Shown: positions 1 through 36,536 of the stretch, in pieces
Layout of the letters: each line of letters starts with the position of its first letter
How positions within the stretch are numbered: the stretch's first letter is position 1
Assembly (NCBI GenBank): GCA_038886995.1
Contig: JAWALG010000008.1
Span: 1-36,536 of the forward strand
DNA from: Candidatus Iainarchaeum sp.
Lineage (GTDB): Archaea; Iainarchaeota; Iainarchaeia; Iainarchaeales; DTGL01
Reading direction: 5' to 3'
Length of the DNA stretch: 36,536 nt
Notes under the pieces: model-generated
Database searches by the model: none
What the model saw: the letters and a program-made list of their open reading frames with translations, nothing else
Told to the model about the DNA's origin: nothing
Translations under genes and position numbers: made by a program

Positions 1-1332
1 GAGCCAATTGCCTTAACATCAAGAGCGCAAAGGGAAAAAATACTTAAGAAGGCACATTACAACCTATTCAATGTTGCGTCTCAGCATATCTTCATAGACC
101 TACTCACAGATTCAGGCACTGGCGCAATGAGCCAAAACCAATGGGCTGGTATCATGTTAGGCGACGAAGCATACGCAAGCTGCAAGAGCTATTTCAGCTT
201 AAAGAAAGCAATCTCAAAGATTTTTGGCTTTAAGTATTTCCTGCCAACGCACCAAGGCAGGGCTGCTGAGAATGTTCTTTTTTCATCCATAATAAAGCCA
301 GGCATGATTGTGCCTAACAACATGCATTTTGACACAACCCGCGCTAATATAATTGCAAATGGTGGCATTCCATTGAATCTTCCCTGTAAAGAGGCATCCA
401 TGCCTTTTAAGGACTTGCCTTTCAAAGGCAACATGGATACAAAAGCGCTTAGAAAATTTTTGTCAGAAAACCAAGATAAGGTTCCGCTTGTCATGATTAC
501 TGTTACTAACAATTCAGGTGGCGGACAGCCGGTTTCAATGCAGAACATAAGGGAAACGTCAAAAATTGCACATGACTTTGGCAAGCCGTTTTTTATTGAT
601 GCATGCCGCTACGCAGAAAACTCATATTTCATAAAGGTCCGCGAAAAAGGTTACAAGCAAAGATCAACGCTAGAAATTGCGCGAGAAATGTTTTCCTATG
701 CTGATGGTTGCACTTTTAGCGCAAAGAAAGATGCAATTGTAAATATAGGCGGCTTTCTTGCAATGAACGACAAAAAGCTCTTTGAAAAGTGCACTGAGCG
801 CTTGATACTAATGGAGGGCTTCCCAACTTATGGTGGCCTAGCAGGCCGCGACCTTGAAGCAATGGCAATAGGCCTTTTCGAAGGCATTGATGAAGCTTAC
901 CTTGAGAGCAGGGTTGCTCAAACAAAGTTTCTTGCAAAAGGCCTTAAAGATGCAGGCATACCTGTTGTTTGGCCTCCTGGAGGCCATGCTGTTTATGTTG
1001 AAGCAAAGAGTTTTTTCCCACACATTCCGCAAGCGGAGTTTCCCGGGCATGCTCTCGCAGTAGAGCTTTACAGGGAAGCTGGCATAAGGTCATGCGAGAT
1101 AGGGAGCGTGATGTTTGCTGAAAAAGGCCCTGACGGGAAAATGAGGCACCCAAAACTAGAACTTACGCGCCTCGCAATACCAAGGAGGGTTTACACAAAC
1201 GCACATCTTTCCGTCGTTATTGACGCCCATATAAAGATTGCTGAAAGAAAGGAAAAAATCCGCGGCTATGAAATTATCAAGGGCACAGGGCCTCTTAAGC
1301 ACTTCAATGCCTGGTTCAGGCCTTTGAAGTAA
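1..1332 (+). CDS. tnaA: Tryptophanase (tryptophan indole-lyase, PLP-dependent), 5' end outside the window
   Basis: The frame is open from base 1 (EPIALTSRAQRE...IDLLTDSGTGAMS), so the ATG at 127 is internal. It has beta-eliminating lyase motifs HQGRAAE, SAKKD (PLP Lys), EGFPTYGGLAGRD and RLAIPRRVYT. HFDTT and C-terminal LKHF match tryptophanase rather than tyrosine phenol-lyase (YFTTT, LRFF). Confidence 0.92.
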   Translation, partial: EPIALTSRAQREKILKKAHYNLFNVASQHIFIDLLTDSGTGAMSQNQWAGIMLGDEAYASCKSYFSLKKAISKIFGFKYFLPTHQGRAAENVLFSSIIKPGMIVPNNMHFDTTRANIIANGGIPLNLPCKEASMPFKDLPFKGNMDTKALRKFLSENQDKVPLVMITVTNNSGGGQPVSMQNIRETSKIAHDFGKPFFIDACRYAENSYFIKVREKGYKQRSTLEIAREMFSYADGCTFSAKKDAIVNIGGFLAMNDKKLFEKCTERLILMEGFPTYGGLAGRDLEAMAIGLFEGIDEAYLESRVAQTKFLAKGLKDAGIPVVWPPGGHAVYVEAKSFFPHIPQAEFPGHALAVELYREAGIRSCEIGSVMFAEKGPDGKMRHPKLELTRLAIPRRVYTNAHLSVVIDAHIKIAERKEKIRGYEIIKGTGPLKHFNAWFRPLK

Positions 1333-1336
1333 TCAC

Positions 1337-2068
1337 TCATTCATATAGCATGCGAAGCTTTCCAAAGTAGTATGACTTATCCTCTATTGCCCAACATTCA
1401 AATCCACCCAAATCCTGCTGCAGATATGGGCTTAAGGTTTTTTCCCTTAAAACATTGCTTCCTATTGCAACAGAATTCATGCTTGGCATAACAATTAGCT
1501 TCTTTCTAGCATAGGCACCTCGAAGGAAACATTTGTAAAGCTCTGATCTGCCTGATTCTCTTATAGAAACAGCAGGATGCTCATGGGCAATTATAAGCGC
1601 TTTGGCTTTTTCAAATTCAGCACTTTGGCTTATCTCATGGCCGTGGGTGATTAGCATTGACTTTCTTTTTATGTATAATTCGTCTAATATTTGCAGGCCT
1701 TTTAATTCTGCTAACGGACCAAGAATCCTATCATGATTGCCTTTCACAAGCACCAATTCTTTTGCATTCGAGGAAATAAAATCAATCATTGCCATAACCT
1801 CGCGCCACTCCTGCTTGCTTATTTCACCAAATTCGTGCTTAAGGTCCCCGTTTATCACTACAATCTCAGGTTTTGTTTTTTCAAGCATGCCCAAAAGTTT
1901 TTTCTTTATCTCATCAAAGTTAGTCCTTGGAATCATTATGCCCTGCCTATTGTACATTTCCTCTATGCCGAGGTGAAGGTCTGCAACAATTAGCATTTTT
2001 TCAGCTTCAATGAAAAGGCCTAAACCCTCTATTCTAGCACCTTCGATTATTTTAGTATCTTCTTGCAT
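1337..2068 (-). CDS. Calcineurin-like metallophosphoesterase (Lhr/ligase-associated MPE, COG1407 type)
   Basis: Motifs ADLHLG, NGDLKH, KGNHD, THGH and HEHP. ATG at 2068 preferred over TTG at 2074. Confidence 0.9.
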   Translation of the reverse strand: MQEDTKIIEGARIEGLGLFIEAEKMLIVADLHLGIEEMYNRQGIMIPRTNFDEIKKKLLGMLEKTKPEIVVINGDLKHEFGEISKQEWREVMAMIDFISSNAKELVLVKGNHDRILGPLAELKGLQILDELYIKRKSMLITHGHEISQSAEFEKAKALIIAHEHPAVSIRESGRSELYKCFLRGAYARKKLIVMPSMNSVAIGSNVLREKTLSPYLQQDLGGFECWAIEDKSYYFGKLRMLYE

Positions 2069-2165
2069 AACCAAAAAGAAAGGTGGAAATTTTAATATAT
2101 TTAGTTATTATTTGTGGCAATCTTCGAAATTTTTATATCGATAAATTTATATGTAATTTTACTAC

Positions 2166-2864
2166 TTGATATTTGAATCATCCGATTCCCGCGTTGAAAT
2201 TGTCTATGATATGTCTGGTATCTACGAGATGGTCAAAAGTCAGGGCGCTGATACAAGCCAGTTTGATAAAAATATGGCTGACATGTGCAAAAATTTCAAT
2301 GCTGATGGAAAGCTTAGAAACGCTAAGTGTGAGGTTACATCAGATCACAAGTTAATTGCAAGTGGAGAATTCACAATGGCTGAGCATGCTGCTTTCGGCC
2401 CGGCTTTTAAGGTAAACAACTCAATACCTTACATAACATACCAGTTTGATGCAAAATCTATATTCACAGGGATGCCCAGCACTGAAAGCTCTGACACAAA
2501 CTTCTCAGAAGCAAGCTTGAGGCAGCTAAAACAAAGTGCGGGGTTGATGGGCATTACCATGACTTACAATGTTGAAATGCCAGGTCAGATAACAAAAGCA
2601 GAGGTTGGGGAAATTAAAGGGAATGTTGTCAGCATAAACATGTTTGACCTTGTTGACAGGGAACATGCGTACATAGAGTCACAGGAGCTAAATGTGTTTG
2701 CAATTGGAATTGGGCTTATAGTTATTGCTGTGCTGTTACTTGTGGTAATTTTAATAGTCGTTAAAAAGAGTAAAGCTAGCAAAGCACCTTTTCAGCAGCC
2801 AACGCAACAATCACAGCAATATGCCCAGCAGTCATATCAATACCCCTATCAGAATAGGCCCTAA
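2166..2864 (+). CDS. Membrane-anchored surface protein with LppM/DUF3153-like domain; probably N-terminally truncated
   Basis: C-terminal TM helix followed by KKSK and a Gln/Tyr-rich tail. The YNVEMPGQITKAEVGEIKGNVVSIN segment resembles the LppM-like C-terminal strands. It starts at TTG just after an in-frame TAA (2154) and has no signal peptide. Confidence 0.6.
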   Translation: MIFESSDSRVEIVYDMSGIYEMVKSQGADTSQFDKNMADMCKNFNADGKLRNAKCEVTSDHKLIASGEFTMAEHAAFGPAFKVNNSIPYITYQFDAKSIFTGMPSTESSDTNFSEASLRQLKQSAGLMGITMTYNVEMPGQITKAEVGEIKGNVVSINMFDLVDREHAYIESQELNVFAIGIGLIVIAVLLLVVILIVVKKSKASKAPFQQPTQQSQQYAQQSYQYPYQNRP

Positions 2865-2884
2865 CTGCAATGCATGTAAAACAA

Positions 2885-2908
2885 AAGCGCCAGCAAATGC
2901 TGGCGCTT
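2885..2908 (-). terminator. Hairpin between convergent genes; likely terminator of lhr
   Basis: AAGCGCCAGCA-AA-TGCTGGCGCTT is a perfect inverted repeat, followed on the minus strand by a T-rich run (TTGTTTTAC). It lies 45 nt beyond the lhr stop. Confidence 0.65.
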
Positions 2909-2952
2909 CAAAAAAGTTTATAAAATAAGTTTTTAGAAAACTAAATGAAAAA

Positions 2953-5556
2953 CTAAGAACTAACCTCAGCACCAATTTTCCCCATAACCTTTTCGTGCAT
3001 TCTCCTTATGAAATCAATCCTGCTGTCAATTCTCACGAGTTCAGAGCGCCCCATTGCAAATATATTAAACGCAAAAGGGCTAGGATATTGAAGGTCAATT
3101 TTTTCAACTTTTATTGTTCCATTTCTAACCATTTCTATAACTTTTTTTGCATTTTCAAGGTCCATTGCATCTTGCATAACTTCACGCCTTGCTTCGCGCA
3201 ATATGCAAAAGTCAGGGTCTATGCGCCTCACCGAGTTTATCAAAAGCCCTGAGCTCATCTGCTGCTTTGCTACGCTTTTTTCACGCCCCCTATATTGCCT
3301 AAGAATCATTAACGCCCTTGTGGCACAGTGCCTAAAACGCCTTTTTAAGATCTCAGAATCTTCAATTGCCTGTTTAAGCACGACCTCAAGGTCACTTTTC
3401 TGCAATACGCTAAAAGCATTTTCAATAGGCATTTTGCCTCTTGAGCTCATCATTATGAATCCGTTGTCATTTATGCTCAAAGTTATGTCTGCGCTGGTGA
3501 GCTTAGACATAACCCATGCAAGAGCCCTGCTCAGCGCATCATTAACACGCCTGCCAAAAAGCGTGTGGAAAACAACATGGTTTCCTTCATCGTCTTTTAT
3601 CTGTTCTATAAGCAAAAGGCCACCATGTGGTATCTTCGCGTAGCGATGCTGCTGATAAAAGTAATTGTAAATTGTTTCCGCAGTGAAATCGTCGCATTTT
3701 GTGTATTCTTTCACAAATTCAACTATTTCTCCTTTGCTTCGCCCGAATTCAAATTTTTCAGCCATGAGCTTCCTAAACCGCTGTATTTCCATTGCTGAGT
3801 CGAAGTTCAGGGGCAGCATCTCCGAAACCCATGTTGGTATTGTTGGAGGCATTTTCTCTGCACTTTTCACCTGAATTGTCATCCCTCTTGAATAAAGGAA
3901 CATGTATTTCTCTCCACCTAAAGTAAAGACATCGCCTTTATGCATCCTTTCCAAAAAAGCTTCATCAAGATAGCCAATTGTAACATCACCAAGCTTAACC
4001 TTTACTTTAGCTTCATCAGGTATCGTGCCTATATTTGTCATGTATATTACCCTTGCGGTTTTTCCTCTCCGGCCTATGAAGCCAGTTTCTTTATCATACC
4101 AGATTTTTCCATAGACATGCCTAGTTTCCAAAGAGCTATACTCACCAGCAAGGTAGCTTATTACATCATTGAAATCTTTCCTTTCAAGTTCCTTGTAGCA
4201 ATAACTTTTCCTTACAAGCTCAAAGAGGTCATTTATGTGTATGCGCTCTGCAATTGCAATTCCGAAAATATGCTGTGCAAGAACATCTAGGCAGTTTTTT
4301 GGTATGCTTATCCTATCAAGCTTCCTTTCTTTTGCGCATTTAGCCAAGATTGCACATTCAACTAAGTCATCCCTATCAAGGACAAGTATTCGGCCTTTTA
4401 TCACATCATGCAGCCGATGGCCACTCCTGCCTATTCGTTGCAGAGTTCTTGAGATGCTTTTTGGCGAACCAAGCAGAACAACAAGATCAATATAACCTAT
4501 ATCGATGCCGAGTTCAAGCGAAGTGCTGCAAACCACTGCTTTAAGCTTTCCTTGCTTTAATCGGTCCTCTATTGAGAGACGCTTTTCTTTGCTTACTGAA
4601 GAGTGGTGAGCTCCTATGAGGCCTTCATACTTGCCAGGAAACTTCTCTTTTAGGTGATTTACTACGCGCTCAGTTGCCGACCTCGTGTTTGTAAAAACAA
4701 GGGTTGTCTTATGCTGTTGTATTAGCTCATCGAGCTTGGAATATAGCTTTTCGCTTATCTCCTCCTGGCTTACGTTTACTAAGTCCTTTAGCGGGCTTAT
4801 GACTGCTATGTCCAAACTTTTTGGAAAGCTGACATCAACTATCTTGCAGTTCCTCAGCTCTTTTCCATTGTAGCCAACCAAAAATTTTGCAATTTCTTCT
4901 AGTGGTGCAATTGTTGCGCTAAGGCCTATTCTGCATATGTTTTGATTTAAGTGCTGTATTCGCTCCATTGTGAGCGAAAGATGAACACCGCGCTTGTTTT
5001 CTGCAAGTGCATGTATTTCATCAACAATAAGCCACTTCGCTTCCTTTAGGTTTTCCCTGAACTTTGGTGCATTAATCAATATTGCTAAGCTTTCTGGTGT
5101 TGTTATCAGAATGTGTGGTGGTTTTTTCAGCATTGCGCTTCTTTCACTAGCGCTCGTGTCACCAGTTCTCACAGCAACCCTTATGCTAAGGTCTTTGCCT
5201 ACTTTTTTTGCAACCTCATTTATCTCATGCAGCGGCTCATTAAGATTCCTTTCTATATCCCTAGACAGTGCCTTAAGGGGCGAGCAGTATATGCAATAAA
5301 CCTTATCCTCAAGCTCATTCCTTTCAGAAAGTGTGATAAGCTCACTTAGCACAGCGGCAAAAGCTGAAAGTGTTTTTCCAGTACCTGTGGGCGCACTTAT
5401 CAGTGTGTTTTGCAGATAGCATATGTTTTTTATTGCATAGCGCTGTGCCTCAGTAAAACTTCCAAACTTCTTTTTGAACCATTCTGATAGCAATGGGTGA
5501 AGCATTGCAAAAAGCTGCTCATCACTAAGCTTTTCCTTGTCAAACTCAATTGGCAT
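2953..5556 (-). CDS. lhr: ATP-dependent SF2 helicase Lhr (archaeal Lhr-core type)
   Basis: APTGTGKT, SPLKAL, TTPESL, DEIH, LSAT, HHSS, STSLELGIDIG, QRIGRSGH, DVLAQH and C-terminal SPFA motifs; 867 aa. Confidence 0.96.
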   Translation of the reverse strand: MPIEFDKEKLSDEQLFAMLHPLLSEWFKKKFGSFTEAQRYAIKNICYLQNTLISAPTGTGKTLSAFAAVLSELITLSERNELEDKVYCIYCSPLKALSRDIERNLNEPLHEINEVAKKVGKDLSIRVAVRTGDTSASERSAMLKKPPHILITTPESLAILINAPKFRENLKEAKWLIVDEIHALAENKRGVHLSLTMERIQHLNQNICRIGLSATIAPLEEIAKFLVGYNGKELRNCKIVDVSFPKSLDIAVISPLKDLVNVSQEEISEKLYSKLDELIQQHKTTLVFTNTRSATERVVNHLKEKFPGKYEGLIGAHHSSVSKEKRLSIEDRLKQGKLKAVVCSTSLELGIDIGYIDLVVLLGSPKSISRTLQRIGRSGHRLHDVIKGRILVLDRDDLVECAILAKCAKERKLDRISIPKNCLDVLAQHIFGIAIAERIHINDLFELVRKSYCYKELERKDFNDVISYLAGEYSSLETRHVYGKIWYDKETGFIGRRGKTARVIYMTNIGTIPDEAKVKVKLGDVTIGYLDEAFLERMHKGDVFTLGGEKYMFLYSRGMTIQVKSAEKMPPTIPTWVSEMLPLNFDSAMEIQRFRKLMAEKFEFGRSKGEIVEFVKEYTKCDDFTAETIYNYFYQQHRYAKIPHGGLLLIEQIKDDEGNHVVFHTLFGRRVNDALSRALAWVMSKLTSADITLSINDNGFIMMSSRGKMPIENAFSVLQKSDLEVVLKQAIEDSEILKRRFRHCATRALMILRQYRGREKSVAKQQMSSGLLINSVRRIDPDFCILREARREVMQDAMDLENAKKVIEMVRNGTIKVEKIDLQYPSPFAFNIFAMGRSELVRIDSRIDFIRRMHEKVMGKIGAEVSS

Positions 5557-5669
5557 TAACCATCACTTCCCTTTATAATAAAAAAAGCCACTTGCTTTGC
5601 TAGTATTGCCAATAAAATAAGGCGTATTAAGAATAAAAAAGGTGTTATTTCGTTGTTTCTTTTCTACTC

Positions 5670-6722
5670 TTATGAGAGTCCGTAATATATCTGAGTCATT
5701 GGTTTCATCATAATACCAATTAAAAGAACTAAAATAAAAAGGAATACCAGAGCAAGCAAAAATGTTGCAATGCCTGCAATCAACGAATGTTTTTTGTAAA
5801 CAAAGTGTGCTGGCAAGGCAAGCTCCAATATTATCACTGATGCTGCAATCAGCATTAATATTATCATAAGCAGGCCAGTGTAGCTGTAATCAACAAGCTG
5901 GCTTCTCGACAAAGCACCCATGAGAAGTCCGGTAGCATAAGATGTTATTATTACAAGTACCGCGACAGCTAAACTGGTTACGATAACTGCAACAAAGGCG
6001 CTTTTATACGCTTCACCAATGAGCTCTTTTATTGACTGTTGCTGTTGCTCTTCTTCCTTGCCTTTAGTTTTTGGCTGTGATGGCCTTTTTGCAAATCTTT
6101 TTATCGCAAAGAAGGTTGCCCCAAAAATTATTGCAAGAACCAGAATTCCTATTAGTATTTCAGGGAGGTAAAGTGCAATGCCATTATCTGAGTAAGAGCC
6201 CCTTACAGTGAATGATTCATACTGGTCAAGTGAATAAGCTTCTTTTACTAGTCCTTGAGTGTATTCAATGTTGTAATAACTGTCATAGTATCCGTAAGGT
6301 TTTTCTACCATAACCATGAACTGCGTTGCAGTAACTTCTGAAAAGAAGTCCTTTTGGTAATTTACCTCGCTTTTTGCGCCTTTGAGTGAAAATCCGGGTT
6401 GAACATTTACCGCAACCCTAACTTTCTCAGTAAGTATTGCGTCAACATCTATTGCTGTTTTGAACTCAAAATTAAAGTTTCCTAAAAAGTCCTTCTTTGC
6501 AAGCTCTGGCACCTTGTAGAGAATAAATATGCCTATTGAGGATTGTGGTGCAAGCTCTTCAGGAAGGAAAACCTTCACATTGAGGTAGTCGGCGTAGCGT
6601 TCCTTGTTAAAATCTAGCTTCTTGTAATCATAATATTTGCTTCTCTCATAGTAATAATAGTTGTTACCGGGGCCTTGGGCAACATAATATACTAATGCAT
6701 TTGGTGGAAGCTGGAAGCGCAT
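5670..6722 (-). CDS. Multi-pass membrane protein with an N-terminal extracellular-type beta domain; possibly N-terminally truncated
   Basis: About 4 hydrophobic helices in the C-terminal half. The N-terminal domain is Tyr-rich and lacks a signal peptide. Confidence 0.65.
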   Translation of the reverse strand: MRFQLPPNALVYYVAQGPGNNYYYYERSKYYDYKKLDFNKERYADYLNVKVFLPEELAPQSSIGIFILYKVPELAKKDFLGNFNFEFKTAIDVDAILTEKVRVAVNVQPGFSLKGAKSEVNYQKDFFSEVTATQFMVMVEKPYGYYDSYYNIEYTQGLVKEAYSLDQYESFTVRGSYSDNGIALYLPEILIGILVLAIIFGATFFAIKRFAKRPSQPKTKGKEEEQQQQSIKELIGEAYKSAFVAVIVTSLAVAVLVIITSYATGLLMGALSRSQLVDYSYTGLLMIILMLIAASVIILELALPAHFVYKKHSLIAGIATFLLALVFLFILVLLIGIMMKPMTQIYYGLS

Positions 6723-6747
6723 TTCCTTGAAGGCAAAAAGCGAACAA

Positions 6748-7326
6748 TTAGAACTGCTGCGGTAACCCCTCAGTATTTCTTCCTTCCTTTCTCTTATTTA
6801 AAAACACCAAAAGCAGCAAAATAGCAACAATAAAAATTATCACTGCTCCAAAAAGAAGGTAAAAAAAATAGCCATCAGCCTTCTTTTCTTCGATTGCAGT
6901 TTCAATAGGTTTCTCCTTTTTGCTTGGCACCTGTACTGAAAGCACTAATTTGCCATCTGGGTTGTATATATCAATCCTGCTTGCATTTTCAAAGTAAGGA
7001 AGTATCAGAGCAAAGTCGGTTTCTTCTACCTCAACAAATCCAGACACGCCACCGCCAGTATGCTCGGGCGGAAATGGTGGCACAATTTCAGATGTGTGCA
7101 CATAGAAATTGTGGCTATAAAGAACCTTTCCAGCCACGTCTAAAATTACTGCCTTATATGTAGTTGGGCTCCACTCTTCACTTTTTTGTGGATATGCAGT
7201 TGTTTCAACAATGCTTTTAAGCGTGAAATTTCCTTTGCTATAGTGCACACTTATAACATAAACCCTTTGCTGTGCAAAGACAATCCCACAAAACAAAAGC
7301 AAAAACAAAAAAATTGTTTTTTTCAT
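6748..7326 (-). CDS. Secreted single-pass membrane protein, co-transcribed with the M64-like peptidase
   Basis: Signal peptide MKKTIFLFLLLFCGIVFA and a C-terminal TM helix followed by NKRK. It starts 4 nt after the peptidase stop. Confidence 0.8.
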   Translation of the reverse strand: MKKTIFLFLLLFCGIVFAQQRVYVISVHYSKGNFTLKSIVETTAYPQKSEEWSPTTYKAVILDVAGKVLYSHNFYVHTSEIVPPFPPEHTGGGVSGFVEVEETDFALILPYFENASRIDIYNPDGKLVLSVQVPSKKEKPIETAIEEKKADGYFFYLLFGAVIIFIVAILLLLVFLNKRKEGRNTEGLPQQF

Positions 7327-7330
7327 ATCA

Positions 7331-8706
7331 TCATCCCGAAAAATATTTTATTGCCTTTTCAACCATATTTTCAGCTGGTGCGGAAAAGCCACCGAGGACA
7401 TCATACATCATGCTGTTTTTTTCTTTAGCTCTGTACCAGTCGTTTAGGGAGCAGCCCTTAGTGCATTCAATGTTTGTGAAGCTAGACCACTCGCTGCAAT
7501 TACTAGTGCTACAATTCCATGGCACTGAACCACTTTGCATATATGGTGGAATTGGCCTTCCTCTGCTTTGCAGCCACTGTTCTATAGAAGTTGCTGATTC
7601 ATTCTGATTTACTACATACTCATCCACTAGACCAAGAGTATGTGCCAATTCATGGACTGCAACATCCTTCCAAAGTGAGTTGTAAACATTGCCACTATTG
7701 CTAGTATATGTGCCGCAATATGATGCGCTTAGCTGTCCCCAAAACTGTCCTGCACCACCGTATCTGTCTTCTCTGTGCAGCACCAAGGCACGGTCAAAAG
7801 ATGCGCATCTGCTGGCAGCCGTAGTAGCTAAACTCCAGTCACAACGCAAGTATCTATCTATTTGCTGATCATATCTACATCTTAGGCTTGAAGTCACAAA
7901 AACAGCGTAAATGTTTATTTTGCTTTTATTCCTGCTAAAAGGTTCCAGTGAAAAAATATGTAGTGTCAGCTCATTGACCTTGCTAATGAACTCAGCCCTG
8001 TCGTTGAAATTTGAACTCAGTAAAACTATATCAAGCGCGTTGTCCGACTGTGCGTTCTGTGAAATCGTCATACACTCCGTATTTTTGTTGCCTGAAGATG
8101 GCGGTCCTGGCGGTGTATCTTCCTCAGTTACCGTTGGAGCTGGCGGTTGTGTCCCTACAGGGGTTTCAGTTTCTTCAGGTGTTGGCTCTGTTGTTTCAGT
8201 TTGTGTTGGCGTTACAATTACAACAGTTGAGGTTGGCTCCTTTATTGCAACACCTTGGGGTAATCACCTATGCAGACACGCATTTTTACAAGACAACTTT
8301 TAGTCATATCTTGGGGTATGTTGCTGTAAAAAATAAGTTGTGTCTCGCAATTGTTTGTATCCCCTGCCTCAAAATAACCGTAGTTGCAGTCATAGTTAGC
8401 AATTCTCTCTATCGAATAACCTTTGGCTTCGTTTGGGACACAGTTACCCAGCTCAGAGATAAGCACAGCAGTATCATTTTTCTCAAATGCCTTTATGCAA
8501 TTGTCTATCTGATTCCTTAATGTAGTATAATATCTCATTTTGTATATTTGTTCAGTCATTGCACTCTGCCTTATTGCGCCTTGATAATTGAAGTAAATCA
8601 GCATAAGAACTACTGATACCACAAGCACGACCAAAAAAAATGCGGTTATAAGTTCGTTCATTCCGCTCTGATTTGCGATTTTCACTTTTCGGGCAATTTT
8701 CAGCAT
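7331..8706 (-). pseudogene. Membrane-anchored zinc metallopeptidase (M64/IgA-protease-like) split by a 1-nt frameshift near 8257-8260
   Basis: ORF 7331-8071 has the M64-like features DIVLLSS, LEPFSRNKSKINIYAV, YGGAG, HELAHTLGLVDEY and NSMM. Its frame stays open for 64 more codons upstream (Pro/Thr linker) and overlaps the end of ORF 8242-8706, which carries an N-terminal TM helix. One extra C at TACCCCAAG fuses them into 458 aa. Confidence 0.75.
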
Positions 8707-8762
8707 AGCACCACAAATAGAAATGCATTTGTATTTAAATTATTTTTTGTTTGTAATTTTTC

Positions 8763-9467
8763 CTAAATTTTGCCCTCAACCTCTTTTTTCATCTGCCTGA
8801 AGAATTCTTTCATTATTTGCATTCGCTTTTTTGCGAGTTTCTTTGCCTTCTTTGTATAAAGCATTTTTGGTATGTGCTTAAGCTTCAACTCATACTCAAG
8901 GTTGGGTGCATGTTTGCTTATGTCTTTTATGCGTCCGCTTTTCTGGATAGTGTTTTCTTTAATGTACTCACGAAGGTCTACATCTGAATATAACTTTTGG
9001 CCATACTTGCCTCCGAGAGCGAAACACCTTGCAATGCCAACAGCACCAAGCACATCAACTTTGTCAGCATCGTAAAGAATTTTCGCCTCTATTGTTTTTG
9101 GCCTTATAGTGCCTCTCAACCTGTGTGATTCAATGCAATGCGCTATCTTTTCTATTTTTTCTTCTGGGTAACCATTTTCAGCAAGTATTTTTCGCGCCAT
9201 TTGCGCACCTAAAATTGCATGGTCAATTCTGCCACTTTTGTCTGAGTCCTCTTTAACTCTTGCAATATCGTGCAAAATGGCTGCACTCTTTAGAACATCG
9301 AAATCAATTCCTTTTTCACCTTTTGAGAGAAGCAAGCAAAGGTTGTATACACGCATCACATGCTCTATGTTGTGTGCTGAGCAGGCCAATTCTTTTTCAA
9401 CTAATTTCAAAAGCTCATTGTATTTCGGCTCAAGATTATTTGCGTCTTGTATATAAACCACTTCCAC
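8763..9467 (-). CDS. HD-domain metal-dependent phosphohydrolase
   Basis: AHNIEHVMRV, ILHDIAR, DHA, SHR and YDADKVDVLGAVGIAR motifs (COG1418 type). Confidence 0.92.
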   Translation of the reverse strand: MEVVYIQDANNLEPKYNELLKLVEKELACSAHNIEHVMRVYNLCLLLSKGEKGIDFDVLKSAAILHDIARVKEDSDKSGRIDHAILGAQMARKILAENGYPEEKIEKIAHCIESHRLRGTIRPKTIEAKILYDADKVDVLGAVGIARCFALGGKYGQKLYSDVDLREYIKENTIQKSGRIKDISKHAPNLEYELKLKHIPKMLYTKKAKKLAKKRMQIMKEFFRQMKKEVEGKI

Positions 9468-9481
9468 ACACTATAATTACA

Positions 9482-9868
9482 ATGGTTGAGGCCAAAAAGC
9501 AAAAAATACTTATAGTTGACGATAAGCAATCAGTTCGTGAAGCACTTAAAAAGAAATACGAGTGCATGGGCTTTGATGTCACTCTTGCTTCTTCTGTATC
9601 TGAGGCAAAAAAGGCCATAGGCAGTTTAAATTTTGATATCATACTAACAGACCTTTTCTTTAGGCGGCCAAAAAGCCCCATATCTCTCCCAAAGGGTATT
9701 TTCTTCTGCAAGTGGTGCCGCAAAAATGGATTCAAAGGAAAAATTATCCTTCACTCTACAGCCCTTCACCATCCTTACACAAGGCCTTTCTTTTTTTGGC
9801 TCAAGCCAATAGCCAGAAAGTACTCTTTTGAATTGCAGAAGAAAAGGCCAATCAGGAGAATCCATTAG
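9482..9868 (+). CDS. Stand-alone response-regulator receiver (CheY-like) domain protein
   Basis: KILIVDD, FDIILTD (phospho-acceptor Asp) and IILHST. The real start is ATG 9482, within the longer track ORF 9260-9868. Confidence 0.8.
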   Translation: MVEAKKQKILIVDDKQSVREALKKKYECMGFDVTLASSVSEAKKAIGSLNFDIILTDLFFRRPKSPISLPKGIFFCKWCRKNGFKGKIILHSTALHHPYTRPFFFWLKPIARKYSFELQKKRPIRRIH

Positions 9869-10248
9869 CTTTTCTCCGCTTTCCACAGCCCATGTATGTT
9901 GCAGTACTCTTTTGCGCCTAAAACTTTGCAGCTTACCTTAAATTCTGCCTGAGGTTTTTCACCTGGCTTTAGGAATTTCCTAAAGATCTCGTTTTCTGTT
10001 ACAATGGCTATCCATTCTATATAATGCGCTTGCTCCATTGGGTGAGGCACAGAACCAACTTTGACTTTGATACCCGACTTGCTTTTTTCTATTACCGGAA
10101 CATGCTTTTCTTGCCCAACGTCTTCAGTTTTTTCCTTAAGCAGATTCATTGGTTGGCCACAGCATACTAGTGTGCCTACACCACTATGCAAAATTTCCAC
10201 AATATTTCCACATACTGCACACTTATAAATTTCTCCCAACGCTGTCAT
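9865..10248 (-). CDS. dfx: Desulfoferrodoxin (2Fe superoxide reductase)
   Basis: YKCAVCGN...VCCGQPM desulforedoxin domain; EKHVP, HPM...HYIEWI and YCNIHGLW catalytic-site motifs. Confidence 0.96.
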   Translation of the reverse strand: MTALGEIYKCAVCGNIVEILHSGVGTLVCCGQPMNLLKEKTEDVGQEKHVPVIEKSKSGIKVKVGSVPHPMEQAHYIEWIAIVTENEIFRKFLKPGEKPQAEFKVSCKVLGAKEYCNIHGLWKAEKS

Positions 10249-10308
10249 TCAAAACACCTCATAATACCTATCTTACAAATTTTAAAAATACCTTTCGTCG
10301 CTTTGTTG

Positions 10309-11436
10309 TTACCCCAAATAGTCCTGTAGGAATTCAATAGTTTTATCAATTTCTTTTATTGCATAGCTTACTGCTCTGTGCTTGCTGTGGAACTTTGCTA
10401 TTTCTTCCCTTTGATTCTTTAAACCTTTTAGGATGTCGCTTAATAGCTCTTTTTGCGTTACTTGCTTTCCATACATGCTAATCCAGTCCCTTATTCCGCG
10501 AGAGGCCAAGCCCACAATATATATGCCTGCATAGAAAGATACCTCCGCATGTTCTGCCCTAGAAACTTTGTTTCTCATCTCTAGCAAGAAATTTTGTGCA
10601 TCTTTTACCGCATTTTCTAAAAGCGCCTTGTCTGAGAGTATCCTCTGAATGTTTCCTCGCCCAACAGGTTTTAGCTCTTCTTTAACAAGGCGCATTTCAA
10701 AGGTTTTCGGCCTAACTATGCTTGCCAGGGTAGTCAAAGCAAATACACTTGGCGTATTAGCCAGAACTTCTATGCCAAATATCTTAGCGTCTAGGTTTGA
10801 AGATTCTATAAATCTCTTTCTTATTATTTCAGGAAATGTTGCCGACCTGCTTGAGGACAGAATCCTTATCATTTCATTTCTCACTGATCTTTCAGGCGGT
10901 CTTTCCTCAAAAAGCTGGGCAACAATCCTTCTGACGCCAGTGGGGTATAAGTGTTGTATTGTCCTTAAAATTTCTATCTTCTCAGCAGCAGGTGTAACCT
11001 TTGAACGATAGAAGCTTAAAAGGGCATGCATGGGAACACTCTTTGCTGCTTCTATGTCAAGCCGGGCCTTTGGTGAAAACTTGGCTTCGAGCGCAGTGCT
11101 TGGTATTTGAATCTTTCTCATCTGTGCTATTATCTTCCTTCTTTTTAAGCTGGTGTCGGCACGCTCTAACTGTAGTGATAAAACAAGAATTTTATTTAGC
11201 GCCCTGTAGGTGGCCCTCTTGAATGCTGCAGAGCCGCCTCTTTCAATGACTTTTTTGCTCCAGAATTTCTGTTTTTCAGCCCAGCGTTGTTTTTCTATAT
11301 CCGCAATGATTTCGCGCCTTTGGTTTTTATCAACTATGCCGTATCTTGTTTCAAGGGTTTTTACTAGGCCTTTGAGGTGCACAGATGTAGCTTTATCAAC
11401 TCTCAACCTTCGGCTTGGCCTCTTCGGAGTAGGCAT
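10309..11436 (-). CDS. Hypothetical basic, alpha-helical protein (possible HEAT-like repeats)
   Basis: 375-aa ORF with an Arg/Pro-rich N-terminus and no recognisable catalytic motif. Confidence 0.7.
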   Translation of the reverse strand: MPTPKRPSRRLRVDKATSVHLKGLVKTLETRYGIVDKNQRREIIADIEKQRWAEKQKFWSKKVIERGGSAAFKRATYRALNKILVLSLQLERADTSLKRRKIIAQMRKIQIPSTALEAKFSPKARLDIEAAKSVPMHALLSFYRSKVTPAAEKIEILRTIQHLYPTGVRRIVAQLFEERPPERSVRNEMIRILSSSRSATFPEIIRKRFIESSNLDAKIFGIEVLANTPSVFALTTLASIVRPKTFEMRLVKEELKPVGRGNIQRILSDKALLENAVKDAQNFLLEMRNKVSRAEHAEVSFYAGIYIVGLASRGIRDWISMYGKQVTQKELLSDILKGLKNQREEIAKFHSKHRAVSYAIKEIDKTIEFLQDYLG

Positions 11437-11473
11437 AATGAGATTACGACTTTGTTATTTATATTTCTATTTT

Positions 11474-12388
11474 TCAATTTTTTGACATTGCATTTATTGC
11501 ATCGGAAAAAAGCTTGGCTACACTTACAACTCTTAGCTTTTTGAGTCTCCTTTTATTATCGCCTTGGGGTATGGTGTTAGTGACAATGACCTCTTTTATT
11601 GTTGCTTCTTTTAGTTTCTCAATGGCTTTTCCTGCAAGCACGCCGTGTGTGGCTGCAACATAAATGCCTCGAGCGCCCAAGCTCTTGAGCATGCTAGCAC
11701 CTTCGCATATCGTGCCAGCTGTGCTTATTATGTCATCAATTATTAGGCAGTTCAATCCATTCACGTCTCTGCTTATGCTCATTGCTTCAACTTCCGTAGC
11801 ACTTTTACGCTTTTTTTCGATAAAAGCTGTTTTTGCCCCAAGGGCTTTTGCATAACGCTTCGCGTTTCTTAATGCACCTTTGTCAGGAGCCACTATGCAC
11901 AGGTTCTTAATATTTCTTTTTTTGAAGAATTCTGCTAACGCAGGATACGCATGCAGATGCACTTTTTTCATTTTTATGGCTTTTTCAACAGCCTTTGAGT
12001 GCAAGTCCATGGTTATTATAGAGTCAGCGCCAGCTGACTTGAGAAGTTTTGCAACAAGGGCAGCAGTTACTGGCTCTCCTGGCTTTGCTTGTCTGTCTTG
12101 TCTGGCATAGCCGTAGTATGGGATTACCGCGGTGACTTTTTTAGCGCCAGAGTTTTTTGCAGCATCTATCGCAATCAGCAACTCCATTAAGTTTTCGTTT
12201 GCAGGGCAATGTGTTGATTGAATGATGAAAACATGTTTATCAGTAGGCGGCTCTTCAAACCTGCAATATGACTCAAAATCAGGGAACCTAGAAAAAGAGA
12301 GCTTTCCAAGCTTGGTTTTCATGCATTTTGCCATTTCTCTTGCAAGCTCTGGATTGCTGTTTCCAGCAACCAAAAGCACTCTTCCCAA
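11474..12388 (-). CDS. prs: Ribose-phosphate pyrophosphokinase
   Basis: FPDFE, PYYGYARQDR, MDLH, VAPDKGA, IIDDIISTAGT, ATHG and TNTIP motifs. Likely start is TTG 12388 after GGTGG; the track ORF is over-extended. Confidence 0.96.
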   Translation of the reverse strand: MGRVLLVAGNSNPELAREMAKCMKTKLGKLSFSRFPDFESYCRFEEPPTDKHVFIIQSTHCPANENLMELLIAIDAAKNSGAKKVTAVIPYYGYARQDRQAKPGEPVTAALVAKLLKSAGADSIITMDLHSKAVEKAIKMKKVHLHAYPALAEFFKKRNIKNLCIVAPDKGALRNAKRYAKALGAKTAFIEKKRKSATEVEAMSISRDVNGLNCLIIDDIISTAGTICEGASMLKSLGARGIYVAATHGVLAGKAIEKLKEATIKEVIVTNTIPQGDNKRRLKKLRVVSVAKLFSDAINAMSKN

Positions 12389-12532
12389 AACCACCACCAA
12401 TAATATTTGATTTAAAATAAATTTAATGCTTTCGTATACTCGCTTTTTAAAATTATCCTGGATTATTGGATTTTTGCGTTGACACAATATTTTAATAACT
12501 TTTTCATAATTGTGTGTTTAGGGGGCATAAAT

Positions 12533-13804
12533 ATGATTGAAAGCGTGAGAGCCATCCAAATCCTCGATAGTAGGGGGAACCCAACTATAGAGTGTGAAAT
12601 AGTTTGTTCTAAAGGTACTGAACGGGCATCAGTTGCAAGTGGAGCTTCCACTGGAAGCTTTGAGGCAATTGAGCTTAGAGACAATGAAAAGGCATTTCGC
12701 GGCAAGGGCGTACTTAAAGCAGTAAACAACATAAACAAGATTATTGCACCGAAGCTTGTAAAGAAGGACCCATCAAAGCAGCGCGAACTTGACGAGATGT
12801 TGGTAAAACTTGATGGTACCCCAAATAAGTCAAAATTAGGTGCTAATGCCATTACAGCAACATCGCTAGCAATTGCGAGGGCCGGCTCACTGGAGAAAGG
12901 CATGCAGCTTTTCGACTATATAGCGGAGCTTAGCGGTGCTAAAATTCTCTACTTGCCTGTGCCGCAATTCAATGTTATAAATGGTGGCAAACACGCTGGA
13001 CTGAAAAACGACCCTCAAGAACACATGATAATGCCTATAAAATTCAATACATATGCTGAGGCCTTACAGGCCGGCTGTGAAATATACTATATTTTGAGGG
13101 ATTTGCTTAAGCAGAAGTTTGGCCCAAGGGCAACGCTTTTAGCTGATGAAGGTGGTTTTGCGCCGCCTATTGATAATGTTAACCAGCGCCTTGAGCTCAT
13201 TGAAAAGGCCATCGAAGAGTCAGGTTACAGTGGCAAAATTTTCATTGCTCTGGATCCGGCAGCGTCTGAGTTTTTCTACAAGGGCACTTATGTGCTAGGT
13301 GATGCAGAAAAGAGCCCAGGCCAGATGGTTGACTTCTATGAAAACCTTGTAAAGAGTTTCAAAATATTTTCAATTGAAGATGGCCTAGCTGAAGAGGACT
13401 GGGATGGCTGGGTTGAACTCACAGCAAAGCTCGGGAACAAGGTTCAGATTGTTGGTGATGACCTGCTTGTGACAAATGTAGAGCGCATAAGAAAGGCCTT
13501 GGAGATTAAGGCATGCAACGCACTATTGCTAAAAGTGAACCAAATAGGAACGCTATCTGAAGCTATAGATGCTGCTAAGCTTGCATTCGAGCATGGCTGG
13601 GAAGTTGTAGTTTCTCACCGAAGTGGAGAAACTTGTGATCCTTTCATTGCAAGTTTAGTTGTAGGCCTCGGAGCCAAGCAGTGTAAGTTTGGAGCGCCAG
13701 CAAGGGCTGAGCGCACAGCAAAATACAACAACCTTCTGCGCATCGAGGAACTCTTGCAAGAACGTGGCACAGCAAAATACGCAGGTAAATATCTTAAGGC
13801 ATGA
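12533..13804 (+). CDS. eno: Enolase
   Basis: ILDSRGNPT, SGASTG, LGANA, DEGGFAP, GDDLLVTN, LLKVNQIG and SHRSGET motifs. ATG at 12533. Confidence 0.98.
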   Translation: MIESVRAIQILDSRGNPTIECEIVCSKGTERASVASGASTGSFEAIELRDNEKAFRGKGVLKAVNNINKIIAPKLVKKDPSKQRELDEMLVKLDGTPNKSKLGANAITATSLAIARAGSLEKGMQLFDYIAELSGAKILYLPVPQFNVINGGKHAGLKNDPQEHMIMPIKFNTYAEALQAGCEIYYILRDLLKQKFGPRATLLADEGGFAPPIDNVNQRLELIEKAIEESGYSGKIFIALDPAASEFFYKGTYVLGDAEKSPGQMVDFYENLVKSFKIFSIEDGLAEEDWDGWVELTAKLGNKVQIVGDDLLVTNVERIRKALEIKACNALLLKVNQIGTLSEAIDAAKLAFEHGWEVVVSHRSGETCDPFIASLVVGLGAKQCKFGAPARAERTAKYNNLLRIEELLQERGTAKYAGKYLKA

Positions 13805-14229
13805 TTTCTTTGCAGTTGCAAAGAGGCATTTATGTTTTAGTGCTTAGTGTTGGCAAAAATAGTGCAATTAAGGTTGGCGCGTTGGGAAAATTGTTTTTTA
13901 AAAAAGGCACATATGCCTATGTGGGGTCTGCTCAATCAGGTCTTGAAAATCGAATTAGAAGGCACTTGTCAAAGCGCAAGAGAAAATTTTGGCATATTGA
14001 CTACATTCTTTCCGGAAATAAGGCAAAAGTGCTCTGCGTTTACTGCAAAGAAGCTACAAAATCCGAGGAATGCCGAATAGCATCTTTGCTTTCCAGGAAG
14101 TATGCTTTCATTGATGGCTTTGGATGTTCTGACTGCAAGTGCCCTTCACACTTATTCTTTTTTGGTGATTTAGATCTCAAAGAAATTTTTTCAGGCCTTG
14201 GTTTTAAAAAATATTGGGAAAAACGTTAG
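13801..14229 (+). CDS. GIY-YIG (Uri) endonuclease family protein, DUF123
   Basis: GIYVL...YAYVGSA...RIRRH...WHIDY...EC...GFGCSDCKCPSHLF. ATGA overlap with eno. Confidence 0.9.
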   Translation: MISLQLQRGIYVLVLSVGKNSAIKVGALGKLFFKKGTYAYVGSAQSGLENRIRRHLSKRKRKFWHIDYILSGNKAKVLCVYCKEATKSEECRIASLLSRKYAFIDGFGCSDCKCPSHLFFFGDLDLKEIFSGLGFKKYWEKR

Positions 14230-14267
14230 TTAAATAAACATTTCGCTAATTTCTCTATGCGGTAGTT

Positions 14268-14396
14268 ATGGAAGAAACCTCCTCCCTCCAAGAGAAAAGA
14301 AAGGCAAAGCCAAGGGTTGATTTGACTCTTGAAGAATGGATTAAAGAAGAGCTTGAAGAAGAAATGGCTGACTGCTGCGTTGGGGAAGCGTCATAA
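14268..14396 (+). CDS. Small acidic protein, 42 aa (not in the ORF track)
   Basis: ATG 14268 to TAA 14396: MEETSSLQEKRKAKPRVDLTLEEWIKEELEEEMADCCVGEAS. It is purine-rich with coding-like composition and fills the intergenic gap. Confidence 0.55.
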   Translation: MEETSSLQEKRKAKPRVDLTLEEWIKEELEEEMADCCVGEAS

Positions 14397-14474
14397 ACAA
14401 TATATTTCAACGCCTGGCTTGCTTCAATGTAGCCAAAAATTTAATCTTCCAACAATTGCATTCTTCACATTTTT

Positions 14475-15860
14475 TTATTTCTTATATAATTTGTTTATAA
14501 TATACTCTGCTACATGTTCTTTGTATCCCATTTCAAGCATAACTTTCCTAAGCTGCTCTGGTTGGTACTTTGCCTTAGTTGGCTCTAAAGCAGCTATTGC
14601 CCTTTCAATTGTCTTTAAGTCAGCTTCGCTTAATTCCTCCTTTTTAGTATCTGTTTCCTTTGCTTCTACTATTTCCATCTTTTTATCAGAAGTTACTTCA
14701 AACTTATCTTTACTTTCTGCAATTGTACTCTCTGGTTTGGGCTTTTCAGAGGCCGCCACATATGGCTTTGTCTCTACGAAAACATCGTTTTCTTTTGGCA
14801 GCGGCTTTGATGCTGGACTAGTAATTTCCCCACCAGCGAAAAACGTCTTTTTTGGCTTGGCGCTTTCTCTTTCCGTGCCAAGAGTTGATTTCCCCGGAAG
14901 CTCTTCTTTTTTTGCCCATGTTACGAGTTCTTTCTCACGCTTTACACTTAAACCTTCTTTTTCTGATTTTATTTTCATCCTTACAAATGCTGCAACTATT
15001 AAAATTCCGATAAGCCCTATTATTATAGCAACTAGCCAAAACAAGTCGTTGGGCTTTATTGGCAACTCAGTGCCAAATAAGTTAACTGAGTTTTTATCAG
15101 TTTTTCCTTCAGTTGGTGTTGGTGATATTTTCTTTGCAGTTGCTGTTTGTGTTACTGCTGGTGCAGGGGTTGAAATCATGGGCCTAAAAGTAACATAAAT
15201 CTCAGAATCTCTTATCTTGTTCGCGTCTTTTATTACATAATAATTACCATCTTTTTCGTGGTATGTAGGTATCATCTGGATTAATTTGCCTTCAACCAGA
15301 AACTTCATCTTTTTTACTGCTTCTTTTGGCCTTGGAATTTTTACAATTATTATATTCTCCCTTTTTTCAATTTTAGCGAAATATTCTTTTTTGTTAATAG
15401 CGCTTAAACCTTTGTTTATAGTTTCAATGTCTTCAGGACTCCACTTTGCAAAGTAATTTACATCTGCCGTGTTACCATCAGGATTTGCCTTTAATTTGCA
15501 CTCAATTACCCTAATCATTACTTTGTAAGCTTCGCCAATATCTGTCAAAATTCTCTTATTGTTTTCGTCTGTCTCTGGCGCTTGAATGAGTCTTTCCATA
15601 GAATCTAGTAATTCTTGAATAGTTTTTCTTTGTTCTGAGGTACAATCTCTTTCCCAAGCGGAAATAACTTGTGCCTTATCCTCTAAAGATTCACTTATCA
15701 CAACGTTTTCTGTGCTTTTTGTAATGATTGTTCCATCTGCCTTTAATTCGTAAATCTTCTCGTAAGAAAACTGGGTTTTGAATGGCATATCAGCATTAGC
15801 AAAAACAGCAGATATTGAAATAAACAAAATTAGACAGATATTCTTAATTTTTATATCCAT
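14475..15860 (-). CDS. Single-pass membrane surface protein with a long charged cytoplasmic tail
   Basis: Signal peptide from ATG 15860 (MDIKIKNICLILFISISAVFA), Pro/Thr linker, TM helix, Lys/Glu-rich tail and a terminal helical module (LRKVMLEMGY). Confidence 0.8.
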   Translation of the reverse strand: MDIKIKNICLILFISISAVFANADMPFKTQFSYEKIYELKADGTIITKSTENVVISESLEDKAQVISAWERDCTSEQRKTIQELLDSMERLIQAPETDENNKRILTDIGEAYKVMIRVIECKLKANPDGNTADVNYFAKWSPEDIETINKGLSAINKKEYFAKIEKRENIIIVKIPRPKEAVKKMKFLVEGKLIQMIPTYHEKDGNYYVIKDANKIRDSEIYVTFRPMISTPAPAVTQTATAKKISPTPTEGKTDKNSVNLFGTELPIKPNDLFWLVAIIIGLIGILIVAAFVRMKIKSEKEGLSVKREKELVTWAKKEELPGKSTLGTERESAKPKKTFFAGGEITSPASKPLPKENDVFVETKPYVAASEKPKPESTIAESKDKFEVTSDKKMEIVEAKETDTKKEELSEADLKTIERAIAALEPTKAKYQPEQLRKVMLEMGYKEHVAEYIINKLYKK

Positions 15861-15953
15861 CACAAAACCTTTTTGCAAACTTTTTTCCATATGCAGGCAT
15901 TACCAAACTTCATATAAGATTACTTTTACATATTTAAAAAAGTATCTGTTTAG

Positions 15954-17336
15954 GTGAATCCTGCTTTCAGATCAATTTTTACTGATTGCTTTTCCGAAAA
16001 GACATATTTAAAAAAGATAAGGTTAAAAGTTAATACAAAGCCCTTCATATATTTTCGCAAAATATTAATAGTGATGCTACTTTCAGTATTTGCCGTATTG
16101 GCTTCTGCCCAGTTTCCACAGCCAACTTTTCCAACACCTAACTTTCCAGAGAGTGCTTTTCCAACACCAGACTTAAATCTGCCTGGCGGTGTGCCAGGGA
16201 TGCCAGGCACAATGCCAGGGTTGCCCGGGACACTGCCTGATCTAAACTTACCTGGGGGTATGCCAGGTTTCCCAGGTGGTGATTTCAACCTTCCCGGTGG
16301 TATGCCAGGTTTCCCAGGTGGTGATTTCAACCTTCCCGGTGGTATGCCAGGTTTCCCCGGAGGCAGCATGCCAGGTTTCCCAGGTGGTGATTTCAACCTT
16401 CCCGGTGGTATGCCAGGTTTCCCCGGAGGCAGCATGCCAGGTTTCCCAGGTGGTGATTTCAACCTTCCCGGTGGTATGCCAGGTTTCCCAGGTGGTGATT
16501 TCAATCTCCCAGGAAGTATGCCAGGGCTGCCAGGCGCCCCTGGAGGAGCTGGAGGAATTGCCTTACCAAATATGAAAATTGATTTTGCTTTGCAAAACTT
16601 ATTGTCTGAATATAAAGCTGGAAAATCTTTGGAAGTCGCTGCTCGGAACTTAGGTATAAAGGTAAGCAAGAATTCTGTTTTAGTTTCAGTAATGGCAGAC
16701 AGCAATTTTAATCCTCAAAGATGGGGAATGACTGACATTAATGAAGAAAAATCTGGGCAACTTTCTTTGTATACTGGTTATGTTGCAGTTGATAAAATAG
16801 AAAAAATGAGCGATGATAAAAGTGTGAATTACATAATGGCTGCAAGATTGCCAGGTGAGGTAATTCATGAGATAATATCAATTAAGTTGTCGCCAGATCT
16901 TCTTGCAATAGTAAACTGCATGAAGCATTTCAAGGAAAAATGTGATGTTGCGACCATTGCGAGTGAAAATTCCCTTGACTATAAAAATGGCTCTGTGCTG
17001 GTTTATATCACAACTAAAAATAATGCTAAGCCATGCGTTGAAACAAACATAGTTGAAGAAATTCCTGATAAGGTTGATCCAACCATAAAAACTTTCAAAG
17101 GTTATGTGCCAGTTGCAAAGCTTGAAGATTTATCAAATTGTGCTGATGTTGATTTTGTAAGCGGTGTGGTAGTAACCGGCATAAAGCTTGGCATATGTTG
17201 CATATTGCTTCTAATAATTGCAGCTTTATTTACAATTTACCTTATATTCTTTGTATACCTTAGAAAAAGGGAAAAGGAAAAGGTAGACAAATTGTGGAAT
17301 TTGCTGGCTCTGAAAAGACAGAAGGGGGAGCAATGA
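15954..17336 (+). CDS. Membrane-anchored surface protein: Gly/Pro-rich tandem repeat + two subtilase-propeptide-like domains
   Basis: Signal peptide ([18 protein letters not shown]), PGGMPGFP repeats, two similar alpha/beta domains and a C-terminal TM helix followed by RKREKEK. The start is uncertain (GTG 15954 or ATG 16074). Confidence 0.8.
16257..16525 (+). repeat. Coding tandem repeat: 42-nt unit ([14 protein letters not shown]) interleaved with 24-nt unit (GGSMPGFP)
   Basis: Five copies of GGDFNLPG and two of GGSMPGFP, nearly identical at nucleotide level (ggtggtgatttcaaccttcccggtggtatgccaggtttccc). Confidence 0.95.
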
Positions 17337-20300
17337 AAAAGGCATTTTTTATTGCATTGATTTTAATTGCTTTTGTTAGCTTTCCATACGCTCAAGCAGT
17401 GCCTGTAAGTGCTACTGACTGCAGAGGAAACTCTCTAACTTTAATGGATGGCAACTATGAGTTTCAGGGTGACATTACATGTGCTTACGTTTATATTTAT
17501 GCCAAAAAGCAGGATACTACTATTGATTGCCAGGGCGCCAAATTTGCAGCATACTATTTCTCTTACTACCCGGGTGATGGAAGCACCATTACCATAAGAA
17601 ACTGCAAATTCGAGCCTTATAGAAATTATTCGAGCTATAGCTACCATTATTTTTCAGAAACAAAGAGCGCTGGTTTTGAGTATATAAATAACACATTTGA
17701 GAATGTTTACTACCAGGTACAGCGCACTTATTCAAAGAAAGCCAAAATAGACATGAGCTTTACTGACAACAATATGCTCAATTCGGGATTTTACTTCGGT
17801 TTTTATGATTACGACTCAAAGCAGCTGGATCTCAACATAAACCTCACAAACAACAACCTAACAAACTCACTTTTTTATGTTTACTTCTGGGACTACTACA
17901 ACCAAAGCATATACCCCAATTTATATTTTGATATTCGCAATAACAATTTCAAGAATTCTTACCTAAGATTGTATTTTTACCACTACTACTTTAACCTTCA
18001 AAGTGACATTAATCGGCAAATTTCTATTGTTGACAACAACTTTGAACTTTCACAAGTATATCTGCAAAATTATTACTATAACTACAGTTCTCGTCTCCGA
18101 GACGTTAATCTTTATTTGGAAGTAAAAAGAAATCTTTTCAACAATACATCATTTTATCTTTATGACTATGGCTATAGGTATCCCAAATTTAAAAAGACTT
18201 TACCATCTAGAGATACACACATCGAGCTTACAGAAAATGATTTTAACTTAGCTCTCGTTTTTCTGTATTTGTACCCATATTATTGGTTTACCGACACTAA
18301 TATGGAGTTAATTTTTTCAAGAAATAAACTTCATGCTACAACCTTGAATATTCATGATTACAGATATGCACAAAATGGCAAAATAGAACTTTCCTACAAT
18401 GACATAAATAGATCACAGATAAGCTTCGGGTATTGGAACTACTGGTATTGGTACTACTGGAACTGGTGGTACTACCAATGGTATTATGCTTGGTATTACT
18501 GGTATTATTACGGCATAATAATTGACCCAAAGATTAGTGAAATTAATGTTCTTGGCAACAAAATTGAAAAGAGCAAGCTTGACTTTTTGGGATACTGGCC
18601 TTCAGCATACTCAAGCTTGACCATAAGCGATAACATTTTCAGTGGCTTCTACTGCCCACCTAATCTAAAAGAAAGTGAGTGTAGTACCTACTACAAAAAC
18701 ATGAGCAGTATTTACTGGGTTGGGCTTAATCAGCTTAGTTTGCCGACCAAGAACAATACTCTTATTTCCAACAATGAGTTTTATGGAGATAATAATTATA
18801 TTGGTTCTGCAATAACCCACTTGTCAGATCCTTATAACAGACCATACTACGGCGGTCCTTACGACTACTGGTGGATGTGCTATTACTGGGGCTACTGTGG
18901 ATGGTACTATTATTACTACTATTATTACTACTACAATTACTATTACTATTGGTATTATTGGTACTACTGGTATTATTACTACTATTACTACTGGTACTAT
19001 TATGCTTACTATTACCCATACAGCTATTGGTATTACTACTATTATTACTATGCTTATTGGTATTACTACTACTATTATTATTATTGGTACTACTATTACT
19101 ACTGGTACTACTACGGCTACTACTACAGATGGTACTACTGGTACTACTACAGGTACTACTACTATTACTACTGGTACTACTACAGATACTACTACAGATA
19201 TTATCCTTTCTTTGACATCTGGGAAAAAGGCGTTTTCGAGCTCTCAAACAACACCTTTAGAGGTTTCCATAGTGGAATTGAGACATTATCTGCTGGAGAT
19301 GGGCAAACTGCAGTTATAAAGAACAACACTTTCGAAGACAACAAATACGGGATTAAATATATAAGCAGCAATGGCACGATGCTTGTTTACGCCAACATTT
19401 TTGCTGACAATGAGGTTGGGATAGGCGGTATAAGCGGCACAGCCGGCGCTACACCATATTTCCCATATGCGTATCCAGGAGACGGTCCGATATCTGTATA
19501 TGATAACCGCTTTGAAAATAACCGCAAGTGGGCTATAAAGTATGTTGGCGCTGATATATGGTACGCGCCATACTATAAGCCATCAGAGGATGGCATATAC
19601 AACTACGACCCAGCAAATAGGCGCTCTGGCCCTATGTTCACAAGGCAGGAAGTTGATGATTACCTTAAGGAATCAAAGACAATGCTTATCTGCATGGCTA
19701 ACAATGACTTCACTGCAATGCCAAACACTGGCAAAAATGCAACTGAAGGAGCAATAAGAAGAATTTCAGATGCAGCTAACTATAATGGCCAATGCCTTGG
19801 GTTCTGCAGCGGTGCTATAAACAGCGCACCTATTGCTGACTTTGAGGTAACTACAAGCAAAGGAGTTTCGGACTTGACAGTTAATTTCTATGATCGCTCT
19901 TACGATAAAGATGGCAATATTGTCTCATGGCAGTGGGATTTCGGTGACGGAACATACAGCACAGATAGAAATCCTTCACATACTTACACAAGCAATGGGC
20001 CCTTCACTGTAACCTTGACTGTTAAAGACGACGGCGGCGCCAAGAACAGCAAACAGAAGAAAATTACCCCTTATGACACCGCTTCAATAACTGACATATC
20101 AGTGGAAGATATTTCAGCAGGTGAAAGTGCGCAGATAAGCGTAACATGCACAAAAGACCTGGAAGGTGTGCTAAAGGTTTACTTTGATCCTCTCGGAGCA
20201 AATACTAAAATCTATGAGTCAACCTATAAATGCAACTCTGGCGCAGTATCAGTAGGCCCACTCACGGAGATAGGCGTATACCTTGTAAGGTATGACCTTA

Positions 20301-20467
20301 GTGTGCCTTCTAGCTCCTGCACAAAATGCAGCGCAGAGAAGGAGTTCATTGTAAAGAGAAGTGCAGTAACAACAGCACCAGAAGAGCCAGTTGTTGCAGT
20401 TGTTGCCTTAATCCTTGTATTTTCAGTTTTGTATGTGGGCAGAAAAATTAAGGGAAATAAGTACTAA
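17333..20467 (+). CDS. Large secreted Tyr/Trp-rich surface protein: right-handed beta-helix (NosD/CASH-like) repeats, poly-Tyr tracts, PKD domain, C-terminal PE-TM anchor
   Basis: ATG 17333 overlaps the upstream stop (ATGA) after GGGGGAG. Signal peptide [22 protein letters not shown]; repeated I.NN.F.N rungs; PKD motif SWQWDFGDGTYSTDRNPSHTY...VTLTVKD (~19826-20070); C-terminus APEEPVVAVVALILVFSVLYVGRKIK. Confidence 0.9.
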   Translation: MKKAFFIALILIAFVSFPYAQAVPVSATDCRGNSLTLMDGNYEFQGDITCAYVYIYAKKQDTTIDCQGAKFAAYYFSYYPGDGSTITIRNCKFEPYRNYSSYSYHYFSETKSAGFEYINNTFENVYYQVQRTYSKKAKIDMSFTDNNMLNSGFYFGFYDYDSKQLDLNINLTNNNLTNSLFYVYFWDYYNQSIYPNLYFDIRNNNFKNSYLRLYFYHYYFNLQSDINRQISIVDNNFELSQVYLQNYYYNYSSRLRDVNLYLEVKRNLFNNTSFYLYDYGYRYPKFKKTLPSRDTHIELTENDFNLALVFLYLYPYYWFTDTNMELIFSRNKLHATTLNIHDYRYAQNGKIELSYNDINRSQISFGYWNYWYWYYWNWWYYQWYYAWYYWYYYGIIIDPKISEINVLGNKIEKSKLDFLGYWPSAYSSLTISDNIFSGFYCPPNLKESECSTYYKNMSSIYWVGLNQLSLPTKNNTLISNNEFYGDNNYIGSAITHLSDPYNRPYYGGPYDYWWMCYYWGYCGWYYYYYYYYYYNYYYYWYYWYYWYYYYYYYWYYYAYYYPYSYWYYYYYYYAYWYYYYYYYYWYYYYYWYYYGYYYRWYYWYYYRYYYYYYWYYYRYYYRYYPFFDIWEKGVFELSNNTFRGFHSGIETLSAGDGQTAVIKNNTFEDNKYGIKYISSNGTMLVYANIFADNEVGIGGISGTAGATPYFPYAYPGDGPISVYDNRFENNRKWAIKYVGADIWYAPYYKPSEDGIYNYDPANRRSGPMFTRQEVDDYLKESKTMLICMANNDFTAMPNTGKNATEGAIRRISDAANYNGQCLGFCSGAINSAPIADFEVTTSKGVSDLTVNFYDRSYDKDGNIVSWQWDFGDGTYSTDRNPSHTYTSNGPFTVTLTVKDDGGAKNSKQKKITPYDTASITDISVEDISAGESAQISVTCTKDLEGVLKVYFDPLGANTKIYESTYKCNSGAVSVGPLTEIGVYLVRYDLSVPSSSCTKCSAEKEFIVKRSAVTTAPEEPVVAVVALILVFSVLYVGRKIKGNKY
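18431..18511 (+). repeat. Short Tyr/Trp low-complexity coding tract
   Basis: 27 codons YWNYWYWYYWNWWYYQWYYAWYYWYYY (14 Tyr, 9 Trp). Confidence 0.95.
18902..19204 (+). repeat. Poly-tyrosine coding tract (TAC/TAT/TGG mosaic)
   Basis: 101 codons: 79 Tyr, 12 Trp and 10 other, with no stop codon. Confidence 0.97.
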
Positions 20468-20535
20468 TTTCTATTATCTTCTAGTGGCTTTACGCACTGC
20501 TAAGAAATAAAAAACTCTTTCAACATATAGCTATT

Positions 20536-21414
20536 ATGCTTGTGGTTTACTCTGATGATTTTTTGAAGCACTCTTTCATAAACCATCCTGAGAGCCCAGG
20601 TCGGCTTTTCTCAATAAAAAGCGTACTTGATGAGAAAAAAGGTTTCCAATACATTATGCCAAAAGCCGCTAGCAGTGATGACCTTCTTAAAGTACATACT
20701 AAGGAACTTATCGAAGACCTAAAAATGCGCTCAGAAAGACGCCTTGGCGATGCTGACAACCCATTTGTCTCAAATACTTTTGAGATAGCAAAGCTTAGTG
20801 CTGGTGCTGCCATAGAAGCAGCAAAGCATGCTGACAGCAAATGCTTTTCCCTTGCAAGGCCACCAGGCCATCACGCTGGCAGGAATTTCTTCGGCGGCTT
20901 CTGCTACTTAAATAACATCGCCGTGGGGATTGCAAGTGTTCTGAACAAATATGGCCGTGCAATGATTGTTGACTTTGATGTGCACCTTGGCCAAGGCACT
21001 ATGGATATATTTGCAGGCAGCGATGCTGTTTTTTATCTCTCATTCCATCAAGATGCAAACACTATTTATCCTTGGCATGAGCCAGTAGCTGAAGAAAAAA
21101 ATATACGTCTTTTTGCTCTAAGCTCAGGCATAGGTGATGCAGCTTACCTTAAAGTATTTGAAAAGGGATTCAGACAAGCAGTGGCTGAATTTAAGCCGGA
21201 TCTCATTGCTTGCTCAGCTGGCTTTGATGCTTATTACAGGGATTACCCTTACGTTGGTAGTTCTCTTTGCATCAGAAAAGAAGAAACTTTTAGGCGCATC
21301 GGTGAAATAATTGCAAGCGCTAAGAAACCAGGCTTTGCTGTTTTAGAAGGCGGTTACGAAGTTGAAACACTTGGCAACCTTGCTTATAACTTCCTGCGGG
21401 GTTGGCAAAAATGA
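20536..21414 (+). CDS. Histone deacetylase / AcuC-family Zn-dependent deacetylase
   Basis: HPESPGRL, RPPGHHA, GFCYLNN, DFDVH, SFHQ, SAGFDA and VLEGGY motifs. Confidence 0.95.
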   Translation: MLVVYSDDFLKHSFINHPESPGRLFSIKSVLDEKKGFQYIMPKAASSDDLLKVHTKELIEDLKMRSERRLGDADNPFVSNTFEIAKLSAGAAIEAAKHADSKCFSLARPPGHHAGRNFFGGFCYLNNIAVGIASVLNKYGRAMIVDFDVHLGQGTMDIFAGSDAVFYLSFHQDANTIYPWHEPVAEEKNIRLFALSSGIGDAAYLKVFEKGFRQAVAEFKPDLIACSAGFDAYYRDYPYVGSSLCIRKEETFRRIGEIIASAKKPGFAVLEGGYEVETLGNLAYNFLRGWQK

Positions 21415-21905
21415 AGATCCTAATAGCGTACCAGGGTAACAATAAGACAAATGCACAAGTTGCAGAAGCAATGAAAAAAGTTTTTGAAGAGGATGGTGCG
21501 GAGGTTAAAGTGGAAGGCATAGAGCCAACAATTGAGATGCGCCTTTACGATTACCTTAAGGAATTTAGGAAAAAGAAAAGGATTGAGTTCAAGAAAGCAA
21601 CAACAGATGTAAAGAGCTATGACCTTGTTGTAATTGGCACCCCAGTGCTAAAATTTTCTCCCACGCCACTAATGGAAACCTATGTTAGGTCTCTTAAGAA
21701 CACAAAAGGAAAGGATTTTGTCATTTATTGCACGCCGGTTGGCTTTGCAGGCACAACTATAAAACGCCTTGCAAACATTCTTGCAACAAAAGGTGCAAAC
21801 ATTGTCGGTACTCTAACGCTTTCTTCCATATTTGAGCTTAACGATGATAAGCTGAATATTGCGAAAAACTTTGCAAGGCAAATGATTTCAGAAATTAAAG
21901 ATTAA
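21411..21905 (+). CDS. Flavodoxin-like protein
   Basis: MKILIAY...NAQVAEAM and YDLVVIGTPV motifs. ATGA overlap with the deacetylase. Confidence 0.8.
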   Translation: MKILIAYQGNNKTNAQVAEAMKKVFEEDGAEVKVEGIEPTIEMRLYDYLKEFRKKKRIEFKKATTDVKSYDLVVIGTPVLKFSPTPLMETYVRSLKNTKGKDFVIYCTPVGFAGTTIKRLANILATKGANIVGTLTLSSIFELNDDKLNIAKNFARQMISEIKD

Positions 21906-21917
21906 TGAATTTGTATT

Positions 21918-22808
21918 TTAGCTCTCTACCTCAGGCATCCTTATGACCATGCGGTAGTTTTCCACTATTGCTGCGGTGCCATTTGGTGCCTTTTTTGCAA
22001 CAATGCTTGTTTCATCTATTGTTTTTCCAAGCCCAAAACCACGCCATTTTGGGGATGCCCAAAAGGTAACAGGCCATTTATATGCTTTGTTTGGCTCTGC
22101 TAAAAAACCAGTTTTCGGGCTTACAAAGAACTTGAGATCTGCTTTGCCGTCTTCGTCACTGTCAACTTCAAATATTGCTACTGCTGTTTCTTTTATGTCA
22201 AAGTCCTCATTTGCTGGAATCAGGGGAATGTAATACTTTGTATCCGCCTCTCCATTTAGTGAAGTATCTAGACCTTTGAATGTTATCCTTTTCTGGAATT
22301 GTATTTCGAACTCCTGTGAGTCAAGCAAAAGATAGAACCTTTTTCTGTCATTGGATACAAAATACCTATATTTAACGCCAAAAGGGAAAACAATTGGCTC
22401 AGAGCTTACTTTGCCAGGGCTGAATTTGTATTCACCGTACGGCTCACCATATATGTCTATTAGGGTTACCTTTTCTGATGTCCAGTCAAAATCGCAGTAA
22501 TAGTACATATTGCCAGCATAGACCTCACAATAATCAGTTGATGACTCTACAAAGAAATCAATTCGTAATATGTTCAGGTCTTCAAGCATAAAAACTATGT
22601 TGTTTTCGTAAAGGTAAATTGATGTCATCTTTTCCGTGTTTGGGAAGTAATTTGAGTCAACATCAAAGGAATGGTCTGCTTCTATTACGCCAAGCTCTTT
22701 ATCTGGTTCCTTTGGCATATTGTGAAGTGTGACCAAGACAAGGGTTATTACTATTATTAAGCCAATAAGCAGTTTTCCCTTTTTCGAGCCCACAGTATAT
22801 AAAAACAT
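21918..22808 (-). CDS. Hypothetical N-terminally anchored membrane/surface protein
   Basis: KKGK followed by a hydrophobic helix near the N-terminus; acidic, beta-rich remainder. Confidence 0.7.
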   Translation of the reverse strand: MFLYTVGSKKGKLLIGLIIVITLVLVTLHNMPKEPDKELGVIEADHSFDVDSNYFPNTEKMTSIYLYENNIVFMLEDLNILRIDFFVESSTDYCEVYAGNMYYYCDFDWTSEKVTLIDIYGEPYGEYKFSPGKVSSEPIVFPFGVKYRYFVSNDRKRFYLLLDSQEFEIQFQKRITFKGLDTSLNGEADTKYYIPLIPANEDFDIKETAVAIFEVDSDEDGKADLKFFVSPKTGFLAEPNKAYKWPVTFWASPKWRGFGLGKTIDETSIVAKKAPNGTAAIVENYRMVIRMPEVES

Positions 22809-22959
22809 CTTTTTATTTAAATAGCTTTTGCTATGCGGAAGCTCAGAAGGTTGGAAAAAAAGATTTAAAATTATGCACTTTCTTTATAATTATATTATCA
22901 CTTGCAATTTATTCCCTTTGCTTTTTGTTTAGGCCTAATCACCTAAAGGTGTGATTGCT

Positions 22960-23466
22960 GTGTCTAAAGAGCATAAAGAGAAAGGCAAAAAAACCAGCAA
23001 AAAGGAGCTTATGGACCGTATCAAGAATCTTGAAAAAGAGCTTTCGCAGGAAAAGGCCATTGCAGAAGAACGCCTTAACCAAATGAAATACCTAAGGGCT
23101 GACTTTGACAACTATGTAAAAAAGCTTGAAATTGAAAAGCAGCAATCAATAAAGTTTGCATCTGAAAAGCTCCTTTCAGACCTGTTGCCTTTCCTTGATG
23201 ACCTTGAAAATGCAATGAAATGTGGTTTGGTCGATGCTCAAGGTTTATCGCTTCTTTACGGGAAGCTCATGAAAATATGCGAAGCACACGGACTCAAAAA
23301 AATTGACGCTTTAGGCAAGAAGTTTGATCCAAACTTCCATGAAGTTATACAAAAAGAAAAAAGTGACAAGGAGGAAGGCACAATTCTTGCTGAACTGCAA
23401 ACAGGTTATGTGCTTAACTCAAAGGTTATAAGACCTTCTAAGGTAAAGATTGCTGTTAAAGCTTAA
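22960..23466 (+). CDS. grpE: Nucleotide exchange factor GrpE
   Basis: [24 protein letters not shown] and [14 protein letters not shown] motifs. GTG 22960 follows GGTGTGA (alternative GTG at 22951). Confidence 0.96.
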
Positions 23467-23489
23467 TGCTACATAGCAATATTTGTGCA

Positions 23490-23496
23490 GGAGGTG
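23490..23496 (+). promoter_or_regulatory. Shine-Dalgarno site of dnaK
   Basis: GGAGGTG 5 nt before ATG 23502. Similar GGTG(A/G) motifs precede the KaiC-like, kbl, prs, thioredoxin-like and 32152 genes. Confidence 0.8.
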
Positions 23497-23501
23497 TTAT
23501 T

Positions 23502-25409
23502 ATGGCAAAAGAGAAGATAATTGGTATTGATTTAGGTACTTCAAATAGCCAGGCAGCAGTAGTTATAGCTGGAAGGCCAACCATAATACCTTCTGCAGAA
23601 GGCCCAACAGTTGCCGGGAAAATGTTTCCTTCTTATGTTGCATTCACAAAGGAAGGCCAACTTCTTGTGGGTGAGCCAGCGAGAAGGCAAGCCGTTTCAA
23701 ATCCAGAAGGAACTGTCATTGGCGTAAAAAGGAAAATGGGCACAAACCACACTTACAAAATATATGGTAAAACTTATAAGCCACAGGAAATCTCGGCCTT
23801 TATACTACAAAAGATAAAGAAGGATGCCGAAGCATTCCTTGGAGAGCCGATAAAAAAGGCAGTTATAACTGTGCCTGCATACTTCAACGATAACCAGCGC
23901 ACCGCAACGAAAGATGCTGGAAGAATTGCAGGCCTGGAGGTTGTGCGCCTTGTTAACGAACCAACTGCTGCTGCAATGGCTTATGGCTTAGATAAAAGTG
24001 GTGAGCATAAGATACTTGTATTTGACCTTGGCGGTGGAACATTAGATGTCACAATTATGGAATTCGCTGAAGGCACATACAATGTGCTTTCCACTTCTGG
24101 CGATACGCAGCTCGGCGGCACGGACATGGACAATGCAATAATAGAGTGGGTGCTAAAGGAGTTTAAAGAAAAAGAAGGCATAGACCTAAGGAATGACAGC
24201 GTTGCAATGCAAAGAATACGCGAGGCCTCAGAAAAAGCAAAGATAGAGCTTAGCACAGTTCTTGAAACAGAAATAAACTTGCCTTATATAACATCTGATG
24301 ACAAAGGCCCTAAGCATTTGGTGCTTAAGCTCACTAGAGCAAAGTTGGAGAAGCTTATTGAGCCAATTGTGAATAAGTGCCTTGGTCCAATAGAACAAGC
24401 GTTAAAGGATGCAAAGCTCACAAAAGATGACATTGACAAAATAATTCTCGTTGGTGGCCCAACTAGAATGCCAATAATAAAGGACTTCCTGGAAAAAAAT
24501 GTCGGAAAGAAGCTTGAGCGTGGCGTTGACCCAATGGAATGTGTTGCGATAGGCGCAGCAATTCAAGGCGCAATACTGGCTGGTGAAATAAAAGACCTTG
24601 TCCTCCTTGATGTTACTCCGCTGACTTTAGGCATAGAAACCCTTGGCAACATCATGACACCGCTCATACCAAGAAACACAACAATTCCAACAAAGAAAAG
24701 CCAAATTTTTACCACAGCAACAGATTTCCAAAATGCTGTAACCATCCACGTGCTCCAGGGCGAGAGGCCTATGGCAAAAGACAACATTAGCTTGGGACAG
24801 TTCAACCTGGTTGGTATTCCTCCTGCCCCTCGCGGAGTACCACAGATTGAAGTCACATTTGATATTGATGCTTCTGGAATCTTGCACGTATCAGCAAAAG
24901 ACCTTGCAACAGGCAAAGAGCAGAAAATGACTATAAGTGCACCAACAAAGCTCTCTGAAAAAGAAGTTGAGGAAATGGTTAAAAAAGCAAAGGAGTTCGA
25001 GGAAGAAGACCGCAAAAAGAAAGAAGAGGCAGAGCTAAGGAACAATGCTGATGCGCTTATCTACACAACTGAAAAGACACTAGCAGATCTTGGAGATAAG
25101 CTTACAGAGAAACAGAAGGAAAAGATTGAAAAAGCGCTGGCAGAGACAAAGGATGCCCTTCAAGGCGGCGCAGTGGAATTGCTTAAAGAAAAGGTTGAAA
25201 ACCTCCAAAAGGTTCTGCAAGAAGCCGGAAAAGCAATTTATGAGGAAGCAGCAAAGAGATATGCTGAAGAGAAAGACAGGCAGAAAACAGAGTTTGGAGA
25301 GAGCTCTGATGACACAGCTTCTGACGAAGATGTAAAGCGTAAGAGTAAAAAAACTAAGGATGATGACAGTAACACCATAGATGCTGAATTTAAGGTACAG
25401 GATGATTAA
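23502..25409 (+). CDS. dnaK: Chaperone DnaK (Hsp70)
   Basis: [45 protein letters not shown] and [17 protein letters not shown] motifs. Confidence 0.99.
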
Positions 25410-25411
25410 GA

Positions 25412-26575
25412 TTAGATAAATCCGCCCCTCAGTTTTCCAAAGAAACCCTTCTTTCCCTTATCTTCTTTACCATCACTTTTTCCTGATAAGGCCTCTTTTA
25501 GAAGCTCCTTCTGCTTGGCTGAAAGATTTGTTGGTATCTTAACTATTATATTTACAAAAAGGTCTCCATACCTTTCAGAGTTTAGTTCAGGCATCCCCAT
25601 ACCTTTAAGGCGCATCCTTGTATTGCTTTGTGTGCCAGGTGGAATGCTTATTGTTGCTTCACCTTTTAAGGTATCTATTTTCACTTTCCCACCGAATATT
25701 GCAGTCAAGAGATCTATTTCAAGGTCACGGTGCAGGTCTGTGCCTTCGCGGCGAAAGAATTCGTGCTCAAGAACTTTAACTCTAACATATAGGTCCCCAT
25801 TTGGCCCATTATTTATGCCGGGTTCTCCTTCTCCAGGAATCCTTAAATGTTGGCCGCTTTTTATGCCTTTTGGTATCTTTACTCTTATTTTTGTGCTCTT
25901 TTTCACAAACCCAGAGCCATTGCATTTTTTGCATTGCTTTTCATAAATTTCGCCAGCACCTTTACATTTCCTGCATGTGCTTATGCTTGTGAACTGCATG
26001 AAGCCCTGCCTTCTGTACTGCCTTATTTCACCAGTGCCATTGCAAGCATCACATTTTCTAAGAATGCCTTTTTCAGCACCAGTGCCATTGCAAGCATCAC
26101 ATTTGTGTAGTTTAGGCACTTCTATTGTTTTTTCCACTCCTTTAAAAGCATCTTCAAGGGTTATTTCAATCTCATACAGCAAGTCACTGCCGCGCTGAGG
26201 CCTTCTGTGTCTCGCTTGTCTGGCAAAGTCCCCAAATCCAAAATCGGAAAAACCTGAAAAAGAGTCAAATATATCACCGAATCCAAAGTCCCTAAAAAGG
26301 TCCTCAAAGTTAGGCCATCTATAATTTGCAAAGTCCTCAGGCCTAAATGCAGATTCTCCAAACTGATCATATTGCGCCCTTTTTTGCGGATCGCTTAGAA
26401 CTTGGTATGCCTCGTTTATTTCCTTAAATTTTTCCTCTGCTTCTTTGTTGCCGGGATTTACATCAGGATGGTATTTTCTAGCGAGCTGCCTAAAAGCCCT
26501 TTTTATCTCATCCTCAGAGGCATCTTTGCTTACACCGAGAATTTCATAGTAATCTTTTTTTGGCAATAAGCTCAC
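25412..26575 (-). CDS. dnaJ: Chaperone DnaJ
   Basis: J domain with HPD, G/F region, four CxxCxGxG motifs and a C-terminal domain. Confidence 0.98.
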
Positions 26576-26617
26576 CGTTTTAAAGCAAAGGTTTCTTTTT
26601 TAAGTGCAAATTTAAGT

Positions 26618-27145
26618 TTATTTGCTTACCTTTGCCATTGCATCTATGCAACCATACTCAACGCAGTATGAAATTCTTTCTTCAATTGTCTTGCCAGTGG
26701 TTTCGTCGCTGCCATAACCAATTATCGGGTTGAATTCGCCAATAAAAGTCATTGGAACGCCACTTGCATTTACCCCGAATGCTTTGGCAAACTTCAAAAA
26801 CAGTTCCTTATTTTCTTGGTTGTGCCAGACCTCATACGATTTTACCACAAGCGTGGGATATTTTTCCTTCATCTTTTCAAGGAACGGCTTTTGCTTTGCG
26901 CAATGCGGACAACCTTCACCATAAAAGAAATAAAGTACTGCTTCCTTTTCTTTTTTTGCCTCTTCAATTTTTTCTTGCGGGGTCGTAGTAGGGCTCTGTG
27001 ATTCATTGGTTTTCTCAATTTCTTTATTGCCCGTGTTTTCTAAGACCGCATTACCTGTTTTTTGGCCAAGGCCTAAGAACAAAAGGCCTATTGCTAAAAA
27101 AATTGCGATAACTGCCAAGATGGCTAAAATATTTTTTCTTTCCAT
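26618..27145 (-). CDS. Membrane-anchored thioredoxin/glutaredoxin-fold protein
   Basis: N-terminal TM helix, FYGEGCPHC active site and GVP cis-Pro loop. ATG 27145 after GGTGGTG. Confidence 0.9.
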   Translation of the reverse strand: MERKNILAILAVIAIFLAIGLLFLGLGQKTGNAVLENTGNKEIEKTNESQSPTTTPQEKIEEAKKEKEAVLYFFYGEGCPHCAKQKPFLEKMKEKYPTLVVKSYEVWHNQENKELFLKFAKAFGVNASGVPMTFIGEFNPIIGYGSDETTGKTIEERISYCVEYGCIDAMAKVSK

Positions 27146-27259
27146 AAAAAACACCACCAAAAAAGCAAGCAAATAAGCTTTTCCCTATAGAAAAAAACCA
27201 ATGCAAAAGTTTATTAAAGGGTAATGATAAAATATATAAGAAAAAATTGTGGTGATAAT

Positions 27260-27973
27260 ATGGAGCGTGTAAAAACAGGAATTGATGGTTTGGATGAACT
27301 TTTGCAAGGTGGTATCCCAGAGGGCTCCGCAGTCCTTATTTCTGGTGGCGCCGGAACCGGCAAAACAATTGCAAGCATGCAATTTGTTTATAATGGTGCC
27401 TCTCTTTACAACGAGCCAGGCATCTATGTTAGCTTAGAAACAAACCTGAAAAATATAATCTGGAACATGGAGAGCTTTAACTGGGATATAAGGAGCTTGC
27501 AAGAAAGCAACCTAATGAAAATATACCGCCTTAACATAAGCTATGCAAAGACCCGCGACGAAGTTATTCAGCGTGTTGATGAGGAGCTGAATACAATATC
27601 GCAGCTTGTTAAGGAGATAAATGCTAAGCGCCTTGTTGTTGACTCAATTGCATCATTTGGTGTTTGGTTTGATAGCCCAGGCCTTATAAGGGCAATCCTA
27701 TTTGAATTTGTTGACAAGCTAAAAAACATGGGCTGTACAACAGTGCTTACAACAGAGACACGCGGCGGTAGACGCGAATTCTCTGCCTACGGTGTGGAAG
27801 AATTTGTAACTGATGGTGTCATTGCCCTATATTTCACTCCACCGCACAGGAGCATTTTCATAAAGAAAATGCGCGGCACAGACCATAGTAAGATTCCGCA
27901 CCCCTTTGAGATTACGGAGAGAGGTATAGTAGTGAACCCACAAGATAGGGTGTTGTGGGAATCAATAAAGTAA
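27260..27973 (+). CDS. KaiC-like / RAD55 RecA-superfamily ATPase (single domain)
   Basis: TGIDGLDELLQGG, GGAGTGKT, RLVVDS and KMRGTDHS motifs. ATG 27260 after GGTGA. Confidence 0.94.
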   Translation: MERVKTGIDGLDELLQGGIPEGSAVLISGGAGTGKTIASMQFVYNGASLYNEPGIYVSLETNLKNIIWNMESFNWDIRSLQESNLMKIYRLNISYAKTRDEVIQRVDEELNTISQLVKEINAKRLVVDSIASFGVWFDSPGLIRAILFEFVDKLKNMGCTTVLTTETRGGRREFSAYGVEEFVTDGVIALYFTPPHRSIFIKKMRGTDHSKIPHPFEITERGIVVNPQDRVLWESIK

Positions 27974-28010
27974 AGCCCCTCTTTATTCTTTTTCTCTTTT
28001 TTTGCTTTGC

Positions 28011-28205
28011 CTAAAAGAAGGACTTTATGCGCATTGCATTGAGCAAAAGAGATATTACGAAAAGGATAGCTATGAGCACAATCGCCTGCATAAGTGCCTC
28101 TTCCCAAGAGACATCTTTCTTGTAAGCAAATTTGGCGCTTGCTTTCACAGCCCAAAGCATAAGGCCTAAGCTCAAAGCCATTCCGAAAAACTCAGGGAAG
28201 TTCAT
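28011..28205 (-). CDS. Small two-TM membrane protein
   Basis: 64 aa with two hydrophobic helices and TTTAAATA upstream on the minus strand. Confidence 0.65.
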   Translation of the reverse strand: MNFPEFFGMALSLGLMLWAVKASAKFAYKKDVSWEEALMQAIVLIAILFVISLLLNAMRIKSFF

Positions 28206-28246
28206 ATTTTAACTATTTAAAGGTAAAGAAAAAAAAGCTTTGCTTT

Positions 28247-29432
28247 TTGGATAGTTTCGCAATTTTTTGCAGTGCCACGAACGATGATCTCCAAGGGCGC
28301 TACTCAATATATGCTTGGGCTAAAACTGATTCGAAAAAGCAAAATATTGTGGCCCCAACAACCATCGCAGGTGAAATAGGAACTAAACCTACATTTAAAT
28401 TGCTTACCGCTACTGGTAGTGCAATTACCTTTGACAGAGGTGATAAGCTTGTTGCGGAGATCTCATTTTATGGTGTTAGTCCAACCACTGCCATAGGGAC
28501 TTTATCCTATAATGGATACAACTCTACAACAAGGGATAGTAATATAATTGCACCTGTAAGTATTAGGTTTGCTGGTAACTTGGATACAGCAATAGTTTCA
28601 CCTCAAAATAATTCAAAGAAAGTAGTAAACACTGATTTTGATATAAATGTTAAGGGTCAGTGCTTAAATTATTCCTGTGGCGATACAAACGTTACGTTGC
28701 TTTATTGCATAGACCCAGCTAGTGGCTGCTCACAATGGCTTGACATGAACACTGACTCAAGCAGTCCGCTTTACATTTCCTCAGGGGCTTATTTTAGGAG
28801 AGATAACCTTCTTGATGTATCGGACACAAACTACTTTGTCTTCACTGTAAGGGCAACACAAACAGGAACTTACACAATCAGATCAAAGATAGATTCAGAT
28901 TGGAGCGAAGACATAAATTATTCTAATTTTAGCGATGGTGATATAAACATTAAGATAACACTCCCTCCAGATTATTCTTTTTCCCTTTCTTATCCGGCAA
29001 GTGGCTGCACTTATGGAAAGGGCAGCATTGACCAAGATAATAGCTGTGATATGGCCTACTTTGAGCCGACAGACCTTTCGGGCATACGAAAACAAAGTAG
29101 ACCCTGAAGGTCAAAATTCATCAACCCCTTTTTTTGTTTATGACAATCAGAGCACAGGTGAAAATGATATGAATTTTACACTACATCTAACCTCTGCATT
29201 GCCAAGTACGCTTAAGCTTAAGGTTTCTAAGAGCTACGATGGTTGGGCCGAAACATGTTCAGGCAACACTGATGTTGACTGTGTTGAAATAGATACAACA
29301 CCAAGAAACATAGGAACTGCAATATACAGTGAAGGTACTCAAGACCTCAATATTTTCATATTTGCTGACTTCGTCGGTGCTGGCGTTGGCGTAGTAGACA
29401 GAAATGCAATAAGCACAAGCATTGAGAGTTGA
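28247..29432 (+). pseudogene. Surface (glyco)protein gene remnant: no N-terminus and a frameshift near 29085
   Basis: ORF 28247-29107 (Ser/Thr/Asn-rich, Cys pairs, N-x-S/T sequons, no signal peptide) reads ...FEPTDLSGI, then continues with the same composition in the +1 frame (ENKVDPEGQNSSTPFF...) to 29432. Confidence 0.7.
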
Positions 29433-29443
29433 TGTGTTAGCAT

Positions 29444-29749
29444 ATGAGCGAAAAATTTGCCTTGGTGAATGAAAAAAAGTTTCTTGCCGTCTTTTTGGCA
29501 GCCATATTTCTTTTTGTTCTAATTTTTTTGTTTTTCTTTTTTGATAAAAATGTTATTCCAAGTGTTATCGTATCCACGGAAAAGCCGCTTCAAAAAGGAA
29601 AAACTTTGGCTGAGAGCGACATAACTAAAACACCTTATAGTCAGTATGTGGATAAAGCAGGCCTTGTTGACTCAGTGCGCCTTCATTATGGAATACCCCA
29701 AAATATTACGAAACAGCTGACGCTGGCACATTCATTTCCCCGAGCATAA
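29444..29749 (+). CDS. Short membrane-anchored protein, possibly C-terminally truncated
   Basis: 101 aa with an N-terminal TM helix, directly downstream of the frameshifted surface gene. Confidence 0.55.
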   Translation: MSEKFALVNEKKFLAVFLAAIFLFVLIFLFFFFDKNVIPSVIVSTEKPLQKGKTLAESDITKTPYSQYVDKAGLVDSVRLHYGIPQNITKQLTLAHSFPRA

Positions 29750-29792
29750 TTGTAAAGGTAGAGTAAATTCTTCTCTTGTAGCATCAAGAAAT

Positions 29793-30977
29793 TTAAGAGA
29801 GTACCTTCATCTCTTTGCCAATCTTTTCAAACTTCTCTAGAACTTCATCAAGATCCTCTTTTGAGTGCGCTGCTGAAACCATTGTTCTTATCCTTGCTTT
29901 GTCCCTTGCAACCATTGGGAAAACTATTGGCAATGCAAATACACCTTCGTCAAAAAGGCGCTTGCTGAACTCTACCGCAACAGAACTTTCTCCAAGTATG
30001 ATGGGTGTTATTGGGGTTTCGCTTTCACCTGTGTTGAAGCCAAGCGAATTCATTTTCTTCTTGAAGTAAACTGTGTTTTCCCATAGCTTTTTCACAAGCG
30101 AATCATCCCTTTCTAGTAGCTTAAGTGCTGCAATGCATGCAGCAGCAGTTGCGGGTGGCGCAGAACCGCTCAAAAGCCATGTCCTGCTCTTATTGTATGC
30201 AAACTCACACATGTCTTTGCTTCCACAGACATAGCCGCCCACAACGCCGAATGCCTTGCTAAATGTGCCCATCTCAAATTCTATTTTCCCGTGCAGATTG
30301 AAATGGTCAACTATGCCTTTGCCTTTTTTCCCAAGGACACCGTCACCGTGTGCGTCATCAACATAAACCATTGCATTGTGCTCATGTGCAACTTTTTCAA
30401 TCTTATCAAGTGGTGCAATGTCACCATCCATGCTGAAGACACCATCAGTTACAACAAGCTTCTTGCCATAGTTCTTCTTGTCGCTTTCTTCAAGAATTTC
30501 TTTGAGTGCTTCGATGTTTTTGTGCGGATAAACCTTCCTTTCGGCTTTAGAAAGGCGAGTACCATCAATTATGCTTCCATGGTTAAGTTCATCGCTTATT
30601 ATCAAGTCACCTTCAAGCATCATTGCAGGGATTAAACCTGCGTTAACGGCAAAACCGGTTTGGTAGTATACTGCTGCTTCGGTTTCTTTGAAATTAGCGA
30701 TCTCCTTTTCTAGCTCTAAGTGCAATGACATTGTTCCTGCAATAGCCCTAACAGAACCAGAGCCGACACCATACTTTTTTGTTGCTTCAATGGCTGCTTT
30801 TTTGAGCTCAGGGTGGTTGCTTAAGCCAAGGTAATTGTTTGAGCAAAAAATTATAACATCTTTGCCATCGACCTCGCCTCTCGCGCCCGATGCTGTTTGA
30901 AGGTTATGCAAAACCCATTCAAGCTTTTTTTCCCTAAGCTCTTGCATTGAATTCTTAAAAAATTCTTTATAATCCAA
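29793..30977 (-). CDS. kbl: Glycine C-acetyltransferase (2-amino-3-ketobutyrate CoA ligase)
   Basis: FCSNNYLGL, SDELNHGSIIDG, TDGVFSMDGD, DDAHG, GTFSKAFG (PLP Lys) and ARIR motifs. Adjacency to tdh favours kbl over bioF. Confidence 0.9.
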   Translation of the reverse strand: MDYKEFFKNSMQELREKKLEWVLHNLQTASGARGEVDGKDVIIFCSNNYLGLSNHPELKKAAIEATKKYGVGSGSVRAIAGTMSLHLELEKEIANFKETEAAVYYQTGFAVNAGLIPAMMLEGDLIISDELNHGSIIDGTRLSKAERKVYPHKNIEALKEILEESDKKNYGKKLVVTDGVFSMDGDIAPLDKIEKVAHEHNAMVYVDDAHGDGVLGKKGKGIVDHFNLHGKIEFEMGTFSKAFGVVGGYVCGSKDMCEFAYNKSRTWLLSGSAPPATAAACIAALKLLERDDSLVKKLWENTVYFKKKMNSLGFNTGESETPITPIILGESSVAVEFSKRLFDEGVFALPIVFPMVARDKARIRTMVSAAHSKEDLDEVLEKFEKIGKEMKVLS

Positions 30978-31044
30978 ATTATCACCTTAATACCTATACT
31001 TCAAGTAAGATTTTTATTGCTTTATAGCTTTAAAGTATACTCAT

Positions 31045-32091
31045 TTGGTGGTTGGGATAAAGGCAATAGTTAAAAGCAAAAAAGAAAAAGGCCTCGAACT
31101 TATCGATGTTGAAAAGCCAGTGCCGAAAAAAGGAGAACTTCTTGTTAAAGTCAAGGCAGCATCTATATGCGGCACAGACATTCACATCTATGATTGGGGT
31201 CCATGGGCTCAGTCAAGGATAAAGCCACCGCTGATAGTTGGCCATGAGGTTGCTGGTGAAGTAGTTGAATTTGGCAATGGAGTGAAGGGATTTGAAAAAG
31301 GAGATCTCGTGTCTGCTGAGACACATATTTATTGTAATGAATGTTTTCAATGCAAAATTGGCAATAGGCATGTCTGCGAAAAGATGAAGATTTTCGGCGT
31401 TGATATTAATGGTGTTTTTGCCGGATATGCTGTAATTCCGGCACAGAATGCATGGAAAAACCCTAAAGGCATGAAGCCAGAAATTGCCTCAATTCAAGAG
31501 CCGTTTGGGAATGCTGTTCACACAATATCTGCTTGCAGTACAACTATTGAAGGATCAAGCGTTCTTATTGCAGGAGCAGGCCCTATTGGCTGTTTTGCGG
31601 CGGGTATCGCAAAAGCTGAAGGCGCAAAGAAAGTGATAATATCAGATGTCAATGATTACCGCCTTGGGCTTGCCGAGAAGATGGGTGCTGATGTCCTTGT
31701 AAATGTGCGCAATCAAAATGTTGTTGAAGTGGCAAAGAGAGAAACTTCGGGGCGCGGTGCTGATATTTTCCTTGAGATGTCAGGGAATCCACAGGCTCTT
31801 AACGATGGCCTTTCTGCGCTTAGAGTTGGCGGCACAGCTTCAATCCTCGGGGTTTTTGACAGCAAGGTGCAACTTGATGTTACCGACTCAATAGTTTTCA
31901 AGTATGTCAGAATATTTGGCATAAATGGGCGCCTAATATTTGACACTTGGAAGAAAACAAGCGAGCTTATCAATACCAAGAAGGTTGATCCAAGGCCTGT
32001 TATCACGCACTCATTCAAGCTCAAGGATTTTGAAAAAGGTTTTGAATTGCTTAAGCAAGGCAAAGCCGGGAAAATAATTCTAACACCATAG
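31045..32091 (+). CDS. tdh: L-threonine 3-dehydrogenase
   Basis: ICGTDIHIYDW, GHE, SAETHIYC..C..C.......C, QEPFGNAVHT, GAGPIG and LEMSG motifs. Confidence 0.95.
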   Translation: MVVGIKAIVKSKKEKGLELIDVEKPVPKKGELLVKVKAASICGTDIHIYDWGPWAQSRIKPPLIVGHEVAGEVVEFGNGVKGFEKGDLVSAETHIYCNECFQCKIGNRHVCEKMKIFGVDINGVFAGYAVIPAQNAWKNPKGMKPEIASIQEPFGNAVHTISACSTTIEGSSVLIAGAGPIGCFAAGIAKAEGAKKVIISDVNDYRLGLAEKMGADVLVNVRNQNVVEVAKRETSGRGADIFLEMSGNPQALNDGLSALRVGGTASILGVFDSKVQLDVTDSIVFKYVRIFGINGRLIFDTWKKTSELINTKKVDPRPVITHSFKLKDFEKGFELLKQGKAGKIILTP

Positions 32092-32151
32092 CAACACCGA
32101 TTTTTACCAAAAAAATAAATACTTATCTGCAGTTATTTGTGTGGTGATTTA

Positions 32152-32526
32152 ATGCCAGGTAGACCAATGGTTCCAATGAGAAGGAAAGAGCCAAATAGAA
32201 AAGCAAACAATAAGATGCGAGGCAATAGGCAGGCAAGGCCAAGGCCTATTATTTTGCAAAGGATTAAGGGTTTTGAAGCAAACCTTATGCTTATTCCCGA
32301 AGTTTATAGAAAAGCAGGCATCTCTGGTTGTGTTGAAGTTGTGCGCAGTGCAATTCCTGAGCTAAAGAGAAAGATAGATGAAGAGGTTGCGAAAGGCGCT
32401 TCTTTGGACGGATGCAACTGGAGGGCTGTTTTTATCGAGAAGGCAGCTGCAGAAATACGAAAAGCAGGAGCAAAAGAAGCGCAGGTAAATGAGTTCAGGC
32501 AAAAGGCCTGGCAGTCAATATCATAA
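32152..32526 (+). CDS. Hypothetical basic protein
   Basis: ATG 32152 after GGTGA. Arg/Pro-rich N-terminus and helical remainder. Confidence 0.7.
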   Translation: MPGRPMVPMRRKEPNRKANNKMRGNRQARPRPIILQRIKGFEANLMLIPEVYRKAGISGCVEVVRSAIPELKRKIDEEVAKGASLDGCNWRAVFIEKAAAEIRKAGAKEAQVNEFRQKAWQSIS

Positions 32527-32647
32527 TCATAAAAACCAGATTTTGAAATAAGCGAAAATAATAAAAGTTTGACACAAAAGGTATCAGGCTTTACACTGAA
32601 ACTATATTGGGGCCACAAATAAGTGGTTTTGCCAGTATAATTATAGC

Positions 32648-33391
32648 CTACCAGATGCTAATACTTGCCAAATTGGAAAAGATTTGCCCTGAGGCCAAGA
32701 AAGCGAAATAAAAAAGTAAAAAAATAGAAAGCTTGATTTTACAAAAATGCCAAATTTCGACTAGCAGAAATTCGTATGTATCATCATATGATTCATCATG
32801 CCCTATAACTCGCATTTTTTCAACGAAAAAGAATTTGAAATAGTCCAATCCAGGCAAATCAAAGAGATTGATTATTGGTGACATATCTATTTTGCGGAAT
32901 GGGAAATCCTTTCCAGAAAAAACAAAGCTAAGAATAGCTCCTTTAGGCCTTTCTTTCTCCAAAAAGTACCTTAGATTTTGCAGTTGCTTTGTAGTGAAAG
33001 ACCTTTCATGCAGATCTTTTCCCGTGAGTGCAAGCAAGCCCAGATGGTAAAAACCTGAATTGTCAGCATGGACAAAGAACACCTTTTCATTCGGTTTGCA
33101 AGTGCTAAATGCTACGCTAGACAAAAGATTTTTGGTTTTGGGGGCATTTCGGTAAACTTCATCATCATTTCTTTTATTTAAAACACTAGCCACATAGTTT
33201 GGCTCAAAGAGTTTGCCTTTGAAAAGATAATACCAAGGTGCAACTTTGTGTCTTGCAAAAACCATCTTTAGTGCCTTTAACTTTTCACCATCGCCAAGCG
33301 CCTTTTCAAGTGGTCTGAGGGAAATTTCTTTAACGTTGGGTTTTTTGCCAAGGTTCCTATTAAAAATAATTATTTCATTTTTAACCAGCAT
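32648..33391 (-). CDS. Hypothetical protein
   Basis: 247-aa ORF with no recognised motif; AT-rich, downstream of the tRNA. Confidence 0.55.
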   Translation of the reverse strand: MLVKNEIIIFNRNLGKKPNVKEISLRPLEKALGDGEKLKALKMVFARHKVAPWYYLFKGKLFEPNYVASVLNKRNDDEVYRNAPKTKNLLSSVAFSTCKPNEKVFFVHADNSGFYHLGLLALTGKDLHERSFTTKQLQNLRYFLEKERPKGAILSFVFSGKDFPFRKIDMSPIINLFDLPGLDYFKFFFVEKMRVIGHDESYDDTYEFLLVEIWHFCKIKLSIFLLFYFAFLASGQIFSNLASISIW

Positions 33392-33397
33392 GATTTA

Positions 33398-33601
33398 GAT
33401 CTAGTTACAGCTGCTCACGGGCATTTATTCCGTATAAATAATTCTAATACATATGTAATACCACTGAGTCACCCAAGTGGCCAAGCATATACAAAAACAC
33501 TTCGGAACTCATACATGGGCTACTTATCTGAAGGTCTAAAAAAATGGGCCAAGCAACCTGACAAAGTTTGCCGATATCAAGACAGAAGCAATGCGGGGTA
33601 G
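33398..33601 (+). pseudogene. Possible C-terminal fragment of a uracil-DNA glycosylase superfamily gene
   Basis: A startless open frame of 67 codons, DLVTAAHGHLFRINNSNTYVIPLSHPSGQAY..., contains a UDG motif-B-like VIPLSHPSG and stops inside the tRNA 3' end. Confidence 0.4.
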
Positions 33602-33675
33602 CAGATTCGAACTGCTGAAGGCACTAAGCCACAGGGCCCTCAACCCTGCCCCTTAGACCGCTCGGGCAACCCCGC
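33592..33675 (-). tRNA. tRNA-Leu (anticodon GAG)
   Basis: The reverse complement folds as acceptor GCGGGGT/ACCCCGC+A, anticodon arm CAGGG-TTGAGGG-CCCTG, a long variable arm and T arm AGCAG-TTCGAAT-CTGCT. 84 nt, no intron, CCA not encoded. Confidence 0.97.
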
Positions 33676-33769
33676 ATACCTAGTTGCTTCCTATTAAGCT
33701 TCTTATTAATAATCTTCTTTAAAATTAGTTATTAAATGTTGCTGTTTTTAAATTACAAGGCAAAAATAC

Positions 33770-34141
33770 TTAGACCTCAATTATTTTGCTTAGCTTTATG
33801 TTTCTGAACTTTATCTCTAAGCTTTCGTCTGCGACTGCTTTTCTTAAAAGCCCGTGAGCTGTTGTTGCACAGCTTTTATTTATTATTACAGAAATGTTTG
33901 TGTAATAACCTGTCCTGTCTCGATGTATTTTCCCGCTTATAGCACTTACCTCATACCCAGCACCCGAATTATCACAGAACAGCGTTGTGTTTTTCCCAAG
34001 AGTTATGAGCTCAATGTTTCTTATTTTTCCATAGGCAAAAACAGGCACTGCCAAATCAATCTGCTTCTCAGCCATGAGATTGTGGATGCTCTTAATCACA
34101 TCTTCGCCTTCATTTATTTTCAAAGTAATGTATTCTTCCAT
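33770..34141 (-). CDS. PPC-domain (DUF296, PD1-like) protein, divergent
   Basis: LKINEGEDVIKSI...AYGKI...YEVSAISGKI...HGLL...LEI pattern. The real start is ATG 34141. Confidence 0.75.
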   Translation of the reverse strand: MEEYITLKINEGEDVIKSIHNLMAEKQIDLAVPVFAYGKIRNIELITLGKNTTLFCDNSGAGYEVSAISGKIHRDRTGYYTNISVIINKSCATTAHGLLRKAVADESLEIKFRNIKLSKIIEV

Positions 34142-34241
34142 AACAGAACACCTTGGGTGGCAACAATTAGCAAACATAAGGGCGAAAAATTTAAATATTG
34201 GTAATGTCTTATTATTGCTAAATTGCTTAAGAGGAAATTCC

Positions 34242-35633
34242 ATGGTTAAAAAAAGCTTTTTTTTCATTTTTCTGCTTATTTTGGCAAATACTGCCTTTGT
34301 GTTTAGTGACTCGGGTTTATTCGCATACTTGAATCATGGCTACGTTGACGGAAAGTACGTTGTTTGGTTGCTTGCTTCATATTCTGGCAATGGATATCCA
34401 AACGCAAAAGTGACAGTTAATGACAGTAAGGGGATTTTTATTGAACAGAATGTGAACAAAAATGGCGAATTCTTTTTTTATCCAAATAAGGCAGATATCT
34501 ACTTCATTAGTATTTGTTTTGATTTAAATGGCTCAGAATCCTGCACTGACAGAAAGGTTGTTTATAATCCAACGCCAAGCATTTTAATTACAAGGCGTGG
34601 TAGCAATTACACCATATGCTCGGCATATGATTTTGGCCAGTTCGAGGTTGAAGACCTTAATAAGCTTATAATTATTCAACAAAAGGAGGGCTGTGCGAAA
34701 TACTCAACTGATTCTGAACGCTTCAAGGTAAAAACAGCAGAGAGTGGTCTTTTTGAGGCAACGGAAATAGAAGCGGGGCGTTTTGTAATTGCCAAGTATC
34801 CTGAAAAAGTTGTTGTTGGTAAACCATTTAATGTGCAGGTTTTTGAAAACTCAATTTCTTTGCAGGGCGCATATGTTGAAATTGCCGGTGAAAAAAAAGT
34901 TACTGACAGCAAAGGCATAGCGTCATTTGTGCTTAAGGCAGCAACAAGTTATGAGGTTAAAGCATACAAAGAGGGTTTACAGCCTTTTGCTGGTAAAGTA
35001 TTGGCTGTTTCTGAATTTGAGCGCTTTGAGCTCTCACATTCAAAAGAAGCAAAACCTCTTGAGGTCTTTGAGGTATTGGTTAAGCACAATGGCGAAGCAG
35101 TAGAAGGGGCGGTTGTTTCTGTTGGCAACACAAAGAAGCCAACTGACAGCGAAGGCAAAGCTGCCTTTGCAATTGCTGATAAAGGTGCTTATGTGATATC
35201 TGTAGAGAAAGATGGTTTTGAGAAAAGGATAAGCAGCATAACTATCTTACCAGAAGAAAAAAAAGTGGACTCTTTTATAGTTTCCATGCCAACCAAAATT
35301 TACTCAACCCAAGATTTGCATGTTGTTGTAAACTCAAAATCCGGAAGAAGAGTTCCAGAGGCAAAAGTAATAATTGGTGATAAGGAAGCAACTACAAATA
35401 TTAAAGGAGAGGCGGTCATATCAGGCCTGACACCAGGAAATTATCTAGTTATTTTTAAAAAGGATGGCTTTGAGGACTTGAATAAAAACCTTGAGGTTGC
35501 CAAATTTGAGGAAGCCGAGCCACCTAAGCCATTGCCACTGGAATTTTTCTATGTTGCAGGTGGCATTTCTGTTAGCGTCTTGGGCATAGGGCTTTTTAGG
35601 TTTTGGCAAAAGAGGAGGCGTAGGTATTTATGA
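34242..35633 (+). CDS. Surface protein with three carboxypeptidase-regulatory-like/PEGA-like beta-sandwich repeats
   Basis: Signal peptide from ATG 34242. Repeated GA.V.I....TD..G.A.F......Y.....K.G. units and a C-terminal TM helix followed by KRRRR. Confidence 0.85.
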   Translation: MVKKSFFFIFLLILANTAFVFSDSGLFAYLNHGYVDGKYVVWLLASYSGNGYPNAKVTVNDSKGIFIEQNVNKNGEFFFYPNKADIYFISICFDLNGSESCTDRKVVYNPTPSILITRRGSNYTICSAYDFGQFEVEDLNKLIIIQQKEGCAKYSTDSERFKVKTAESGLFEATEIEAGRFVIAKYPEKVVVGKPFNVQVFENSISLQGAYVEIAGEKKVTDSKGIASFVLKAATSYEVKAYKEGLQPFAGKVLAVSEFERFELSHSKEAKPLEVFEVLVKHNGEAVEGAVVSVGNTKKPTDSEGKAAFAIADKGAYVISVEKDGFEKRISSITILPEEKKVDSFIVSMPTKIYSTQDLHVVVNSKSGRRVPEAKVIIGDKEATTNIKGEAVISGLTPGNYLVIFKKDGFEDLNKNLEVAKFEEAEPPKPLPLEFFYVAGGISVSVLGIGLFRFWQKRRRRYL

Positions 35634-36536
35634 AAAGAAATATATTTGCTATATTTGCTTTTTTTACAATTCTTATCATTTTTCAACAAACTCCAGTTTT
35701 AAGCAAAGATGTTGAACTTTACATCAACAATGAAGACGCAGACACAAAAGATACTGCAGTAGTGCTTTATGGTCCAGGAACATTTACTCTTACAGGCAAG
35801 ATTAAGAACAACCTTTCCATCTACGAAGAACGGAAAAAAATAGACCTTGTTTTTATTCTTGATGCTAGTGGAAGCATGAGTGATGAAATTGCTGCTGTAA
35901 AAAATAACATAGTACAAATAATCGACCAAGTTAACACTGACTGTCCGGATTGTATGCGAGTAGGGCTTTATGTTTTTGAAGGTGGGGGTTCAACAGCAGG
36001 GTTTATTTCCAAGCCTAGTTACTGTCATTCTGATGGCGATAGGGGCGCAATACACTTAACTTCGGATGGGCAAAAAATTAAAAATCTGCTGGGTCAGATA
36101 AATGCAACATGCAGTGTTGAGCCGTGGTGTGCACTTACGATAGATATTTTGAACGATTCAAATTTCGGCTGGAGAAACCAGCCAGATGTAGTAAAAGCCA
36201 TTCTTGTAATAACTGATGAACCTGCAGACCCGTGCGGACCCTGTAATTCCGCAAGCTGTCATGGCTACCGATGTGCTGAAGCAGGCAACAAACTTCTTAG
36301 CGAAAATGCCTACTTTTTCGGAATAGTTGGTACTGCAGCGCCAACAAAAGTAAAGGCAGATATGGATAAAGTGCTTAATGTTTCGAAGAAAGGAACCTAT
36401 TATGATTACACTGGGGCAAACCAGATTCCTGCTAAGATAGTGGAAGCAATCAAATATATTATGGGCCAAGATGATTTTGTTGTTTCAAGGCAGGAAGGCC
36501 CAAACTGGGATAACATTGGCTCAAACTTTGAGATTA
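35630..36536 (+). CDS. Secreted von Willebrand factor A domain protein, 3' end outside the window (not in the ORF track)
   Basis: ATG 35630 (ATGA overlap). MKRNIFAIFAFFTILIIF signal, IDLVFILDASGSM MIDAS motif and GWRNQPDVVKAILVITDEP; the frame is open to the window end. Confidence 0.9.
   Translation, partial: MKRNIFAIFAFFTILIIFQQTPVLSKDVELYINNEDADTKDTAVVLYGPGTFTLTGKIKNNLSIYEERKKIDLVFILDASGSMSDEIAAVKNNIVQIIDQVNTDCPDCMRVGLYVFEGGGSTAGFISKPSYCHSDGDRGAIHLTSDGQKIKNLLGQINATCSVEPWCALTIDILNDSNFGWRNQPDVVKAILVITDEPADPCGPCNSASCHGYRCAEAGNKLLSENAYFFGIVGTAAPTKVKADMDKVLNVSKKGTYYDYTGANQIPAKIVEAIKYIMGQDDFVVSRQEGPNWDNIGSNFEI

Follow-up and report, generated by a model that had tools for sequence, protein, structure and literature searches.

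A conserved archaeal gene pair encoding a predicted beta-helix surface protein with Tyr/Trp tracts and a membrane-anchored protein with predicted propeptide-like domains

The window, a stretch of 36,536 nucleotides from Candidatus Iainarchaeum sp. (GCA_038886995.1 JAWALG010000008.1:1-36536), contains two genes on the + strand, A (16047..17336) and B (17333..20467), which overlap in the ATGA at 17333..17336 formed by the stop of A and the start of B, as an earlier note on this DNA had observed. Gene A codes for a protein with a signal peptide, a Gly/Pro repeat, two predicted propeptide-like domains, a C-terminal transmembrane helix and a basic tail, and gene B (start ATG 17333, stop 20467) for a surface protein of 1044 amino acids. 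By hydropathy, each product bears hydrophobic segments at both its N- and C-terminus, in agreement with the proposed signal peptides and anchors. The description of the two proteins as chiefly low-complexity does not hold, because folded domains make up most of A and of B.

The start of A had been placed at GTG 15954, which is probably too early since the corresponding stretch of G004 contains stops (G000 denotes the genome of the window; G002, G004 and G010 are the other genomes bearing the pair). Alternative starts are ATA 16047, GTG 16071 and ATG 16074; the entry in the protein collection begins at the last of these (420 aa), and the in-frame ATA 16047 would yield an ordinary signal peptide of 21 residues. 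Among the 517 pairs of adjoining genes on one strand of G000 (mechanical gene calls), 67 have an NTGA overlap, and the A/B overlap taken by itself is an ordinary feature of this genome. As to the proposed translational coupling, the overlap is present, but coupling had been deduced from the overlap alone, and the G004 junction lacks an ATG. In G004, moreover, A has its signal peptide in another frame and B has no ATG, which may come from faulty assembly, a non-standard start or gene decay. A promoter and terminator scan of the locus with sigma-70 models, which are unsuited to archaea, gave chance-level results.

Gene C (14475..15860, – strand), transcribed divergently and occupying the same place in G004, encodes a single-pass surface protein, as described previously; by hydropathy it has hydrophobic segments at both ends. 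It was rejected as a third member of the system: homologues occur in 11 of 21 genomes, mostly as partial matches and mostly in genomes without the pair, and no C-like gene adjoins the pair in G010. The full-length homologue in G006 sits at a contig start, and the G002 contig begins inside A. Gene C thus probably lies outside the A/B pair.

Conservation of the neighbourhood, suggested earlier as a check, was borne out: among 215 genomes of the phylum, the A domain occurs in G000, G002, G004 and G010, and in all four A and B adjoin. The ATGA overlap is found in three of them, including G002 and, with the genes in reversed order, G010. The latter belongs to another genus and lacks both the Gly/Pro and the Tyr/Trp tracts. 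Searches run independently with the A domains and with the non-PKD part of B had their best matches outside the genus at a distance of 1.9 kb from each other on a single G010 contig. The similarity of the G010 B-like protein to the beta-helix of B is weak (E 2e-6; hhalign probability 83%), and it could be a paralogue; since three of the four pair genomes belong to one genus, there are just two independent observations. Because the G010 pair exists without low-complexity tracts, it is the folded domains that the partnership depends on, and the pair predates the tracts or outlasted them. An A-domain profile run against 7999 candidates retrieved just the four known proteins, and of 221 pattern matches in a metagenome search for related loci none was confirmed.

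The conserved core of A consists of two tandem domains (16572..16847 and 16878..17171) predicted to adopt a subtilase-propeptide-like fold (I9/S8 prodomain type), followed by a transmembrane helix recognized by hydropathy (17193..17249). The propeptide fold is a four-stranded antiparallel sheet under two helices; with the structure model of A (mean pLDDT 83), 13 of the 16 top VIA matches among solved structures are subtilase propeptides, prosubtilases or I9 inhibitors. The best match, 3afg_B (Tk-SP; Z 7.5, rmsd 2.6, 78 aligned), is of moderate significance and, according to VIA, may reflect a common arrangement, with ACT-like domains following at Z ~5; for domain 2, 8c4z_A aligns with model residues 97-202 (Z 5.4). 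ESM Atlas returned CspB prodomain clusters at 0.93. By this predicted alpha/beta fold each A domain resembles Tk-SP ProN (3afg), the CspB prodomain (4i0w/PF18425), the PCSK9 prodomain and POIA1 (1v5i). Sequence-based searches were blank: Pfam assigned no family to any of three A members at E up to 10, and a PDB sequence search with A found no match. Foldseek, a structure comparison, gave none at E 0.001 for the models of A and B.

Unlike subtilase propeptides and I9 inhibitors, A has two (G000) or three (G010) tandem copies and a C-terminal transmembrane anchor; no protease is contained in the A chain or encoded beside it, no sequence profile matches, and the partner is a beta-helix protein. 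S8 proteases were not found in G000 (89% complete) or G004 (96% complete). G002 and G010 have one each, unlinked to the pair and unmatched by the A profile. Derivation of A as the detached propeptide of a split subtilase was discarded, as the four S8 proteases read retain their own N-terminal regions (177-201 residues before the catalytic Asp, which in one was not located by motif) and A does not match them.

The predicted fold would also suit a multivalent inhibitor or decoy of subtilases, tethered to the surface, which guards the Tyr-rich adhesin B against secreted proteases of neighbours or hosts and need not bind B. The presence of POIA1 among the structural matches (Z 6.0) and the two or three repeats per protein are in line with this, as is the aromatic P1 preference of subtilisins; since G000 and G004 yielded no S8 protease, the target would be foreign. 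PMC10580911 states that inhibition by propeptides usually relies on a C-terminal tail occupying the cleft of the active site, a tail which in some cases is not essential. In A, each domain continues into a linker or the transmembrane helix, the pair is kept in G010, whose B has no Tyr tract to guard, and neither the G002 nor the G010 S8 protease is linked to the pair or matched by the A profile. A role as inhibitor is considered unlikely.

The N-terminal, and hence membrane-distal, part of A is a low-complexity region (16110..16574) of 155 residues with PGGMPGF and PGGDFNL units and a tandem repeat at the DNA level (16254-16525). It comprises 44 G, 37 P and 16 F, but neither Tyr nor Lys. Its length drops to 76 residues in G004, and it is missing from the G010 homologue. 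The repeat is thus present in the three genomes with a Tyr tract and absent from the one without, which weakly favours a chaperone or shield role for A, as a single evolutionary contrast.

One of the two readings in the earlier note, a co-assembling extracellular material, was taken here to mean that the Gly/Pro repeat of A and the poly-Tyr of B jointly build a cross-linked matrix of elastomer type at the surface. Elastomers of the resilin/elastin type combine Gly/Pro-rich repeats bearing aromatic residues with dityrosine cross-links, and A indeed has such repeats (G+P 81/155, with Phe as possible stickers) and B abundant Tyr, with repeat and tract occurring together in three genomes and neither in the fourth. 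In contrast to resilin and elastin, Tyr and Gly/Pro are split between two membrane-anchored proteins, and the pair in G010 persists without either; the repeat varies twofold in length, contains no Tyr, and a random cross-linking block would need neither exact length nor fixed Trp/Arg positions. The enzymes expected for cross-linking were not detected: searches with working controls found multicopper oxidase (PF07731), heme peroxidase (PF00141) and DyP (PF04261) in none of the four incomplete genomes, and tyrosinase (PF00264) gave no match in a genome search whose control was silent. These searches cover the pair-bearing genomes, and a cross-linker could come from another organism. Radical SAM enzymes (14 matches in G000, 13 proteins scanned) were dismissed as cross-linkers, being unlinked to the pair and mostly assignable to other tasks: six exceed an NCBIfam cut-off (HxsB, Elp3, Tes, AmmeMemoRadiSam, MiaB-like and TYW1), four more belong to the Hxs cluster, and three have no assignment; the C9 cluster comes with a separate His-Xaa-Ser precursor. 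We regard the elastomer proposal as very unlikely.

Protein B is predicted to contain, in its N-terminal part, a right-handed beta-helix (17405..18427), in which 15 rung anchors were recognized and the Tyr-rich loops stand in one register; proteins of this fold are built of stacked rungs of 22-35 residues with Asn ladders. The AlphaFold model has strands at pLDDT 70-95 across residues 25-340 but loses reliability between residues ~395 and ~847, both tracts included (pLDDT <50). VIA aligned it with a phage tailspike (Z 24.8, rmsd 3.4, 319 aligned) and with the adhesin PfbA (Z 22.0). Further, C-terminal rungs (19226..19567), homologous to the G010 protein, score 25.6 bits with Pfam Beta_helix against a curated cut-off of 25.9 (E 1e-5). 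In the predicted fold of residues ~25-440, B resembles beta-helix adhesins and tailspikes such as PfbA (3zpp/4mr0), EtpA (8vba) and CBA120 TSP3 (5w6f) and the families PF13229 and NosD (PF05048) (Z 20-25, Atlas 0.90), at sequence identities of 7-17%. Like these adhesins, it would form an elongated surface rod, here on a PKD/Ig stalk; unlike them, it carries a ladder of Tyr loops and Tyr/Trp inserts of 28 and 121 residues, for which no counterpart was found. The stalk, a PKD domain and a Cys-containing Ig-like domain (19820..20356), is common to a family of paralogues; in a full-length B search of cluster representatives, all 150 of the matches listed fall on the PKD region. Residues 20-825 retrieved nothing from 8000 candidates, a blank which says little because the four B sequences tried are themselves absent from the collection.

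At the C-terminus (20378..20467), a PEE motif, a transmembrane helix and the basic tail RKIKGNKY form the tripartite layout of archaeosortase/exosortase substrates (PGF-, PEF- and PEP-CTERM; PMC6098224); similar tails occur in about seven paralogues. G000 encodes two archaeosortase-family proteins, which score 43.1 and 33.4 bits with TIGR04178 (cut-off 23) and both stay below every subfamily cut-off. In contrast to described sorting signals, the motif of B and its paralogues reads PEE, PE[ITL] or DE, and no NCBIfam sorting-signal model matched any of three C-terminal pieces. Processing of this tail is presumed from its layout.

Altogether, B contains 186 Tyr and 33 Trp, and its richest 30-residue window has 25 Tyr; in the rest of the 1744 G000 ORFs no such window exceeds 11. 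Tract 1 (18428..18511; residues 366-393, 28 aa, 14 Y and 9 W) and tract 2 (18842..19204; residues 504-624, 121 aa, 86 Y and 15 W) both sit in the inter-rung loop where other rungs bear short Tyr motifs; Y/W make up 28 of 88 residues at this loop position vs 9 of 154 in rung cores. Tract 2 is the most conserved large region of B, with 121 residues in each of three species, no indel, and 114 of 121 positions identical for each pair. About 80% of its base changes fall on third positions (31/38, 46/58 and 45/56 for the three pairs), most being silent, and it is under purifying selection. Each B molecule costs 219 Tyr and Trp, although chorismate synthase was not found and Trp synthase alpha had no match over cut-off in any of the four genomes, so that the organism likely depends on aromatic amino acids from outside. 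Retention of an unchanged tract without detectable aromatic synthesis points to a function for which a stretch of almost only Tyr and Trp, of constant length, is required.

An artefactual or neutral origin, by microsatellite expansion or as a shadow frame beside a chance neighbour, might be suspected because TAT/TAC runs act as shadow frames in many contigs, several other frames are open across the tract, and NTGA overlaps are frequent (67/517). This reading is already largely refuted and its probability close to negligible: the tract lies in frame inside a 1044-codon gene, base changes concentrate on the third codon positions when read as Tyr, three species show no indel, contigs of two runs, each from a different study, reach across the tract without any change in overall length (the comparison skipped 104 letters within the repeat), and A/B adjacency recurs in another genus.

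Within residues 585-624 of tract 2, the non-Tyr residues (W, R and G) show helical spacing (96 degrees, p 0.002 vs shuffles), the segment having been picked after inspection, and AlphaFold draws helices in the tract with low confidence. Residues 563-624 also display a period-2 signal (p 0.009), and a beta or amyloid-like form is therefore conceivable as well. The helical spacing and drawn helices, together with the expense of 219 aromatics despite a likely outside supply, have led us to consider that the tracts are membrane-active helices, which would insert into a host membrane or wall, anchoring or opening it, and be masked by A until contact. Given that no host of this lineage was identified in the analysis, that the period-2 signal allows a beta-type structure, and that Tyr is polar for a membrane core, such activity appears improbable. 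Dense Tyr/Trp chains are also known to support hole hopping, and tract 2, which is 83% Tyr/Trp, keeps its Trp residues at constant spacing and opens with a conserved CxxxxxC-like pair, might conduct holes or electrons along the rod or quench radicals; with no redox partner adjoining at any of the four loci and no heme or metal motif in B, there is little likelihood of a redox function.

The explanation we tentatively prefer is that B is a surface-anchored beta-helix rod whose aromatic face, bearing the two strictly conserved tracts, serves sticky adhesion, and A a membrane-tethered, propeptide-fold escort of B during export; a sticky adhesin with its escort is likely, rather than an elastic cross-linked material. 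B would be exported by Sec and anchored by an archaeosortase, A would contact B and fold or mask it during export, and the tracts may mediate adhesion to host cells, to surfaces or between B molecules, with the Gly/Pro tail of A as a variable, disordered add-on that may help to mask them. This explanation draws on the observed adjacency (4/4), purifying selection on the tracts, their rung register, the PKD stalk and the lack of a linked protease, and on the predicted folds of A and B and helical form of the tracts. The earlier interpretation holds in part: the pairing of A and B is conserved, the chaperone or shield variant gains an independent basis from the predicted propeptide-like core of A, and co-assembly into a cross-linked elastomer is not supported. 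Propeptides are described in PMC10580911 as both chaperones and inhibitors whose beta-sheet binds two helices. Co-folding of the A domains with B residues 23-812 scored 0.00, which gives no answer and weighs neither for nor against A-B contact. To our knowledge, the propeptides characterized so far chaperone their own protease and not a beta-helix, and the combination of a protease-propeptide fold with a non-protease client would widen the known roles of such folds.

A more far-reaching version of the escort model, which we rate as unlikely, is a new surface organelle: a beta-helix rod with poly-Tyr/Trp of fixed length and register, gluing to or inserting into another cell and exported via an in-trans, propeptide-derived chaperone whose Gly/Pro/Phe tail masks the tract. 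It would provide the first natural ordered poly-Tyr structure as well as a propeptide fold for a non-protease client. In any case, the pair is a testable candidate for the attachment of uncultured archaea to cells or surfaces, and a natural model of how a genome-reduced archaeon translates and exports poly-aromatic sequences and keeps them from aggregating, with the tract-free pair of G010 as a built-in control.

Long Tyr runs are extremely rare in real proteins. By title and the beginning of the abstract, the literature search found no paper joining poly-tyrosine, archaea and a surface protein, and nothing on this system. Six-Tyr runs occur in 32 of 215 genomes of the phylum; among the 30 loci read, frames >110 aa are confined to G002, G004 and one G000 gene. 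DNA scans for poly-Tyr/Trp returned at least 113 metagenome stretches and 14 viral ones; among the 127 loci listed, the longest stop-free frame with WYYYY has 351 aa, and the eight longest frames were rejected as real proteins, appearing by eye as shadow frames or simple repeats. Of 185,579 species genomes, just one more, from a sister species, contains the exact codon pattern for Y6-W-Y5.

The pairing of gene A (16047..17336, plus strand) with gene B (17333..20467, plus strand) extends beyond this genome, G000. When 215 genomes of the phylum were searched separately with the A domains and with the non-PKD part of B, the best match past the three orthologues fell in both searches on the same contig of G010, which belongs to a different genus; each search also gave one weaker, unlinked match (G212, G171). 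In the G010 A-like protein (395 aa), a signal peptide precedes three A-type repeats, and a transmembrane (TM) segment lies at the C-terminus; the B-like protein (899 aa) consists of beta-helix, PKD, Ig and PET-TM parts; the B-like gene comes first and leads into the A-like gene via ATGA, the reverse of the order in G000. The A-like protein is devoid of a Gly/Pro repeat, and the B-like protein (4.6% Tyr) of a tract. A refined profile of the A repeat was found in four proteins of a large protein collection and in 4 of the 215 phylum genomes, from two genera, with adjacency in all, so that the pair withstood the gene-neighbourhood check and is real. Its conserved basis is the predicted propeptide fold plus the beta-helix, not elastomer plus Tyr. 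Two observations count against reading the genes as a pair, namely the weak similarity of the G010 protein to the B beta-helix and the irregular A and B starts in the same-genus relative G004. The Gly/Pro repeat and the Tyr tract occur together within one genus, a single contrast; their co-occurrence fits, without proving, the idea that the Gly/Pro tail of A has a masking function. Divergent from the G010 pair lies a gene for a secreted HExxH zinc-peptidase-like protein (locus L043, 3203-4735), where G000 has gene C (14475..15860, minus strand).

Both genes and their ATGA overlap (17333-17336) are present as the earlier note described them, as are the hydrophobic segments at the two ends of each product and the two low-complexity regions. 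The true start of gene A is probably downstream of 15954, the position that had been assigned to it. An in-frame ATA at 16047 yields a normal signal peptide for G000 gene A, as does one for G004 gene B, where no ATG is placed; judged from sequence, ATA start codons are possible in both. In G004, the signal peptide of A is out of frame, the break being near a T run, and B has no ATG at the A-B junction; these irregular regions, with candidate ATA starts and the frame break, are located at L024 9300-9330 and 8250-8320. Since NTGA overlaps are frequent in G000 (67 of 517 same-strand neighbour pairs), the A-B overlap by itself is weak evidence. The flanking genes (enolase, DUF123 nuclease, a histone-deacetylase-family gene, flavodoxin, and grpE-dnaK-dnaJ) are housekeeping genes unrelated to the pair. 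An AT-rich box kept in three genomes (window 20490-20538, L024 12460-12503, L025 4015-4060) sits about 25 bases 5' of the deacetylase-family ATG and resembles the promoters of leaderless archaeal mRNAs, suggesting that the A-B unit ends upstream of it.

What varies in A is its Gly/Pro region, which comprises 155 residues in G000 and 76 in G004 and is truncated by the contig start in the relative G002. The conserved part consists of two tandem domains of about 92 residues, which gave no sequence matches in Pfam or PDB. In the structural comparison of the confident model (pLDDT 83), 13 of the 16 best matches were subtilase propeptides, prosubtilases or I9 inhibitors, headed by Tk-SP ProN (Z 7.5, rmsd 2.6, 78 aligned residues), and the ESM Atlas returned CspB prodomains (0.93). 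Although a Z of 7.5 is moderate in itself, a subtilase-propeptide-like fold is predicted because the match list and the two methods agree. A role of A as a protease shield would draw on this fold and is unlikely. S8 proteases were sought without success in G000 and G004; G002 and G010 each have one that is unlinked to A-B and unmatched by the A profile.

In B, a signal peptide of 22 residues is followed by a right-handed beta-helix. The AlphaFold model has pLDDT values mostly of 70-95 up to residue ~340 and <50 for residues ~395-847; it matches a tailspike (Z 24.8) and the adhesin PfbA (Z 22.0), and the ESM Atlas gives NosD/Beta_helix (0.90). Next come a PKD domain (above cut-off), an Ig-like domain that contains Cys, and a PEE-TM-basic tail. 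The PKD-Ig stalk recurs in ten other G000 ORFs, and a similar tail in about seven; surface proteins whose C-terminal part combines an Ig-like domain bearing a CxxC-like pair with a [P/D]E-TM-basic tail are encoded at window 20300-20467 and on contigs C6, C7, C11, C19, C20, C23 and C30. The tripartite layout is the one described for archaeosortase substrates (PMC6098224), and G000 has two archaeosortase-family genes, both scoring below every subfamily cut-off. As none of the described signals among the NCBIfam sorting-signal models matches the B-type tail, archaeosortase processing of B stays inferred; the tail of this lineage-specific surface family is probably an undescribed sorting signal.

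When the beta-helix was cut into rungs, Tyr or Trp made up 28 of the 88 residues where the loop begins, compared with 9 of 154 in the cores of the rungs, and the short Tyr motifs of successive rungs occupy one common loop. Tracts 1 and 2 are expansions within this loop, the rung preceding tract 2 having been missed by the rung pattern and positioned by eye. With motifs and tracts in one register, one face of the rod is predicted to form a ladder of aromatic residues, with two large aromatic inserts capping it. That the tract acts as a redox wire is very improbable.

Full-length B orthologues are 87% (G004) and 77% (G002) identical. Tract 2 has 121 residues in all three genomes, with 114 of 121 identical in every pair (about 52% is expected from composition alone, by a hand estimate), and in all three pairs no other of the seven B regions is as conserved as the two tracts (beta-helix, 57-84%; PKD+Ig, 84-91%). 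Silent differences affect 23-34 of the 83-84 shared Tyr codons of tract 2, and base changes in the tract fall at third positions of the Tyr frame in 31 of 38, 46 of 58 and 45 of 56 cases. Tract 2 is thus under purifying selection; a shadow frame or slipping microsatellite is ruled out by these codon data. We give next to no credence to an artefact: contigs of two runs (X1, X2) from two studies span the tract with total length unchanged, the listed insertions inside the repeat cancelling out and 104 repeat letters being skipped in the comparison. A membrane-inserting tract is unlikely. The non-Tyr residues of 585-624 show helical spacing (p 0.002, in a segment picked after inspection), and residues 563-624 also carry a period-2 signal (p 0.009). 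A scan of 185,579 species genomes, which may omit G000 itself, located the Y6-W-Y5 codon pattern in a single stretch, that of G004; the exact pattern is missing from G002. The remaining poly-Tyr matches that were read, whether from metagenomes, from viruses or from within the phylum, were short or were shadow frames. Milder Tyr/Ser-rich ORFs (10-11 Tyr per 30 residues) are present in G000 at C5 11048-12415, C11 2-385, C19 8493-9362 and C31 9320-10564.

Tentatively, we consider it most likely that B is an aromatic-faced adhesin and A its tethered escort. B would be exported by Sec and anchored by sortase or its TM segment, its aromatic face and tracts gripping cells, surfaces or further copies of B, and A would use its predicted propeptide-type sheets to fold or mask B. 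Subtilase propeptide sheets cover two helices of their client, according to PMC10580911. The predicted folds of A and B are of known kinds; new are the propeptide fold predicted for A, the tract-free G010 pair and the rung register of the tracts. The libraries and literature searched gave no precedent for the pairing of a beta-helix gene with a gene that encodes tandem propeptide domains but no protease, or for a conserved poly-Tyr/Trp insert.

The elastomeric, cross-linked matrix proposed in the earlier note retains composition alone in its favour and is very unlikely. Multicopper oxidase, heme peroxidase and DyP were not found in any of the four genomes (G000, G002, G004, G010), and all 14 radical SAM matches in G000 are on contigs other than that of A-B. 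The cluster on C9 (14041-25047, locus L244) encodes a His-Xaa-Ser system, here in a genome-reduced archaeon, and supplies the precursor itself; it comprises HxsB (above cut-off), three HxsC-like proteins, a SPASM-type enzyme, an HxsD-like protein and an HxsA-like precursor that carries HSS/HAS repeats. Similar radical SAM clusters occur on G002:C11, G004:C8 and G010:C13.

The G000 genome (866 kb, 38 contigs, 89% complete) contains the window as contig C8, whose DNA has its best match in a hot-spring metagenome, possibly its source, with a population about 92% alike in a second hot-spring study; gene A copies of the relatives carry the source label Ca. Diapherotrites archaeon. Chorismate synthase was not found in the same four genomes, and tryptophan synthase alpha is above cut-off in none, yet gene B encodes 186 Tyr and 33 Trp. 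A tRNA-Leu(GAG) gene lies at window 33591-33676 on the minus strand. A tetraether lipid synthase gene (Tes, above the NCBIfam cut-off) at C4 32787-34724 (locus L246) indicates that this DPANN archaeon may make its own membrane-spanning lipids.

What the first reader, a model, noticed from the sequence alone, without database searches (positions are those of the whole stretch)
18902..19204. 101-residue poly-tyrosine/tryptophan tract inside a secreted beta-helix surface protein
Seen: 79 Tyr + 12 Trp in 101 codons, preceded by a CYYWGYC pair and flanked by regular beta-helix rungs. TAC and TAT alternate irregularly, and Trp, Arg, Ala, Gly, Pro, Ser and Asn punctuate the run. There is no TAA/TAG although every Tyr codon is one substitution from a stop, which argues for selection on the protein rather than a neutral microsatellite. 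Arg is confined to the C-terminal third. Established: long Tyr homorepeats are very rare and costly, and Tyr-rich tracts are used for dityrosine cross-linking (resilin, spore coats) and DOPA adhesion (mussel foot proteins). Inference: an aromatic adhesive, cross-linkable or self-assembling surface element, possibly for host attachment in a DPANN-like cell. Electron or radical hopping is a further possibility.
Basis: partly seen in the sequence, partly recalled or inferred. Interest (0 to 1): 0.92.

Follow-up and report, generated by a model that had tools for sequence, protein, structure and literature searches.

The report
Conserved poly-tyrosine loop in archaeal surface protein
A tiny hot-spring archaeon displays a cell-surface protein with a 101-residue stretch that is almost pure tyrosine and tryptophan, and evolution has kept this stretch at exactly the same length and nearly the same sequence, so it is probably a functional sticky contact pad of a kind not described before.

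Summary
Window 18902-19204 is 101 in-frame codons (79 Tyr, 12 Trp, 4 Arg, 2 Ala, and one each of Asn, Pro, Ser, Gly). It lies in a 1044-aa gene (17333-20467, +) with a signal peptide, a right-handed beta-helix, a PKD domain and a C-terminal membrane anchor.

It is neither an assembly artefact nor a neutral microsatellite. Two other species of the genus carry the tract at exactly 101 residues with 93% pairwise identity, against 73-87% in the flanks. There are no stops, no indels and no Phe, although 27-41% of shared Tyr codons differ TAC/TAT. Two independently built contigs, one from another study, are collinear across it.

AlphaFold2 models the rungs but not the tract (pLDDT about 25). The tract, and a second 28-residue Tyr/Trp tract, each sit after the third, Tyr-rich strand of a rung, so both read as oversized loops on an aromatic stripe of one continuous helix. 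The helix resembles polysaccharide lyases, epimerases and tailspikes (Z 17-20).

My best reading, by inference, is a Tyr/Trp contact pad for a glycan-rich partner surface in a DPANN (Diapherotrites/Iainarchaeota-like) archaeon. Cross-linking, Tyr-glycosylation, self-association and electron hopping remain open. No relative with such a tract was found elsewhere, and expression is untested.

The parts
17333..20467 (+). Gene for the 1044-aa surface protein (ATG 17333; the open frame begins at GTG 17294; stop at 20465-20467)
   Evidence: ORF; the ESM Atlas holds this sequence starting at residue 14 (M); intact orthologs of 1058 and 1056 aa open frame in G004 and G002.
17333..17398 (+). Sec-type signal peptide [22 protein letters not shown] (aa 14-35 of the ORF)
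   Evidence: Read from the sequence. Conserved in G002. No signal-peptide predictor was available.
17438..18823 (+). N-terminal right-handed parallel beta-helix. Each rung has three strands, and the third strand is Tyr-rich (for example LFYVYFWDYY, YLRLYFYHYY)
   Evidence: AlphaFold2 strands with pLDDT up to 96. Rung table. VIA-align Z 17-20 to beta-helix lyases, epimerases and tailspikes. 13.7% Tyr without the tracts, against a genome median of 3.2%.
18428..18511 (+). First Tyr/Trp tract, 28 aa (GYWNYWYWYYWNWWYYQWYYAWYYWYYY; 14 Y, 9 W), placed after strand 3 of a rung
   Evidence: 26 of 28 columns are invariant in three species. pLDDT about 31.
18824..18901 (+). Aromatic lead-in with a Cys pair (SDPYNRPYYGGPYDYWWMCYYWGYCG, aa 511-536)
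   Evidence: From PYYGG onward it is invariant in the three species; upstream of that, 2 columns vary. Not modelled with confidence.
18902..19204 (+). The 101-residue Tyr/Trp tract (79 Y, 12 W, 10 others; aa 537-637)
   Evidence: composition, conservation, codon turnover; contigs are collinear across it; pLDDT 20-25.
19205..19546 (+). Beta-helix rungs after the tract (aa 638-751), of the ordinary PbH1/NosD-like type
   Evidence: Pfam PF13229 25.6 bits. AlphaFold2 strands. Matches to the G010 homolog.
19820..20056 (+). PKD domain (aa 843-921)
   Evidence: PF18911 76.9 bits, PF00801 56 bits.
20057..20353 (+). C-terminal beta-sandwich (Ig-like) domain (aa 922-1020)
   Evidence: AlphaFold2 strands. 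With the PKD domain and the anchor it forms a module that is 32% identical to the G010 protein. The module is shared by at least 7 other ORFs of this genome.
20387..20440 (+). C-terminal transmembrane anchor PVVAVVALILVFSVLYVG, followed by the basic tail RKIKGNKY
   Evidence: Sequence. Helix in the model. No archaeosortase-type sorting-signal family matched in NCBIfam.
15954..17336 (+). Upstream co-oriented gene. It encodes a secreted, TM-anchored protein with [14 protein letters not shown] tandem repeats, and its stop overlaps the ATG of the tract gene (ATGA)
   Evidence: It co-occurs with the tract gene in the same 3 of 7 genomes of the genus. Its repeat length varies between species.

Best explanation
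The tract is a translated, strongly selected, extracellular part of a membrane-anchored surface protein of a small-genome DPANN archaeon. The ectodomain is one continuous right-handed beta-helix on a PKD/Ig-like stalk. The third strand of many rungs is Tyr-rich and forms an aromatic stripe. At two rungs this element has been blown up into Tyr/Trp-only loops, one of 28 residues and one of about 127 (a Cys-bracketed lead-in plus the 101-residue tract). These steps are shown or follow directly from the data. The remaining steps are inferred. The loops form an ordered or semi-ordered pad of phenol and indole side chains. The pad contacts a partner surface, most likely glycans of a host or neighbour cell envelope or matrix, by many parallel sugar-aromatic stacking and hydrogen-bond contacts. 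This is what Tyr/Trp platforms and inter-rung loops do in carbohydrate-binding modules, polysaccharide lyases and phage tailspikes. Insertion of the pad into a membrane interface is a variant of the same reading.
For: It is real, and only the Tyr frame is conserved. Three species (G000, G004, G002) carry a 1056-1067-aa open frame with the tract, with no stop inside the matched part. Logan contigs of run X1 (1678 nt) and of run X2 from another study (1304 nt, about 93% identical) have exactly the window's length across it. The +2 (poly-Leu) frame has stops in both other species and the -2 (Ser/Asn) frame in one.

Selection is strong. There are no indels. 92 of 101 columns are invariant, and pairwise identity is 94 of 101 against 73-87% in the flanks. 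TAC/TAT differs in 21 of 77, 30 of 76 and 31 of 76 shared Tyr codons. dN/dS is about 0.02, against 0.09-0.14 in the flanks (G000 vs G004). From flank 4-fold transversion rates (42 of 282, 90 of 231, 88 of 228), at least 12-31 stop-making changes would be expected under neutrality; none is seen. The neighbouring gene's Pro/Gly repeat halves in length between the same genomes.

The side-chain chemistry matters. There is no Phe in any of the 3 tracts. Each tract has exactly 12 Trp, 11 at identical positions.

Codon use points to translation. TAC makes up 63%, 78% and 58% of Tyr codons in the tract, against 51%, 41% and 30% in the rest of the gene and 41% genome-wide (Fisher p = 1e-4).

Cost is high. 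Chorismate synthase, prephenate dehydrogenase and EPSP synthase were not found in the genome, while each rang in 14 of 14 control genomes.

Topology and anatomy fit a displayed head. The protein has a signal peptide, a TM anchor and 15 N-x-S/T sequons, and STT3 is present. Both tracts follow strand 3 of a rung. Single beta-helix chains align to model ranges that span the tract, for example 7eea_A 32..686 (Z 19.1) and 4xlc 30..662. The best structural neighbours are polysaccharide lyases, epimerases and tailspikes (9ozl_D Z 20.4, rmsd 3.5, 284 aligned). The C-terminal stalk-anchor module is shared by at least 7 other ORFs with different heads.
Against: No binding, ligand or host is known, and no expression data exist: the one RNA run laid nothing. 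The tract's structure is not predicted at all (pLDDT 20-25 in two models). 'Pad' and 'ordered' are therefore inferences from conservation. Continuity of the helix across the tract rests on a model and on alignment ranges that give only first and last residues. A shared fold does not show a shared function. Foldseek alone gave no match at E <= 0.001, and the Pfam beta-helix match is 0.3 bits under its cut-off. Contact surfaces of adhesins often evolve fast, whereas this is the most conserved part of the protein. The gene was found in only 3 of 7 genomes of the genus, so it is not essential to the lineage.
Confidence: 0.45

Rival explanations
1. Oxidative cross-linking element. The Tyr residues are turned into dityrosine or DOPA/quinone links that harden the envelope or glue the cell covalently to a partner, as in resilin, spore coats and mussel foot proteins.
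For: Tyr is kept and Phe excluded in all 3 tracts, so the hydroxyl seems to matter. The location is extracellular.
Against: No multicopper oxidase was found in the 88.6%-complete genome (the control rang in 6 of 14 genomes). No tyrosinase was found either, but its control was silent, so that search is uninformative. The [FeFe] hydrogenase and desulfoferrodoxin point to an anaerobic life with little oxidant. Random cross-linking needs neither a fixed length of 101 nor 11 fixed Trp positions. There is no Lys or Gly-rich context as in mussel proteins or resilin (comparison from recall).
Confidence: 0.12
2. Homotypic self-association. The Tyr/Trp/Arg tract drives protein-protein stacking (beta-zipper or cation-pi 'sticker' contacts) between copies on one cell or on neighbouring cells, clustering the adhesin or the cells.
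For: The tract is extremely rich in beta-prone aromatics and has four Arg in its last third. Its XYYY period-4 spacing (positions 68-72-76-80-84 and 91-95-99) suggests a regular packing.
Against: Pure packing or amyloid cores tolerate Phe, yet none occurs. No oligomer was tested: the single complex job went to another pair. Nothing else in the data points to oligomers.
Confidence: 0.12
3. Tyrosine O-glycosylation scaffold. The tract is a mucin-like stalk whose Tyr hydroxyls carry glycans, as in the Tyr-linked S-layer glycans of some thermophilic Firmicutes (from recall, and from earlier scan note e1-1046099).
For: The hydroxyl is required (no Phe). Such glycans would solve the solubility problem of poly-Tyr. 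The protein is a surface protein.
Against: Mucin-like regions usually vary in length and sequence, and this one does not. The tract is a loop on the helix, not the stalk; the PKD and Ig-like domains form the stalk. No glycosyltransferase lies next to the gene. Tyr O-glycosylation is not known from archaea, as far as I recall.
Confidence: 0.1
4. Redox wire. Chains of Tyr and Trp, the two residues used for hole hopping in enzymes, carry electrons or radicals along the cell surface or to a partner cell.
For: The tract uses only the two redox-active aromatics, with fixed Trp spacing and no Phe. The organism makes hydrogen and probably depends on a partner.
Against: No cofactor site, haem motif, metal site or redox partner lies in the protein or its neighbours. 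Tyr/Trp oxidation potentials are very high for anaerobic physiology (established chemistry). There is no precedent for a cofactor-free wire of this kind.
Confidence: 0.04
5. Not a protein feature at all. It is an assembly artefact, a neutral (TAY)n microsatellite inside a decaying gene, or a stretch really read in another frame or on the other strand.
For: Most (TAY)10 runs in public prokaryotic and viral contigs are of that kind. Among 153 runs in the genome-contig scan, nearly all were pure TAT or pure TAC in short frames. In G136 the run is a minus-strand Asn/Ser-rich ORF.
Against: Three assemblies of different species and two Logan contigs agree on the length. TAC and TAT are mixed, the three species differ in which codon stands where, and the protein sequence is kept. 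The flanks are in frame on both sides in all three. The +2 (poly-Leu) frame has stops in both other species and the -2 (Ser/Asn) frame in one. The +1 and -0 frames stay open only because TAY codons cannot make stops there, and in them TAC/TAT changes would be Thr/Ile or Val/Ile replacements.
Confidence: 0.01

Closest known systems
Right-handed parallel beta-helix proteins that bind or cut polysaccharides (Vibrio RbmB lyase 9ozl, AlgE4/AlgE6/AlgG epimerases, PL6 alginate lyases, and the tailspikes of P22, HK620, Sf6, CBA120 and cyanophage Pam1)
   Same: The predicted fold matches: Z 20.4 to 9ozl_D, 19.1 to 7eea_A, 17-18 to AlgE4/AlgE6, 17 to P22 tailspike. Loop insertions between rungs decorate one side of the helix. 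In those proteins such loops and aromatic residues line the sugar groove (established knowledge, recalled).
   Different: Sequence identity is 5-18%, and no catalytic residues were examined. No known member has a loop of about 100 residues made of Tyr/Trp, or a Tyr-rich third strand throughout. This protein is a membrane-anchored archaeal protein with a PKD stalk.
Archaeal surface proteins with PbH1/NosD-like beta-helix repeats plus PKD domains; nearest example the 899-aa protein of G010 (P0024)
   Same: Same family of organisms and same layout: signal peptide, beta-helix, PKD, Ig-like domain, TM anchor. The C-terminal module is 32% identical over 213 aa (E 7e-29) and the rungs 36% over about 100 aa.
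   Different: P0024 has no Tyr/Trp tract and no Tyr-rich strands. It was the only hit among 1.84 billion representatives.
C-terminal tyrosine clusters of bacterial BY-kinases (Wzc type)
   Same: These were the only genuine mixed-codon coding runs of at least 10 Tyr in long ORFs seen in the genome-contig scan. They are 10-13 Tyr long and lie in 533-544-aa ORFs with a GNVR domain and a P-loop ATPase domain.
   Different: They are cytoplasmic autophosphorylation sites, 10-13 residues long, next to a kinase domain. Here the tract has 101 residues, is extracellular and has no kinase.
Tyr-rich structural and adhesive proteins: mussel foot proteins (DOPA), resilin and spore-coat or oocyst-wall proteins (dityrosine). 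All recalled, not tested here.
   Same: They are extracellular and rich in Tyr, and they rely on the phenol group.
   Different: By recall, those have roughly 10-30% Tyr in Gly/Lys/Ser-rich, variable, disordered repeats and need oxidising enzymes. Here Tyr is 78% (90% aromatic), the sequence is fixed, no oxidase was found, and the host looks anaerobic.
Planar aromatic platforms of carbohydrate-binding modules (CBM1/2/3 type; recalled), and the 64-aa Trp/Tyr/Gly loop in a phage PA14 lectin domain noted earlier in this scan (e1-5408660; not rechecked)
   Same: Tyr/Trp (not Phe) side chains are displayed to stack on sugars. The phage case is likewise an oversized aromatic loop beside a predicted sugar site.
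   Different: CBM platforms use 3-5 aromatics. The phage loop is reported as length-variable and Gly-rich. This tract is fixed in length, far larger, and almost free of Gly.

Membership tests
Right-handed parallel beta-helix (Pfam Beta_helix PF13229 / PbH1 repeats) | Sequence match to the family profile above the curated cut-off | tested here: inconclusive
   PF13229 scores 25.6 bits against a cut-off of 25.9, at aa 648-744 only. NosD_copper_fam matches only the G010 homolog, and weakly.
Right-handed parallel beta-helix (Pfam Beta_helix PF13229 / PbH1 repeats) | Three-stranded rungs stacked into a helix, with structural similarity to solved members | tested here: met
   The AlphaFold2 model has a regular strand triplet in each rung, with pLDDT up to 96. 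VIA-align gives Z 17-20 over 260-400 residues to many solved beta-helices. This rests on a predicted model. Foldseek E-values were all above 0.001.
PKD domain | Profile match above the cut-off | tested here: met
   PF18911 76.9 bits (cut-off 27) and PF00801 56 bits (cut-off 23.5), aa 843-921.
Microsatellite-encoded amino-acid homorepeat / low-complexity region | Codon-homogeneous repeat whose length varies between close relatives | tested here: not met
   TAC 50 and TAT 29 are interspersed. TRF finds only 62-77% matching units. The length is identical at 101 in three species and collinear in two contigs. The neighbouring gene's repeat does vary.
DOPA / dityrosine adhesive or structural proteins | An oxidising enzyme (tyrosinase, laccase, peroxidase) available to modify Tyr | tested here: inconclusive
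   PF07732 was not found (its control rang in 6 of 14 genomes). PF00264 was not found, but its control was silent. The genome is 88.6% complete, and peroxidases were not searched.
DOPA / dityrosine adhesive or structural proteins | Modified Tyr residues in the mature protein | not testable with these tools
   Needs mass spectrometry or fluorescence on native material.
BY-kinase tyrosine cluster | Tyr cluster at the C-terminus of a cytoplasmic P-loop kinase domain | tested here: not met
   There is no kinase or P-loop domain. The tract lies in the ectodomain, between the signal peptide and the TM anchor.
Archaeosortase-processed surface proteins (PGF-CTERM and similar) | Recognised C-terminal sorting signal | tested here: inconclusive
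   No NCBIfam sorting-signal model matched at E <= 0.1. The tail is ...APEEP, a TM helix, then RKIKGNKY. Short signals are easily missed.
Carbohydrate-binding protein | Demonstrated or predicted sugar-binding site | not tested
   The only support is fold resemblance to polysaccharide-active beta-helices and the Tyr/Trp-not-Phe composition. No docking or array was possible.

The most novel reading that the evidence does not exclude
The tract is a new kind of protein material: a genetically encoded, position-specific 'polyphenol' module of about 90% Tyr/Trp. It would adopt a defined aromatic-stacked architecture outside known folds and use the chemistry of its phenol and indole groups, not just stickiness. 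One version is a cofactor-free hole- or electron-hopping path. Another is a switchable covalent or redox glue between a DPANN cell and its host. The exclusion of Phe, the exactly conserved 12 Trp and the period-4 XYYY spacing are not excluded by, and would be explained by, such an ordered redox-active array.
Probability: 0.1. Interest if true: 0.95.

Novelty: new variant of a known kind. Interest (0 to 1): 0.78.

Why it matters
Long aromatic homorepeats are generally treated as near-forbidden in proteins because they are insoluble, costly and prone to stalling or aggregation. This case shows one held under strong purifying selection at a fixed length. It lies on the outside of a cell that apparently cannot make aromatic amino acids itself. 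That gives protein biophysics a natural test case for what a stretch of about 90% Tyr/Trp folds into. It also gives DPANN biology a concrete, lineage-specific candidate for the molecule that touches the host or matrix. The two tracts can be deleted cleanly from a modular ectodomain, so the question can be tested directly.

Tried and rejected
- **Structure of the tract.** I ran two AlphaFold2 jobs: the full length with 4 sequences and a 292-aa segment with 3 sequences. Both gave pLDDT 20-25 in the tract, and the helices drawn there are meaningless. Foldseek against the PDB gave no match at E <= 0.001.
- **Binding of the tract region to the neighbouring Pro/Gly-repeat protein.** Complex prediction returned no answer (score 0.00, controls not run). 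This is no evidence either way.
- **Expression.** No RNA holder was listed, and the one RNA run laid nothing on the gene. This is no evidence either way.
- **Raw reads.** Only Logan contigs were available. The middle 104-107 nt of the tract was masked by the tool as repeat, so only collinearity of length could be checked there, not the letters. Short pieces of run X3 are unrelated GC-rich DNA.
- **Homolog searches that found no tract-bearing relative.**
  - The word-indexed search gave 22 hits, all PKD-only, covering 3-11% of the query.
  - phmmer against 1.84 billion representatives gave 1 hit, the tract-less G010 protein.
  - The exact look-up found neither of 2 sequences in the collection.
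  - In metagenome contigs, the protein query matched 240 pattern stretches but none was confirmed, and a degenerate DNA motif matched nothing.
  - ESM Atlas feature hits were all under 0.9.
- **Other frames.** The +2 poly-Leu frame is broken in both other species, and the -2 Ser/Asn frame in one (G004).
- **G136.** Its apparent second Tyr tract in another family is a minus-strand Asn/Ser-rich ORF.
- **Sorting signal.** NCBIfam found none.
- **Literature.** The searches were 'poly-tyrosine'/'homorepeat', 'tyrosine-rich' + 'DPANN' (0 papers), the polytyrosine variants (swamped by 'polyyne'), 'tyrosine-rich' + 'archaea' + 'surface protein' (7 papers, none relevant by title or abstract start), and Diapherotrites/Iainarchaeota (listing only). 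None describes such a tract. In passages of PMC3965023 Tyr is not mentioned among the longest runs. In passages of bioRxiv 10.64898/2025.12.19.695406 only PolyW stalling is mentioned. These searches cover open-access text only.
Full report
**What is there**

Window 18902-19204 is 101 codons in frame with a long ORF (17294-20467, + strand; likely start ATG 17333). It reads 79 Tyr (50 TAC, 29 TAT), 12 Trp, 4 Arg, 2 Ala, and one each of Asn, Pro, Ser and Gly, with no stop. The motif MCYYWGYCG precedes it. All four Arg lie at tract positions 76-99. In the same protein a second, shorter tract of 28 residues (14 Tyr, 9 Trp) lies at aa 379-406 (window 18428-18511).

Genome-wide, Tyr is 3.5% and Trp 0.8% of codons. 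No other open frame of the 866-kb, 38-contig genome has anything comparable. The window is the whole of contig C8.

**The protein**

By inspection the product has these parts:
- a Sec-type signal peptide ([22 protein letters not shown]);
- a long ectodomain;
- a C-terminal hydrophobic helix followed by RKIKGNKY.

Pfam finds a PKD domain (aa 843-921, 76.9 bits). It also finds a right-handed beta-helix match 0.3 bits below its cut-off, just after the tract.

AlphaFold2 was run on an alignment of the three orthologs plus one distant homolog. It builds a regular three-strand-per-rung beta-helix from about aa 49 to 751, with pLDDT up to 96 in the rungs, followed by beta-sandwich domains and the terminal helix. 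VIA-align gives Z 17-20 to many solved right-handed beta-helices, all of them polysaccharide lyases, epimerases, glycosidases or phage tailspikes. Examples are RbmB 9ozl_D (Z 20.4, rmsd 3.5, 284 residues) and Pam1 tailspike 7eea_A (Z 19.1, 403 residues, model range 32..686). Foldseek alone gave nothing at E <= 0.001.

The protein carries 15 N-x-S/T sequons, and the genome encodes STT3/AglB. The PKD-Ig-anchor module recurs at the end of at least 7 other ORFs of the genome with different N-terminal parts. The beta-helix therefore looks like one exchangeable 'head' of a surface-protein family.

**Where the tract sits**

Laying the predicted strands on the sequence shows a repeated rung:
- a strand of 5-8 residues;
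- (D/N)N;
- a 3-residue strand (such as NFK or NFE);
- a third strand of 8-10 residues that is Tyr-rich in most N-terminal rungs (GFYFGFYD, LFYVYFWDYY, YLRLYFYHYY, QVYLQNYYYN, SFYLYDYGYR, LVFLYLYP).

Even without the two tracts the N-terminal helix is 13.7% Tyr. The median ORF has 3.2% and the 99th percentile is 7.9%.

Both Tyr/Trp tracts begin right after the third strand of a rung and end where the first strand of the next rung begins (model residues 367-400 and 496-632). Several single-chain beta-helix structures align to model ranges that run across the large tract. The simplest reading is one continuous helix with two hypertrophied loops on its aromatic side, not two domains joined by a linker. 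This rests on a predicted model. The tract itself is not modelled (pLDDT 20-25 in two jobs).

**Is it real, and is it selected?**

Searching 40 relatives' genomes found full-length orthologs in two other species of the genus: G004 (86% identical) and G002 (76%). Both have open frames of 1058 and 1056 aa with no stop inside the matched part.

In the three-way alignment the tract has no indel and 92 of 101 invariant columns. Each pair is identical at 94 of 101 positions, against 87%, 75% and 73% in the rest of the mature protein. The DNA nevertheless turns over:
- 39 of the 75 columns that are Tyr in all three use different codons;
- pairwise, 21 of 77, 30 of 76 and 31 of 76 Tyr-Tyr columns differ TAC/TAT.

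Nei-Gojobori dN/dS for G000 vs G004 is 0.018 in the tract, 0.14 in the N-terminal helix and 0.094 in the C-terminal part. The other pairs are saturated at synonymous sites.

Every third-position transversion in a Tyr codon makes a stop. Transversion differences at 4-fold sites of the flanks are 42 of 282, 90 of 231 and 88 of 228. From these, at least 12 to 31 such hits would be expected in 79 codons under neutrality, and none is present (my estimate).

The adjacent gene offers a control. Its Pro/Gly/Met/Phe repeat (66-nt units, 100% identical copies) spans about 150 residues in G000 and about 75 in G004, and it breaks the assembly in G002.

Logan contigs give independent assemblies. One from the run that holds 92% of the words is 1678 nt long and exactly collinear with window 17929-19606. 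One from a different study's hot-spring metagenome is 1304 nt long, about 93% identical, and exactly collinear with 18654-19957. The central 104-107 nt was masked by the tool, so only its length was checked.

Other frames do not hold up. The poly-Leu frame has stops in both other species and the Ser/Asn minus frame in one. The remaining open frames are open only because TAY codons cannot create stops in them.

**Finer features**

- No Phe occurs in the tract in any species, although Tyr to Phe is a single base change and Phe is common elsewhere in the protein.
- Each species has exactly 12 Trp, 11 of them at identical positions. Gly72, Pro39, Ala35, and Arg76, 84 and 95 are fixed.
- Non-Tyr residues often recur every fourth position: 31-35-39-43, 68-72-76-80-84 and 91-95-99.
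- TAC, the codon that pairs fully with the single tRNA-Tyr(GUA), makes up 63%, 78% and 58% of tract Tyr codons in the three species. The rest of the same gene has 51%, 41% and 30%, and the genome 41%. With synonymous sites close to saturation, this bias is more likely maintained than inherited.
- Chorismate synthase, prephenate dehydrogenase and EPSP synthase were not found in the 88.6%-complete genome, although each rang in 14 of 14 control genomes. The aromatic residues are therefore probably imported.

**Organism and distribution**

The closest named enolases are from 'Candidatus Diapherotrites' (88%) and 'Candidatus Iainarchaeum' (78%) MAGs. The runs holding the sequence are labelled hot springs metagenome. 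An [FeFe] hydrogenase and a desulfoferrodoxin suggest an anaerobe.

The tract gene and its upstream partner occur in 3 of 7 genomes of the genus. In those three, the neighbouring deacetylase gene is 79-100% identical. In three more distant members of the genus (deacetylase 58-60% identical) other genes occupy the locus. In the fourth, the contig is too short to tell.

In the family (13 genomes), only the G010 protein matches, and it lacks the tract. Among 215 genomes of the phylum, runs of 8 Tyr codons with mixed TAC/TAT occur in four genomes: these three and G136, where the run is really a minus-strand Asn/Ser ORF. Five further genomes have pure (TAT)n.

Beyond the phylum the searches gave the following:
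- 1.84 billion protein representatives gave only the G010 protein;
- the word-indexed search gave only PKD matches;
- two metagenome scans gave nothing.

Nearly all runs there were pure TAT or pure TAC in short frames. The only mixed-codon runs inside long ORFs were 10-13 Tyr at the C-terminus of BY-kinase-like proteins with GNVR and P-loop domains. Nothing approaching 101 residues was seen.

**How it most likely works**

These points are shown: the tract is translated-frame-specific, extracellular by topology, under strong purifying selection for exact length and sequence, and dependent on Tyr/Trp rather than on aromaticity alone.

The rest is inferred. The tract belongs to the head of a modular surface protein. 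It projects from the aromatic side of a helix whose structural relatives all handle polysaccharides. It also uses the two residues that carbohydrate-binding sites and membrane interfaces prefer over Phe. I therefore read it as a large contact pad for a glycan-rich partner surface such as a host envelope, S-layer glycan or matrix. I put this at about 0.45.

The rivals are:
- oxidative cross-linking (0.12; no oxidase found, anaerobe, and positional conservation is unexplained);
- homotypic self-association through Tyr/Trp/Arg stacking (0.12);
- a Tyr-O-glycosylation scaffold (0.10; length invariance and the loop position argue against it);
- a redox hopping array (0.04);
- artefact or neutral repeat (about 0.01).

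The idea that the neighbouring Pro/Gly-repeat protein binds the tract, as polyproline segments bind aromatic surfaces, was put to one complex prediction, which gave no answer.

**Novelty and verdict**

The protein class, a beta-helix/PKD archaeal surface protein, is known. A fixed-length, 90%-aromatic, 101-residue insertion in it is not. I found no description in the open literature searched. Earlier notes of this scan record a smaller, length-variable Trp/Tyr/Gly loop in a phage lectin domain (e1-5408660; not rechecked). That is the nearest analogue in idea.

I class the finding as a new variant of a known kind, with an unprecedented composition, and score interest 0.78. The observation and the selection on it are solid. 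The structure, ligand and expression remain open.

Noticed in passing
window 15954-17336 (+): The upstream gene encodes a secreted, TM-anchored protein with [18 protein letters not shown] tandem repeats (66-nt unit, 2.8 copies, 100% identical). The repeat region is about 150 aa here and about 75 aa in G004, and it breaks the contig in G002. Its stop overlaps the ATG of the tract gene (ATGA at 17333-17336). It occurs in the same 3 of 7 genomes of the genus. No Pfam or NCBIfam family matches it.
   Followed up: partly
window 18428-18511 (+): A second Tyr/Trp tract of 28 residues (14 Y, 9 W) sits at the structurally equivalent place of an earlier rung. 26 of 28 columns are invariant in three species.
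   Followed up: yes
L002:1450-1520 (G004 ortholog): The G004 ortholog has no ATG or GTG at the aligned start. The only common start codon is a TTG 23 codons into the open frame, inside the hydrophobic signal region, so its start may be unusual or mis-assembled.
   Followed up: no
G000, other contigs (C6, C30, C11, C23, C20, C7, C14): At least 7 other ORFs end in the same PKD/Ig-like/TM-anchor module (26-32% identity over most of it), joined to different N-terminal parts. This is a modular surface-protein family in a genome of about 0.9 Mb.
   Followed up: partly
G000 contigs (ARAGORN): The single tRNA-Tyr(GTA) is predicted with a 41-nt intron and tRNA-Trp(CCA) with a 167-nt intron. Without intron mode, ARAGORN instead lists a tRNA-Tyr with anticodon ATA at nearby coordinates.
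   Followed up: no
G003:C23:6096-6966: The histone-deacetylase-like neighbour gene is split into two overlapping frames in G003. This is either a frameshift or a sequencing error.
   Followed up: no
L027, L031, L037, L039, L040, L060, L077, L081 (genome contigs): BY-kinase-like ORFs of 533-544 aa from Cloacimonadota, Chloroflexota and a few other or unclassified MAGs carry 10-13 consecutive, mixed-codon Tyr near the C-terminus; GNVR and P-loop domains were confirmed by Pfam for two of them (L060, L039). These were the longest genuine coding Tyr runs seen in the truncated scan.
   Followed up: partly
L022, L023, L030, L051, L056, L074 (one MAG labelled Metamycoplasmataceae): Several contigs of one MAG hold very long near-pure (TAC)n or (TAT)n arrays, up to 572 units, mixed with other simple repeats. 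They look like satellite or foreign DNA rather than genes.
   Followed up: no
L144 (G136:C19:1-1525): A mixed TAC/TAT run at a contig start is the end of a minus-strand ORF of at least 507 aa that reads Asn/Ser-rich low complexity there. Such runs can therefore encode N/S tracts on the other strand.
   Followed up: yes
window 14475-15890 (-): A divergently oriented 471-aa ORF has an N-terminal hydrophobic segment, a mid-protein TM helix and a long Lys/Glu-rich tail. No family matches it. It makes a third unannotated membrane protein beside the tract gene.
   Followed up: no
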